From an uncultured Pseudomonadota bacterium (GTDB lineage Bacteria; Oederibacteriota; Muellerivitia; Muellerivitales; Muellerivitaceae), in assembly GCA_963843375.1 (NCBI GenBank), contig CAWJKT010000008.1, positions 96,001 to 160,000 on the forward strand: DNA of 64,000 nt. The letters run 5' to 3'. A program made the position numbers and the translations under genes. This document shows positions 1-64,000 of this stretch, piece by piece; position 1 is the stretch's first letter, and each line of letters begins with the position of its first letter. The notes below the pieces were generated by a model that saw nothing but the letters and a program-made list of their open reading frames with translations, made no database searches and was not told the origin of the DNA.

Positions 1-358
1 ACTTCCTCTTTTGGAGTCGGTGGGTGAAGCTATTTTAAGTTATCTACGCCACCGCCGAAAAAGTCCGCTTCGGGAAGTTTTTCTTTTGAATCGGGCTCCG
101 TTCCGACCTCTTACATGGCGAACTGTTGAACACATGGTTCAAAGGTATCTGATCAAGGCCGGTGTCAAAATACCCAGAAGTGGTGCAAGCACTTTCCGCC
201 ATTCCTGGGCCATTCGAGCGTTGGCCCATGGCAATTCGATGAAAGCCATCGCGGATGTGCTAGGCCACAGACGCCTGGATAACACCTTTATCTATGCCAA
301 GGCCGATCTCAAAACCCTTCGACAGGTCGCTATGCCGTGGGTGGAGGTGGCCTCATGA
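1..358 (+). CDS. tyrosine recombinase RitA-like, 5'-truncated
   Basis: C-terminal motifs STFRHS and LGHRRLDNTFIY; stop overlaps the next start (ATGA 355-358). Confidence 0.85.
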   Translation, partial: LPLLESVGEAILSYLRHRRKSPLREVFLLNRAPFRPLTWRTVEHMVQRYLIKAGVKIPRSGASTFRHSWAIRALAHGNSMKAIADVLGHRRLDNTFIYAKADLKTLRQVAMPWVEVAS

Positions 359-1359
359 CAACCCACCTTTTTCAAAGTCCAGTGGCCTCCAAAATGTATT
401 CCTTTTTGGAAATACGCCGTGCTTTGGGACGCCAAGCGGACACGGACCAAAAAACACTTCGGTACATTGACCGTTTCCTGGCGAATGTCCTCCAACCAGG
501 GCAACCCATCACGCGGGAGATCATCCATCAATGGCTAAAAACTATTGAGCCGTTGAGTGTGGTTACCCGAATTAACCGGATCAGCACCTTCCGAAAGTTC
601 TGCCGTTATTTGAATCATTTTGATCAGCGGACACATTTGATTCCACGCGGTCTCACTCCTAAGCGGACCCGTCCGGTTCCTTACATCTTTACCGATGAAC
701 AAATACGAGCCGTACTGGCTGCCGCCAAACGACTCCGCACAAGAAGTTCATTTCTTCCTTTCCTGATTTCGACCTTGATTGGCTTGCTTTACAGTACAGG
801 GCTACGGATCAGTGAGGCGTTGAAATTGACTTTGGGGGATATTGATCTCAAGCGAAGGCTTCTTCTGATTCGTCAGACCAAGTTCCAGAAGTCTCGTTGG
901 GTTCCCATATCCGTATCCACTGCCAAATCCTTGCGTGATTTTCTTGAGCGGCGGCGAAAAAGTGGATTCTCAACGGTTGAGACGGCACCGGTTTTCATCA
1001 ATCCTTACAAGAACGCAAATGGAAGACCATATAAGTACGATAGATTTTGTGGCGTTTTCCTAAAAATCCTTCGGGAAGAGAAGATTCGTGGGCCCAAGGG
1101 AGACCGGGGACCAAGGGTTCACCACCTACGACATAGTTTTGCCGTTCACCGATTGGCCAAGTGGTATCGGGAAGGGGCGGTTATTTCAACCAAGTTGCCA
1201 CTGCTTTCAACTTACTTGGGTCATTCCAGCCTTGTCGGCACGGAGGTTTACTTACAGGCCACCACCGACCTGTTGGAGGAAGCCAACAGGCGCTTCCACG
1301 ACAACTGCGCCTTTCCAAATTCACAGCAAAAGCCTAAAGGAGGCGTCCATGCCCAATAA
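355..1359 (+). CDS. tyrosine recombinase RitB-like
   Basis: TGLRISE, HHLRHSF, LGHSSLVGTEVY; GGAGG RBS. Confidence 0.9.
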   Translation: MTTHLFQSPVASKMYSFLEIRRALGRQADTDQKTLRYIDRFLANVLQPGQPITREIIHQWLKTIEPLSVVTRINRISTFRKFCRYLNHFDQRTHLIPRGLTPKRTRPVPYIFTDEQIRAVLAAAKRLRTRSSFLPFLISTLIGLLYSTGLRISEALKLTLGDIDLKRRLLLIRQTKFQKSRWVPISVSTAKSLRDFLERRRKSGFSTVETAPVFINPYKNANGRPYKYDRFCGVFLKILREEKIRGPKGDRGPRVHHLRHSFAVHRLAKWYREGAVISTKLPLLSTYLGHSSLVGTEVYLQATTDLLEEANRRFHDNCAFPNSQQKPKGGVHAQ

Positions 1360-2359
1360 CCTAGCTTCTCCAGTCCGAAACTTCTTTGAGCATTACCTGA
1401 CCGGCGAAAAAGGTTTGAGTTCTCATACGATCCTGGCTTACCGCGACACCTTGAAACTACTTCTGAGGTTTGCGGCGGATCACCATCGAAAGTCATGCGT
1501 GGATCTGACGGTGGAGGATATTTCCGCCGAAACTGTCCGGCTATTCTTGGTGCACCTGGAAAAAATAAGGGGTAATGGAGTCCGAACCCGCAATACCCGG
1601 CTAGCGGCCATCCATTCTTTTTTCCGCTACTTGGCTTATTGGGAACCCCGGTTTCTCGTAGCTTCCCAGGAGGTATTAGGGATTCCTTTCAAACGACACG
1701 CCAGTCCCGTGATGGGATATTTGAACCAGGAGGAGATGGTCCATTTATTTAGTCATATTGATACTGGAACATCTCAAGGCAAACGCGACGAAGCCGTTCT
1801 GCGGTTGATTTACAATACAGGTGCACGGGCCCAGGAACTGGTGAGTTTGGACGTAAACCATATACGATTCAGCCGTCCTTATTTGGTTCACATCCTTGGA
1901 AAAGGAAGAAAAGAGCGGACATGTCCTCTCTGGTCCGAAACTGTGGATTCACTAAAAAATCACCTGGAAGAGCGCCATGTAAAGACTTCAGACCGCGCTC
2001 CTCTTTTCGTGAATGCCAAGGGACAGAGGCTTTCCCGTTTCGGTTTACGGCACCTTATTACCCGGCGGGTTGCCATCGCGGCCAAGACCTCGCCAACCCT
2101 TCTCACTCGGAAGATTGGGCCTCATACCTTCCGACACACAACAGCCATGCATTTGCTTCAATCCGGTGTCGATCTCAACATGATTCGATCATGGCTTGGG
2201 CATTCATCGATTGAAACCACCCATGGTTACGTTGAACTCGATTTGGAGATGAAACAGAAGACGCTTCAGTCATGCAAGAATCTCCTCCCAAAAATGGAGA
2301 AGGGCGGCCCTTCATGGCAACAAGACCAGGGCATCCTGGACTGGTTGGCACGCCTCTAA
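1349..2359 (+). CDS. tyrosine recombinase RitC-like (XerD-like)
   Basis: TGARAQE, KGRKER, HTFRHT, LGHSSIETTHGY; AAGGAGG RBS before ATG 1349. Confidence 0.9.
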   Translation: MPNNLASPVRNFFEHYLTGEKGLSSHTILAYRDTLKLLLRFAADHHRKSCVDLTVEDISAETVRLFLVHLEKIRGNGVRTRNTRLAAIHSFFRYLAYWEPRFLVASQEVLGIPFKRHASPVMGYLNQEEMVHLFSHIDTGTSQGKRDEAVLRLIYNTGARAQELVSLDVNHIRFSRPYLVHILGKGRKERTCPLWSETVDSLKNHLEERHVKTSDRAPLFVNAKGQRLSRFGLRHLITRRVAIAAKTSPTLLTRKIGPHTFRHTTAMHLLQSGVDLNMIRSWLGHSSIETTHGYVELDLEMKQKTLQSCKNLLPKMEKGGPSWQQDQGILDWLARL

Positions 2360-2453
2360 TTATGTGAAGTGCGGGAGGGTCTTCACCACAGGATTTTCCC
2401 GCATTTTATCATTCCAATCCGATCAACTTCACATAACTAACCACTTCACATAA
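2360..2453. repeat. RIT right-end recombinase-binding repeats
   Basis: TTATGTGAAGT at 2360-2370; inverted copies ACTTCACATAA at 2426-2436 and 2443-2453. Confidence 0.75.
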
Positions 2454-2782
2454 CAAGATCACCCGAACGGTCTTTGTGAGGGAAGCTTGGCCCAGGGGGA
2501 AAGCCTAGAAAAAGGGATTCTGTACCATCCCTTTTTCGTTCCCCCCATAAACGGCACTTTAAATCCAAAATCCACGCTACCAGGAAGGACTAACCACCAA
2601 GTCTTAACCAGCTTTACCAACCACCTGCCTTACCGCCCATACCAACCCACCTACCACCATTACCCACTACCACCCCCAACATTCCAACCTACCACTCCTT
2701 GACTCCTGCTCCTGTTTTTCCTTGCTGTGTCTCTAATCAGTTCATCTCATCTACACCTCAAGTCAATTTCTCAGATTCATAA

Positions 2783-2879
2783 GGTTTTCCAATGAGGAGA
2801 GGGCGAACCCCCCTATCGTTTCTAGCATCCTCACTTGATGCGTAGATAGGGGGGTTCGCCATCGGATCATTGGAAAACC
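2783..2879. repeat. long nested inverted repeat / hairpin
   Basis: Perfect 13-bp stem 2783-2795/2867-2879, perfect 16-bp stem 2802-2817/2845-2860, inner GCATC/GATGC. Confidence 0.85.
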
Positions 2880-3163
2880 GACCCATTCAAAGGGAAATTT
2901 TCATTTTTGGAGTTCCATGGCGCGGAACTTTCATTTCCATGGGACATCGACTTTCTCCGCTTCCCTATTAGCTTTTAGGACTTCACGAGTGTTTCTGGTG
3001 CCTCAAATTCCCTTTAAATTCAATCGGACATTTCTCAAGACACCATGGCAAGGCCCCGGAAGTGGGCATTGGTCTTCAGGGGTATAGGGCAACTTTACAA
3101 GAAGGGAAAAAAGCGGTACCTTTTCCGGCTTTGCCAAAATAAGGGAAGTCGAGGTAAAGGAAG

Positions 3164-3402
3164 ATGAGCCGTTCCAGAAGGCATACCCCAAAACGTGGGA
3201 TCACAACCGCCAATTCCGAGAAGTGGGACAAGCGATTAGCCAACCGCACCCTTCGCCACCACAACAAGATCCTGGTCAATAAGGCGGGGGGGAAGACGCC
3301 CTTCCCCTCAAAATGAACCAGGTCATGACCACTTGGCACATGAGCAAGGACGGGAAGATCCATTTCGACCCGAGGAAAGAACCCAAAAACATGAGAAAGT
3401 AA
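3164..3402 (+). pseudogene. small basic hypothetical protein (MSRSRRHTP...WHMSKDGK...RK), frameshifted in a G7 run; not in the ORF track
   Basis: Manual translation gives MSRSRRHTPKRGITTANSEKWDKRLANRTLR..., then after a shift GEDALPLKMNQVMTTWHMSKDGKIHFDPRKEPKNMRK*; resembles a small uncharacterised family recalled from memory. Confidence 0.55.
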
Positions 3403-3480
3403 CGTTTAGCGATGGGACAATGAATAAGCGACGGGGGACTTATTAACGCTTAAATTATTTAACAAAAAGAGAAAAGAGAA

Positions 3481-4701
3481 ATGATTACTCGTTACAAAAC
3501 CGCAATTATTGATTTATGCATTAAAATTCAAACTATCAATAACTCGCCCTGGAATTCCGGGAAACTTTGTTTTCTTGTCCAACAAACGATTTTAAAAAAA
3601 ATTGTTCATGTCGAGCTAAAGATTCAAAAACTAAAAAGCCGAATTAAAGAAGTAAATACACAGTTCAAAATCAATCGAGGAACTCCAAACGAAATAGAAA
3701 AAGCCTCAAAATTAAATATCGAATTAGAAAAATTAGATCGAAAGATCAAAGATTACAAACATTTGCTAATCGTATTTAGAAGTCTCGGCGATTCTCTGGC
3801 CTTTATTTACATAGATAAATACGACATAAAACAATTTATTTTCAAAGAAAGTGCAGGTTACATATCAGGGAAAGAGGGACTGAAGCTCGAATATGACATA
3901 TTAAAACTAGCCTTTAAAGCAGGCGGAATCGCGCTCCTAAACGATCTTACAAATTGTCTAAGGCATGGTGACATAACCCTAGTTCGGCCAGACTTACCAC
4001 CTGTAATCATCGAGGCTAAAACAGGCACAAGAGAATTTTCTAAAGGGGCAAAACAGATTGAAAAGACTAATAAGATTCTTGATTTTCTAAACAGCGGTGA
4101 AACGACCAGAGAAAATCATTTCGTGAGAAGAATGGAAATCAAAACCAAAGAAATAGATAACAGAGTTTTGCTAAACGCTTTAGTCCAAGAAGCTTTGACA
4201 ACAGGGGATGCATTTGCAACGGCTGAAGCCGGCTTGCATTATTATCTGGCGACAATCCCGAAAATCGAAAACGTCAAAAAAATTATGGCCAGTTTTAACA
4301 GCCAACCGATATCTGCTTTTTTGGATTCTAATCAAATGCCTTATATTGGCTATTACCCTTTATCGCTAATACTAAAAAATCCAAATGCATATTTTAGTTT
4401 TTGCCGAGAAGAACTACATATCGTGGTTTTCTTTGAGCCAGCAGTTATAAAACAAAAATTCGAATCTTTAGGATTTCGGATCGAATTTCATAACAGCGGA
4501 GATTACGAGTTCAGCTTGTTTGCGAAAGACGGAATGAATAAAGAATTTGGTCCATTAAATATCAGCAAATTCTTTTTCGGTCGAATGATTATTGAGTTCT
4601 TAAGTTTGGATTGGTTTTTGAACGAATTAGTTAACGTCTATCGCGGAACGCCTTTAGCGGATTGGCTAGCTCAAAAACCAGATCCCGGGCTCCAATCATA
4701 A
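3481..4701 (+). CDS. hypothetical protein with N-terminal coiled coil and probable PD-(D/E)xK nuclease motif
   Basis: 406-aa AT-rich ORF; RHGDITLV...IIEAKTG. Confidence 0.6.
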   Translation: MITRYKTAIIDLCIKIQTINNSPWNSGKLCFLVQQTILKKIVHVELKIQKLKSRIKEVNTQFKINRGTPNEIEKASKLNIELEKLDRKIKDYKHLLIVFRSLGDSLAFIYIDKYDIKQFIFKESAGYISGKEGLKLEYDILKLAFKAGGIALLNDLTNCLRHGDITLVRPDLPPVIIEAKTGTREFSKGAKQIEKTNKILDFLNSGETTRENHFVRRMEIKTKEIDNRVLLNALVQEALTTGDAFATAEAGLHYYLATIPKIENVKKIMASFNSQPISAFLDSNQMPYIGYYPLSLILKNPNAYFSFCREELHIVVFFEPAVIKQKFESLGFRIEFHNSGDYEFSLFAKDGMNKEFGPLNISKFFFGRMIIEFLSLDWFLNELVNVYRGTPLADWLAQKPDPGLQS

Positions 4702-4711
4702 TCTGAAATAA

Positions 4712-5080
4712 TTACAAAAGGTTTTTGAAATCCTTTTTCAAGAACGGTGAGACTTTCCCGCCTTGTATTACCTTATCTAATAATGCATCCGACATATCGG
4801 CATCCGGTGTGGCGACGCGCATTGAAATGGCTACCTCGATTTTTTGGACATCTGAAAGGATTGCTTCGCGGTAATTAACTACGGATTCTTTCCTAATGTA
4901 GGGATGTTCGCGAGGTAGCAGAACACAAGATTGGTCCCTACCCTCTTCATTTTCCGTAATATTCACCAACAAAACCTTACCTTCCTCATCGGGCTCAGTT
5001 ATTACAAAATACAAATGAGGAGGATTTAGTGGTGAACCAGGATTTCTTAGTTGGACTGTACTTTTGATTTGGATTGGCAT
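4712..5080 (-). CDS. PemK/MazF-like putative toxin
   Basis: PHLYFVI...VLLVNIT...L...EHPYIRKESVVNY pattern; directly downstream of the Panacea gene. Confidence 0.6.
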   Translation of the reverse strand: MPIQIKSTVQLRNPGSPLNPPHLYFVITEPDEEGKVLLVNITENEEGRDQSCVLLPREHPYIRKESVVNYREAILSDVQKIEVAISMRVATPDADMSDALLDKVIQGGKVSPFLKKDFKNLL

Positions 5081-5091
5081 TCAAGAGGCAC

Positions 5092-5637
5092 TTACGAGCC
5101 AAAAACTGCATGGGCAAAGTGGAAATCAGAAATCTCTTGCTCGATCTTCTTTATCTCTTTCGGTTCTTTTCCAATAAAACTTAATAGTTTTTCATTGGCA
5201 ATTGGTAACGAAGAGCCGCTTGGGTCTTCCCATTCCTTTATGTGGGTATGGCAATAGTCGATCATTTCTCCAAAAGTATACTTTTTGAATTTTTTATCAA
5301 TTTCATTTAGAAGTTTCATTTCCGCTTCGGAGAGTTCACCATCACCCGGATCTTGAACAAGAACGGTATTAAATCCATCTTTCTTAATTGAGCAAAGCCA
5401 ATACTTGTTTTCAACCTTGCCTCTTATCCAATCATAAACTTCACTCAATACTGGCCCATTAACCATGGACACATAGCTTCCACCGGTGATAGGCCGGTTC
5501 CACTTCTTTAGAGCTTCCCTGTCGGCAAGATACATAAGCTTAATCATTTTTGTGTAATTGATATGCTTGCCGTTACTCTTGATAAAGTAGGCAGCCACTT
5601 GTGTTGCTTTTAATGGGTTTAAGTGAAAAATAATCAT
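5092..5637 (-). CDS. Panacea (DUF4065/SocA-like) antitoxin
   Basis: KMIKLMYLADR, GPVLSEVY, YCH..IKEW motifs. Confidence 0.85.
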   Translation of the reverse strand: MIIFHLNPLKATQVAAYFIKSNGKHINYTKMIKLMYLADREALKKWNRPITGGSYVSMVNGPVLSEVYDWIRGKVENKYWLCSIKKDGFNTVLVQDPGDGELSEAEMKLLNEIDKKFKKYTFGEMIDYCHTHIKEWEDPSGSSLPIANEKLLSFIGKEPKEIKKIEQEISDFHFAHAVFGS

Positions 5638-5737
5638 GAGTTACTCCTGAAACTTAGTATATATCTCTAACGACAGATACGGAAATTTTCAATAGCATGA
5701 CCGAATTAAGGTTATTTTTGCTAAGAAAACCAAATAG

Positions 5738-6035
5738 TGGTGGGGCATCCTGGATTCGAACCAGGGACCAAGGCATTCAGGTTTGTGCCGCTTACGCGAC
5801 TCCCCGGACTATCTCTTCACCCAAATATAAGGGTGTGGGACGCTTAAACGCGGTGATTAAGGGGCCTTAACCCCTCCGCTAGTCTCTGCACCTTCCCCCG
5901 GTGTACCGAAGGCTTGGCTCAGGATTGCCCGTCACCGGGTTTCCCTGAATTCATCCCATTTCATTCCCTGGCTTTCACCAGGGATGCACAGCTTCCGCTA
6001 TGAGTGCCCTGCTCTAACCGCTGAGCTAATGCCCC
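5738..6035 (-). tRNA. ileX: tRNA-Ile2 (anticodon CAU), intron-containing; exons 6035-6000 and 5777-5738
   Basis: Spliced 76-mer GGGGCATTAGCTCAGCGGTTAGAGCAGGGCACTCAT|AATGCCTTGGTCCCTGGTTCGAATCCAGGATGCCCCACCA folds as a cloverleaf with encoded CCA; resembles E. coli ileX and lies downstream of rpoD as ileX does. Confidence 0.9.
5778..5999 (-). ncRNA. group I intron (IC3-type, Azoarcus-like), 222 nt, no internal ORF
   Basis: P1 CAU|AGC-GGAA-GCUGUG with U.G at the splice site; core AAUUCAGGGAAAC, GGCAAUCCUGAGCCAAG, GAAGGUGCAGAGACUA, GAAGAGAUAGUCC; ends CACAAACCUG (omega G). Confidence 0.92.
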
Positions 6036-6051
6036 AATTTTTAAGAGTGCC

Positions 6052-6081
6052 ATTCTAAGACAGAATGACCCTTTCCAACAA
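6052..6081 (-). promoter_or_regulatory. possible sigma70 promoter for the intact tRNA
   Basis: TAGAAT -10 at 6057-6052; TTGTTG or TTGGAA 18 or 15 bp upstream. Confidence 0.35.
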
Positions 6082-6460
6082 ACTATCAGCCAATGACATC
6101 CATAAGACATCGCCTTCTGAAAGTATTACCCCATAAAGATTTCTGGTGTCTTTCAGGGCAGCATTACTGCCATGGCTTTAAATTCAATCGCACTTTCGAG
6201 CCTTTTTAAACCATCAAGCACGGCACCACAACTGCCCTGCTTTAAGTGGAGTGCCCTGCTCTGCTTCGTGTCTTATTCGTGTCATTCGTAGTGCGCTTTT
6301 ACCGCCACTGACCGCCACTTACCATGCTTTACCATGCTTTCAAAAAAAGGCCCTTGCCCGTGACCTTCTTAAAAGCGTTACGGGCAAAGGCGTTTAAAAC
6401 GTGCTGGGGACAGTTAAATTTTTACTCACGGACTTCGGGACCCCGCCGAACCCTCCAAAA

Positions 6461-6500
6461 CATTATGAGTGCCCTGCTCTAACCGCTGAGCTAATGCCCC
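6461..6500 (-). pseudogene. 5' half of tRNA-Ile(CAU) with the intron-less junction (att-like scar)
   Basis: 6465-6500 is identical to exon 1 (6000-6035), continues CAT-AATG as in the spliced tRNA, then diverges with no T arm. Confidence 0.85.
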
Positions 6501-6520
6501 TCTTTACATAAACTAGGATT

Positions 6521-6552
6521 AAAAAAGAAGGGCGCGAACTTCGCGCCCTTCT
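6521..6552 (-). terminator. intrinsic terminator after rpoD
   Basis: 12-bp stem AGAAGGGCGCGA/TCGCGCCCTTCT with a U tract on the minus strand. Confidence 0.8.
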
Positions 6553-6579
6553 CATAGTTTTACTATAGCAGAATACGGA

Positions 6580-8379
6580 TTAGTCTAAATAACCTTTCAA
6601 TTTTCGGCTTCGGGACGGGTGCCGAAGTTTCCGAAGTGCTTTCGCCTCGATTTGCCTTACTCGTTCACGGGTGACCTTGAAGGTATTGCCGACTTCTTCC
6701 AAGGTATGCGGGTATCCATCGTTCAACCCGAAGCGCATGCGCAAAACTTCCGCTTCCCTTTCCTTCAAGGTGTGGAGCACTTTCGAAATCTGCTCTTGTA
6801 GGAGCACGAAGGCGGCCGCATTGGCGGGGGAAATCACATCCTTGTCCTCGATGAAGTCGCCCAAATGGCTGTCCTTTTCCTCGCCGATTGGCGTTTCTAA
6901 TGAAATCGGTTCCTGGGCGATTTTGAGTATAGCCCGTACTTTCTCAACCGGCATTTCCAGTTTTTCGGCGATCTCGTCCGCCATGGGCTCTCTTCCTAAT
7001 TCTTGGACCAGGTCACGGGAAACCTTGATGGACTTGTTAATGGTTTCGATCATATGCACCGGTATACGGATGGTCCGGGCTTGATCCGCGATAGCGCGGG
7101 TGATGGCCTGGCGGATCCACCAAGTGGCGTAAGTGGAGAACTTATAGCCCCGGCGGTACTCGAATTTCTCGACCGCCCGCATCAGGCCAATATTACCTTC
7201 CTGGATCAGGTCCAGGAAAGGCAGTCCGCGGTTGGTGTATTTTTTGGCGATGGAAATAACCAAACGCAAGTTGGCTTCCACCAATTCCATGCGAGCATAA
7301 TAGGCTTCCCTTTCGCCGACACGAATACTTCTCATAAGGATTTTTAAATGCTCCCTGCCCGTCATGGCTTCTTTTTCTAACTTCTTGATGTGACGCCGGG
7401 CTTCGTCCCAAAATCGGGTCACACGGATAAAATTCTCGCCTTTCACCGCGCTCTTTTTCTCCAGCGGTTTGAGGTCGGAGTGGGCGCCATGTTTCAAGAG
7501 GCTGGGCAGTTTGATATAGGCTTCGGGGGTTAACTTCATTTGTTTTTCCTGCATATGCATGACATGTTCTTGCTCTTCAATTGACTCCCCATACTCGCGC
7601 AGACCGCCAATTAGTCGCTCCTTGACCTTCTTTTGGAATTGGCAGTCCTTCACCAGCCAGATCAGATCGATTAATTTGGCGTCCAACTGCTCCGCCAACT
7701 GTTTGCGCTTATCTTGATGAAGGGATTTTAAGACCACTTTATGCTGTAGGCCTTTGATTTGGCGCTCCAAGGATTTGAGTTTGGTTTGGTTTTTTCGGAG
7801 TTTGGTATAAATCTGTTTTTCCGGGATGCTGGGCATCTCGGTATAAGGGTCCAGGTCAACCGTTTCTTGAAGGGTTTTTCTTTTTTTCAGGATATCGTTA
7901 AAAAGGTCGTGTAGTTGTTGGAACCCAAGGGAACTACCCAAGACCGCTTTTTGTTCCTTGAACTCGCCAGCTTCAATACGCTTGGCGATGGAAATCTCCT
8001 CCTCGCGGGTGAGCAGGGGGATGCGACCCATCTCATGCAGGTACATCTTAACCGGGTCCCCCATGCGGGTTTCAACTCCGGCGGTTTCGAAAGATTTCTC
8101 AAACTCTTCCTCTTCTTCATCCTCGTCCTTGACGATCGCCCCTGGCACCTCAGCCCCGGCCTCCTTGTCGTCGTCGGGAATGGTGACGGCCTTTTCTTCC
8201 TGTTCAACGATTTTGATGTCGTTTTCACCTAGCATCAAAAGAATATCGTCTATCTCCTCAGAGGAAACAACTTCATCTGGAAGGATGTCATTCACCTGTT
8301 TATAGGTAATGTAGCCTTTCTCTTTACCAACCTCGAGGATCTTACTGACGTGTTCTTTCGCCTTGGACGCCGGTTTCAT
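6580..8379 (-). CDS. rpoD: RNA polymerase sigma factor RpoD
   Basis: Region 1.1, [29 protein letters not shown], region 4 TRERVRQIE. Confidence 0.98.
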
Positions 8380-10175
8380 TTGGGTTCCGCCTCTTGCGAA
8401 GATTGCCGTTTTAAAACCATCATCTGCTGGGCCAACGACAGAGCCTCTTCCACCTCACCGGTTTTTTCGGCTTCCGTCTGCCGGCCCTTCAATTGAGCCA
8501 ATTGGCGCTTCAAGTGCCGCTTTTTCAAAGCCGTGACCAGGTCGATCAGCATGGCCTCCCGGTGCTTCTTTTCCGTCTCGTTCTCAATGCGGATGAAGGA
8601 TGATTCCAGGTCCGCAACTTGGTTTAATTCCTCCGGCTTCATCTCTCCTGAGCTGAGGCGTTCGAACAGTTGACGGAAGTCTTCCCTCTGGAAAACCTCC
8701 GGCGACAGTTCATTGACCGCCCAGGGAATGAAATCGCCCCTTTCCTCAGTTAGAAGCGCCAAAAAATCCGCCTCCATTTGTGAATCATTCTTGCCAGTTT
8801 CTTTTTGGGAAACCGCTGCTTTTTCATCCCCTGCGGGTTTCGGCTCGAATCCTGTCCCGGCGGGACGGCGGACGCCCTTTTTGCGTTCCGTATTCACGAT
8901 GGTCAAGAGGTCCCGGTTGTCCAACCCCAACTCAGACTCGATGGCCGAACAAGCGGCTTGGACCGAAACTTCGTCCGGGATCTGCAGGATCATGGGGACA
9001 AAACCGTGCAAAGCCCTCGTGCGTTCCTCCACCGGAACACCCTGGAATTTCTTTTTCAGGGAAACCGCCCACCAACGAAAAAAATCGGGCGATTTTTGGA
9101 TCAAGACCTCGAGTTCATCCTTCGTATGTTTGGTTAAATACTCGTCGGGATCCTTGGCGTCCGGCATCACCAGCACCCGGATATTAAGTCCCGCTTGGAC
9201 CAGGGGCTCGAAGCCTCTTAAAACCGCCGCCTGGCCCGCCGCATCCGTATCGTAAGAGAACACTACTTCTTTTGTATAGCGTTGTAGCAAACGTCCATGT
9301 TGAGACGTCAGGGCGGTTCCTAAAGTAGCAACAGCGTTCTCAAAACCGAAATGATGAAGAGCCAAGGCGTCGAAATAGCCTTCCACCACCAGCACGTAAC
9401 CTTTTTGCCGAATGGCCTCTCGGGCCATATCCAACAGGTACAAACATTCGCTTTTCTTGAAAAGAAGAGTTTCGGGAGAGTTGAGGTATTTGGGCCCCGA
9501 TTCGTCGTTTAATGTCCTGCCGCCGAAGGCAACGATTTTATCATAGTTGTTTTTTACGGGAAAGATCAGGCGATTCCTAAATTTATCGTAAAAACTCTTC
9601 TTTTCCTCATTGTGAACCACCAATCCGGCGGCAAGCATTTCCTCCTGGGAAAATCCCGCTTTTTGGCCTGCATTTTTAAGCGCATCCCAGCCTTCGGGGG
9701 CATAACCCATTTGATATTTCAAAGCGTCTTCTTTTGTAAAACCGCGGGCCTTGAAATATTCCCGGGCAATCTGGCCTTCGGCGGAAAGCAACCGTTCATG
9801 AAAAAATTGTCCGGCGAATTCGTTGAGTTCCTGCATCCGCTCCCGGACCCGGTCCGTTTCTTGGTCCCTTTTGTTTTCCTGGGGCTTGGGAAGAGTGATA
9901 TTCGCCTTGTCCGCCAACAGACGCAAAGTTTCGGGAAAGGGCATCTTTTCCATTTCCATGATGAAGGTAATGACGTTTCCACCTTTTCCGCAGCCAAAAC
10001 AATGGAAGCCATTGCGGGTGGGCGAAACCGTGAAACTGGGTGATTTTTCACTGTGGAATGGACAGAGCCCTTTGTAGCTGGTGCCGGATTTTTTCAAGGA
10101 TACGTATTCGCCAATGACCGAAACGATGTCGGTGGCTTCCTTGACCCGTTGGATGATTTCGTCGGAATACTTCAT
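8376..10175 (-). CDS. dnaG: DNA primase
   Basis: CPFH...CFGC zinc finger, KYLNSPET, Toprim VEGYFD, DTDAAG. Confidence 0.97.
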
Positions 10176-10243
10176 AAAACCTCAAAAACCTGTTTAACCA
10201 CCAAGCCTTTTGCCGTGCGCAAAAATCACCTGGTTAAAATTTT

Positions 10244-12661
10244 CTACTTCTTAAATTTTATCACTGTCGCCCCAGCCCCACCTTGGGCCGGTTCGGCCAA
10301 AGCAAACTCTATTCCGGGATGAGCTGTTGGCAGGTGCTTGTGGATAGCTTCTTTCAGCGCGCCGGTTCCTTTTCCATGGATAATACGAACAAAGGGCAAG
10401 TTCACCAAGACTGCGTCATCCAGGAATTTGTCCAATTGGGTCAGAGCTTGGTCGACTAGTTTTCCGCGTAAATCCAATTCCAATTTTCCTTTTTCTTCCA
10501 GGGATCTCGAGCTCATGACACCGCTGGCTTGTGGCCGGATTCCGGAAACCGGCGGGGAAACATGGGTAACCCTCCCCAAGTCGGCCCATTTGCAGGAAAG
10601 CTTCATGCCATTATCCATCAAAATAACGGCCTCATATTTTTCTTCGTCGGCGCTCACGACTTTCACGTCACAATTGCCGGGTTTAAAGAAAACCGAATCC
10701 CCTTCCTTAACTTCGACCACTTCCACAATTTTCTTAACGGGTACTGGTTTGATATTCCTGAGCTTTTGGTTGACTTCCTGCCGAGCGGTTTTAATTTTCT
10801 CTTTGTTCACCTCGCCGCTCACGGGGGATTGGACACCCTGGATGAGGTGTTCCATTTTCCGCCGGGTATTCTTCAGCAGGCCTTCGGCCTCGACTTGGGC
10901 TTCTTTTTTAATTCGACGGGCCTCATCCTTCATTTGGCGTCGCGCCGTTAAAAGCTCCTGCTCAATTTTTTTAGCATTCTCCCTGAGCCTTTCGGACTCC
11001 TGCCGAGCCTTCTCCGCCGCTTGTTTTTCCTGACCCAGTTTGGCCAGCATTTCCGACAAATCCGCTTCACCCTGGGGCAAATGGGCCTTAGCCTTTTCCA
11101 AAATCTCTTCGTTAAAACCCAATTGGCGGGCCAAGGTCAAAGCATAGGACTGTCCCGGTATACCAGAAACGAGGCGAAAGGATGGTTGCCCAGTAGTTTC
11201 GTCGAATAGCATGGCCGCATTGGCCATTCCCTTTTCCTCCTGGGTCAGGAGTTTCAAAAGCGGCTGGTGGGTATTGGCCAAAACAAGGGTTCCTTTTTCT
11301 CGAAAGGTTTCCAAACAGGCCAGTCCCAAGGCACCCCCTTCGCGGGGATCCGTGCCGGCTCCCAGTTCATCCAGAAGAAAGAGGGTCTCAGGACCGCAAT
11401 GGTCGATCATTCTCTTCAACGCCTTCAACTTGGCGGCGTAAGTGCTCAGATGGTCGCTAAGGTTTTGCTCATCATCCAAATCGCTATCGAAATGTTTGAG
11501 AACCGGGATGGTGCTTTGCCCCCCAGCTAAAACGGGAAGGCCCGCCTGGACCATGGCGCAAACCAAGCCCAATGTTTTCAAAGCGACGGTTTTACCCCCG
11601 GCGTTCGGACCAGAAATCAGGATGACCAGGGTGCCTTCTTTAAATTCCACATCCAAGGGAATGACTTTTTCCCGGAATTTTTCGATGGCCTCCAAAGCCA
11701 AAAGAGGATGCCGAGCGTCCTTTAAATTCAAAGAAGATCCAGATTCGGGCCGTAAAAATTGGCCGTCGTAACGGGAGGCGAAAGTGGCCAAGACCCCATG
11801 GGCATCCACTTCGGCGCTGGCGATCAATGTTTCCTCCACCTCGTTGGCCTTGGCCAAGACGGCCCCCGTGGCTTCCCTTAATACTTTGCGAACTTCCTCA
11901 TCTTCCCTCAACAAGGCTTCCTTGATCCGGTTGTTGTTTTCAACAACATCACGGGGCTCCACGAAAAGCGTTGCGCCCGAAGCCGACATGCCATGAACGA
12001 AACCAGGTACCATGCTCTGATGGTCGCGTTTGATCGGCACAACTAAGCGCCCTTCCCTTTCGGTGACGATCTTTTCTTGAAGCGCCTCAGCCGTTTCGCT
12101 CTTTTGCAGGAAAGATTGGTAGAAATTTTGAACTTCGGTCTTCAAGTCCCGGAGCTGGTCACGGACGCTTTTCAATCCCGGAGAGGCCCCGTCCAGCACA
12201 TTCCCCTTCTCCGATATCATCGATTTCAATGTTTCTTTTAGTTCAGGTAAGGCATGTAGGCGGCCGAGCCATTCCTGGAAAACGGCGGTAACTTCGCCCT
12301 CTGACCCGAGGAATTGGCGAAGGCGAACGACTTCGGTGAGAAATTGCCCCAAAGAGGCTAGTTCCTCCCCTGATAGGACATCCCCTTTGTCTCGGGCTTT
12401 TTCAAAGGACTCGATAAAGAATTGAGAATCGGGTATGGCCGGAGCCTTTTGTTTGACCATGTGTTTCTCAAGTTCCTGGGTTTTCGAAATTCGGCTTTCG
12501 ATCAGGTCCATTTCAGTGGAGGGGGCAAAAACCCGCAGGAAATCCCGGCCCGCTGGCGTTTGGCAATGACTGGCGAGTTTTTCCAGCAGCTTGGGATATT
12601 CGACCGCTTTCAAGAAGTTTTTAACCATTTCGCTTTTCAAAACTTGATTCCTTTTCACCAC
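10244..12661 (-). CDS. mutS2: MutS2 with C-terminal Smr domain
   Basis: SGPNAGGKT, LLDELGAGTDP, LDLRG...IIHGKGTG. Confidence 0.95.
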   Translation of the reverse strand: MVKRNQVLKSEMVKNFLKAVEYPKLLEKLASHCQTPAGRDFLRVFAPSTEMDLIESRISKTQELEKHMVKQKAPAIPDSQFFIESFEKARDKGDVLSGEELASLGQFLTEVVRLRQFLGSEGEVTAVFQEWLGRLHALPELKETLKSMISEKGNVLDGASPGLKSVRDQLRDLKTEVQNFYQSFLQKSETAEALQEKIVTEREGRLVVPIKRDHQSMVPGFVHGMSASGATLFVEPRDVVENNNRIKEALLREDEEVRKVLREATGAVLAKANEVEETLIASAEVDAHGVLATFASRYDGQFLRPESGSSLNLKDARHPLLALEAIEKFREKVIPLDVEFKEGTLVILISGPNAGGKTVALKTLGLVCAMVQAGLPVLAGGQSTIPVLKHFDSDLDDEQNLSDHLSTYAAKLKALKRMIDHCGPETLFLLDELGAGTDPREGGALGLACLETFREKGTLVLANTHQPLLKLLTQEEKGMANAAMLFDETTGQPSFRLVSGIPGQSYALTLARQLGFNEEILEKAKAHLPQGEADLSEMLAKLGQEKQAAEKARQESERLRENAKKIEQELLTARRQMKDEARRIKKEAQVEAEGLLKNTRRKMEHLIQGVQSPVSGEVNKEKIKTARQEVNQKLRNIKPVPVKKIVEVVEVKEGDSVFFKPGNCDVKVVSADEEKYEAVILMDNGMKLSCKWADLGRVTHVSPPVSGIRPQASGVMSSRSLEEKGKLELDLRGKLVDQALTQLDKFLDDAVLVNLPFVRIIHGKGTGALKEAIHKHLPTAHPGIEFALAEPAQGGAGATVIKFKK

Positions 12662-12695
12662 GAAGACAATGAGTTTTGTTTTTAAGCCGAAAGTC

Positions 12696-13356
12696 CTACA
12701 AGCTTTCTGCGCAACTCAGTTCTTTTGTAGTTTGTGTTTTTAATTTCTTTTTCATTCCCGAAGAGGGCCGGTCCATTCCCGGTTTCACCGAAATATAAGG
12801 ATTTCCTTTAAGGTAAAACCGAAGCGGAAGCGCCGAACCATTCGTAATTCCAATACGGGTAGTCACTCCTACCGCTTCTTCTCTTTTTGCTTTTTTAAGG
12901 TAAAGGGGCTTTTTCCACAAGGGTATTTTATTGTGACGTTCGATTAATTCCCAAGGCTTGGACCAATTTTCCAGGACCATTGGTAAGAGATATGTCTTTT
13001 GGACCGAACTTCCCGCGACGCCGGGACATGCGGTCCATCCCTCTCACTGGTTCCAGTGACCGGATCAAAACCGCCCCCGGGGTCCCTTCTTTTTCAGTTA
13101 CCACATTGAACATAAAGTGGTTCCCATAACAAAAATAGACATAGGAATAACCAGCGGGACCAAACATGACGGCATTACGAGGGGTTATTCCCCTAGCGGC
13201 GTGGCATCCTGGATCATTTTTAGGAAGGTAGGCCTCGACTTCTACGATACGGCCCGCAACAGGCCCGTCCGAAGTCTCATGAATGAGGATTTGGCCCAAA
13301 AGATCTTTGGCCACCTGGACAGTTGAACGGGAATAGAAGGATTTAGAAAGAATCAT
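12696..13356 (-). CDS. mpg: 3-methyladenine DNA glycosylase (MPG), frameshift near 12940
   Basis: GRIVEVEAY, YGNH, AVLIRSLEP, GPGKL; C-terminal TTRIGIT in a second frame. Confidence 0.9.
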
Positions 13357-13475
13357 TTGATTCCAGTGGGGACGGTCTTATTCAGAACCAACCCGGTGTT
13401 GTTCCACCGACTTTGAGCCGATGGTTTTGGCCGTTAACTTAAGCTAACCGCCGACAAAAATTTACCCTGCTAAAA

Positions 13476-13928
13476 TTAACCGAGTTTCGACTTAACGAGT
13501 CCGGAAACCTTTCCCATGTCGGCTCGGCCCTTGATCTTGGGAGTAAGTATCCCCATCACCTTTCCCATATCCTTGGGACCGGCCGCTCCAGAGGACTTGA
13601 TGGCCTCCTCGATCAACCTCGACAACTCGTCCTCCGACAAGGAGGCGGGTAGGTATTTTTCGATCAATATTAATTCAGCTTTCTCCTTGGCGGCCATTTC
13701 GGTCCTGCCACCTTTTTCAAAACCTTCAATGGATTCTTTACGTTGTTTAGCCTGTTTGGAAAGAACCTCGATGACTTCTTCGTCTTTTACTTCGCGCTTT
13801 AAGTCCACTTCTTTGTATTTTATGGCGGATTTCAACATTCGAAGGGCGGAGGTCGACGCTTCATCCTTAGCCTTCATGGAGGTTATAAGATCGGCATTGA
13901 TTTTGTCGAAAATAGGTGACGCGCTCAA
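13476..13928 (-). CDS. yqeY: GatB/YqeY domain protein
   Basis: KQRKESIEGF, KDMGKVMG; follows rpsU. Confidence 0.92.
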   Translation of the reverse strand: MSASPIFDKINADLITSMKAKDEASTSALRMLKSAIKYKEVDLKREVKDEEVIEVLSKQAKQRKESIEGFEKGGRTEMAAKEKAELILIEKYLPASLSEDELSRLIEEAIKSSGAAGPKDMGKVMGILTPKIKGRADMGKVSGLVKSKLG

Positions 13929-13957
13929 ATCAATCCTCCAAAGGGAGTTGGGTTAAG

Positions 13958-13990
13958 AAAAAAGCCCGTCTCTTGTCGAGGCGGGCTTTT
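13958..13990 (-). terminator. hairpin terminator after rpsU
   Basis: AAAAGCCCGTCTC/GAGGCGGGCTTTT. Confidence 0.65.
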
Positions 13991-14004
13991 GGGGTCCATG
14001 CTGC

Positions 14005-14205
14005 TTAATCGCGGCTAAACTTCATTTGGCGGCGGCGCGCTTTTTTGCGGGCGGCTGCCTCGCGCTTTTTGCGGCGTTCGCTGGGCTTCTCGTAAAATTC
14101 ACGCTTTTTCATTTCCGAGATAAGCCCTGAATTTTGAACAACCTTTTTGAAACGCTTTAAGGCGTTTTCGATAGGCTCGTTTTCTTCCAATCGGACTTCG
14201 ACCAA
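14005..14205 (-). CDS. rpsU: 30S ribosomal protein S21 (probable TTG start)
   Basis: ENALKRFKK...KREFYEKPSERRK. Confidence 0.95.
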   Translation of the reverse strand: MVEVRLEENEPIENALKRFKKVVQNSGLISEMKKREFYEKPSERRKKREAAARKKARRRQMKFSRD

Positions 14206-14342
14206 TGTGGTCACGCTCCCCTCTATGGGTGGAATGAGAAATACCCTTTCGGCCATGGGGCCTTCAGGGAGGAGGAGTTTAATGCTTAGGAGAGTCCCTC
14301 GTCAAGCAAGAGGAAAAGAGTGTTTTGGGGGTTATTTAGGGG

Positions 14343-14684
14343 TTAACCGGGAGGCCAAGCCATAAAACGCCCCCCTAAAAGATGAAGATGAAGGTGATAG
14401 ACAGTCTGACCGCCATTATCCCCTTGATTAATAACTAAACGGTAACCCTCTTGAAGGTTCAACTGGCGGGCCACTTGAATGGCCCGTCCCGTCAGGAGGG
14501 AAACCAGAGGATTCTCTGGGGGAATGTCCTCGACCGTTTCAATATGCGACTTGGGGATAACCAATATATGGATCGGTGCCGCGGGATGAATATCATGAAA
14601 CGCTAGTACGTGGTCATCCTCATAAACCACATTCGAAGGTATTTCCTTCCGAATAATTTTGCAAAAAACACAATGATCGCCCAT
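14343..14684 (-). CDS. hinT: histidine triad nucleotide-binding protein
   Basis: CVFCKII, QTVYHLHLHLLGG. Confidence 0.95.
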   Translation of the reverse strand: MGDHCVFCKIIRKEIPSNVVYEDDHVLAFHDIHPAAPIHILVIPKSHIETVEDIPPENPLVSLLTGRAIQVARQLNLQEGYRLVINQGDNGGQTVYHLHLHLLGGRFMAWPPG

Positions 14685-14792
14685 GGTCCGACCCCCATTT
14701 GGCTTGTTTGCGCTTTAAACAACTTTTAATATACACCCGGTTCTTTAGATTTTCCTTCTTTTCCTTCCTATCAAAAAAGTTAAGGACTTCTC

Positions 14793-15458
14793 ATGGTGAA
14801 AGTTAAAAGGCTATGGCCAACTCTCGGGATGTTCTTCACGGCTCTTATGGTAACGGCTTCATCAGGCGCTCAGATTTTTTCTTTGGAACTATTGCCCGGA
14901 TCCGCTTACAACTTCCCCACACCCTTAACCGTTCGTCAAACAGGTTATCCCGATATCCACCTCATGGCCGACTATGCGACCGAACCTTTCGGGCCCTTCA
15001 CTCCCTACTACGCCTGGCGGGCGGCGCTTTGGGATAAAAACGAAGCCTGGGAATTCGAGCAAGTTCACCACCGCCTTTTCCTTACCAATCCTCCCCCCGA
15101 AATTCAGGTTTTCGCCATCCATTTTGGTTACAACTATTTTCTTTTGGGCCACGCCTGGAAACGCGGGGATTTCATTTTGCATGCAGACGCGGGAATCCTG
15201 ATTACCAATCCTCAAAACACCGTTCGGGGACAGGTTCTTCGAACTGTCGGGACCGGAATTTTCGATGATGGTTACAATTTTTCGGGAGTTGGCGCCCAGG
15301 TGGCTCTCAGCCGGGATTTTTATTTCGCAAAAAACTTTTTCTTGATTCTGGACGTCGGGTTGATGGCCGGTTGGGCTACCGTTCCCGTCTCCAATGGTTC
15401 GGCGGATGTCCCCAACATTTCCATTCATGGACATTTGGGACCCGGTTTCAGTTTTTAA
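14793..15458 (+). CDS. secreted / outer-membrane beta-barrel-like hypothetical protein
   Basis: Signal peptide, alternating beta-strands, C-terminal GFSF. Confidence 0.6.
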   Translation: MVKVKRLWPTLGMFFTALMVTASSGAQIFSLELLPGSAYNFPTPLTVRQTGYPDIHLMADYATEPFGPFTPYYAWRAALWDKNEAWEFEQVHHRLFLTNPPPEIQVFAIHFGYNYFLLGHAWKRGDFILHADAGILITNPQNTVRGQVLRTVGTGIFDDGYNFSGVGAQVALSRDFYFAKNFFLILDVGLMAGWATVPVSNGSADVPNISIHGHLGPGFSF

Positions 15459-15508
15459 TATCAAACAAACCACCAAAAAGCTCTGGGGCGGCGGGGGACT
15501 GATTCCAC

Positions 15509-16153
15509 TTAATTTTTATAGAGATAAACCGTCATATCCTCCGGTAAATAACCTTTTAATATTTTATATTTTTCGCCGGACCATCGGCGGGCTCTTTCTT
15601 CCAATTCCCCTGGATGGGCATAGAAAAGATCGGAGTCCGGCCACCCCGCCTCAAGGTTTAATAAACTGAAGGCCATGCCTTCTCGGGTGAATTCCAGGCT
15701 TTGTTTCACCATCTGTTCGATCCAAGCCCAGTTATCCTTCACCTTGTGGTTGAAAACACCATTGACGAAGACATAGTCCCATTTTTCAGTGGGGGGATGA
15801 TGGAGAATATCCTTTTTCTCGAAATGGGCTTCCGGGAATCGTTTGCGAGCCCCCCTTACCATGAGATCTAGGATATCGATTCCGGTGTATTCGCCCTTCC
15901 AGCCTCGGTCCTTCAAGAACCCGTAAAAACACCCCAGCCCACAGCCCAGATCCAAAATTTTTTTATTTTGAAGGTCGCCGATATCGGCCAAGGCGCGGAA
16001 CCGGAGTTCTTGGTTCTGGCGGGTCCGCCAGCCCACTTTATTTTCGGGAAGGTCATAATTCCATGAACGAAAGAGATAAAAAAAATGGATGTAAAGACGG
16101 TCGTAAAGGGTTAAGGGCTGGTCCAAAGGCTCAGACCCATTCCGCAAGGGCAA
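15509..16153 (-). CDS. class I SAM-dependent methyltransferase
   Basis: ILDLGCGLG, YTGIDI. Confidence 0.88.
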   Translation of the reverse strand: MPLRNGSEPLDQPLTLYDRLYIHFFYLFRSWNYDLPENKVGWRTRQNQELRFRALADIGDLQNKKILDLGCGLGCFYGFLKDRGWKGEYTGIDILDLMVRGARKRFPEAHFEKKDILHHPPTEKWDYVFVNGVFNHKVKDNWAWIEQMVKQSLEFTREGMAFSLLNLEAGWPDSDLFYAHPGELEERARRWSGEKYKILKGYLPEDMTVYLYKN

Positions 16154-17453
16154 TCCCAGCCTGGACGCCCGTCATTCGAATCCTGGTTTCTTTTCCCAAC
16201 CACCCCTCTTTGCGGGGAAAATAAGCCCTTAATCCTTCATCCGTGAGGCCGGCTTGTTGATCCTGGTTATGCCGCTCCACGATCACGCGGTATTCCCGAC
16301 CTTGGGCTTTTTGAGCCGAACGGTCCAGACATTCTTTTTTTAAATCTCTCAAACGATTCATTCGTTCGCGAATAACCGCCGGTTTTACTTTCGGGTTCAT
16401 CTTTTCACCCGGCGTATCCGGCCGGTTCGAATAGGGAAAGGGGTGAAAATCAACATAATCAAACTCGCGGATCCGGCGGAGGGTGTTTTCGAAGGCCTCA
16501 TTCGTCTCTCCAGGAAAACCCGCGATAATATCGGAGGTCAATCCGACCCTAGACGTTGCCCTTCTTACCTTTTCAACCGTTTTTCGGTAATGATCTAAAG
16601 TGTAAGGTCGTCTCATGGCTTTCAAAATTCCCTCATCGCCGCTTTGAAGGGGTAAATGAAGATGGGCGCAAAACCCCTGGCTGGATCGCCACAAGGGTAA
16701 CAGGGCGTCTTCAAAATCCACAACCGCATAAGAGGATAATCGCACCCGTTGAATTCCAGGAATCGCCAGTAAATCCTCAACGATTGGAGCTAATCGGGCG
16801 TCCTCAGGTCGCAAACCCCAATCCCTTCCATAAGACGACAATTGAATACCTGCCAGGACCAATTCCTTGATGCCGTTTTGAGCGAGTTTCTTTCCTTCTT
16901 CCACGATCTCAAGTCTGGGCCGCGAAATCATCGAACCCCGAACCCGGGGAATCAAGCAGAAGGAACAACCAAAGTGACAGCCATCTTGTACTTTGATCGT
17001 AGCCCTCTGGTGCCCGTCAAACCGGGATATGCCGCCACCCCAGGGTGAAGGTTCTTCCAAGACTTCATCTGGCAGTGGATTTAAGGACAAATAGGAGGAA
17101 ACGATTTTTTTAAGCAGAGTCGACTTGCCAGTGTTGCCCACAACCAGATTGACGCCCGAAAGACTCGCAATCTCTTCCGGCCGATCTTGGGCTAGACAAC
17201 CGGTCACCACAACAAAAGAATCCGGATTCCTGGCCTTGGCTCGACGCACTAATTGTTTGCCCTCAGCATCCGCCGCGGCCGTTACCGTGCAGGTGTTGAT
17301 GACATAGATATCCGCCGGTTCCTCAAAAGGTACAGTTTGGAAATGAGCTTTTTCCACTTGTTCTTTCATTGCCTGGGTATCGTATTGGTTGACCCGACAA
17401 CCTAGCGTGGTAAAGGCGATTTTAGTTTTGATTTCCAAAAAAGAATCGCTCAT
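16131..17453 (-). CDS. mtaB: tRNA t6A methylthiotransferase MtaB
   Basis: TLGCRVNQYD, NTCTVT, CHFGCSFC radical-SAM motif; hit-rpsU synteny. Confidence 0.9.
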   Translation of the reverse strand: MSDSFLEIKTKIAFTTLGCRVNQYDTQAMKEQVEKAHFQTVPFEEPADIYVINTCTVTAAADAEGKQLVRRAKARNPDSFVVVTGCLAQDRPEEIASLSGVNLVVGNTGKSTLLKKIVSSYLSLNPLPDEVLEEPSPWGGGISRFDGHQRATIKVQDGCHFGCSFCLIPRVRGSMISRPRLEIVEEGKKLAQNGIKELVLAGIQLSSYGRDWGLRPEDARLAPIVEDLLAIPGIQRVRLSSYAVVDFEDALLPLWRSSQGFCAHLHLPLQSGDEGILKAMRRPYTLDHYRKTVEKVRRATSRVGLTSDIIAGFPGETNEAFENTLRRIREFDYVDFHPFPYSNRPDTPGEKMNPKVKPAVIRERMNRLRDLKKECLDRSAQKAQGREYRVIVERHNQDQQAGLTDEGLRAYFPRKEGWLGKETRIRMTGVQAGIALAEWV

Positions 17454-18565
17454 GTTCCTCCGTTGCTTCCGTTTTCTTTTTTATTGACGCTAATTCCCAC
17501 ATCAAAAGGAACAAAAGCCTCCAACCGGAAGGAATTGGCCCAGTAAGCGTCAATCCAATGGGAACGCAGTTCAAAATCGAAGGTTACGCCGTTTTCAATC
17601 TGGACAAACCGGCGCAATCCCAACTCCTCGTAGGTCCGGTTGGACTCGTAATAAACTCCATCCGCGCCCAGGGAATTATAATTGGAGTCCCCTTCTTCCG
17701 ACATATAGTTCTTGCCGAACCATGAAATTCCGAAAAACTGCCATCGGTCGTCGGGAGAAACGATAATTTTAGTATAAAGTCCCTCGCCATAAGTGGGGCC
17801 CGGATACCCAGGTATATTGCTTTCCTTACTCCCTAACCCGAAAATTTCTAGGGAACTGGAACCCAGAACCGGCAGATGAGGTTTGAAAGCCAGTCCCAAA
17901 CCGGTCGCCAAGTTGTTGAGAACAAGGCCATCCGTGTTGGCTCCGCCGATGTGGTAACCATGGCACTGACCTTCCAAAAGGATCCCCGGAATCAGAGGAA
18001 GTTCGCTGGAACCCCCATAATCAAAAATTTCTCGGTCCACATCCGTCAGTACCTGCTGCCAGTTGAGGAAAGAATCCAGGTTGATGAAATGATCCTTTTG
18101 GACCCATTCCATCCCATATTCGATAGGCCGGGTCAGTTCCAGGGTAGTGACTTCCATGGGTTCTATCAAACCATGTCGGTAAACAGGCTGAAGGGTTCCA
18201 AAAATGAATTGGGAAACATCCGTATGATAGACAAAAGAAAGAATTGGTTGGACATCGGTTTCTACCTCTTGGGCGCTAGGATGGTTGACGAATAAACCAC
18301 CCCAAAGGTCGACGTGGTCGGAAACGAAGCCATCCAAATAACTTTCAAACTGTTGGCCCAGGATCGTTTCCCTCACCCGGAAGGGCTCGTAAAATTCGGT
18401 ATTATCCCCATAAAAGGTAAATTGGTTTTTCCAATTTAATTCCCCGGGCCCTGTAATCGGGGCCAAAGCGGTGTGCTCCATCCACTCAGGGTCTTGGGCC
18501 CAAACCGACCCAACTGTTGCCAATAGGCAAAAAAACGTCAACCGTGCGATAAAACTAATACCCAT
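17450..18565 (-). CDS. secreted hypothetical protein, paralog of the adjacent gene
   Basis: Signal peptide; RHGLIEPMEVTTLELTRPIEYG similar to the neighbour. Confidence 0.7.
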   Translation of the reverse strand: MGISFIARLTFFCLLATVGSVWAQDPEWMEHTALAPITGPGELNWKNQFTFYGDNTEFYEPFRVRETILGQQFESYLDGFVSDHVDLWGGLFVNHPSAQEVETDVQPILSFVYHTDVSQFIFGTLQPVYRHGLIEPMEVTTLELTRPIEYGMEWVQKDHFINLDSFLNWQQVLTDVDREIFDYGGSSELPLIPGILLEGQCHGYHIGGANTDGLVLNNLATGLGLAFKPHLPVLGSSSLEIFGLGSKESNIPGYPGPTYGEGLYTKIIVSPDDRWQFFGISWFGKNYMSEEGDSNYNSLGADGVYYESNRTYEELGLRRFVQIENGVTFDFELRSHWIDAYWANSFRLEAFVPFDVGISVNKKENGSNGGT

Positions 18566-19625
18566 TGGGATTTCCTTTTTCTTTTACTGGAACGTCTAAT
18601 CCAAAGGAGATTCGAGCCAACAGCCTACCCGAAAAATCCAAATAATTGTCGATCCAGCTACACCAAACTTGAGCATCCAGAGAATCCTCCCCTTGCCCAA
18701 CAATAAACTTGCGCAAACCCATTTCCTCATAGGTCCGGTCGGATTGATAAAATCCCGGATCCAAACCCTGGGAATTATAATTGGCGTCCCCTTCCCAGGA
18801 GAAAAAGTTCCAACCCTTCCAAAGAATTCCATAGAGTTCCGCGATATTCCCGGGGGAAACCGAGCCCCTAAGGTATATTCCCCAACCCCATTGAGCATCG
18901 GTAACCTGGAGAAAAGGCCCCTGCAAATTTCCGCTAAGCAGGCCGTAAGTTGAAATTGAAGCCGGCCCAAGGAAACCCATATCTTCATGAAACCGGCCTC
19001 CCAGAGCAAAGGCATAATTATTGACGACCCCAACATAAAAAAGCTTGCCACCCTGGTGATAGCCGTGAAATTGAAAATCAGTAGTAAAATTTCCGCTTAA
19101 TGGAAATTGGCCCGTGCCTCCATAATCGAATATTTCCGGATACCCCGGCGTGTTCAGTTGTTGCCAATTGAGAAACGAATCCGTTTGAAACCAACCGTCC
19201 ATTTCCTTCCATTGAACACCGTATTCGACCGGGCGGGTGATTTCGAGGGTTGTCACCTCCAAGGGCTCTAAGAACCCGTGCCGATCCTGGGTTTCCAGGG
19301 TTCCAAAGATCAATCGGGTCGTTGGGGTGAAATAAGCAAAAGATAAGATGGGCTTTAAATCCAAGTAATCGTCCCAGCCGCTGGTATGGTCCATGAAAAA
19401 CCCAGCATCAATCCTGGTACGTTCGCCTGTCAAAGCCACTAAGGAACTTTTTATTTGCTGCCCAAATAGGGTTTCTTCCGAGCGAAAGGGACCGTTGAAA
19501 CCCTCTTCGTCCCCGTAAAATGTTAAATTATTTTGAAAGGTTACGTTGTCGGCCAAGGCAAGATTCATGAACCCCCAACACCCAGCGGCTATTAAAATGA
19601 AAAATAAAGAAATCTTTTTTTTCAT
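18555..19625 (-). CDS. secreted hypothetical protein, probable beta-barrel
   Basis: Signal peptide; RHGFLEPLEVTTLEITRPVEYG. Confidence 0.7.
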   Translation of the reverse strand: MKKKISLFFILIAAGCWGFMNLALADNVTFQNNLTFYGDEEGFNGPFRSEETLFGQQIKSSLVALTGERTRIDAGFFMDHTSGWDDYLDLKPILSFAYFTPTTRLIFGTLETQDRHGFLEPLEVTTLEITRPVEYGVQWKEMDGWFQTDSFLNWQQLNTPGYPEIFDYGGTGQFPLSGNFTTDFQFHGYHQGGKLFYVGVVNNYAFALGGRFHEDMGFLGPASISTYGLLSGNLQGPFLQVTDAQWGWGIYLRGSVSPGNIAELYGILWKGWNFFSWEGDANYNSQGLDPGFYQSDRTYEEMGLRKFIVGQGEDSLDAQVWCSWIDNYLDFSGRLLARISFGLDVPVKEKGNPNGY

Positions 19626-19645
19626 GGGTAATTTCGAGCATAAAT

Positions 19646-19673
19646 AAAAACGGACCCCAAAGGGTCCGTTTTT
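19646..19673. terminator. intrinsic terminator
   Basis: AAAAACGGACCC-CAAA-GGGTCCGTTTTT. Confidence 0.75.
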
Positions 19674-19695
19674 AAAGTTTGGTCGGAAGAAAGGA

Positions 19696-21195
19696 TTAGA
19701 ACGAGAAGGTTAAATTCACTCCACCTTCAAGTCCGCTGAAATCCAGGGTTAATGGAGTCGTGGGGTCTGGAATCCCGGTGGACTGATTTATCATATTAGA
19801 GAAACCATTGGCGTTTCCGCTTGCTGTTCCTACAGCTCCACTTTTCGTGTCAACCAGAAGGGTATTACCACCATTTTGGAAATTGGACGCGCTCAAGTAA
19901 CGGTAGCCAATATAGGGCCCAAGGGCAATGCCTTTGCCTAAAACGAAATCCACACCAAGGATCGCTTGGCCATTGAAAGCCATCGTACTATAAGTTGCTG
20001 AACTGGTATCGGTTGCCAGTTGAGCGGTTCCAGTGGAATTATAGGACACCTTGGTGAAGGTAGTACTCACTGGTGAAATACCTCCGCCCAATCCCAGATA
20101 ACCCTTCACCTTGTCGTCGCCGAAGATAACCTTAAATCCCAAATCAGCAGTAATAATCGAAGTATTGTAAGTATATTGCCAAACATCCGCATTTGTTGGA
20201 TATGAAGGGGGCGTTCCATCAGGGTCCATTCGAGAGTAATCATATGTTGTATAAGACAAATTGCCGACCGGGAAATAGCCGATCGCCAAATTAATTTCAA
20301 AATTTTTCCCCAATTGAACATAAGGCTCAAATTCAGGCAAGGCGATTACATTTGGAGTATCCCCGTTTAGAGACACGCTGTTGGAGGCCGTCACATATTG
20401 CTTAATCTGGGTCGGGTCGGAAAAGATATATTCCATACCGCCCAACAGGTGAAATCCGACAGTCACGTCATTACCCTTTTCACCGGCTGCGCCTCCACCC
20501 CCGGCCATGGCCGTTCCCGTAAATTTGGCAACCTGATCATCCACCCACTGCTGGTCATCGGAAGAAAGAGAGGCTTTTATCCTGTCGGCATAAGCTTTAA
20601 TGGAATCATTGGGCTGTTTGACGTTGGCAATGGCGAAATAAAGGGCCGCATTTCGGGCGTTTCCGGTGTTGTAGTAAGCGTATCCGGCGTAGTAATAGGG
20701 CCGGTAATCATTGGGATTCTGTTGGATAGCCGCGTTGAAATATTGGATGGCCTGAGCATATTGCCGCTGCTGAAACAGAGAATAACCAGTGCTCATGTAA
20801 TTGGGGGAAGCTTGCGCTTGGGGCATTCCCGCTCCGGCCATGGCGCCACCCGCGCCAACCTGGGCTTGAAGGTTTTGGACAAATTGGGCCAGTTGAGCGT
20901 TACCTGGCTGCAACGCCGCGGCTCTTTGATAATAAGTCAAGGCGTCTGCCTTGCGGCCCAAGGCATAGTAACAATTTCCCAACCCTTGATAGGCTTGACC
21001 ATTATTGGGATTCATTTTTACGGCCGCATAGTAATATTGGGCGGCCTGGGCGTAATTTTGAGCGCTATAGTATTGATTACCGGCGGCATAATATTGGTCG
21101 GCCGAAGCTCCTTGGGCATCCGACGAGGCCGGCATCCAAAAGTTCAAGAACGCCGCCAAAATAAAAATGAAACCCCAGGTCTTCATGCCTCGCAT
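19696..21195 (-). CDS. TPR-repeat protein with C-terminal outer-membrane barrel
   Basis: Signal peptide, TPR motifs (AYQGLGNCYYALG), C-terminal NLTFSF. Confidence 0.75.
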   Translation of the reverse strand: MRGMKTWGFIFILAAFLNFWMPASSDAQGASADQYYAAGNQYYSAQNYAQAAQYYYAAVKMNPNNGQAYQGLGNCYYALGRKADALTYYQRAAALQPGNAQLAQFVQNLQAQVGAGGAMAGAGMPQAQASPNYMSTGYSLFQQRQYAQAIQYFNAAIQQNPNDYRPYYYAGYAYYNTGNARNAALYFAIANVKQPNDSIKAYADRIKASLSSDDQQWVDDQVAKFTGTAMAGGGGAAGEKGNDVTVGFHLLGGMEYIFSDPTQIKQYVTASNSVSLNGDTPNVIALPEFEPYVQLGKNFEINLAIGYFPVGNLSYTTYDYSRMDPDGTPPSYPTNADVWQYTYNTSIITADLGFKVIFGDDKVKGYLGLGGGISPVSTTFTKVSYNSTGTAQLATDTSSATYSTMAFNGQAILGVDFVLGKGIALGPYIGYRYLSASNFQNGGNTLLVDTKSGAVGTASGNANGFSNMINQSTGIPDPTTPLTLDFSGLEGGVNLTFSF

Positions 21196-21384
21196 TGCCG
21201 CCTCCGATAAATGGGTTCTGAGTTTTTTGAAAAATTTTCTACTTTTCTAGCCTTGAAGCATCAGACATTATAAAGTTTTAAAAAAAGCCGTCTAGGAAAA
21301 TGATTCCCTTTCGACGGTTTGAGTTTTAACGGTTTTTACCCGATTTCCAGGGATTTAAACCCTTCAAAAGCGGATTTCAAATTT

Positions 21385-22590
21385 TCATGAAGTGGCCGGG
21401 GTTGCAACTGGAGCTTCAACTTCTCGCGTTCCTTCCTGGGGTTCATTCACATAAACTTGAGGGGCAATGTTGACTTGCTTTTTATAATCGCCCCGTACCC
21501 GATCCACAAATGTCGGGGTAGCATCAGCTTTCACCAGGCAAACAAGCGACCCTCCCCAACCAATACCCATCATGCGGGAGCCGAGACATCCCGGTTGATT
21601 ACGGACCACACGGGTCAGGATGTCCACTTCCTGGCAAGTCGCTTTCAACTTGTCCGCAAGAGAATCGTGGGATTCGTTTAAGAGCTGCCCAAAACTTTCA
21701 TAATCGCCTTTGATCAGCAAGTCTTTTGCCTTTTTGACGCGCTGATTTTCGTAAACAACATGGTCCAACCGCTTTCGCAGGATAATATCAATATTCTTTC
21801 GAGCCATCTCATAAGCTTCCCCGCCTACATCTCTTAAGGAAATAACCTTCGGCACGAATTTTCGGATTTCCGCCAACAATTGATTGAAAAGTTCAAGCCG
21901 TCTTTTTAAACTCATCCTCTCTCTCTTTTTTACGAACTCCGCTGTCCACCACCACCAGCTTGTAATTTTTAGAGTCAAAAGGCATGTATTCCGGCTTGAA
22001 GGTGCGGGCATCAAACAAAACAAGTTGATCTTTCTTTGCGAACTTGATGGCATAAGGTGAAAAATAATCGCCCCTCGAGGTCATGAATTGGCTTTCCACA
22101 CGATGGCAAAGTTTCGTCAGGGTGGCGTCATCCAGGGGATTGTTACCCAGTTCGTTGCAAGCAACAGCGGTGGCCACTGTGATAGCCGCCGAGGTTCCCA
22201 AACCGATTCCTTCCGGCACGTCCCCAGCCAACACCATCTGGATGCCTTCCAGTTTGCGCCCAGTCCGTTCATAAAAGTAAAGAACACCTTTTGGAAAATT
22301 CGCCCACCCATCGCCCCGGTCAAACTTCAGCGTGGTAAGGGAGACCTTTATTTTTTCGTCATAATTTAGGGAGTGAATAAAAGCCATTTTGTCGCCCTTC
22401 GTTGGGCGGCCACCACCACCGAGTGGTTCCCCGCCGCTAAAAGACTGAACCCATCCACGGCTTCTGTGTATTCCCCGCCCAACAAAGTTAAGCGGCTGGG
22501 GGCCACCACCATAGTGATTTTTCGGCCGGAATCGCCATATTGATGGATAAAAGTGGCCTGAGCTTTTTTGACAAGTTCTTCAAGTGGCAT
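21385..22590 (-). CDS. galactokinase-like GHMP protein, two frameshifts, degenerate active site
   Basis: APSRLTLLGGEYTE, WANFPKGV, PEGIGLGTSAA, HVVYENQRV, GSRMMGIGWGG across three ORF pieces. Confidence 0.8.
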
Positions 22591-22604
22591 AAACCCTCCG
22601 AAAA

Positions 22605-23432
22605 CTATTTATGGAACAAAATCAGGTAATAAAAAAGGACGGGGGCGTTGAAGAGTAAACTATCAATCCGATCAAAAACCCCACCGTGACCAGGAAGCAA
22701 AGAACCCGAATCCTTGGCGGAGAGACTTCGTTTGATGAGGGATTCTACCAGATCACCCAGTTGCCCAAACAAAGAAAGTAAAACGGAAAGCGCCAAAACA
22801 TCCGCAGGAGTGTAAGGATTGATTACGCCAAAATAGTTCATACCATTCCAAAGTAAAAACAAGCTCACGACCACCAAAACAAATCCCCCGACACACCCCT
22901 CCACGGACTTTTTAGGCGAAGCCAGAGGGGCAAAATGATGTTTTCCCCACCAACAGCCAGCGAAGTATCCACCCGTATCGTAAGCCCAGGTAGCGATATA
23001 AAGCCAAAGAAGATGCCAAGACCCCTGCGGAAGTTCTCTTAATCTGAAAAAGTAATGACCCAGTACGCCGAAATAAGCCACCCCGAAGAAAGTCACGCTG
23101 ACGGATACCACCATTTCCTTTAAAGGCCTATGCGACCAAAGGAAGGATAGGGTGAGTATGAAAATCCCCAGCGTTAAAACGTCCGTTCCGCCCCAAGGCC
23201 GCAGCGGCGGAACAACCCAAGGTAAAAGGAGAAGACCCAAAGCAACTAGGCCTTCGGTTCTCAAGGTTTTTAATTTATGAGCGTCTGCCAGCCGGAAATA
23301 TTCCACAAAAGCCAGACCCAGGCCCAATACCACCATGATTTTAAATAAAATATTTGATCCCCAAAAAGTTGCGAATAAAAGGACCACGATGGCGGGGATA
23401 GCGACAAGTATTCGCTTAGTCAAGGAGCCCAT
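22605..23432 (-). CDS. cdsA: phosphatidate cytidylyltransferase
   Basis: SPKKSVEG, GDLVESLIKR, KDSGSLLPGHGGVFDRIDS. Confidence 0.96.
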   Translation of the reverse strand: MGSLTKRILVAIPAIVVLLFATFWGSNILFKIMVVLGLGLAFVEYFRLADAHKLKTLRTEGLVALGLLLLPWVVPPLRPWGGTDVLTLGIFILTLSFLWSHRPLKEMVVSVSVTFFGVAYFGVLGHYFFRLRELPQGSWHLLWLYIATWAYDTGGYFAGCWWGKHHFAPLASPKKSVEGCVGGFVLVVVSLFLLWNGMNYFGVINPYTPADVLALSVLLSLFGQLGDLVESLIKRSLSAKDSGSLLPGHGGVFDRIDSLLFNAPVLFYYLILFHK

Positions 23433-24202
23433 GAAGTCACGCTCCCCATGATGCTTTCAACGCCCCCAAATCGCCTTTGGCGTGTCTGAAAATCGCGCAA
23501 GGCTGCGATGAAATGAGGTGTCCTGAAATCCGGCCAAAGGGTTTTGGTAATGTGGAATTCGGAATAGGCCAATTCCCAAAGAAGGAAATTGGAAACCCGC
23601 ATTTCCCCGCTGGTACGGATCAAAAGATCCACTTCCGGCAGATGGCTCGTGGAAAGAAAACGAGTTATCGTTTTTTCTGAAATGTTCGTCGGTTTCAACC
23701 GCCCCTTTTTAACTTCTTGAGCGATCCCTTTAACCGCCCAGGTCAAATCGTTTCGACCGCTATAGGACAAGGCCAGCACCAGTTTCAAGCCCGTGCAACG
23801 GGAAGTGGTCTCAATGGATTTTTTAAGTTCCTCACGGATTTCTTTTGGCAGGTCTTCAGTATTGCCGATAGTTTGAAGCTGGACGTTGTTTTGTAAAAGT
23901 TCCTCCACTTCATTACGCAGATATTGTTTTAAAAGTTGCATTAAAAGGCCGACTTCCTGGCGAGGTCTTTTCCAGTTCTCGGTGGAAAAAGCGTAAAGGG
24001 TCAGGGCCTCCAACCCCAATTCACCGGATAATCTCACGAGTTCGCGAATAGAATGGGCTCCCGCTCGGTGACCGGCAATACGGGGTAAATGTCGCTTTTT
24101 CGCCCAACGGCCATTGCCATCCATAATGATGGCCACGTGGCGGGGCAAATGGGGTTTAAGTCGGTAGCGCTTTAGAAGTTCGGCCTTTTTGGGGGTTTCC
24201 AC
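23420..24202 (-). CDS. uppS: undecaprenyl diphosphate synthase
   Basis: HVAIIMDGNGRWA, FSTENWKR, IRTSGEMRVSNFLLW. Confidence 0.97.
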   Translation of the reverse strand: METPKKAELLKRYRLKPHLPRHVAIIMDGNGRWAKKRHLPRIAGHRAGAHSIRELVRLSGELGLEALTLYAFSTENWKRPRQEVGLLMQLLKQYLRNEVEELLQNNVQLQTIGNTEDLPKEIREELKKSIETTSRCTGLKLVLALSYSGRNDLTWAVKGIAQEVKKGRLKPTNISEKTITRFLSTSHLPEVDLLIRTSGEMRVSNFLLWELAYSEFHITKTLWPDFRTPHFIAALRDFQTRQRRFGGVESIMGSVTSWAP

Positions 24203-24210
24203 AGCCTTGG

Positions 24211-24768
24211 TTAAAACTCCATGATTTCTTTTTCTTTGTGTTCGCTGAGTTTCCCAATTTCCTGCGTATAAAGATCCGTCATTTTCTGGTTTCGCTCGTG
24301 GAATTTCTTGAAATCATCCTCGGCAATTTCTTTTTTCATGTGATCTAAAGCTTTATTGGCGTCCTGGCGGATACTGCGAATCGCCACCCTTCCGCCTTCT
24401 GCGTGCTTGTGGACCAATTTCACGAATTCTTTTCGTCGTTCTTCCGTCAACGGCGGCATCGAAAGCCGGATGACTTTCCCGTCATTGTTGGGTGCGATCC
24501 CCAAATCGCTTTTTTGTAGGGCCTTTTCAATTTCCATCAAAGCTTGGGGGTCCCAGGGTTTCATTTCCAGGGTTCGTGAATCGGGTACTGAAATATTGGC
24601 CACCTGATTTAAAGGCACCAACGAACCGTAATATTCGACTTTTATATTTTCAACAAGGGCCGCGGAAGCCCGACCAGTTCGAACGGAGGAAAATTCCCGT
24701 TTGGTAGCCTCAACGGCTTTTTTCATTTTAGATTCGGTTTCATTTAGGACTTGGTTCGCGTCGGCCAC
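24211..24768 (-). CDS. frr: ribosome recycling factor
   Basis: RTGRAS, PPLTEERRK. Confidence 0.97.
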   Translation of the reverse strand: MADANQVLNETESKMKKAVEATKREFSSVRTGRASAALVENIKVEYYGSLVPLNQVANISVPDSRTLEMKPWDPQALMEIEKALQKSDLGIAPNNDGKVIRLSMPPLTEERRKEFVKLVHKHAEGGRVAIRSIRQDANKALDHMKKEIAEDDFKKFHERNQKMTDLYTQEIGKLSEHKEKEIMEF

Positions 24769-24825
24769 TTGGATAAACCTCGATTTTGAATTCAGAAAAA
24801 CTAAACAATCATTTAAAACCCGAAA

Positions 24826-25569
24826 TTAATTCCTTACAACCGTTCCAATCGGTTCACCGCAAACCGCGCGTTGGATATTTCCGGGTTGATGAAGGTCAAA
24901 AACAACAATTGGAAGCTTGTTTTCCATACAAAGGGTCAGAGCGGTGGTATCCATGACCCGCAGTTGCCGGTTGATGGCGTCGATATAGGTAAGGTTTTTG
25001 AACTTTTTGGCTTGAGGATCTTTCTTGGGGTCAGCGCTATAAATGCCGTCCACATTGGTGGCTTTGAGAATGGCGTCCGCGCCGATCTCAATGGCCCTGA
25101 GCGCTGCAGCCGTATCCGTTGTAAAGTAGGGATTTCCCGTGCCCCCGGCGAAGATAACGATGCGACCCTTTTCCATATGCCGCAAGGCCCGGCGGCGGAT
25201 ATAGGGTTCGGCGACTTTGGACATTTCAATGGCGCTTTGGACCCGGGTATGGGCTCCTTGTTGTTCGAGGGCGTTTTGAAGTGCCAGTGCGTTGATCAAA
25301 GTGGCCAGCATGCCCATGTAATCGGAGGAAACTCGGTCCATGCCCATACGTTCGCCATCGGCACCACGGTAGATATTGCCGCCTCCGATGACGAGGGCAA
25401 TTTCCACCCCGGATTTCTGGACATCATAAACCGCCCGGGCAATGGCCCGGACGACTTTTTCATCAATACGGTGTTCATTGTCCCCCGCCAAAGCTTCACC
25501 CGAAAGCTTAAGCAATACCCGGCGGTAAACCGGTTTGGACTTTGAACTTTTAGAAGACTTTGGAGCCAT
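24826..25569 (-). CDS. pyrH: UMP kinase
   Basis: [26 protein letters not shown]. Confidence 0.97.
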
Positions 25570-25637
25570 TTTCTTTCCCGCGAAAGACATTTCGAAAGGC
25601 AACCAAGTGGCCGCTAGCTTCACTGGCGGTTTTTAGA

Positions 25638-26227
25638 TTACTCGCCTAATTGCAACCGCGCGAACCGGCGAACCACCACATTTTCACCCAATTTGGCGGC
25701 TACCTCAGTGACATATTGTTTAACGCTTTTCTTCGGCTCCCGGATATAAGGCTGGTCCATCAGGCATACCTGCTTATAGTAGCTTTCAATCTTGCCCTCG
25801 GCGATTTTCGCCTGAACCGCTTCCGGTTTCCCCGATTGCTTGGCTTCGTTCATGTAAATTTCGCGCTCTTTTTCTAATTCGGCGGCCGGAACTTCCTCAC
25901 GGTTGACGTATTTAGGAACGAAGCGGCCACTTGCATGGCCAATTCCTTGGCTAAATTGAGAAAATCGTCCGTCTTAGCCACAAAATCGGTCTCGCAATTG
26001 ACTTCGACCAACACTCCCACTTTGCCGCTGTGAACGTAGCTTCCAATGACGCCCTGATCAGCGTTGCGGCCGGAGCGTTTGGCCACTTGGGCCACGCCCT
26101 TTTCCCTCAGCCAAACAACCGCCTTCTCAAAATCGCCCATGTTTTCCGTCAGGGCTTTTTTACAGTCCATCATGCCCGCGCCGGTTTTTTCGCGAAGTTC
26201 CTTTACCGATGTTGCGGATATTTCCAT
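25638..26227 (-). CDS. tsf: elongation factor Ts (short form), frameshift near 25915
   Basis: [27 protein letters not shown]-terminal half in another frame. Confidence 0.93.
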
Positions 26228-26278
26228 TTTAAAAAAACCTCCGAAATTAAGAATTCAAAATCTTAAAGACTTGTTGGA

Positions 26279-27258
26279 TTAGGGTTTGTCATCCCGCACA
26301 CGCTTGGTGCGAATACGTTCGACCTTTTCAGTGGCCAATTCGTCAGCGATGACCGCCACGGTTTCGGCGTCACCCGCCAAGTGTTTCCACGCCTCCCACC
26401 AGAAGTTCGGCCACTTCCTTCTGTTCGGGGATTTCCTCGACCGGGATTTCGCTTCGGCTAAGGCGGCTTCACCTTCGGCCGGAAGGGATTTTTCTTGTTC
26501 GGCCGCAGCCAGCATTTCCGCTCCCACTTCGCTAGGTCCGACCACCCCTTCGGCGGAAACTTCCTTGCCTTCCAATTCTTTGGAACGGCCTTCCAAAATA
26601 GCGCTGGCCATGACGGAAGTCATGAGTTTCACAGCGCGGATGGCATCATCGTTACCAGGGAATGACTACATCGATTTCGCCGGGATCGCAATTGGTATCC
26701 ACCACCGCGATCACCGGAATCCCCAACTTACGGGCTTCCTGAACCGCGATATGTTCTTTCTTGGTATCAATCACGAAAATGGCGCCGGGAAGTTTTCCGA
26801 CATTTTTGATGCCGCCCAAGGAGCGCTGAAGCTTTTGTTTGTCTTTGTTCAATCCGGCTTGCTCTTTTTTGGAGCGAGTCGTTCATTTCCTGTTCAGAAA
26901 TGCTTTCCAGTTCCTTCAGGTAGCCGATGGACTTTTTGATGGTGGTGAAATTGGTGAGCATCCCCCCCAACCATCGGTAATTGACATAAGGCATTCCACA
27001 ACGGTCCGCCTCTTCCTTGATGGCGTCTTGGGCCTGCTTTTTAGTCCCGACAAACACAATGGTCTCGCCAGATGCCGCCAGATCTTTCACGAACTGGTAG
27101 GCTTCCTTGAGTTTCTTAACGGTTTTTTGGAGGTCGATAATGTGGATCCCGTTACGCTCCCCGAATATATAGAGGGCCATTTTGGGATTCCAACGGCGGG
27201 TCTGGTGTCCGAAATGCACACCAGCTTCCAACAACTGCTTCATCGAAACAGACATCAT
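26279..27258 (-). CDS. rpsB: 30S ribosomal protein S2, with frameshifts
   Basis: [39 protein letters not shown] across several frames. Confidence 0.93.
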
Positions 27259-27274
27259 GGTACGACTCCTTTAA

Positions 27275-27372
27275 GTTATTCCACCGCCTTTTCTTTCCAC
27301 TCAAGAGTGGATTCCTTTCCAACCCCCTGAATTGGAGGCCACTGAAAGAGAACATGGAAAAAGCGTGAGAGA
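27275..27372 (-). ncRNA. rpsB leader (t44/S2 autoregulatory RNA-like)
   Basis: CUCACGCUUUUCC...GAAAAGGCGGUGGAAUAAC stem just upstream of the rpsB RBS; promoter TTGTTG-17-TATAAC further upstream. Confidence 0.55.
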
Positions 27373-27560
27373 TTGGCCCGCGTTTGCCGCTGGGCCCGCT
27401 TCAACTGGGCCAAAGCCTGTTAAAGCGGTATGGTTATAACACGCTCCCCCGATGGCAACAAGGGGTAATCAAAAGGAAAAACCATCTTTTAAAAGGCTTT
27501 CTACTACTCAGGATTAAGTTTAAATGAATTGCAATAAGGGGGGTGGAGTCTGTCGGGCAG

Positions 27561-29787
27561 TTAGGGATGGGCTTCCTTGCCCATTCGAAAGACAATGGTT
27601 TTGCCATAAACGAGGGTATCGTGGTCAAAATACTTTTTTTTATAGTCCAGCCCATCGACTAAAAGGGATTGAACGTAAAGGTTATCTAGCCGAGTTATCA
27701 ATGCATTTCAGTGTTAACAAACCGCCGGGATAAACCATCTTGTCCAGTAATATGTCCACTTGTTGAAAATAGCGGGCTTCCCATTTGGTACGTGTTGCTT
27801 CCAGGACAAACCGGATAAAAACCCAGAGCCGAGAAAAGATACCAAACCGACATGACTCCGCCATCATCGTTCCCCGGAATTCCGTCCGGAGTGGATTTGT
27901 AATATTTGCCCATCAGTTCCCTGATTTCTTTTTGGGTGCGCCAGGCTTCATTCGGGACATAGTCAAAAAGATAAGGCCAGGAGATGTCCGGCTCGTTAGT
28001 CGCGTCGTAATGGCCTCCGTCAAAACACTGTTGCAGGCGCTTCACAAAGGCGTCATCACCGCCCAAGAGCATCTTGAGGCCGTCCATATCCTGGGGGGCA
28101 AAGAAAAGATACTGCCAGGCGGTGCCTTCCACATAACCGGGCCCTCCGTTATCCGGCCAGCTTTGGTCACAGCAGTTGGTGACGGGATCAAAAGGCGTCA
28201 TCCAAGTTCCATCGCGATTTTTGGCCCGCAGGAACCCCGTACTCGCATCATAAAAATTTCGGTAGACCCCGGACATATGAATGTACTTTTCATAATCCTT
28301 TGGTTTATCAAGATCTTTTGCCAATTGGGCCAAGCACCAGAAATCGTAAGAATATTCCAGGCTGGTCGAAACCGAACCCCAAAGCAAGATCCCCGCTGTC
28401 GTCATCCTTAGGTATGAAGCCGTACTGCAAGAAGGGACTTCAAGCCGCCAAAGATTTTATTGTCCTTGGGACTAGGCTTTTCACGATGGAGTTATAAGCC
28501 GAATCCACGTCAAAATCCTTGAGCCCCTGCCGGTACGCATCTAAAAGTACCGGAACCGCCGGGCAACCCACCATAACCCGGGTTTCATTTCCCGCCAATT
28601 CCCACTTGGGAAGCCAGCCGCTTTCCTTGGCCATTTCGACAATGCTTTTCACCATGTCCAAATCCCTTTCGGGATAAAAGAGGCCCAAAAAGGGGTGGAG
28701 ATTCCGGTAAGTGTCCCAAAGTGAAAAGACATGGTAACGGATATAGGTATCAGCCTTATCCACTTCATGATGGCCCATGCCTTCGTACTCTCCGTTTACA
28801 TCGGAAAAAACGCTGGGATGGATCAAGGCGTGATAAAGGGCGGTATAAAAAATTTTCAACTGGTCGTTGGAGCCTCCCGTAATCTTTATCCGGGAAAGTT
28901 GCTTCCTCCCAGGCCGCACGGGCCTTCGCCCGGATATCCTGAAAATCCCAATCGGGAACTTCCGTTTTCAAATTTAGCCTAGCATTCGCGACACTCACAT
29001 AGGAAACTCCAACCTTCACCATAATGGGTTCCTGCCCCGTCGTGGAAAACCTGAAAAAAGCTCCGACATCCTTTCCTTTTTGTTCCTTTTTTCCCGAAAT
29101 CAACCCGTCCTTCCAAGTTCCTGTCTGGACGGCCTTTTTGCTGAACTGGGCCACAAAATAAACGGTTTGTTTGTTGCCCGCGAAGGGAGTGCAAAAATCC
29201 CCGCTTTGAGAAGAACCTTCCATTTCCGTCTGGGAGACAATCTTGACGCTGGACTCAAAAGAGGGGGATTTCAAAGTCACCGGATCGGTCGTTAACCGGT
29301 GACTAGCGCTCAAAATAATATTGGCGTCTCCCTTACACGCTGGAAAGTAATATTGGCTCAAACCCACGCGAGTGGTGGCCGTCATTTCCGCTTGGATGTC
29401 GTAGGTTTTAAGGTGGACGGTATAATAACCGGGTGTGGCGGCCTCGGAATCATAAGCGGATTTCCATTGTTCGAGTGAGGTTTTGACATTTCCGGTCGTG
29501 GGCATTAAAAGAACATTTCCCAGATCGGGGCATCCTGTACCGCTTAGATGTACGTGCCCGAAACCATAGATGGCGGGTTCACCATTGATATATCCTGAAG
29601 GCGCTTGGGGTGCGTTATGGGGGCTTACCGAAACCATTCCCCAAGGCAACAAGGCCCCCGGAAAAGTGTTCCCCCCGTTGGCCGTTCCCACGAAGGGGTT
29701 CACCCAATCGGTCAACCCCTCTCCCATCGCAGGGGAGAAAACGAAAATATAAAAGGTTAACGCTAATCCAAACCAAAACCGGTACAT
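27561..29787 (-). CDS. GH92 alpha-mannosidase, several frameshifts
   Basis: VNPFVGT, HLSGTGC, FSLWDTYR, YVEGTAWQY, NEPDI, PGNDDGG. Confidence 0.9.
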
Positions 29788-29868
29788 GTTTTTTCGCTTT
29801 TCCTTTTCCAAAAAACGTTGAAAGCTTTAAAATGTTTTGTCGCGCGGAATTCCAAATATAACGGAAGT

Positions 29869-30888
29869 ATGAACTTGCACTTGCGGCCCCAATTATCCTC
29901 CATACGTGCCCGTTTCGGATACCCTTATCACCAATGGATGACCCAGGAATTCAATGAATCCGGCTGGAACCTCGTCCAAAAAAGCTTGGCCCAAAAGCGC
30001 ACTCATGACGTGACCATGCTCATTGAGGGACCCGATGGCCGTTTTGCCCTCATGAGCAAGCACAGTTACCCTCCCGGCATTTTCCGTTCTCCCTCTGGCG
30101 GGGTCCATCCCGGCGAGGATATCGCGGCGGGAGCCCTTCGCGAAGCCAAAGAAGAGACCGGTTTGAACATCGAATTAAAACGCTTTCTCCTCCATATCAC
30201 TCTCGATATAAGTTATCAGGATGAAGTTGCCACCTGGGACTCTTACGTCTTTTACGCCACAACCCGCGACACCCAGTTAAAACCCACTGATTTAAAGGAA
30301 GTCAAAGATACGCAATGGGCGGGTCGGGAAAATCTGATATCCATGGTGACCATGTTAAAAGAAACCGGGAACGGAGGCCTCATTTACCGCGGCGATCTCA
30401 CCGCCGCTTCCCTCTGGGCCTTGGATAATCCCTTGGCGTTCCGAGAAGCCACCTCACGCGACATGCCCGGTATCGCTCATTCGTTGATCGCCAATAGGCT
30501 AGTGGTCTCCAATCCTGAGCAAACCTATTGGTGGATCGCTGAAATTCAGGGTTTAACTTCCGGCACGGTCGGAATAACTCCCCGTGAGGACTGCACTGAA
30601 CTGACTGGCCTTACCGTCGATCCCCTTTTCCGAGGACGAGGCCTTGGTCATGCAATGGTGGAATATGCCTGTGACCAATGGTACAGCCCGATGAAACGAA
30701 GGAAGTTGACCGAGGGAAAGGTGGTTTTGAACGACAAGCTCTGGCTGACAACCTCTACACCTGGTTATTTCCTGCCGGTCAATTTCATCCTTACCGATCC
30801 AATGCTTTTGCCCAAAAGCCTTAAGGATCAACTCACCGGCTTCCGTTCCAAGTGGCAAGGTATGCGGTATCAAATGTACAAGCTCTAA
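29869..30888 (+). CDS. Nudix hydrolase - GNAT acetyltransferase fusion
   Basis: Nudix box GGVHPGEDIAAGALREAKEETG; GNAT motif A VDPLFRGRGLG. Confidence 0.85.
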   Translation: MNLHLRPQLSSIRARFGYPYHQWMTQEFNESGWNLVQKSLAQKRTHDVTMLIEGPDGRFALMSKHSYPPGIFRSPSGGVHPGEDIAAGALREAKEETGLNIELKRFLLHITLDISYQDEVATWDSYVFYATTRDTQLKPTDLKEVKDTQWAGRENLISMVTMLKETGNGGLIYRGDLTAASLWALDNPLAFREATSRDMPGIAHSLIANRLVVSNPEQTYWWIAEIQGLTSGTVGITPREDCTELTGLTVDPLFRGRGLGHAMVEYACDQWYSPMKRRKLTEGKVVLNDKLWLTTSTPGYFLPVNFILTDPMLLPKSLKDQLTGFRSKWQGMRYQMYKL

Positions 30889-31370
30889 AATTAACAATCC
30901 TTCGATCAATTGTTAGGTGATGAGTAAACAATATAATTTTCACCGGACAAGGGGCCTGCAAAGGTTACCGGGGCTTGGTTCGAATCCTAATTGAAAAGTC
31001 CCCGGCTTGGACTCGAACGCACGCACCCCATAAACTTTGAATTGCCGTATTTTAGATCCTTTGGCCTAAAGAGCTAGGTCCCTTTCTCTCGAAGATTGAA
31101 CCAATAGCCCTCCATCGTCGGATTGCGACAAAATTATTCCAAAATAGATAATGTTGCCGCAATAAACCCATTCCGTGCCAGCCAACGCGCTGTCTCTAAT
31201 ACCTTTTTTTAATCACGAATAGATTTAAGAAAAATCCAAGATGCCCAAGGGCGAACCCAGATTTTCAGACAACGGTAATTTGGGCAAAGTTGGGATCATA
31301 GAATGTTTTAATGTGAATCGATGGAGAAATAGAGATACGAAACGAGCTAAAAACTTAACCGAAAAGCAGA

Positions 31371-34300
31371 TTAATGGAGCACTAAAACCTTGGTCGTTTG
31401 GGTTCCACTGGCGTCGCTAAACACCAAAATATAAATCCCACTCGCAACTTTACGACCCGAGGAGTTGGTCCCATTCCAAATGTACTTGTGGTTGAATCCC
31501 GCCGCCTGTTGCCCAAGACTGGAGGCCGGAGCCGAGAAAACGGGGCTTAAAGCGCTCACCAATTCACCCGTAAGGTTGTAAACATTCAAAGACGAACCGC
31601 CCGGTTGGGCATCTGTGATGGTAATAGTTGAACTAGTTTGACTGGGATCGAGGACATTAGGGGCTGCTACAAGGGCAGTTGTATGGACTGAATCAGTTGA
31701 GGATAAAAGGGAACCCGCTACACCGGGGGTCGCTCCACCTGGAGTAACCGTCCCTGATGGAGTGATAGTCTGCGTAATTGTGTTTGACGGTGTCACGGTC
31801 AGTGTGCTTGTAGGCGTGGTCGTTTCCGTCATCGTCGGAGTATAGGTGGGGGTTCTGCTGTCCGTCACCGTAGGCGTGTTTGTAGTCGTGTTGGTAGTCG
31901 TGTGGGTGGCGGTCACGGTCGTTGTATTAGTCGAAGTTCGGGTATCCGTCACTGTCGGAGTATTCGTTATTGTGTAAGTGGCTGTAACCGTCGCCGTTTT
32001 CGTTGCCGTTTGGGTCGGTGTCCTTGTATCCGTCACTGTCGGCGTATTTGTAATCGTATGAGTGAGGGTTACTGTCGCCGTATTTGTCGGGGTTCTCGTA
32101 TCAGTTACCGTCGGCGTATTCGTTGGAGTGTTCGTAATCGTGTGAGTGTTTGTCACGGTCGCCGTATTCGTCGGGGTCCGACTATCGGTTGGAGTTGAAG
32201 TGACCGTTGGTGTATGCGTCGGAGTTCGGGTATCAGTTACTGTTGGCGTATTCGTAATGGTGTGGGTTTCGGTTACCGTCGCCGTATTCGTTGGCGTCTT
32301 GCTATCCGTAGGAGTCGAAGTGACTGTCGGGGTATGAGTTGGCGTTTGGGTGTCCGTTATTGTTGGCGTGTTGGTTATGGTGTGGGTGGCGGTCACGGTC
32401 GCTGTATTCGTCGGGGTTCGAGTCACCGTGGGCGTATGCGTATTAGTCGGAGTATGCGTCGGGGTCCGAGTATCCGTCATTGTCGGAGTATTGGTAATCG
32501 TGTGAGTATCGGTCACTGTTGCCGTATTCGTCGGGGTTCGAGTCACCGTGAGCGTATGCGTATTAGTCGGGGTATGCGTCGGGGTCCGAGTATCCGTCAC
32601 TGTCGGAGTATTGGTAATCGTGTGAGTATCGGTCACTGTTGCCGTATTCGTCGGGGTTCGAGTCACCGTGGGCGTATGCGTATTAGTCGGAGTATGCGTC
32701 GGGGTCTGAGTATCCGTCATTGTCGGAGTATTCGTAATGGTATGAGTGTCGGTCACAGTCGCCGTATTCGTCGGGGTTCGAGTCACCGTGGGCGTATGCG
32801 TATTAGTCGGAGTATGCGTCGGGGTCCGAGTATCCGTCATTGTCGGAGTATTCGTAATGGTATGAGTGTCGGTCACAGTCGCCGTATTCGTCGGGGTTCG
32901 GCTATCGGTTGGAGTTGAAGTGACCGTTGGTGTATGAGTTGGTGTCTGGGTATCAGTTACTGTTGGCGTATTCGTAATGGTGTGGGTATCGGTCACCGTT
33001 GCTGTATTTGTCGGAGTCCGAGTATTCGTCACTGTCGGCGAATTTGTTGGAGTCCCGCTGTTGGTCGCCGTAGATGTATTCGTCGCCGTGTTTGTAGCGG
33101 TGTGAGTATCCGTCACGGTCGCCGTATTGGTCGGTGTCCTGGTATCGGTCACTGTGGCGGTGTTCGTCGGTGTGTTTGTGATGGTGTGAGTGTCAGTCAC
33201 CGTTGCCGTATTCGTCGGGGTCCGGGTATCCGTTACGGTCGGCGAATTAGTTGGAGTCCCACTGTTGGTCGCTGTTGGCGTATTCGTCGCCGTGTTTGTA
33301 GCAGTGTGAGTATCCGTTATCGTCGCCGTATTGGTCGGTGTCCTGGTATCGGTCACTGTGGCGGTGTTCGTCGGTGTGTTCGTGATGGTGTGAGTGTCAG
33401 TCACCGTTGCCGTATTCGTCGGGGTCCGGGTATCCGTTACGGTTGGTGAATTGGTTGGAGTCCCGCTGTTGGTCGCCGTAGATGTATTCGTCGCCGTGTT
33501 TGTAGCAGTGTGAGTATCCGTTATCGTCGCCGTATTGGTCGGTGTCCTGGTATCGGTCACTGTGACGGTGTTCGTCGGTGTGTTCGTGATGGTGTGAGTG
33601 TCGGTCACCGTTGCCGTATTCGTCGGGGTCCGGGTATCCGTTACGGTCGGTGAATTGGTTGGAGTCCCGCTGTTGGTCGCCGTAGATGTATTCGTCGCCG
33701 TGTTTGTAGCCGTGTGAGTATCCGTCACGGTCGCCGTATTGGTCGGGGTCCTGGTATCGGTCACTGTGGCGGTGTTCGTCGGTGTGTTTGTGATGGTGTG
33801 AGTGTCGGTCACCGTTGCCGTATTCGTCGGGGTCCGGGTATCCGTTACGGTCGGTGAATTGGTTGGAGTCCCGCTGTTGGTCGCCGTAGATGTATTCGTC
33901 GCCGTGTTTGTAGCCGTGTGAGTATCCGTCACGGTCGCCGTATTGGTCGGGGTCCTGGTATCGGTCACTGTGGCGGTGTTCGTCGGTGTGTTTGTGATGG
34001 TGTGAGTGTCGGTCACCGTTGCCGTATTCGTCGGGGTCCGGGTATCCGTTACGGTCGGTGAATTGGTTGGAGTCCCGCTGTTGGTCGCCGTAGATGTATT
34101 CGTCGCCGTGTTTGTAGCCGTGTGAGTATCCGTCACGGTCGCCGTATTGGTCGGGGTCCTGGTATCGGTCACTGTGGCGGTGTTCGTCGGTGTGTTTGTG
34201 ATGGTGTGAGTGTCGGTCACCGTTGCCGTATTCGTCGGGGTCCGGGTATCCGTTACGGTCGGTGAATTGGTTGGAGTCCCGCTGTTGGTCGCCGTAGATG

Positions 34301-35513
34301 TATTCGTCGCCGTGTTTGTAGCCGTGTGAGTATCCGTCACGGTCGCCGTATCGGTCGGAGTCCGAGTGTTGGTGATCGTTCCCGTGTTAGTCGGTGTGTT
34401 CGTGATGGTGGGAGTGTCGGTATTCGTCGCGGTGTTCGTCGAGGTCCGGGTATTCGTTACGGTCGGCGAATTGGTTGGAGTTCCGCTGTTGGTCGCCGTC
34501 GATGTATTCGTCGCCGTGTTTGTAGCGGTGTGGGTATCCGTCACGGTGGCCGTATCGGTCGGAGTCCGAGTGTTGGTGATCGTTCCCGTGTTAGTCGGTG
34601 TGTTCGTGATGGTGGGAGTGTCGGTATTCGTCGCGGTGTTCGTCGGGGTCCGGGTATTCGTTACGGTCGGCGAATTGGTTGGAGTTCCGCTGTTGGTCGC
34701 CGTCGATGTATTCGTCGCCGTGTTTGTAGCCGTGTGAGTATCCGTCACGGTCGCCGTATCGGTCGGAGTCCGAGTGTTGGTGATCGTTCCCGTGTTAGTC
34801 GGTGTGTTCGTGATGGTGGGAGTGTCGGTATTCGTCGCGGTGTTCGTCGGAGTCCTTGTGTTGGTAGGAGTATGGGTGTTCGTCGGCGTACCCGTATCCG
34901 TCATGGTGTTTGTCATTGTCGGTGTATTCGTGATCGTGTGGGTGTTTGTCGGAGTCGAAGTTAAACTCGGTGTATCCGTGTTCGTAGGTGTTCCTGTATT
35001 CGTCGGCAGGTTCGTTGTCGTCGGGGTGTTGGTAATCGTGTGTGTATTGTTGGGAGTTGGAGTCACTGTGGGTGTATGCGTGTTCGTTGGAGTACCTGTA
35101 TTAGTCATCGTGTTCGTCATCGTCGGGGTGTTGGTGATCGTGTGTGTATTGGTGGGAGTTGGAGTCACTGTGGGTGTATGCGTGTTCGTCGGGGTTCCCG
35201 TATCAGTCTTCGTGTTCGTCATCGTCGGGGTGTTGGTGATCGTGTGTGTATTGGTGGGAGTTGGAGTCACTGTGGGTGTATGCGTGTTCGTCGGGGTTCC
35301 CGTATCAGTCTTCGTGTTCGTCATCGTCGGGGTGTTCGCCGGTGTGAGGGTACCGGTGGGAGTGGAAGACAAAACAGGATTAACGGTCGACACGACTTGG
35401 GCAGTGGCTTTTTCACAAGTCAGAAAAAATAAAAAGATAACGCAAGATATTATCGTTAAAGAAAAATAGGCAAAAGAAGAAATATTAGGTTTCGATTTTA
35501 TAATTCTCATCAA
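31371..35513 (-). CDS. secreted Thr/Pro-rich repeat protein with C-terminal FlgD-Ig / T9SS-CTD-like domain
   Basis: Signal peptide, about 1200 aa of (T-X)n, then APNV...VYNLTGELV...[16 protein letters not shown]. Confidence 0.85.
32401..35340. repeat. intragenic tandem repeats of 120, 204 and 102 bp
   Basis: 120-bp period 32401-32900; GGAGT(C/T)CC(G/A)C every 204 bp from 33049 to 34681 (9 copies); 102-bp period at 35059/35161/35263. Confidence 0.9.
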
Positions 35514-35717
35514 TAAAAAGCTTTCAGGCTTTTTGAAAAAAGCAAAAATAATTTTGTTTGAAGTTCTAACGTCGAATCTTACACCTTCTGCAGCCGGAAA
35601 TGGCTCAACCTGAAAATAAATTTTTCCTTAAGTTTAAATCGATTTAACGTTTCATACTAAAAAAGGGGGGGCACAACTACAAAAACCCATCAATTCGATT
35701 CAGATAAAGCACTTTTT

Positions 35718-36428
35718 TTATAGAGGTGGAGGCAAAGGCTTTCTTTTCCAAGCAGAAATCCACCTGTTTCCCAACCATCCCGCCAACCAGGAATAAGCGA
35801 GTACCGGCAAAAAATGCTCGAAACAAACGTGATACAGGTTTTGACTATCGCAATGAAGCGTAATAAAGCCCAAACCAAAAAGAAAGGCGGATACTCCCGA
35901 CCACAATCCCACTTTTCTGGCATTCAAAGGCGCGTTACCTTTAACCAGTAATACCAATCCAACCCAAAAAACCGACCCGAGGAGGAAGACCACAACAAAA
36001 CAAGGGAGCGGCGTGAAATGGTCCAGGTAATGCTCCGCTTTCCAAGGAAAAAAAAGAAAGAATAAAAGACTGACTCCCACCCCCAAAGAAGAAGACAACC
36101 GAAATTTCCATTTCCCAGTTTGTTCCCCGCCGGGAAAGCTGGCTTCAATGGCTCCCAAGGCCGACAGGGCGGCGGCTACGAAAATGAATAGCATCATCAA
36201 GTCAAAGGGAATGTATTTTAGATTAAGTAAAAGGTCGGCTCGAAGAGGCAGGAAGAAAAGAATAATAGAAACAACCAGCGAAGCGATCACCAGCCAAGAG
36301 AACCACTGTATAAGAGGGGTCGCAATTTTCTCAACCGGCTTCAATCCATGCGCCAGGCGTTCCACTGTCTTTTGATGGATAGCGGGCATTCCCTTTTCCG
36401 CATTAGGTTTTGAGGGGGTCTTTTTCAT
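35718..36428 (-). CDS. NrsF/DUF1109 membrane anti-sigma factor
   Basis: Six TM segments, LRADL, LHC...H motif; coupled to the ECF sigma gene. Confidence 0.75.
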   Translation of the reverse strand: MKKTPSKPNAEKGMPAIHQKTVERLAHGLKPVEKIATPLIQWFSWLVIASLVVSIILFFLPLRADLLLNLKYIPFDLMMLFIFVAAALSALGAIEASFPGGEQTGKWKFRLSSSLGVGVSLLFFLFFPWKAEHYLDHFTPLPCFVVVFLLGSVFWVGLVLLVKGNAPLNARKVGLWSGVSAFLFGLGFITLHCDSQNLYHVCFEHFLPVLAYSWLAGWLGNRWISAWKRKPLPPPL

Positions 36429-36982
36429 GGCTTTAATCGCTTCTCCAACAATATTTTTTTGAGCCGGGCGTAACCTCGGTGGGCGCGCACTTTGAGGGCA
36501 CTCACCGAAAGGCCCAAAACTTTGGCAGCTTCTTCTACGGTCAAACCCTCAATCTTCAGCATCTCCACGGGCCGCCTCAAACTTAACGGCAACTGGGCCA
36601 AAGCAAGGTGCAATTCATCACCTAAGTCGCCGTCCAGTTCTTCCCGATGGGCCGTTTCCGGCAGTATTTCCACCGGCACTTCATTTTCGGCGAATTTCCG
36701 ATTTTTGCCGATGCCATCCAGGAAGGCGTTATGGGCGATGGTGAAAAGCCACGGAGCAAAAGGCCGGTCGCTCAGGTAACTATGGCGGGCACGGTGGAAG
36801 GTGAAAAGAACTTCCTGGTACACGTCATCTACCAATGATTTATTGAAGACTCTGCGTCGCACATAGGAATAAAGAAGGGGCCCGATTTCATTCAGGAGCA
36901 TTCGGTAGGTTTCCTCATCGCCCGCCTGGACCCTTTTCATCATTTGGGACCAGGATAGCCATTGGGTTGGGCTGGCTTTCAA
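36425..36982 (-). CDS. ECF sigma factor (ECF16/SigF-like)
   Basis: DDVYQE, PFAPWLFTIA, SALKVRAHRG. Confidence 0.88.
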   Translation of the reverse strand: MKASPTQWLSWSQMMKRVQAGDEETYRMLLNEIGPLLYSYVRRRVFNKSLVDDVYQEVLFTFHRARHSYLSDRPFAPWLFTIAHNAFLDGIGKNRKFAENEVPVEILPETAHREELDGDLGDELHLALAQLPLSLRRPVEMLKIEGLTVEEAAKVLGLSVSALKVRAHRGYARLKKILLEKRLKP

Positions 36983-37027
36983 AGGTGCTCCTTTGGATTA
37001 CGGATTGAAAAAGGGAGAGGTTACAAG

Positions 37028-37726
37028 TTATCCGATTAAATCCAAAGTTTCCTTTAGCTCTAAAAGACGGCAGGAATAAATGGGCGTATCCCGAACGGTG
37101 TATTTGGAGCCCTCGGTTTCTCTCAAAGCCATGACCAAATCCAGGAAATCCCCGGGGGTATCTGTTTCAAAAGCTACAACGAAATCCTGGTCGTCCAAGC
37201 CAAAAGAATAGGTCGTATTCAACTTGACCGAGGGGTAGAGGTTTCCCACCCGGATATGCTCATCCATCACTTTTTGGCGAACTTCCTTGGAAAGCAGGTA
37301 CCATTCGCGGCTTTTCACGAAGGGATAAATAAAGATGTATTTGAACCTGCCCGGATAAATGTTGGTCCTGGATTCCTCTGAACCGCCCACGTGCTGATGC
37401 TTGTCGATATAAGTGCTTCGCTTGGTCATGGCCAAATAGGAGGCAGGCGTCCTAAGGAAAGGGCCAAGTGCCGACTTCATTAGGGCCGAACTTTGTTTTT
37501 GGATGGCGTCCAGATCATAGCTAATGCGCCAAAGCATCAGGTCCACGTCCGGACGGAAGCCAACCGTGGAATAGGAAAGCAAAATGCCGTCTTTTTTAAA
37601 AGTTTCCGCGGCTTCCAAAAACGACTTCTTGGCGGATTCCTTTTCCAAAGCCTGAAGCTTGTGAAATTCCTCGGATATTTTATAGAAGGCGAAACTTACA
37701 AATTGGCGCTTGGTCGAATCGGCCAT
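37028..37726 (-). CDS. chlorite dismutase family protein, probably coproheme decarboxylase (ChdC/HemQ)
   Basis: YPFVK..EWY, MDEHIRVG, YSFGLDDQDFVV. Confidence 0.8.
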   Translation of the reverse strand: MADSTKRQFVSFAFYKISEEFHKLQALEKESAKKSFLEAAETFKKDGILLSYSTVGFRPDVDLMLWRISYDLDAIQKQSSALMKSALGPFLRTPASYLAMTKRSTYIDKHQHVGGSEESRTNIYPGRFKYIFIYPFVKSREWYLLSKEVRQKVMDEHIRVGNLYPSVKLNTTYSFGLDDQDFVVAFETDTPGDFLDLVMALRETEGSKYTVRDTPIYSCRLLELKETLDLIG

Positions 37727-37837
37727 GATTTACCCCTGACGAAAATGAATTGAGAGGCGGTATTTTATGCCGAGGGCCTCCAAAAAGCAAAAGCCAATGA
37801 ACCGCCGAGTTTCATTCTTTATCCCCCGAGCGAATTA

Positions 37838-39914
37838 TTATGGTTCCAGGACTTGAAGCTTGGCCACCGGGACAAAACGCGGGTCGGCAATGGGGTAAAG
37901 GCTGCGCGTCACGGGCCAAAGACCATCTTTCCACGAATCTGAATGGGTCGTGGAAAATTGAACCAACGCGCCATTCTCCCCGCGGCCCAGAAACTTGTCC
38001 AAATTCTGGTTTCCATTGCGCTCGTAGAACTCACGGCTAAAGGATTCCTTTCCAGCTTCCAGTGGCGGAAGTTTTTTTTGGAGGCCGATTGTCAAAGCGT
38101 AATTTCCTGGCGGGAAATCCGACGGAATAAATAAAATCCGTTTTTCTTCTAAAAGCAATCCCGGCTTAAGTTGCGATAAATAATTTGCCGTGCGCCTCAT
38201 GGATATCATGAAGCCAGAAAACCCCGTTTCTCATCAGGTAGTCTCCTTTCGGGTCTATAAAAACTCCCACTACCATGTCGGATGAATCCTGGGGACTGGC
38301 CTTGCGTCGGACCCACCGGTAATTCATTTCCACGATGTCCCCCGGCTTCACCCGGGGCGGCCAAATATCAATTCCTTGCAACTCGATACCGCCCCAAGCC
38401 ACCAAGGGCTTTTCCTCTGGGGCCTTTTTGAGTGCCACCCCGACCCTGTAGGGAACGACGGCCATCAGGGGCCCCCAGCCTTGGTAGGACCATTCCGGAG
38501 GTAAAGCCCACTGCCTGGTCACATAAAGGGGACGGTGCTGGCTCAGGCATTCTTGGATTTCAAACGCAACCCGGGAGGAATCGGTACCGGGTTCAACAAT
38601 CCCAATGTCTTTCCGGAATCCGTAACACTGTTGGTAGCCTACCAATGGAAAATACTCGTTTTCTTCCCAGGGAACATAAAGGGCGTTGGGTTTCATGATC
38701 GTAAGGAGATCACGAGCGTAATCTTCCGCGCCTTTTTCTTTTTTTCGCTCCCAAAAATGACCCACTTGGGAGAATTGGGCTAATAGAAAAACCGTTAAAA
38801 GCACGTCCAGGAATACCGGGCGCAAAGAATTTTTTTTAAAATAACTTTCCAGCAGGGTAAGGGGGAAAACCGCCAACAGCCCACTGTAAACCCAACCCAA
38901 CAAAACCTGGTGGGACTCAAAGGTTGGGAACGGAATGGTAAAGACAAAAACCGCTTCAACGATTCCCCACCCTAGGGCGACCCAAAAAAAGAGTGGAATT
39001 CTCCCTCTTTTCAAATAAGCCAGCCCCACACCCCAAAACAACAAAGCCACGCCTAAAGGAGTCAAATCGTTCCAGAAATGCAAAAACATCTGCCGAGAGG
39101 TTTCAAAAATGCTGGAAGCCGAAACCGTTCCAAGATATTTTGAAAACTTCATGGCCAAAACATGTCGGACAAAAGCCAGCGGATGAGTCAAGTCGGCATA
39201 GGCTATGGCCGGTCTCAAAGCGGAACGGATAGGAAGGTAGAGGGCTGTGCTTTGCCCCAAGATAAAAAAAGGAAAAAGCATCAACAAGTTTTTGACGGAA
39301 AGCTTTCGCTTCTGGAATCCTTCCCAAATAAAAGCCAGCCCGGCAAAGGGCAGAGCAAAGAACTGTGTGGGCCTGAAAACCGTGGCCATCCCGAGAACAA
39401 AAAAGGCTAAGAGCCACTTGCTGGATTTATCGAGGCTTAAGGCCCATAGAAAAAGCAGGCCCAAAAATAGATGCAAGGCATAGACCAAGGGGGTCAGGGA
39501 ATATCTCCACCAAGGCTGGCTTAGACTCCAAGCGGCGGTAAGAAAAACCAGCCACATTTTCAACTTGTTTGAAATCCGTTGGTCAACGGCTTCTGTAGCT
39601 TGGCTCGCCAATCGACAACTTAAAACCCAAAATAAAACCGAGGCCAGGGCTGAACAAACGGTGGACAATAAGCCCAATCGGTAGGCCGGTGTTTCGAAGG
39701 GAAGCAAAAGAAATAGTCTTGCCCAGGAGATGGAATAAAACTTGTCCCGAAGGGTGGGAAATTCCCAGGCAAACCGTCGTACCCACCATCTCCCCAGAAT
39801 CGTACCAACCGATATAAGGGGAAACCAAGAAAGAGTTGAGAAGAACAAACCCGCAAAAAAGAGCGGCTCTCCAGGTCCAATCCTTTCCGGGGAACTGGAT
39901 TCTCGTTTTTTCAA
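37838..39914 (-). CDS. DUF2723 (TMEM260-like, putative GT-C) membrane protein, two frameshifts
   Basis: YDSGEMV...LGISHPSG motif, many TM segments, LYLPIRS. Confidence 0.75.
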
Positions 39915-39917
39915 TCA

Positions 39918-41897
39918 TCAAGTATTGCCCTGGAGCCGTTCGATGTTCGGCTGGACTTGCCCCGAGGGATCGGACAAGTTGAAGTCTTTCAACATGTCCC
40001 GGGCGTCCTCAAAAGCCTTTAGGGCATCTTTCTTACGGCCCAGCGTCTCTAAAGCCTCCGCTTTAAGAAAATACCCAGGGAGAAAATAAGGATATTGGTC
40101 GATCATTTTCTGTGCCGGCGCGATGGCTTCCTTCGCCCGGCCCATCTTCAAGAGAATTCGGGCTAAGTCGGCGTAGTTGGCTGGCGATTCGGGGCCCTTG
40201 GCGACCAGTTGGTTTTGCAGATCCAAGGCTTGGGACAAACGGCCTCGCTTGATAAGGCTTTGTACCTGATTGACCTGGGGATCAACGGCATAAGGCGAGC
40301 ATTGAATGGCCCTTTGAAAATAATCGTCCGCTAGGCCAAAATATTTTTCCTTCTCCTCGGGATTTTTGGTTATGGAGGCCCGTGCGTCTTCGATAGCGCC
40401 CAGAGAATTCCAAGGGTCCATATCGTTCGACCGGAAGGAAAGACTTTTTCGGGCGAATGTCTCTGCCCCATCCAAGTCCCCCAATTGTTGGTGAAATACA
40501 CTTTTGTAATCATAAATGCGGGCCAAGCAATCCCGAAATCCACCCACTCCCAGGGTCCAGCCAATGAAAAGAATGATAACGGCCATGGAAACCACAAACG
40601 CTCTTGGGGAAAATTGAAAATTCACTTTCAAATCATCTTGAGCCCTTTTTTCGCGCAAAGCGAAAGTCACGAAACCCAGTAAAACCAACCGGTGGGACCA
40701 TTCGTGGAATGTAAAATCCACCATGTTATGTAGCGTTTCGATCAAGATAAGATAAAAAGCCAATTCCGCGGATTGGAAAGAAGCGGCGGCATTATGAAAA
40801 ATGGAGCCTTTCAACGCGGCGGCTGAAAACTCCCTTACGAATGCCCAAAGGAGCAAAATGGTGAAAAAAAGCGCTGGCAATCCGCATTCCGACGCCACTT
40901 GTAAAAACTCATTATGGGCGAATGGATTGAGGGTGTTCCAAAGACCGGCCGGTCTGTAATAAGGATAAACGGCGGCGTAGGTTCCCGGCCCGAATCCGAA
41001 AAGCGGTTGGGCCACCACCATTTTGAAGCTGCTGATCCATACATCGATTCGGAAATAGGCCCGGGGATCGGCTGTTTCCGCACTAAGGATTCGGTTGACC
41101 ATCATGGAAATGGAAGCCGCCAAATATAAAACACAAGCGCCAAAAACCAACCACTGAGAACTCGTCCATTGGGAAATCCGTTTTTCCACTTCCTTCATAT
41201 GGAGTACAAGATAAAGCACCACGACCAAGACCATGGAAGCCAGAGATCCCCTGCTCTCGGTCAATCCCCAAGCCAGTAACAGAAAACCCAATCCGATCCA
41301 GGAGACGGGTTTACGGTTCAATTTCTGGTGTGCCCCCCAAAGCAAGGCCATCCCCAAAAAGCCGGCGGCGATATTCTGGTTGGGAAAAGGGCCCTGACGA
41401 GGGATTGTAACATTAACGAAATAGGGGATACCGATGGCATGGCCCACTGTGGTGAGAATCAGCCAGCTGGCGGCCAGCAATGCCGTCAGGTAAAATATTT
41501 TTTCGAACCAAGGAAAAAGCTCGGGCCACTCTTTCCAAGCCCATCGCAGCGAAAACCACCATAAAATCAGGGCCAAGAAACTGCGATAGGCATAATAACT
41601 GTCAAAGGCCTCTTTCGAATGGATAACCGAGAGTAAAACCCATCCCGTCAAAAGCAAAAAAATAAAATTAGGAAAATCCAATGGAATTAAAGAGGGTGAG
41701 TTGCGGTAAAAAAGAATTTTTCCTAAGCATAAAAAAAAGACAGCGGCTGCGGTCCAGCGCAAAAGAAGATCTTGTGTCAGCCAAATCGGCATGGGGCCAT
41801 AAGAAATTAAAGTGACCAGGGGAATGAGGGCCAGGAAAAGAAAACCCACCAGGCGTCCGGTGGCATCGGAGGGAAATTTCATCTGGGTCAGTTTCAT
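39918..41897 (-). CDS. O-antigen ligase (Wzy_C) family protein with TPRs
   Basis: PFPNQN, LTESRGS, PLFGFGPGTY, AHNEFLQ; C-terminal TPRs. Confidence 0.85.
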   Translation of the reverse strand: MKLTQMKFPSDATGRLVGFLFLALIPLVTLISYGPMPIWLTQDLLLRWTAAAVFFLCLGKILFYRNSPSLIPLDFPNFIFLLLTGWVLLSVIHSKEAFDSYYAYRSFLALILWWFSLRWAWKEWPELFPWFEKIFYLTALLAASWLILTTVGHAIGIPYFVNVTIPRQGPFPNQNIAAGFLGMALLWGAHQKLNRKPVSWIGLGFLLLAWGLTESRGSLASMVLVVVLYLVLHMKEVEKRISQWTSSQWLVFGACVLYLAASISMMVNRILSAETADPRAYFRIDVWISSFKMVVAQPLFGFGPGTYAAVYPYYRPAGLWNTLNPFAHNEFLQVASECGLPALFFTILLLWAFVREFSAAALKGSIFHNAAASFQSAELAFYLILIETLHNMVDFTFHEWSHRLVLLGFVTFALREKRAQDDLKVNFQFSPRAFVVSMAVIILFIGWTLGVGGFRDCLARIYDYKSVFHQQLGDLDGAETFARKSLSFRSNDMDPWNSLGAIEDARASITKNPEEKEKYFGLADDYFQRAIQCSPYAVDPQVNQVQSLIKRGRLSQALDLQNQLVAKGPESPANYADLARILLKMGRAKEAIAPAQKMIDQYPYFLPGYFLKAEALETLGRKKDALKAFEDARDMLKDFNLSDPSGQVQPNIERLQGNT

Positions 41898-41945
41898 GCC
41901 GTTATTCTACTTCTTTTGAAAGCCCAATTCATCGCCAACCAGATG

Positions 41946-44900
41946 TTAAAATCCGATCCGCACTCCCCCGCCCGCTTGGTTGGAAGCAAGGTTCGTGCGG
42001 CCGAACTCGCCTCGGTAATTTAAATCGGCGCTTAATTCCTTGGAGAAGGCCACTTCTAAACCAACTCCCGTCAGGATTCCATTCTGCCCTATGGGTGGGC
42101 CGGCCACAGTGAAGGAATCCCCGGCTCCGAAACCCGCCTCCACGATCCCCCCTTGATCATCATATTCATGCTCCCAAGACAGTGTGAGTTCCGGGGAGAC
42201 CACGGTGTCGCCCAGTTTCCAATGCCCGTCCGCTTGGAGTCCCAGATGGCTCATGAAGGAATCCTGCGACTGGGTGGGATAAGTCAGAGGTGACACTGAG
42301 CCCATTTCCGAAAATCCATTAAGTCCCACCCGGGTATATTGCAGCGAGGCCACCGGCCCCAGCGTCATCGATTCTCACTTTCCAGCCGTATCCCAGTTCC
42401 ATCGCCCCGCTCCATTCCGATCCCTGGGTTTGGCCCGAGGCAACTCCCTACATAGGATTGCCGCAGGGTGTTGTATTGGTTGATTCCTCCCTCTACCAGG
42501 CCGTCCGCGTAAAAACCGTGTGAAGTGAAGAGGCCATAAAGCCCGAAGTCGCCGCCGCCTGCGCTTAGGGTTCCTCCTCCATCCAGGGTGATATTGGATT
42601 GGCCAAACCCGGCCATCAGTCCCAGCGCGAAATCCGGCGAAAGCCGCACATCGGCCCCCGCCCCGGTGAGCCCGTAAGTGGTCACTTGGTAGCCCGCCGC
42701 GTTGGCGTTTCCAGCCACGTTGAGAATCCCCCCGTTGCCGGATACAAAACCGCTCCAGTCCCCCTCCCCTGCGTGGCCATTGAGGCTTCCTCCACCGGCT
42801 CAGGTTGCCCGCAAAAAGAGGCGTATCGGAGTTGGAAAAACCGGGCAAGGAAAACCGGGGCGGCTGGGAGTCCCTCAATTCGGAAAGTCTCTGATCCACC
42901 AGGGCGGCGCGTGAAGCGGCTCCGTCGAATCCCGCCTGGAATAGCGCCGAAAGGCCTGCGGGTGAGACCTCGTTTTCCGCCGCCTGAAGGGAACTAGCCG
43001 ACAGGGCCCCAATTGGGACATCATTCCCATCAGTTGGGGATTAAAAACGTTGGTATCCAAATCCGCCCCGATGGCTTTCTGATTGGAGGTGAAACTGGCG
43101 GCCACAAATGAGGGAATGATGGATTCCAATTCCACACCGTTGTTGTAATAAAGCGGAAGGAGCCTTATGTCTCCCAGGCTTTCTTCCACCTGTTGAAAGG
43201 TTCCTGTCAGGGTTCCCGAAGAAGAAAGCGCCACAAGGGAACTTCCCAGGGCGGGCGCACTCAACCCACCGTAGGAATAAAGATTCAGGGTGCCGCCCAA
43301 GGTGACGTTTCCAATCACGCTCACCGTGTCGTAATAGGCGGCCTGTGAACCTCCCAATCCGAGTTTCAAGGTCCCCTGTGAAGTCTGGCTGTAATTGCCC
43401 CCGATCACCAGTCCGACGGGATAACCTGCGCTCTCAAGCGTGCCGTCGTTCACCGAAACGGAACCCAAACCCAGGGCTTGGGAGTTGCCAAAGGCCAGCG
43501 CGCCTGAATCCAATACGGTGCCGCCGCTATAGGTATTGGCTCCGGTGAGGGTCAGCGTCCCCGTTCCAATCTTCGTCAAGGAAGCACCTGTTAAGTTCAA
43601 TGCCCCTCCATCCGCGATCGTTCCTGAAAAGGAAGTACTCAGATTATTGAAACCCTCCGTCAGGTTGTTCCCTCCCAAGCTAACGCTACCTGATCCCTCA
43701 AGGGATCCTATCGTTACAGGCGTACCCGCCGATTCCTGGCTGATATCCATAAAACCCGTTCCATTCAAGATAAATCGAGCCGTGCCGCCGGAAGCGGATT
43801 CGAAAAAAACCACGCTTCCGCCGCTATTTGTGGTGATCGTTGCGCTTCCAGCCGTTGAAGTGCTCATAAAAGCCAAACTCTGGCTATTCGTGATCCATGC
43901 GGTCGCAGCGGTGGAAGAATTGTTGAAAATCATTGTTCCATTATTGGTGATGGTGTTGCTGCCTGCGGTGGCGTTATCGATATAATTTAAAGTCGCCATA
44001 TTCATGACGGATCCGGTGCCCAGGGAACCGTCCGTATCCACCTCAAGGATTCCACCGTCATTGTTGGTGCCCCCCGTGTAGTTGTTGGAACCAGAGAGGA
44101 TGAGAGTGCCCGATCCCGTTTTTTGCAAAGTCTCATCGCCGGAAATGTAGCCCGAGAAGTCCCCGGATGAAATTTGAAGCAAGGCCGCGTTCCCACTCAT
44201 ACTGACGGCTCCGAAACCCTCTAAGGTTCCAATAGTGGCAAAGGCTAGGCCTTGTGCCCCAGTAATCCCACTGGCCGTTCCTGATCCCCCACTCCCTCCC
44301 TCGCCACCCTCAATCGCTAACTCAACCACAGAACCAGAAGACGTTCCCGTGAAACTGACAGACCCCGCGGTAAAAGTAACACTTCCTCCGTTGCCTCCTG
44401 CACCCCCATTCCCTCCAGACAAGGCATCACCCCCACTTCCACCATTGCCGGCGTTAAGATTCAAATCCGATCCCGAATTCAAAATCAAGGTTCCCGTCAT
44501 AACGGAAAGATTTCCGCCCATTCCACCAGTGCCCCCTGTTGACCCCGTCGTAGAATTACCACCCGCCCCCCCGTTGCCACTGGAGAATTGGGTCGGACTG
44601 CTGATGGAGTAGGTACCAATACTTAGTAAAGTATCTCCCCCCTGTCCGCCCGAACCGGGAGCGCTTCCAGTTCCACCATTGCCCCCATTTCCACTTATCA
44701 AATCAAAACGAGAACCCGAGGCCAAGGTTAAGGAAGTAATGGAAACCCCGGCGTCGCCCCCATTTCCACCGTTAGCCGGCCCCCCCAGGGAACCTGAATT
44801 GTTGCCCCCTACACCGTTAACCCCTGTTATGTCGAAGGTGGAATCAGTAAAAGTCAGGCTTCCTCCAGCCACAAAGGCATCTCCTCCGTTACCCCCGGAC

Positions 44901-45928
44901 AAACCGGATGATCCCCCCAAGCCGCCGATCACATTGAGAGACCCCGACGACATGGACAGGGTTCCAAAGGAAACCCATGCGTTTCCTCCGGCACCACCAA
45001 ACGAAACTCCCTCTCCGCCGTTACCGCCTTGGACTTGGAAATTCGATGAAATGAAAACGGACCCACCGACAATGGTAGTTCCACCTCCCATTCCCCCGGT
45101 AACTCCCGCCCCACCCTGGCCGCCAGATGCCTCAAAATTTCCATATGGACCGCAGGTGATATAACCGAATGAAACAGAAGCTGAACCGCCTGCCCCGCCC
45201 GTATTCGTTCCGTTACCTAAGTCAGTCACACTTCCACCCATCCCACCGACAAGACTCATGTTATATGGGGTTTGGAGAGAAATTCCGCTTATGTTGACTG
45301 TTCCTCCCACACCACCCACATCCCCTTCACCATTGGTATCGGTGACGCTACCGCCTTCTCCGCCATTCAATTGGACGAATTGGCCCGTTGTCCAAAATCC
45401 CGCCGTTACAAAAGCGCCCCCTCCATTTTGTCCGATGACTCCAACTCCGCCCGTGGTGACCGCGCTTCCGGCGGTTCCACCATCGATGTAAGTGTCAATA
45501 TTTGAAGCCATGGTCCAGGCGGAAGCCGTCACGGAAGCATCTAGTCCTGCGCTAAAACCGCCGTTATTTTGAAGCGTCAAATTATTTTGTTGGGTGAAAC
45601 TATTTTGAAATAAAAGTTGGGAGCTAGGGTCATCTTGTCCAGTCAGGTTGAGGTCCGCACCCTGAAAAACAACACTTGAAGAAATCACAGACAAGGGTTG
45701 GGAAAGAGTAACGGGGCCAACTGCGGGATCAAATGTTATGGTGCCGCCTCCCGACGCGTTTATCGTGGTGACTGCCCATCCCAGTGAATTCACGCTTTCA
45801 TCACCCGCGCCGCTGGTGACATCGGCTATGGTCTGGGCAAAAAGGGCCACGGGGGCGGGAAAACAGATTGAAAGCAATATGATGAAAACAATAAAAGTTG
45901 GGCCGGATTTCAAAAAAATTTTTATCAC
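41946..45928 (-). CDS. autotransporter with Gly-rich passenger, frameshifted in the barrel
   Basis: LTKIGTGTLTLTGANTYSGGT repeats; barrel ...SWEHEY...GGGVRIGF. Confidence 0.85.
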
Positions 45929-46013
45929 TAAAAGGCCCTTGGGACAGAAATATTTAAAGGCAATATTATTTTACCCCCTCTTTTCTCATTTAGAAAATTC
46001 GAGGGAGCCTATT

Positions 46014-47177
46014 TCAGTTAATTCTTGAAGGTTTTACCAGAGTCTTTTCATAAGTCCGCTCAATTTCTCTCAACATTTCCTGGATTAGAAATGTGCCTTT
46101 TAAGGCTTTTCGTCCTGCCTGACCCATTTTTCGGGCCCGTTGGGGATGGGAAAGGCCTTTATAGAGGTTTTCCGCCATTCCTTGAATATCGTGAGGTTGA
46201 TTCAAGTAGCCCGTTATTCCCTCCTTGACCGCCTCGGGAGTGCCGGAAACGGCTGTGGCAACAACCGGTTTTCCGGCGGCCATGGCCTGCAAAACCACAC
46301 GGGGCAAACCTTCAAAGATGGAAGTCAACAAAAGAATATCACTGGCCGCCAAAAGTTTAGCCACGTCATCCCGCCAACCCAATAACTCAAAGTTCGGTTT
46401 CAACCCTTTTTTCCTTATTAGTAATTCGGCTTTGGGAAGGAGCGGCCCATCTCCCGCCCACAAGAAAAGAACTTCCGGAAGCTTCAAAATCAACCGGGCG
46501 GCCACCTCCACCACATCCAAGGGGGATTTCTGCTTTTTGAAATTGGAAAGAACTAGTACGGTTGGCCGGCCTTCAGTTTTTAAAAGTTTCCGCTCTTTTC
46601 CTGACGCAGAGAGTGTCAGGAAATATTCTTTGGGATCGATGCCGCTATGAATCACTCGGTACCGGCCTTCAACACCAATGTCCGCCGCTAATCCGGCTTG
46701 AAGGTTTTCCTTGCTGACGGTAATTATCACATCCGTAAACCGTGCGGCCCACCGTTCCAGGGCCTGGTAAAACCAGCGAAGAAGGAAAAACTGTCCGGGA
46801 TAGAATCCCCACCCATGTACGGTGTGGATAACATGGGGAACCCCCGCTTTCTTGGCGGCCCAACGGCCCAAGATGCCCGCCTTAGAACTATGGGTATGGA
46901 CCAAATCGACCTTTTCTGACCAAAGAATCCCCGTAATCCGGTGAAGCGCCTTTATGTCCCAGAGGAGGCGAATGGGATGTTTCAATTCGGGAAGAAAATA
47001 GGTTTTACAGCCTTTGATTTTCCTGGCTTCGTCATCCAGGTAACCGCCAAGTCCCGTAATGAGAATCACTTCATATTTTTGACGGTCATGATGGGCACAA
47101 CAATAAAGGGTGTTTTGCTGAGCGCCGCCCAATTCCAGGCGGGTAATGATGTGGGCGACTTTGATAAGCTTAGCCAT
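46014..47177 (-). CDS. GT4 glycosyltransferase
   Basis: GGAQ, HTHSSKAG, EGLPRVVLQAMAAGKPVV. Confidence 0.92.
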   Translation of the reverse strand: MAKLIKVAHIITRLELGGAQQNTLYCCAHHDRQKYEVILITGLGGYLDDEARKIKGCKTYFLPELKHPIRLLWDIKALHRITGILWSEKVDLVHTHSSKAGILGRWAAKKAGVPHVIHTVHGWGFYPGQFFLLRWFYQALERWAARFTDVIITVSKENLQAGLAADIGVEGRYRVIHSGIDPKEYFLTLSASGKERKLLKTEGRPTVLVLSNFKKQKSPLDVVEVAARLILKLPEVLFLWAGDGPLLPKAELLIRKKGLKPNFELLGWRDDVAKLLAASDILLLTSIFEGLPRVVLQAMAAGKPVVATAVSGTPEAVKEGITGYLNQPHDIQGMAENLYKGLSHPQRARKMGQAGRKALKGTFLIQEMLREIERTYEKTLVKPSRIN

Positions 47178-48336
47178 TGGAATCAGGTATTGGGGATTCC
47201 GATGCGTTGTCTTGAGTTTCCCCCACCAAAGTTTTCTTGTCGGATTTTCCCGCCTTTGCTTTGCGGGTCGCTTTTTTCGCGGCCTTTTCATCGGCCTTGA
47301 CTTCGGCTATGGCAGCCTCATCCACGCCTGTAATCGGCTGAACTTGGGCTTTAATGGCTTGCTCATCATCCTCAGCCTGGACAAATTTTTTCATCCACTC
47401 CCATTGCCGAGCCAATCCCTCGCGCAAAGAAGTCTTGGGTTTTATCCCGAAGATCTTTTCGAGTTTGGTGGTGTCCGCCCGAGTGGAAAACACATCCCCT
47501 TTCTGGCGTTCAAGAAAAGTCTTAGCGCAGGTTTTTCCGCTGATTTCCTCCAGAAACGCCACCGCTTCCATCAAAGACGCCGGAGATCCGCCACCCACAT
47601 TAACGATTTGTCCAACCGCCGCCTGGGAAGTTACCGCCGCGGTAATGATCTCGGCTACGTCGTCCACATAAGTAAAATCCCGAATCTGTTTACCGTCGCC
47701 ATAAATAGTTAGGGCGGCATCATGCAGAATACTATGGCAGAACCGGTTGAAAGCCATATCGGGCCTCTGGCCCGGGCCGTACACCGAAAAGAAACGCAAG
47801 GATACAGTGGGCATCTTGTATTCCTGATGATAAAGTTGGCACAAGTTTTCCGCCGCAAGTTTGGTGACTCCATAGGGACTTCGGGGCTTGCACATCATCT
47901 CTTCATTCAATACCGCGATCTCCTCCCCTGATTGGGGTGAAATGTCACCATATACCGAGGACGAGGAAGCGTAAACAAAGCGCTTCAACTTGTTTGACTT
48001 GGATTCCTCCAAAAGCTTCTGGGTGACCTGGATATTATTGGTAATGTAACGGTGAAAGGAGGAACCCCAGGAACCCCTCACCCCCGGTTGGGCCGCCAAA
48101 TGAACGACCACTTCGGCACCTTTGAGGACCTTGATCAAGGCCATCGTGGACAGGTTGTCTTCCACCAATTTGAACTTAGGGTGCAAAAGGACAGGCATCA
48201 GGTTTTTTTCTTTTTGATTCCGGGAATAATAGACGTCAAAGCTATCCACGCCCATAACTTCATGACCCTCTTTCAAGAGTCTTTCCACCACGTGCGAACC
48301 AATGAACCCGGCGGCGCCAGTAACAAGAACTTTCAT
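47170..48336 (-). CDS. NAD-dependent nucleotide-sugar epimerase
   Basis: TGAAGFIG, SSSSVYG, YGVTK, GQRPDMA. Confidence 0.92.
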   Translation of the reverse strand: MKVLVTGAAGFIGSHVVERLLKEGHEVMGVDSFDVYYSRNQKEKNLMPVLLHPKFKLVEDNLSTMALIKVLKGAEVVVHLAAQPGVRGSWGSSFHRYITNNIQVTQKLLEESKSNKLKRFVYASSSSVYGDISPQSGEEIAVLNEEMMCKPRSPYGVTKLAAENLCQLYHQEYKMPTVSLRFFSVYGPGQRPDMAFNRFCHSILHDAALTIYGDGKQIRDFTYVDDVAEIITAAVTSQAAVGQIVNVGGGSPASLMEAVAFLEEISGKTCAKTFLERQKGDVFSTRADTTKLEKIFGIKPKTSLREGLARQWEWMKKFVQAEDDEQAIKAQVQPITGVDEAAIAEVKADEKAAKKATRKAKAGKSDKKTLVGETQDNASESPIPDSNG

Positions 48337-48384
48337 TAAAAAAATTCTCCTTCTTTTTTCGAGATTATTTTAACCACGAATGAT

Positions 48385-49581
48385 TCAATATGAAACTTCG
48401 GTCAAAACCAGCGTTCTTAAGTATTCCGTTTCCGGTATCGATATATTAATTGGATGATCCTGAGGCTGGGTCAGACGTTCCAGAAGACGGAAGGATCTTC
48501 CCGACTCTTCCACCGCATCCCGTGTCACTCCTTCCAAAAGTGTCCAAGAAAAATGATGGGAACAAGTACCGACGACTATGAATCCACCCGGGTTCAACAT
48601 ATCCAAAGAATGGCCTAAAAGGCTTTTTAAAGCGGTTCGAGCAGTTGGTAAATCGTGGACGCTTTTAGCCATAGGCGGCGGATCTAAAATAATACCGTCG
48701 AACATATGCCCGCCCTTTTTGAACTCCTTGAAAGCTCGGAAACTATCACCCTTCTCAAAGCGGATTTTATTTTCCACGCCATTCCGTTTGGCGTTTTCAG
48801 CCGCCTCATCCAGCGCTCCTTGGGATGAATCCATCGCCAATACATCCTTGGCGCCGCCTAAGACAGCTTGAATTGAAACCGCACCCGTATAACTGAAGGC
48901 GTCCAGAATGGTTTTGCCTTCGCTTAGTTCTTGTATCCGGCGACGCGCATCGCGAAAATCTAGATAGAATCCAGTCTTTTGGCCTTGGTCGGGTCTGGCC
49001 TGAAATTGAGCCCGGCCTTCGGTAAAAGGCATCGGCAGTGTTCCTGGTTGGGTCAACCAACCTTGGAATTCCGGCATCCCTTCTTTCTGGCAAATTTCTC
49101 CAACGCTCTTTTCATACACAAAACGGTAGCCGTTTTCTTCGAGGGTCTTGGCGATAACAGGCATAAAGGGTTTAAGTCCTCCGCTGAAACAGGACAACAC
49201 CGCTTGATTGCCCCCGAAAGCGTCCGCAATAATTCCCGGAAGACCGTCGCCCTCGCCAAATAGCAAACGCAAACCATTTGTCTGGTATTTTTCCTGAAAA
49301 CCCTTGCGGACCGCTAGGGCTTTTTGGACCCGACCAGCGATAAAGGCTTCGTCCAGTTCCTGGTCAAAACTTCGCGTTAAGAGCCGGATGAGGATTTTGG
49401 AGGTGGGACTGGCCACGCCACGCCCAACCGGCTGGCTTTTGGAGGTCACCACCTCCACTAGGGTGCCCGGCACAAGAGATTTGGGAGCCTTATCCACCTC
49501 ATTGGCGAAAACCCAAGGATGCCCAGCCAAAAGACGATCTTCTTCTTTTGGTTTAAGTTTCACTCTGATATAGGAAAGCAA
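48385..49581 (-). CDS. rlmI: RlmI-family rRNA methyltransferase
   Basis: GHPWVF PUA domain, GQKTGFYLD, ILDPPP. Confidence 0.85.
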   Translation of the reverse strand: MLSYIRVKLKPKEEDRLLAGHPWVFANEVDKAPKSLVPGTLVEVVTSKSQPVGRGVASPTSKILIRLLTRSFDQELDEAFIAGRVQKALAVRKGFQEKYQTNGLRLLFGEGDGLPGIIADAFGGNQAVLSCFSGGLKPFMPVIAKTLEENGYRFVYEKSVGEICQKEGMPEFQGWLTQPGTLPMPFTEGRAQFQARPDQGQKTGFYLDFRDARRRIQELSEGKTILDAFSYTGAVSIQAVLGGAKDVLAMDSSQGALDEAAENAKRNGVENKIRFEKGDSFRAFKEFKKGGHMFDGIILDPPPMAKSVHDLPTARTALKSLLGHSLDMLNPGGFIVVGTCSHHFSWTLLEGVTRDAVEESGRSFRLLERLTQPQDHPINISIPETEYLRTLVLTEVSY

Positions 49582-49677
49582 TGACGACCCCTTTAATCCG
49601 CCGATTTACACCGATTTTCGCCGGTAAAAACAATTCCGTGAACATAGGCGTTAATTTGCGGTTGATTTTTTTGGAAA

Positions 49678-50247
49678 TCAGAAATTAAAAGAAACGGCCA
49701 ACGACGAAGGAGGAAAAGCCTGCGCGATTTGAAGTTTAATCGGATCCTGTAACCACGCCTCACGTTGTTTCAAGAAATCGCTTTGTGCCGTCGGGCTTAC
49801 CTCGAAATCATGCGGCATGATAAGTGCTCCCGCGGCAATGCCCACACCCAGCCCAACTGCTCCTCCGATGAACATATTGGAAGCCGATACGCCGTTGGAC
49901 CCACTAAACTCATAAGTCAAGAAAAGCCCCAACCCTAACCCAGTGATACCCGAAGCAATAAGCAGTTGGGCTTTCGCCCCGCTATTCACTCCAGGGCCCT
50001 TGTCATGGTTGTCCTTATCTTGATAATCCCTTCTTTTGGAATCCTTAGCAAGATCATCTGCCCAATCGAAAAGACCAAAATGACTTGGACGGCTCTTAAC
50101 TTCATCGGGATTGTTTCCGTCATCGCTGTCATCTTCCCAATAGAGGGCATGAGCTTTGGGTATAAAGAGGGGACAGGTAAAACCGACCAATTGTAAGGCT
50201 AGCCCGAAAAGGAAAGCCTTTTTGATTAAAGAACGTTTTAAGGGCAT
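49678..50247 (-). CDS. hypothetical membrane/secreted protein
   Basis: Signal peptide ending AHA, two Gly-rich TM helices. Confidence 0.6.
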   Translation of the reverse strand: MPLKRSLIKKAFLFGLALQLVGFTCPLFIPKAHALYWEDDSDDGNNPDEVKSRPSHFGLFDWADDLAKDSKRRDYQDKDNHDKGPGVNSGAKAQLLIASGITGLGLGLFLTYEFSGSNGVSASNMFIGGAVGLGVGIAAGALIMPHDFEVSPTAQSDFLKQREAWLQDPIKLQIAQAFPPSSLAVSFNF

Positions 50248-50429
50248 GGGGCAAATTATACCTTTAAATGAGAAGAAGGAAAAAGAAAAAACAGCCTTAG
50301 CAGGGTCCCCATTATTATGCGAGTTTATCTCTTTCAACAAACCCCATCACATTTCTTCCAAAAACCAAGAAGTTTCCCACTGAAAGCCAACCAATGCGAA
50401 ACCTCTTAAGCTTGTCTCCCTAATTAAAA

Positions 50430-51407
50430 TTAAAATTGGTCAATCGAGTTGTTATTATAATTGGCTACCCAAATACTTCCGCCCGAAAAGAGAACGGCAT
50501 CCGGTCCAAAATCAGTTCCATAGGACCACGCGGTCAACAAGGGACCGCCATTGAGGCCATATTCTTCCATCAGGCTGTTTCCGAAATACTTTTGGTCTGG
50601 GCCCGTTTCCCCATAATCGGCCACGTAGATATTTCCGGACCCATCCACCGCCAAGCCGTTGATATAGCAGTTGTTGACCATGCCCCACTGATAAACGCCG
50701 GTTTGCGTTGGGCCAGTCGAATTGTTTCCGGAAAATTCATCGACAACCCCATTTCCTAGTTCCCCGACATAAAGGTTCCCCGTGCTGTCAAAGGTCAAAG
50801 CGGAAGGCTCGTTGAACCCGGTTCCGTTATACTTGGTCCAGATCGCGATTGGGCTGCCAGTAGGCCCGAACTCCTCTACTTGATTATTATTGGTGTCAGC
50901 AACATAAACATTACCAAGCGCATCTAACGTGAGGGTAAAGGGGTTATTAAAGTATGTGCCTCCATAAGAGTTCCACGAAGTGATGGTAACCCCCGCGCTG
51001 GTAAAAGCATAAACAGCCGCTGTGCCGACCGTTTCATTACCATTATCCAAAACATAGATGGTCGATCCCGCGCTGTTACTGGCGACCCCAATAGGCCATA
51101 TAAGTGTGACCGAACCATAACCCGTCCATCCCACGGTGGAACCGGCCGAGAAGACCTCCACTTCCTCACCGTCATCATCAGCTTCAGCCACGTAGGTAAT
51201 CCCCCCGGCAATTGCTAGGCCGTTCGGCCCAAAAGCGGTATCAAAACCCCCGACGTAAGCCGGAGGAGTTAAGGCGAAGGTTGGTGTCGGAGCCGCAGGA
51301 ATGCCGCCTCGCGGATTGCCAGAAGGATTGGAAGGACCGGAATTATTACAAGCCCAGGATAAAAAAACACCTAAAGCCAAAATCATTGGAAAAAGAATTT
51401 TTTTCAT
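50430..51407 (-). CDS. NHL-repeat lipoprotein
   Basis: Lipobox LSWAC; repeats such as LDALGNVYVADTNNNQV. Confidence 0.8.
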   Translation of the reverse strand: MKKILFPMILALGVFLSWACNNSGPSNPSGNPRGGIPAAPTPTFALTPPAYVGGFDTAFGPNGLAIAGGITYVAEADDDGEEVEVFSAGSTVGWTGYGSVTLIWPIGVASNSAGSTIYVLDNGNETVGTAAVYAFTSAGVTITSWNSYGGTYFNNPFTLTLDALGNVYVADTNNNQVEEFGPTGSPIAIWTKYNGTGFNEPSALTFDSTGNLYVGELGNGVVDEFSGNNSTGPTQTGVYQWGMVNNCYINGLAVDGSGNIYVADYGETGPDQKYFGNSLMEEYGLNGGPLLTAWSYGTDFGPDAVLFSGGSIWVANYNNNSIDQF

Positions 51408-51580
51408 TTCGAGCACCCCCAAAAAAGTAGCGAACAAAATGGATGAACTTTAGACGAAACCCAGAGGGTAAATGTTACGGTCAAAGGAAAAATGGCGAAA
51501 TTAGCCTGTCAAAGAAGGTTTTATGGCATGCAAGGTTTTCAACCGCTCAGTTCCTCGGACGATCCAAATAAAACTAATTT

Positions 51581-52357
51581 TTATTCACCCTTGGGAAAAG
51601 TCCATTCGTAGGCCAAATAACCCGTGAATTGATAATCAGGTTGGATTAGGTCCCTTCCGGCCGAAAAAACGATGTGGTTTATTTCATCGAAATGGATGAA
51701 TCCTCCCACGTTGAAGCCAATGCTATTACTTTCCCCGGTTTCATTGGGGCTGTGATAAAAAACTTCACCGCCCAAAGTGAAAAAAGACGATAGGTCCCTT
51801 TGGATTTCCCATCCAATGAAAACCCAGTTTTGGTTGCCCGTCCCCGGATTAATCCAATAACCCCCGCCACCATAGGTCGTCCAGGGGCCCCAGCTTTTTT
51901 GGATCCACAAGGGAAGGAGTAACTGGAATTGTCCATACCCCAATCCCTTCGCGGCGTCACCCGTAGGGATATTCACTTGAGGAAAGACGGCGGCTTGGGG
52001 AATGCTCTCGGATTCATGCAGGAAACGGTATTTAAAACCCACTAAAGAATCGCCATAACCGTAATAACTAGTATTTTCCCCGGGAATGTTAAAAGCCATT
52101 TGTTCGGTTAAGCTCAATTGAATATCCGGAAGGGGCCCATAATTCAATTCCAGGAAAGGAGTGGTTCCTGAAAAATCTTTCTGGAATTGTAGGGCGGTGG
52201 TTCCCAGGTATATTTCCCAATGGTGATTTTCTACCGGTTCAGGATCATCCGTTTCAAAAGGAGGACCAGCCAGTGCGATCGAAACCGAGACAAAGAGTAT
52301 TGAGATGACCAAGACCAACATTCCGGCGATTTTCTTCCGGAAGCCTAAGTCATTCAT
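51581..52357 (-). CDS. putative outer-membrane transporter (MetA-pathway-like barrel)
   Basis: GPPFETDDP, YGDSLVGFKYRF, IPTGDAAKGLG. Confidence 0.65.
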   Translation of the reverse strand: MNDLGFRKKIAGMLVLVISILFVSVSIALAGPPFETDDPEPVENHHWEIYLGTTALQFQKDFSGTTPFLELNYGPLPDIQLSLTEQMAFNIPGENTSYYGYGDSLVGFKYRFLHESESIPQAAVFPQVNIPTGDAAKGLGYGQFQLLLPLWIQKSWGPWTTYGGGGYWINPGTGNQNWVFIGWEIQRDLSSFFTLGGEVFYHSPNETGESNSIGFNVGGFIHFDEINHIVFSAGRDLIQPDYQFTGYLAYEWTFPKGE

Positions 52358-52365
52358 ATGCAGGT

Positions 52366-53403
52366 TTATTTTCCGAAAACAAGAATTTCAAACGTTCCGG
52401 GCACGACTTTTTTGCGCGGTTTGGACTGGTCCCCAGTGGAGGTGGGAAGAGGCTCGAATTGGGCCGCAGGCAAAAAGACACGGCCGGTTTGGCTGTCCAC
52501 GGCCAAATTCCGAGAGCCGGGTTGGGTATTAACATTTTCCACAAGGCTATAATGGTCGGGAGAATCCTCGTGAAATAAAGTCATTGTGCCGTCGCCACAA
52601 GAGTTGAATATTGTTTTCGATTCCTGGTTAAAAGCCGTAGCGTCCACCCCTTTTCCGATTGGAAAGGATTGGATCACCTTGCCGGTTTGTGCGTCCATAA
52701 TGACCATCTTTTCATTACGGCATCCAATAAAAAGCCGGCCGTTATTCCGGTCTATCGCCAAACTCGAGGGAGATTCACCTGGAGATACCGGCCAACGTTT
52801 TAGAACTTTGGCATTTTTGGTGTCAATTTCGATCACTTCATTTTTGTCCTCTAAGTTGTCATACACATGACCTTTTCCATCGGTCACGGCGAATTCGGGC
52901 TTTCCTCCTAGATTCAAGGTTGCCAATACCTCCCCCGTGGCAGCATCAGCTACTGTGGCCGTTCCATCATTGCCGTTAAAAGCCAAAACTCGGTCGGAGG
53001 TCCGATCAAAAACAATGGCATCCGGGCCTTGCCCGGTCTTTATTTCCCCAATTTTTTCGAAAGTTTTCAAATCGAATACAAGAATGGAATTGGTAGCGCC
53101 ACTGGAAACAAATCCCCTTTCCAATTCATCGGCCCAAGCAACCCCATGGGCTTTCTGGGTTCCTTCAACGGTTCCGACTAATTTCAATGTATCCATGTCT
53201 AATACCTGAACCATCGTGTCATGGGTAATAAAAAGGCGTCTTTCATGGGTATCGGACCTGAGGTAGTCCCAGCCACCGTCGCCTTTGAGGTGGATTTTTT
53301 TCAGAATTTTATATCCGGAATCCTCAGCCCAGGCAAAAGTGGTTAAGCTGGTCAAAAGGAAAAAGATCCACAACTTTTCTGTAAATTTCATGCTGTCCCC
53401 CAT
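52366..53403 (-). CDS. YncE-family beta-propeller
   Basis: GGWDYL, GPDAIVFD, GKPEFAV. Confidence 0.8.
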   Translation of the reverse strand: MGDSMKFTEKLWIFFLLTSLTTFAWAEDSGYKILKKIHLKGDGGWDYLRSDTHERRLFITHDTMVQVLDMDTLKLVGTVEGTQKAHGVAWADELERGFVSSGATNSILVFDLKTFEKIGEIKTGQGPDAIVFDRTSDRVLAFNGNDGTATVADAATGEVLATLNLGGKPEFAVTDGKGHVYDNLEDKNEVIEIDTKNAKVLKRWPVSPGESPSSLAIDRNNGRLFIGCRNEKMVIMDAQTGKVIQSFPIGKGVDATAFNQESKTIFNSCGDGTMTLFHEDSPDHYSLVENVNTQPGSRNLAVDSQTGRVFLPAAQFEPLPTSTGDQSKPRKKVVPGTFEILVFGK

Positions 53404-53467
53404 GATTAGCTTAATGGATTAATTCTATGAATTTTAGACGTTTTTTGAACCCAAAGAGTAACGTAAT

Positions 53468-54574
53468 TTAGGATGGTTTTTGGATGACCCCGCCACCCAC
53501 CACCGTGTCTCCCACATAAAACACTGTGGACTGACCGGGAGTGACCGCCCGCGCCGGGTCTTTCAGGACAACCCTTATCTGCTTGGGGCCTTCGGGATAA
53601 AGGACGGCGGGCTGTTCCACGGAACGATAGCGAATTTTCGCAAGGACTTCTCTGGGCTCGGTAATTGGTTCCCACGCCACCCAATTCATTTCGGCCACGT
53701 TAAATTCCTTAACAAAAGTATCCTTCTCCCGGCCCACGATCACCTTGGCGCTATCCGGCTGTAATTCCACCACGAAATAAGGTCCGTCGGAGAGGCCCAA
53801 TCCCTTACGTTGGCCGATGGTATACCCAGCAATACCTTCGTGTTGGCCCAAGACTTTGCCGTCCACGGTTACGATGTCACCGGGTATAAAGGCCCGCGGC
53901 CTGTGAATCTTGACGAAATCCCGGTAACTATTTTGGGTGACGAAACATATTTCCATGCTTTCCGGCTTTTCAGCGGTATTCAACCCCAGCATCCGGGCCT
54001 TTTCACGAACCTGGGGCTTGGTGATTTCGCCTAAAGGAAAAAGAAGATATGAAAGAAGTTTTTGGGTGAGTTTGTAAAGGACATAGCTTTGGTCCTTGTC
54101 CGGGTCTGCGGCCTTGTGGATGCGATAACGGCCTGTCATTGGGTCCTGGTCCACCTTGGCGTAATGGCCCGTAGCCATCTTTTCACAACCCAAGGTCAAA
54201 GCCTGTTGAAGTAATAGAGGGAGTTTGGCAAAGCGGTTGCACTCCACACAGGGATTGGGGGTCAAGCCTTGCTCATATTCATCGAGAAATCGGTCCACTA
54301 CATTAGCTTTAAATACATCCAACCCCTCGTTGACATAATGGGGAGCGCCTAATTTCATGGCCACGTCCCTGGCGTCCTGAATATCCTCGACGGAACAGCA
54401 TCGCTGGCCTTTGGGCTCAACGGTCTTCACCCTCACAGCCCCGTTTTCACCCGGGGTAATTTCACAAGGTAAAATTTTAAGGGTCAAACCCACCACCTCA
54501 TGGCCCTGCTCTTTCAACAGACCCAAAACGGTGGATGAATCTACCCCTCCGCTCATGGCGACCCCGATCTTCAC
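53468..54574 (-). CDS. mnmA: tRNA 2-thiouridylase MnmA
   Basis: AMSGGVDSS, TPNPCVECN, ATGHY, KDQSY, ESMEICF. Confidence 0.97.
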   Translation of the reverse strand: MKIGVAMSGGVDSSTVLGLLKEQGHEVVGLTLKILPCEITPGENGAVRVKTVEPKGQRCCSVEDIQDARDVAMKLGAPHYVNEGLDVFKANVVDRFLDEYEQGLTPNPCVECNRFAKLPLLLQQALTLGCEKMATGHYAKVDQDPMTGRYRIHKAADPDKDQSYVLYKLTQKLLSYLLFPLGEITKPQVREKARMLGLNTAEKPESMEICFVTQNSYRDFVKIHRPRAFIPGDIVTVDGKVLGQHEGIAGYTIGQRKGLGLSDGPYFVVELQPDSAKVIVGREKDTFVKEFNVAEMNWVAWEPITEPREVLAKIRYRSVEQPAVLYPEGPKQIRVVLKDPARAVTPGQSTVFYVGDTVVGGGVIQKPS

Positions 54575-55743
54575 GACTTCACCACTTCCATTAAAGCTTT
54601 CACGGTCTTCTCAATTTCCTTTTGCGTGTTGTAGTACCCAAAGCTAAACCGCACTGTCCCAATGGGGTAAGTTCCGATCGTCCGATGAGCCAAAGGTGCG
54701 CAGTGTAGTCCGATACGAGTCATGATTCCATACCTCTCATCCAGTTCATACCCAACTTCCGAGGGATCCTTTCCCTCAACATTCAAGGAAACAACCGCTA
54801 CCCTTTCCTTTGCGTCCCCGGAGGGCAGGCCATAAAGCTTAATTCCCTTTATTTTTTCGACATCCGTCAGGAATTGGGCCGTCAAAGCCTCTTCCTTTCG
54901 TCGTACCGCTTGGACACTGGTTTTGAGAAGGAAATCCACCGACGCCTTAAGCCCCGCCAAGCCCCAATAATTCTGAGTTCCGCTTTCAAACTTATCAGGC
55001 CATTGGGTGGGCTGTTCTTCCCTATCGCTGTTGGAGCCCGTGCCTCCTTCGATAAATGAATCCAGGTTATATTTGGATGAGACGACTAAGCCGCCCGTAC
55101 CCGGGGGCCCCATTAACCCCTTATGGCCAGTAAAGCACAAAAAGTCGATGTTCATGGACTTCATATCAATGGGAACGACCCCCGCGGTTTGAGCCGTATC
55201 CACCAAAAAAGCCACTCCCTTTTTGGCGCAAAGGTTCCCCACTTCTTCCACTGGATTCAAATTTCCCGTCACGTTAGAAGCATGTAGCAGGCAAACGATC
55301 TTGGTATTGGGCTTAAAGGCCTGTTCAAAATCATAAGGATTCAATCTTCCCAGGCTATTGGCAGGAACGACCGTATATTCAATGCCCCGGGAGGCCTTGA
55401 GCTTGTTCAATGGCCGGATGACCGCGTTATGCTCCATACTGGACAAAACCACATGGTCACCGCTTTTCAGGAACCCTTTCAACGCGGTGTTAATTCCCTC
55501 GGTCACGTTCTTCATATAAAGAATGCGATCGGACTTCTGAATATGAAAAAGTTGCGCCAGCGAGGCCCGAGTTTCGTATATCAGTTCATTGGCCGCTATT
55601 CCTAAACGGTAGGATCCCCGACCGTGGGAAACACCCACCTCGGTGGCAAATTGAACCAACGCTTTCAAAACTTGCGGAGGTTTTTGTCGAGTGGTCGCAG
55701 CGCTATCAAGATAGATTTCTTTTCGCTTGGTTTTCTTTTTCAT
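54571..55743 (-). CDS. cysteine desulfurase family PLP enzyme
   Basis: YLDSAAT, DTAQTAG, TGHKGLMGP, RIGLHCAP. Confidence 0.9.
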   Translation of the reverse strand: MKKKTKRKEIYLDSAATTRQKPPQVLKALVQFATEVGVSHGRGSYRLGIAANELIYETRASLAQLFHIQKSDRILYMKNVTEGINTALKGFLKSGDHVVLSSMEHNAVIRPLNKLKASRGIEYTVVPANSLGRLNPYDFEQAFKPNTKIVCLLHASNVTGNLNPVEEVGNLCAKKGVAFLVDTAQTAGVVPIDMKSMNIDFLCFTGHKGLMGPPGTGGLVVSSKYNLDSFIEGGTGSNSDREEQPTQWPDKFESGTQNYWGLAGLKASVDFLLKTSVQAVRRKEEALTAQFLTDVEKIKGIKLYGLPSGDAKERVAVVSLNVEGKDPSEVGYELDERYGIMTRIGLHCAPLAHRTIGTYPIGTVRFSFGYYNTQKEIEKTVKALMEVVKS

Positions 55744-55869
55744 AGGGATTTGATTCTAACATTAAGGGAAATCTTTTGCAGGGCAGGAACTTTCAAACAA
55801 AAAAGACGGCCAAAGACCCCTAATCGGCTATTTGTTGTCATCCACCAGATGCGAGCGGTGGGCTGGTGC

Positions 55870-56262
55870 TTAGTTTTCCTTCGCCTTCTGGATATCCACC
55901 ACTTTGTTCGCCTCTTCCATCTGGCAGTTACCCTCGAACATCGCACCATCTTCTATCACAATGACAGGAGAAGAAATATCCCCTTCCACCTGGGCCGAGC
56001 TTTGAATCTCCAAACGCTGGGTGGCGTGGATGTTACCTTTCACCTTACCGCTGATCAAGATGGATTTACCTATCAAGTTACCACGAACCATTCCCTTGTC
56101 GCCCACAATTACCCCGTCTTCACTGGTGACATTGCCATAAATTTCACCATCCACTCGGATACTATGCTTGGTATTGTAACTTCCTCGCAAAGAAGCCTCT
56201 TCACCAATCACGGTATCAACACGACCCATTGGCCTCGAATCCCCAAACCCAAATAAACCCAT
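55870..56262 (-). CDS. bactofilin
   Basis: TVIGEE, IRVDGEIYGNV, IEDGAMFEGNC. Confidence 0.9.
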   Translation of the reverse strand: MGLFGFGDSRPMGRVDTVIGEEASLRGSYNTKHSIRVDGEIYGNVTSEDGVIVGDKGMVRGNLIGKSILISGKVKGNIHATQRLEIQSSAQVEGDISSPVIVIEDGAMFEGNCQMEEANKVVDIQKAKEN

Positions 56263-56373
56263 TATCCCCTCCGGGAGTTTGAAGTTAGTATTTCCAAGTT
56301 TTAATTTTTTGAGATTTCCGGAAAATAAAAATTTTTCATCCACTAAAAAAATGTAAAATTAATTGCTTGATCG

Positions 56374-57294
56374 CTAATCGACCTTTGGCAGGTACTTTTC
56401 CGGATCGACGGGCATCCCGTGAATGCGAACCTCGTAATGGACATGGCTTCCCGTGCTACGGCCCGTTGAACCGACGTAACCGATAATCTGCCCGCGTTTG
56501 ACCTCGTCTCCGACTTTCACGTCGATGCGGGCGCAATGGCCATATCGGGTACTGTAACCATATCCGTGCTCAATAGCCACCAATCGGCCATAACCCGACT
56601 CCCAACCAGCGTAAGTCACGATGCCATCCGCCGTAGCGCGAATAGGAGTGTTCACCTCATTGGCGATATCAACCCCCATGTGGCGGCCCGGTTCACCGGT
56701 CAAAGGCGAAGCCCGTTTGCCGAAACCGGAAGTGATCCATCCCTTGATGGGCCAGATGGAGGGCGTGGCCGACAGGATGGAACGTTGTTTATCGAGGAAG
56801 ACACTGATTTCCTTGAAGCTGACTTCTTGCTGGGCGGCCTGCTGGTTGGTCAGTTTCAAATTGGCGTTCACTTTATGCATCAACTGATCGTTTTTTTCCT
56901 GGAGTAATTGGGAAAAACGGGCGGAATCCTCTTCATCCGGGCCACCCATTCCGTCAAATTCAGAAACGACATCCTTGCGATTTCCCAACTTTAAAAGTTT
57001 ACGGAACTGAGAATCCACAGCTGACATCCTGGTCAACAGGGCCCGATTGGTTTCCAATTCAGTCATAATTTCCCTCATGTTGTCTTTAAACCGCTGTTGG
57101 GTCAACTCCGCTAATTGGTAATTCACATCCCTTGCCACCGCCATGGCCGCCCAAGTTAAAAGGCCAGCGAACACCAAAATCATGGAGTGGATCATGAATA
57201 GATTGGTTTTAATTTGAGTGGGCTTACCGCCGTCATGCGGAACAATCATGAAGGTCATCTTTTTTTTAAAGTAGGTTCGAAAACGATGGGACAT
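56374..57294 (-). CDS. M23 peptidase with TM and coiled coil
   Basis: TFMIVPH, HMGVD, STGSHVHYEV. Confidence 0.92.
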   Translation of the reverse strand: MSHRFRTYFKKKMTFMIVPHDGGKPTQIKTNLFMIHSMILVFAGLLTWAAMAVARDVNYQLAELTQQRFKDNMREIMTELETNRALLTRMSAVDSQFRKLLKLGNRKDVVSEFDGMGGPDEEDSARFSQLLQEKNDQLMHKVNANLKLTNQQAAQQEVSFKEISVFLDKQRSILSATPSIWPIKGWITSGFGKRASPLTGEPGRHMGVDIANEVNTPIRATADGIVTYAGWESGYGRLVAIEHGYGYSTRYGHCARIDVKVGDEVKRGQIIGYVGSTGRSTGSHVHYEVRIHGMPVDPEKYLPKVD

Positions 57295-57524
57295 GCAAAA
57301 TAACCTTTTATTTAATGAATTTTAAAAATGATTTTATTCCAGGGTGGACAGACCCAACCGCATGTTTAAAGAATCCAGATAAGGAGCCTCATATTTGCTT
57401 TACTTAAAACGATCAACCTATTGGTTTGCTTATGCTTTTAAAATAAGGGTGCTATGGAGCCCTGTCAATTAGTAATGGGGGGTACGGGGGTTAAAAGGTT
57501 TACTTGATCTAATGCAACGGGCTG

Positions 57525-58280
57525 TTAATCCACCCTCAATCCCTCGGATTGGATGAATTTGAAAGCCTTTTCAAATACGATTCGCTTATCGTAGTCCATA
57601 GTTACCACATGGTCGGACCGATCAAGATATAGAAGGTGCTTAATGGGCGACCCCAGGGTTTGATAGATCAAATCTCCATTTATAGGTGGCACCATTGAAT
57701 CCTTGCGGCCTTGGATGATCAAGGCCGGGGCTTTAATTTGTGGCAGTTCAGCCCGAACTAGGTCCATGAATTTTTTGAGTTCGTACAGGCTTTTGGTAGC
57801 CACATAAGGATAGGTGAGATGGGGAGGCGATTGAGGGTCCAAAATCCCCCCTGTCAGGTTGGAAGTACGCCACTGGAGGAAACGGAAAAAAGCGAGGCCG
57901 TTAAACCGAAAATCGAAAATCCGGACGGGAGCCGCCATGGAGATAACACCCGCCACTTTTACCTGGGCGGCTAGGTGTAGGGCTTGATCGGCCCCCATGG
58001 AAAGCCCGCCAACGAAAATTTTGGAACAGCTTTGCTTCAGGTGATCATAAGCTTCCATGGCGCTCTGGGTCCAATCCTGCCAGACAGTCTTCGCCAGGTC
58101 TTTAGGATTGCTATCATGGCCTTTTAACCAGGGGCCCAATACCGAATAACCTTTTTCAACCAGGTAATCTGCCAAAGGTTGGACTTCCATAGGGGTTCCC
58201 GAAAGCCCATGGAGTAGTAAAATACCCGTTTCACCTTTTTTTGACTCAAACCCGATTTTCATCAACGTCCTCCGCATCAC
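57525..58280 (-). CDS. alpha/beta-hydrolase carboxylesterase
   Basis: LLHGLSG, GLSMG, D...H catalytic triad. Confidence 0.88.
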   Translation of the reverse strand: MMRRTLMKIGFESKKGETGILLLHGLSGTPMEVQPLADYLVEKGYSVLGPWLKGHDSNPKDLAKTVWQDWTQSAMEAYDHLKQSCSKIFVGGLSMGADQALHLAAQVKVAGVISMAAPVRIFDFRFNGLAFFRFLQWRTSNLTGGILDPQSPPHLTYPYVATKSLYELKKFMDLVRAELPQIKAPALIIQGRKDSMVPPINGDLIYQTLGSPIKHLLYLDRSDHVVTMDYDKRIVFEKAFKFIQSEGLRVD

Positions 58281-58368
58281 CGCTAAACACCCAGATAATA
58301 AGAAAAACCGGAATGAAAATCGAAACTTTAAAACTTTCCCGCTTCTTAGTTCCTAGCCGAGAAATTGT

Positions 58369-58977
58369 TTATGAAAATTTTACGCCGTCATGTTTTTGTA
58401 TTTCCTGGATGGTAAATAGAATTTCGTTATCCGTCGGACGATCGGTTGGGTCCTTTCCGATGTATTTATAACGAATGATCCGGTGGGGATCGATAATGAT
58501 CGTCGTGGGACGGGCGATATCGTGTTCCCCATGGCCTTTGGGATGTCGGGCTCCATAGGCATCGATCACCCTTAATTCGGTATCGGAAAGCAATGGGAAG
58601 GGAAACCTCCATTGCCCGTTGAATTGGGCCGAATCCTCAAGGCTGTCCACGCTTACCGCGACAATAGTCGTGTGAAGCGCGGTAAACCTCGCATAATCGT
58701 CTTTTAATCCCGCCAACTGTCCCTGACAGGCCCCGCACCACTGACCCCGGTAAAGAATCAGGACCAGGTACCACCCCGGATTCAGGTCGGACATTTTCAC
58801 CAACTGGCCCGTGCTGCTCATTAGGGAAAAATCATAGGCTTTATCCCCAGGTTGTAAACCTCCCGGCTTCAGCGGGACCGGGGGTTCCTGATAACCGCAA
58901 CCCGAAAACCAAACCCCTCCGACCCCGGTCAAAATAAGGACCATCAAAAGGAAACTCAATCTCCGATGAACTTTCAT
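58369..58977 (-). CDS. peroxiredoxin-like (AhpC/TSA) lipoprotein
   Basis: YRGQWCGAC, FPLLSD, ARPTT; lipobox FSGC. Confidence 0.85.
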   Translation of the reverse strand: MKVHRRLSFLLMVLILTGVGGVWFSGCGYQEPPVPLKPGGLQPGDKAYDFSLMSSTGQLVKMSDLNPGWYLVLILYRGQWCGACQGQLAGLKDDYARFTALHTTIVAVSVDSLEDSAQFNGQWRFPFPLLSDTELRVIDAYGARHPKGHGEHDIARPTTIIIDPHRIIRYKYIGKDPTDRPTDNEILFTIQEIQKHDGVKFS

Positions 58978-59047
58978 GAAACCTCTTCCACTATTCTTGA
59001 TGCTTTCAAAAGAAATAATTCAGCACCGCTAATAATTTCCCAAACAC

Positions 59048-59062
59048 GTTGACATTGTCAAC
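59048..59062. promoter_or_regulatory. palindrome containing TTGACA on both strands, between divergent genes
   Basis: GTTGACA-T-TGTCAAC. Confidence 0.5.
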
Positions 59063-59103
59063 CGCCCTTTTCAATAATACCCCACCGAGGAGACGTCTTA
59101 AAC

Positions 59104-59394
59104 ATGAAGTTTTTCCGCAAAAATCTTTTTTCATTCGCGACAGTGGCTTTCCTGTCTTTCGTTTCTGTTCTGGTGATGGAAGGAGCCCATCATCACGATA
59201 ATTTTGAAGGCCATGACGATTGCTCACTTTGTGCCTGGCAAGCCACCGGTTCAAGCGCGCCTTCCACGCCTACCCCTCCACTCCTGTTTCACTCCCTGGT
59301 TTACCTTTCTCTTTTCATCTTCACGCCAATATTTGTTTCTTCATTCAAGTCTTTTCCGTTTCTTGGCCGGGCGCCTCCTTCCATCTTCCCGTAA
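59104..59394 (+). CDS. DUF2946-like (CruR/CutF-type) leader protein
   Basis: Signal sequence, HHHD..H..CSLC, C-terminal GRAPP; upstream of the TonB receptor. Confidence 0.8.
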   Translation: MKFFRKNLFSFATVAFLSFVSVLVMEGAHHHDNFEGHDDCSLCAWQATGSSAPSTPTPPLLFHSLVYLSLFIFTPIFVSSFKSFPFLGRAPPSIFP

Positions 59395-59559
59395 TGATAA
59401 TTTCAATCCCGCAGCAACGGGGTTGAATTTCATTTTTCAGGGGGATTTTCCTTTAAGCCTCGCCCAATGGCAAAAGTCCCATCACAATTAAAATTTTTAC
59501 ATTGTTTTTAAAACTATCCACCTCGATGGAGGAATAGCTTTTCAATCCTAAAATTTATT

Positions 59560-62007
59560 ATGGAGATAAGAATGAACAAATTTCAAAAAATGCTTTTTGT
59601 TCTTTTGTTTACTGGCTTTTTAGCCGGACATGCCTTGGCCACGGTGGATGGCGCCCTCTCGGGCGCCGTTTTAGACGGTCAAGGTATTGCTGTAGCTAAT
59701 GCCAAAGTGACGATTACAGGAAATGGCATTGAAAAGGATTTAATCTCTTCGGCCACGGGGACATTCCAAGTATTTCCTCTGGCAATCGGGGATTATCAGG
59801 TCAACGTTCAGGCCGATGGATTCAGTCCCTATCAAGGGACCGTCGCGGTTTCCGGAAGTTCTTCCTCCTTGGAAGTTCGCTTGTCACCGGCAGGAGAAAT
59901 ACAAATGACGGTGAAAGCAAAGCGGCATCTTGTCACGCCCGCTCCAGAAAGTAGCAAGGAATTGGACCAGGAGGATATCCAGGAGTTACCAGGTGGTTCC
60001 ACAACCTCCCTCCCCCACCTTCTTTACACCACCAACCCGGGAATGGTGGAAGGTTCCTTTAACCAGGTCTTTACAAGGGGCAACCATGCCAACCTGCAAT
60101 ACCAGATCGACGGCATTCAACTGCCGGATTCGGTGGCCGGTTCCTTGGGAGAGGCTTTCACCCCATTGAATATCGATCACATGGAAGTTATCACTGGCGG
60201 TCTTCAACCCGAGTTCGGAACGCGTTCAGCCGGCGTCGTGAATATTGTCACAAAAGCCGGCACCACTGAGCCAGGGGGACTCTTTGGTATAGATTACGGT
60301 TCCTACAATCAAACCTCCCCTTTCCTGACTTACGGCGGATCCGACGCTTCCGGAGCTTTTCACTATTTCTTCTCGGGAAGCGGTTTCTACACTGATCGAG
60401 GGCTGGACACGCCCGAACCCGCCACAACGAATTTGCCACAGGGTTCTGATGTGGATGCCACCGGCGGGGGCGGCGAACAGGTAGTACACGATCAAAGTTA
60501 TGGTGATGGAGAATTCACCAAACTGGACTGGATCCTGGATAATGAAAACAAACTTTACTTCGTCGCTTTCAATGAACAGAAGTTTTATCAAATCCCGAAT
60601 TATCCAGCTAACTTCACTCCCAATCTTCTTTATTTCAACCCCGCTTATACGGATGGCTATGGAAACGGGCCATTCGCCTATGCCCCCTCTAGCACGAATG
60701 ACACCCAATTTGAAACGAACCAGTACGCGGAATTTTCATGGAGACATTCTTTTGGGGACGATGCATTCCTTCAGGTTTCTCCTTACTGGAAGCGGTCCAA
60801 CGTGACTTTTAACGGCGATCCGGCCAACGATCTGGCCGCAGCGTCACTGGTTCCATTGAGCGCGGGACAAACCCTTGTCGCCGATTCCTTCTCCCAAGAC
60901 CGCACCAGTAATAACGTGGGGCTCCAGGCGGACTATACCTTGCATGCGGATTCCGCAAATCTAGTAAAAGCCGGATTTCAGGGTCTTTGGACCCAGTCAT
61001 CGGGACCCGTTTCCGTCATCGACGTTACAGCCGTCGGCGGAAGTTCACCAATCACCGCCTCCAGCGGTCTGCCCAGCACGGATGTTGACAATGGATACCA
61101 GGAAGGTTTCTATCTGCAAGACGATCTAAACGTCAATTCATGGCTTGTGTTAAGCGGCGGATTGAGGATGGATCTTTACCAATTTGTGGACACTGAAGAT
61201 GGTGTCAACGATAGTTATGACCTCTTGCAACCCAGGATTGGCGCCAGTTTCCTGGCCAGCAACAACACCAAGTTTCACATATTTTATGGTAAGCAGTTTA
61301 TGCCGGCTCCACCGGAAGACCTTCGGGCTACTTTCGAAAACTTGGGCGGTACCATTGCTCCCTACGATATCAAACCCGAAATAGACGATTATTTCGAGAC
61401 CGGCATGGCCCAACAGGTATCCCAACAGTTGCTCTCTCTCAACACTTATCTCAAACTGGCTACCAATATGCTGGATGACACGCAGCTTTTGAATACCGCC
61501 ATTGCACAGCCTTATAACTTTGCCCAAGGTTACGCTTACGGGGTCGAGTTTTCGGTCAACGGAAAGATTGATAATCAATGGTCAGATTATTTTAATTATT
61601 CCTACGAGATCGCAAAAGGGGAAGGAATCAGCGGTGGGTTTTTTGCCTTTGCCCCGGGAACCACACCCCCTAATGTGTATGAATTCCTGGACCACTGCCA
61701 AATCCACACCGCTAACGTCGGATTGACTTATAACCCCGGTGATATCTGGATTACCGGAGAGGGCCTTTTTGGTGGAGGCTTAAGCACCGGCCCTACCGAT
61801 AATGAAAGACTTCCGGCCCACGCCACCATGGACGCCACCATCGGCTATGCTTTCCAGAAAAACAGCGGTTTTGATGGCACTAAGCTCAGCTTTGACGTTA
61901 TGAACATTTTTGATGACCCATATGTCATTTTCCTCGACAACGGTTACAACGGTAACCATTACGAGGCGGGCCGGGAATATATCTTCCATTTGGAGGAAAA
62001 ACTGTAA
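59560..62007 (+). CDS. TonB-dependent receptor with N-terminal carboxypeptidase-regulatory-like domain
   Basis: Plug RGNHANLQYQIDGI, EVITGG..PEFG..SAGVVNIVTK, QPRIG, NIFD. Confidence 0.9.
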   Translation: MEIRMNKFQKMLFVLLFTGFLAGHALATVDGALSGAVLDGQGIAVANAKVTITGNGIEKDLISSATGTFQVFPLAIGDYQVNVQADGFSPYQGTVAVSGSSSSLEVRLSPAGEIQMTVKAKRHLVTPAPESSKELDQEDIQELPGGSTTSLPHLLYTTNPGMVEGSFNQVFTRGNHANLQYQIDGIQLPDSVAGSLGEAFTPLNIDHMEVITGGLQPEFGTRSAGVVNIVTKAGTTEPGGLFGIDYGSYNQTSPFLTYGGSDASGAFHYFFSGSGFYTDRGLDTPEPATTNLPQGSDVDATGGGGEQVVHDQSYGDGEFTKLDWILDNENKLYFVAFNEQKFYQIPNYPANFTPNLLYFNPAYTDGYGNGPFAYAPSSTNDTQFETNQYAEFSWRHSFGDDAFLQVSPYWKRSNVTFNGDPANDLAAASLVPLSAGQTLVADSFSQDRTSNNVGLQADYTLHADSANLVKAGFQGLWTQSSGPVSVIDVTAVGGSSPITASSGLPSTDVDNGYQEGFYLQDDLNVNSWLVLSGGLRMDLYQFVDTEDGVNDSYDLLQPRIGASFLASNNTKFHIFYGKQFMPAPPEDLRATFENLGGTIAPYDIKPEIDDYFETGMAQQVSQQLLSLNTYLKLATNMLDDTQLLNTAIAQPYNFAQGYAYGVEFSVNGKIDNQWSDYFNYSYEIAKGEGISGGFFAFAPGTTPPNVYEFLDHCQIHTANVGLTYNPGDIWITGEGLFGGGLSTGPTDNERLPAHATMDATIGYAFQKNSGFDGTKLSFDVMNIFDDPYVIFLDNGYNGNHYEAGREYIFHLEEKL

Positions 62008-62112
62008 AAGTAACAAGGTGATCATCGGTTCGTCAATTTTGAACGGCCGGTGGTATACCAACTAGCCGTCTAAAATAAAGTGTAACAATCAGCAAACGAA
62101 AGGAACGACACC

Positions 62113-62748
62113 ATGGGTGGATTTTTAGAGGGTTTCAAATTTATTTTCCGGGGCGGGTTCATGATGATCCCGCTTCTGGTGTCATCTTTGATCGCTTTGA
62201 CGGTGATCATCGAACGCTGGAAAGCGCTGCATAAGCAGTTTGTGACCCCTCCCGATTTCACCCAAACGGTCCTGGAAAAGGTCCAAGAGGGTAAACCGGC
62301 GGAAGCTCTCAAGCTATGCGAGGGCAAATCCATTCCCGTGGCGGCGGTGTTAAAAGCCGGCCTGGAACATTTTAAAAACCCGACTGCGGAAATGGAAATC
62401 GCGATGAAAAACGAGGGTGAAAGCTGGGTGCCCATTCTTGAAAAAAGGGTCCATGTTTTGGACACCACCATAACCATCGCCCCTCTTATGGGACTCTTGG
62501 GCACCATTATTGGGATGATGGGTTCCTTCAAGGTGCTCACCCAAAGCGGGGTGGATGACCCTTATTCCATTACTGGCGGCATCGCCGAGGCCCTGATTGC
62601 CACGGCGACCGGGCTGGTCATCGCCCTGGTTTGCGTCATCGCCAATAACTATTTCAATTCCGACATAAAGAATTTCATTTATGAAATGGAATCGGCCGCC
62701 TCCCGTCTCATGGAAGCCCGCATGGCGTCGGAAAGGAAGAAAATCTGA
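62113..62748 (+). CDS. exbB: MotA/TolQ/ExbB protein
   Basis: APLMGLLGTIIGM, GIAEALIATATGL. Confidence 0.92.
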   Translation: MGGFLEGFKFIFRGGFMMIPLLVSSLIALTVIIERWKALHKQFVTPPDFTQTVLEKVQEGKPAEALKLCEGKSIPVAAVLKAGLEHFKNPTAEMEIAMKNEGESWVPILEKRVHVLDTTITIAPLMGLLGTIIGMMGSFKVLTQSGVDDPYSITGGIAEALIATATGLVIALVCVIANNYFNSDIKNFIYEMESAASRLMEARMASERKKI

Positions 62749-63158
62749 TGCAAATCCGCCAAAGGCCGACCAAACGGGTCCGAATTGAGATCATCCCCAT
62801 GATCGACGTTATCTTCTTTTTGCTGGTGTTCTTCATGGTGACTTCCCTGGCCATGACCCGCATCAACAGCGTCAAGGTGCTCCTTCCCAAGATGTCGGGA
62901 AAAGCGGAGAACATGAAACAAAACATCATCCTTACAGTAAAAAAAGATGGGACCCTTATGGTCAATAAAACCCAAGTGACCCTGGACACTCTGGGGTCCC
63001 AATTGACCTATCAGATGCAGTCTAATCCTCAAGACATCGTAATCGTAAACGCGGACGAAGCCGCCGGATACGGGCTTGTGGTCCAGGCCATGGACAAGGC
63101 CAAACAAGTGGGCGTGAGGAAGTTCGCATTGGTGGCCGAGGCGGATAAAGACAAATGA
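62748..63158 (+). CDS. exbD: ExbD
   Basis: IIPMIDVIFFLLVFFM. Confidence 0.93.
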   Translation: MQIRQRPTKRVRIEIIPMIDVIFFLLVFFMVTSLAMTRINSVKVLLPKMSGKAENMKQNIILTVKKDGTLMVNKTQVTLDTLGSQLTYQMQSNPQDIVIVNADEAAGYGLVVQAMDKAKQVGVRKFALVAEADKDK

Positions 63159-63757
63159 CGTACGCTGAAAACCTCTTAAAATCCAACGAAGATGAAAAGA
63201 AGCTTTTTCAAGCCGCTGGAATCGCCTTGGGCATCGAAGTTCTTTTTTTCCTCGCTTTGGGAATCGGCCATCTTCCTTTTCTGAGAAATCCATTCGATTC
63301 GGCCAACTATATTGAAGCCCAAATCGTCCAATTACCCCCCAACGCCCATTTGACTGGAGCGGAAGCCGTCAAGGATGAGGACGAGGTGGTCTTCAGCCGG
63401 AAACAAAGCCACAAGAAAAAGGTTGAGAAAAAAGAACCGCCAAAAGCCCCGGAGCAAAACCAAGTAGAGGCCGGCCCGAGTTTAGGCCCGACCCATGGCC
63501 CCGTGGCTTTTTACGCCCCGGCCCCGGTCATCCCCGCTTACCTGAGGGACCAGAACTTGAAGACCAGCGTGGTCATCGAATTTCTAATTACTGCCCAGGC
63601 CGTGGTAACCCCTCGGCTTTTGGAATCCAGCGGCAACGACGAGTTGGATGCCATCGCCCTAAAAACCGCCTCGAAGTGGCAGTTCAAACCCGCAGCCCAG
63701 GATAATGTCCCGGTGGATTCCAAAACACGCTTAAGGATCCTTTTTGAGGTCTATTAA
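63155..63757 (+). CDS. tonB: energy transducer TonB
   Basis: N-terminal TM segment; SSGNDELDAIA..WQFKPA. Confidence 0.88.
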   Translation: MTYAENLLKSNEDEKKLFQAAGIALGIEVLFFLALGIGHLPFLRNPFDSANYIEAQIVQLPPNAHLTGAEAVKDEDEVVFSRKQSHKKKVEKKEPPKAPEQNQVEAGPSLGPTHGPVAFYAPAPVIPAYLRDQNLKTSVVIEFLITAQAVVTPRLLESSGNDELDAIALKTASKWQFKPAAQDNVPVDSKTRLRILFEVY

Positions 63758-63783
63758 AAGTCCCTATTTCGGGCTTGGCCCTA

Positions 63784-63830
63784 AATAAAAAAAGCAACGT
63801 CGGTATTAAACCAACGTTGCTTTTTTTATT
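63784..63830. terminator. bidirectional terminator
   Basis: AATAAAAAAAGCAACGT...ACGTTGCTTTTTTTATT between convergent genes. Confidence 0.85.
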
Positions 63831-63838
63831 TATCTTTA

Positions 63839-64000
63839 TTAGGAAACGGTCGAATGTTCCTTGGTTTCGGAAGGTTTGGCTTCGGCGGGCAAGGCGGTTT
63901 GAACCGGTGCGGCGGTTGAGGTGGAAGCAGCATGATTCGCTGGATCGTCTGGATTCGCCGCTTTCTTGAATTCACGCATTGCGGTTCCCAAGCCTTTGGC
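63839..64000 (-). CDS. tatA: TatA/E, 5'-truncated; not in the ORF track
   Basis: Manual translation AKGLGTAMREFKKAANPDD...TVS*, matching the TatA amphipathic helix. Confidence 0.75.
   Translation of the reverse strand, partial: AKGLGTAMREFKKAANPDDPANHAASTSTAAPVQTALPAEAKPSETKEHSTVS

Follow-up and report, generated by a model that had tools for sequence, protein, structure and literature searches.

A split, probable tRNA-Ile2 gene and an intron-bearing copy beside rpoD

The window, the whole 64,000-bp stretch of DNA that was analysed, is G000:C8:96001-160000, G000 being the genome under study. On its minus strand a hairpin comes after rpoD, then the 5′ half of a tRNA gene and, at a spacing of 465 bp, a complete tRNA gene with a CAT anticodon (Table 1). 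The original prediction, made from the sequence of the window, held that the 5′ half of a tRNA-Ile gene occurs twice here, and each part of that description stood up. The 5′ half at 6465-6500 equals exon 1 at 6000-6035 in 36 of 36 letters (37 of 37 with the next base), a duplication not due to chance (E 1e-11 within the genome), and upstream the identity of the two exon-1 copies stops at tRNA position 1. The broken copy also reads across the spliced junction: against an intact intron-less gene of a relative, positions 1-46 match at 96%, exactly as far as position 40, followed by two changes and then TTGG.

Intron-blind tRNA calling found no tRNA in the window. ARAGORN with its intron option labels the intron-bearing CAT tRNA Met(cat); we read it as tRNA-Ile2 from its linkage to rpoD, the other CAT tRNAs and tilS. 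Two other CAT tRNAs on contig C1 look like initiator and elongator Met, tilS is present in the genome, and in E. coli ileX likewise follows rpoD. No second Ile2 gene was found in G000, a genome that is 80% complete, so one could be missing, and a predicted tRNA-Ile(TAT) on contig C14 was not tRNA-like on inspection and was set aside. By a crude count over long ORFs, ATA accounts for 4,943 of 43,759 Ile codons in G000 (~11%). Elsewhere in the window, at 12696-13356, a methylpurine-DNA glycosylase is represented by a full ORF and a second ORF that matches just its C-terminal part.

The exons of the complete gene equal those of the host in G000, and we refer to it as the replacement. A generic promoter scan called nothing upstream of it, the hexamer TAGAAT included; 9 of the 13 islands of this kind have a similar −10 hexamer between −21 and −24, where about 1 is expected, the pattern having been chosen after viewing. 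The replacement probably has its own promoter on the island, judging from this hexamer. Its intron scores 73 bits against Rfam RF00028 (gathering score 50), sits after the fifth loop base and combines U-1 with omega-G, which places it in class Ile2.5Ug; the Azoarcus intron is an example of this class, subgroup IC3. All 15 aligned introns agree in insertion site, omega-G and the wobble (U-G) of U-1 in P1. A hand-drawn group I structure leaves 99.2% of cells paired across the 15, keeps P1, P4 and P7 throughout and has 17 of 68 pairs changed on both sides, a level reached by 0 of 500 shuffles, although this count leans towards the drawn structure because the structure was drawn on G000. The intron is likely to self-splice.

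Table 1 Features of the locus, its island and related loci (window positions unless a contig or locus is named)
Feature	Position	Strand	Remarks
rpoD, primary sigma-70	6580..8379	-	Pfam Sigma70 r1.1/r1.2/r2/r3/r4; landmark on host side, upstream of native tRNA
Terminator-like hairpin	6525..6553	-	between rpoD and native tRNA 5′ half
attL: native tRNA-Ile2 5′ half, positions 1-40	6461..6500	-	sequence and empty-site joint
10-bp core common to attL and attR	6461-6470	-	10 letters fit both sides of empty-site joint
7-nt anticodon loop CTCATAA within attL	6463-6469	-	
Island, 17,592 bp	1..6460, and beyond window to G000:C8:84869	-	
Left arm of island (P′ side)	6036..6460	-	conserved among the family's tRNA-targeting islands
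TGACACG direct-repeat pair	6266..6287	-	paired repeats also inside integrase end
Extra copy of attB left half (AGAGCAGGGCACTC)	6249..6262	-	similar copies in 12/13 arms
−10 hexamer TAGAAT, candidate promoter of replacement tRNA	6052..6057	-	hexamer pattern across islands
Replacement tRNA-Ile2 exon 1	6000..6035	-	
Group I intron, 222 nt, without ORF	5778..5999	-	ARAGORN with intron option
Replacement tRNA-Ile2 exon 2, CCA encoded	5738..5777	-	
Cargo: Panacea/SocA-domain antitoxin	5092-5637	-	antitoxin and partner block 4712..5637
Cargo: 122-aa partner ORF after antitoxin	4712-5080	-	matches just PHROG families of unknown function
Cargo: 406-aa ORF	3481-4701		matches just PHROG families of unknown function
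Cargo: tyrosine recombinase triplet	1..2359	+	starts off-window
Cargo: RadC/JAB, C5 methylase, DrmA-like ORF, then IS21 istAB	off-window		
Site-specific tyrosine integrase, 386 aa	G000:C8:84965-86125	-	
attR with orphan intron-less 3′ half	G000:C8:84833-84878		3′ half proper 84833-84872
Three 5′-restoring sister islands	G000:C8:171778-180575; C11:49798-56450; C11:206549-225553		
CAT tRNA of G456 in tRNA cluster	L200:1805-2661		split by ~780-nt intron holding 182-aa ORF

The island between the two halves

Two models had been proposed for this arrangement: an element that restores the 5′ half and leaves a ~425-bp non-autonomous remnant, or an island that cut the native ileX at the anticodon loop and carries a full, intron-split replacement. 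A search for an orphan, intron-less 3′ half located it on the same contig, with the opening bases of the anticodon loop in front of it and, 87 bp before that, the stop codon of a tyrosine integrase. The 429 bp between the two copies are not a stand-alone remnant but the left arm of a 17.6-kb island. The attL and attR junctions have 10 bp in common in G000 and 7 bp, the anticodon loop, across relatives; the attL region gives no cloverleaf fold, and no tRNA is rebuilt at attL or attR. A scan of G000 with the 23-bp attB at up to 5 mismatches returned three matches, namely attL, attR and a site unrelated to them; the two splice junctions of the intron-bearing copy were not among these, showing at the level of sequence that this copy holds no full attB.

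An empty-site allele exists as well. Four public runs, all in the form of contigs, were compared across the whole island region, and 2 of the 4, from two studies, contain a joint that skips 17,592 bp and at which 10 letters fit on both sides; an allele without island or intron thus occurs in the same species. Run X6 has a 4,847-bp contig that agrees with the two flanks letter for letter, and just 9 of 30 bins of the island region are covered; runs X1, X2 and X5, from two studies, give depth in 30 of 30 bins, and X1 may be the sample of origin. No excised-circle (attP) joint is listed in the four runs, whose contigs drop rare forms.

With the far-end 3′ half, the integrase and the empty site in hand, the second model held. 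We are confident that an island with a tyrosine integrase entered the host's one tRNA-Ile2 gene, itself intron-less, at the anticodon loop and brought an intron-split replacement with it. It recombined within the 7-nt loop, leaving the 5′ half at rpoD (attL) and the 3′ half at attR. Transcribed from the island promoter and self-spliced, the replacement would probably be the sole AUA-reading tRNA during integration, and precise excision would probably restore the native gene.

The TGACACG pairs inside both island ends are probable arm-type integrase sites, as their sequence and placement suggest. Copies of the attB left half (AGAGCAGGGCAC, at most 1 mismatch) lie inside the arm of 12 of 13 islands, against 15 matches in the 4-Mb genome. 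They could serve as decoys or as core sites with a regulatory role, or be left over from tandem events. G046 and L161 have longer decayed 5′ halves. The cargo appears defence-like by its gene content. The 122-aa ORF may be the toxin partner of the Panacea antitoxin, and we take the recombinase triplet to be RIT-like. No virion family was found among the island ORFs scanned, several of which had no family, and no excisionase or transfer gene was identified among them.

Three sister islands in G000 restore the 5′ half of their tRNA (Arg-TCG, Ser-CGA and Ser-TGA), with the 5′ fragment at the left and the gene rebuilt after the integrase. Their integrases are 58-63% identical and the left arm is the same.

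Several other tRNA-linked arrangements were noted alongside. An Asp island on contig C6 has the opposite orientation and a 3′ fragment. Just beyond attR, at G000:C8:83655-84832, a 16-bp repeat of the tRNA 3′ end delimits a Fic-domain gene, after which the start of that gene occurs a second time, joined to a host gene; this segment looks like a second, small, older insertion. At G000:C4:32836-90548, seven copies of the 46-bp 3′ part of tRNA-Val(CAC) follow that gene within 58 kb and make up a long tandem array of islands. Fragments of the tRNA-Thr(TGT) 3′ end lie at G000:C9:32345, 89490 and 179056 and at C20:29560, each followed by the same island arm, and the full gene lies on another contig. 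Units of ~55-110 bp stand immediately upstream of the Ile2 tRNA, native or island-borne (L040:11161-11412, L061:686-800, L161, L166, L067, L059 and L066); they begin with or duplicate the first 7-20 tRNA bases, are tandem in G005 and are possibly a miniature element targeting the tRNA 5′ end.

Island loci, introns and probable decay across relatives

Among 31 family genomes, 15 have an intact intron-less gene and nine (G000, G001, G003, G004, G005, G008, G018, G020 and G046) have a split 5′ half with an intron-bearing copy. The others are G006, with attL at a contig end; G022 (93% complete), where attR and integrase are present and neither 5′ half nor replacement was found; G014, with the intron at the native site; and four in which no such tRNA gene was found. 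Unsplit genes in the family are thus intron-less in 15 of 16 cases, and just five of the nine split genomes yielded an orphan 3′ half together with an integrase. Metagenomes searched with attL alone, without regard to the intron, gave nine matches, of which one was unrelated, two lay at contig ends and all six scorable ones have an intron-bearing copy, two of them repeating genomes already counted. All 13 distinct scorable loci carry the intron, 353-7051 bp from attL. This count leaves out L158 (an unrelated intact tRNA), L164 and L165 (contig ends), L160 and L163 (flanks equal to those of G020 and G004), and G006 and G022 (replacement region not assembled or not found). An apparent intron-less replacement in G002 was rejected, its two matches being one gene at a contig overlap.

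In all 16 attL the match to the tRNA runs as far as position 38-40, and in all 6 attR it begins at position 32 or earlier, limits that narrow the crossover to the 7-nt anticodon loop. Six Ile2 integrases form one clade with support 100/100 in a tree of 13 rows. Replacement exons differ from the host halves by 0-1 base each across loci: three of 13 (G001, G008 and L161) have an exon 1 that departs from the native half, and in G003 exon 2 differs from the orphan 3′ half. In these four the replacement was therefore imported and is not a local duplicate.

Across the 13 loci introns are 83-96% and arms 45-94% identical. The closest intron pairs are the closest arm pairs and not host kin: G000 and G020, from different genera, are 96% identical in the intron, 91% in the arm and 79% in rpoD, compared with 86%, 61% and 84% for the same-genus pair G000 and G001. 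Over all pairs neither the Mantel comparison of intron with arm identity (rho 0.10, p 0.22, n 13) nor that of intron with rpoD was significant, and few branches of the intron tree were resolved. The 13 loci probably descend from one capture, and the uniform presence of the intron is then not independent support for its selection.

Across the phylum, just 12 of 99 genomes matched the intron-bearing gene. Viral contigs yielded 82 loci with the exon-1 motif, all of them intact tRNA genes with other acceptor stems, and no relatives of the integrase; phage records gave just two partial matches to the intron core, and plasmids gave none. Among 401 genomes of another order, chosen by way of a locus titled Burkholderiales, two gave matches at E 1e-14, a distance at which the DNA search is insensitive, and neither match is a split island. 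In one of them, G461, the intron-bearing Ile2 gene is native beside rpoD. The other, G456, has an intron-bearing tRNA in a tRNA cluster, as well as an intact copy beside rpoD; we take its 182-aa intron ORF to be HNH-like. G025, from the sister family within the order of G000, has a native intron-bearing Ile2 gene beside rpoD without split halves. A further predicted intron of 221 nt was seen in tRNA-Leu(TAA) of G461 (L199:5059-5364), ~25 kb from the native Ile2 intron.

G001 (99% complete) retains the 5′ half, the arm and the intron-bearing gene; searches for an orphan 3′ half and for an integrase of the Ile2 clade were negative, and the host backbone that lies beyond attR in G000 starts 73 bp after exon 2; the same backbone follows an intact gene in G009. 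We infer that G001 holds a collapsed island, as a deletion between the two 40-bp copies of exon 2 would leave. In G014 (63% complete) the intron-bearing gene stands behind the native neighbours without an arm. Its intron shares 96% identity with the one on the island of G004 and 75% with that of G025, and the intron tree places it as sister to G004 with weak support (87/82). Collapse between exon-1 copies would give such a native-site intron, and G014 may instead have been a donor.

Origin and role of the intron, and known systems

In lambda-type recombination, attP and attB in direct orientation on one circle resolve into two pieces. By this analogy, an intron-less replacement identical to the host gene would set a perfect attB beside attP, and the integrase would cut the excised circle; we give an even chance to the proposal that the intron is kept for this reason. 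By breaking attB, the intron would make host-identical exons on the island possible. It is equally a toss-up whether the island collapses by recombination across the 40-bp exon-2 or 36-bp exon-1 repeats and the intron thereby becomes fixed in the chromosome of the host, a step that would also remove the island's target attB. More tentatively, and with somewhat less conviction, we propose that the intron spreads by integrase and without a homing endonuclease: the replacement would be shielded, the ORF-less intron would be ferried between genera, and collapse would fix it in the chromosome (G001) and in the end at the native site (G014). If so, a native-site intron would make its host resistant to the island family. 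That would be direct evidence from bacteria that tRNA introns can act as armour against integrating elements, and it would give the group I introns of tRNA genes a general means of patchy spread. We also considered a role in resisting anticodon nucleases and dropped it, since splicing yields the host tRNA itself.

That the layout is an assembly artefact or strain chimera is vanishingly improbable. The 36-40-bp repeats do break assemblies at the Ile2 gene in G002 and G006, and no listed piece of the four runs spans the whole island; but twelve other loci share the layout with diverged arms, and three runs from two studies cover every bin of the island region. Because the layout recurs with diverged flanks in 8 of 30 other genomes and 4 further metagenome contigs, the duplicate is not an artefact. 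The first model of the original prediction, in which a 429-bp non-autonomous remnant restores the 5′ half of a native intron-bearing gene, would suit the three sister islands, which do restore a 5′ half with the same integrase family and arm, and G001 today resembles such a remnant. At Ile2 it is nevertheless wrong, or at best very improbable: there is an orphan 3′ half with an integrase at a distance of 17.6 kb, the sequence of the broken copy runs on through the spliced junction, and the same-species empty site, which is intron-less and skips the whole island, refutes it.

The main rival to the immunity step, and to that step alone, is neutral capture, which we place a little short of an even chance. 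An ancestral island would have captured an already intron-bearing tRNA-Ile2, permitting loss of the restoring segment of attP, and an intron that splices out and is rarely lost would have hitchhiked. This fits the native intron-bearing genes in the same order (G025) and elsewhere (G461), the classical standing of Ile2.5Ug (bioRxiv 2020.01.27.920355) and the likely single origin. It fits less well with exons equal to the host attB, since without its intron the island would, by the lambda-type analogy, carry its own target, or with the lack of an intron-less replacement in 13 loci despite the divergence of their introns and arms. The direction of spread alone is challenged by a different view, that the intron is ancestral at the native locus in the family, with G014-type genes as donors and intron-less genes arising by loss. 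The native intron of the sister-family genome G025 is in its favour, and the G014 contig ends 785 bp downstream in a genome that is 63% complete, so the history of G014 is not directly readable. We consider this view unlikely, given that the G014 intron is far closer to the island intron of G004 (if with weak tree support) than to that of G025, that 15 of 16 unsplit family genes are without intron and that G001 shows that collapse happens.

The preferred reading, an island with an intron-split and possibly shielded replacement, bears on the way in which group I introns without an ORF pass from one bacterial tRNA gene to another and on whether tRNA introns guard against integrating elements, and would extend tRNA-dependent integration from actinophages to non-phage islands. 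The locus also offers small natural reagents: one integrase, a 7-bp crossover, a same-species empty allele, an intron copy with identical exons and restoring sister integrases. Tools that seek a tRNA plus one fragment would mis-bound the split layout, and intron-blind tRNA calls miss it. A literature search, with most subscription journals outside its reach, returned no description of an intron-split replacement tRNA on an island.

Each component has precedents. By sequence, the island intron is a member of the classical Ile2.5Ug class, subgroup IC3 (Williams 2020, bioRxiv 10.1101/2020.01.27.920355), with what is probably the same tRNA and with the same fifth-loop-base position, U-1 P1 wobble, omega-G and compact, ORF-less form. 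It differs in sitting in a replacement gene on an island: the text of Williams 2020 is without discussion of genomic context, and the other Ile2 introns that we checked are native or in a tRNA cluster. Canonical tDNA-restoring islands, as the consulted part of the Islander paper presents them (PMC4383910), likewise have a tyrosine integrase, an anticodon-centred crossover and tRNA fragments at their ends, and 5′-fragment islands are known among them (159 of 3919, ~4%). In contrast to these, the attP of the Ile2 island lacks a restoring fragment, and each of the two halves is an orphan; by itself, the 465-bp pair of 5′ fragment and full gene falls under Islander's 2-kb length filter. The gain of an archaeal tRNA intron through an intron-bearing attP, with a proposed benefit to the integrated element, is described in the portion consulted of Sugahara et al. 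2012 (PMC3293823), which cites the idea of Randau and Soll (2008) that introns block integration and states that there is no direct evidence for a link between tRNA introns and protection from integration. In that case as in ours a mobile element brings a tRNA intron with a proposed gain to the element. There, going by the same portion, the intron is archaeal, at 24/25 inside a 5′-restoring attP and in one population; here a bacterial group I intron, predicted to self-splice, interrupts the crossover loop of a full, separate gene, and alleles of three kinds (empty, full and collapsed) occur across a family.

Closest in mechanism is the tRNA-dependent lysogeny of actinobacteriophages (Guerrero-Bustamante and Hatfull 2024; PMC10865867, consulted in part). 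The island shares with it a tyrosine integrase, an attB overlapping a host tRNA gene, a short core (~10 bp) and the fact that no tRNA is rebuilt at attL or attR. That system is a temperate phage, whereas ours is a 17.6-kb defence-type island in which no virion gene was found; the tRNA of phage Fionnbharth is described there as not closely related to that of its host, whereas the island exons equal the host's; and an intron splits the core in the island, the word 'intron' appearing in the accessible text of PMC10865867 just in a reference title. By analogy, the island would work like tRNA-dependent lysogeny, whose sequence features it displays, but as a non-phage element it would not be a strict member.
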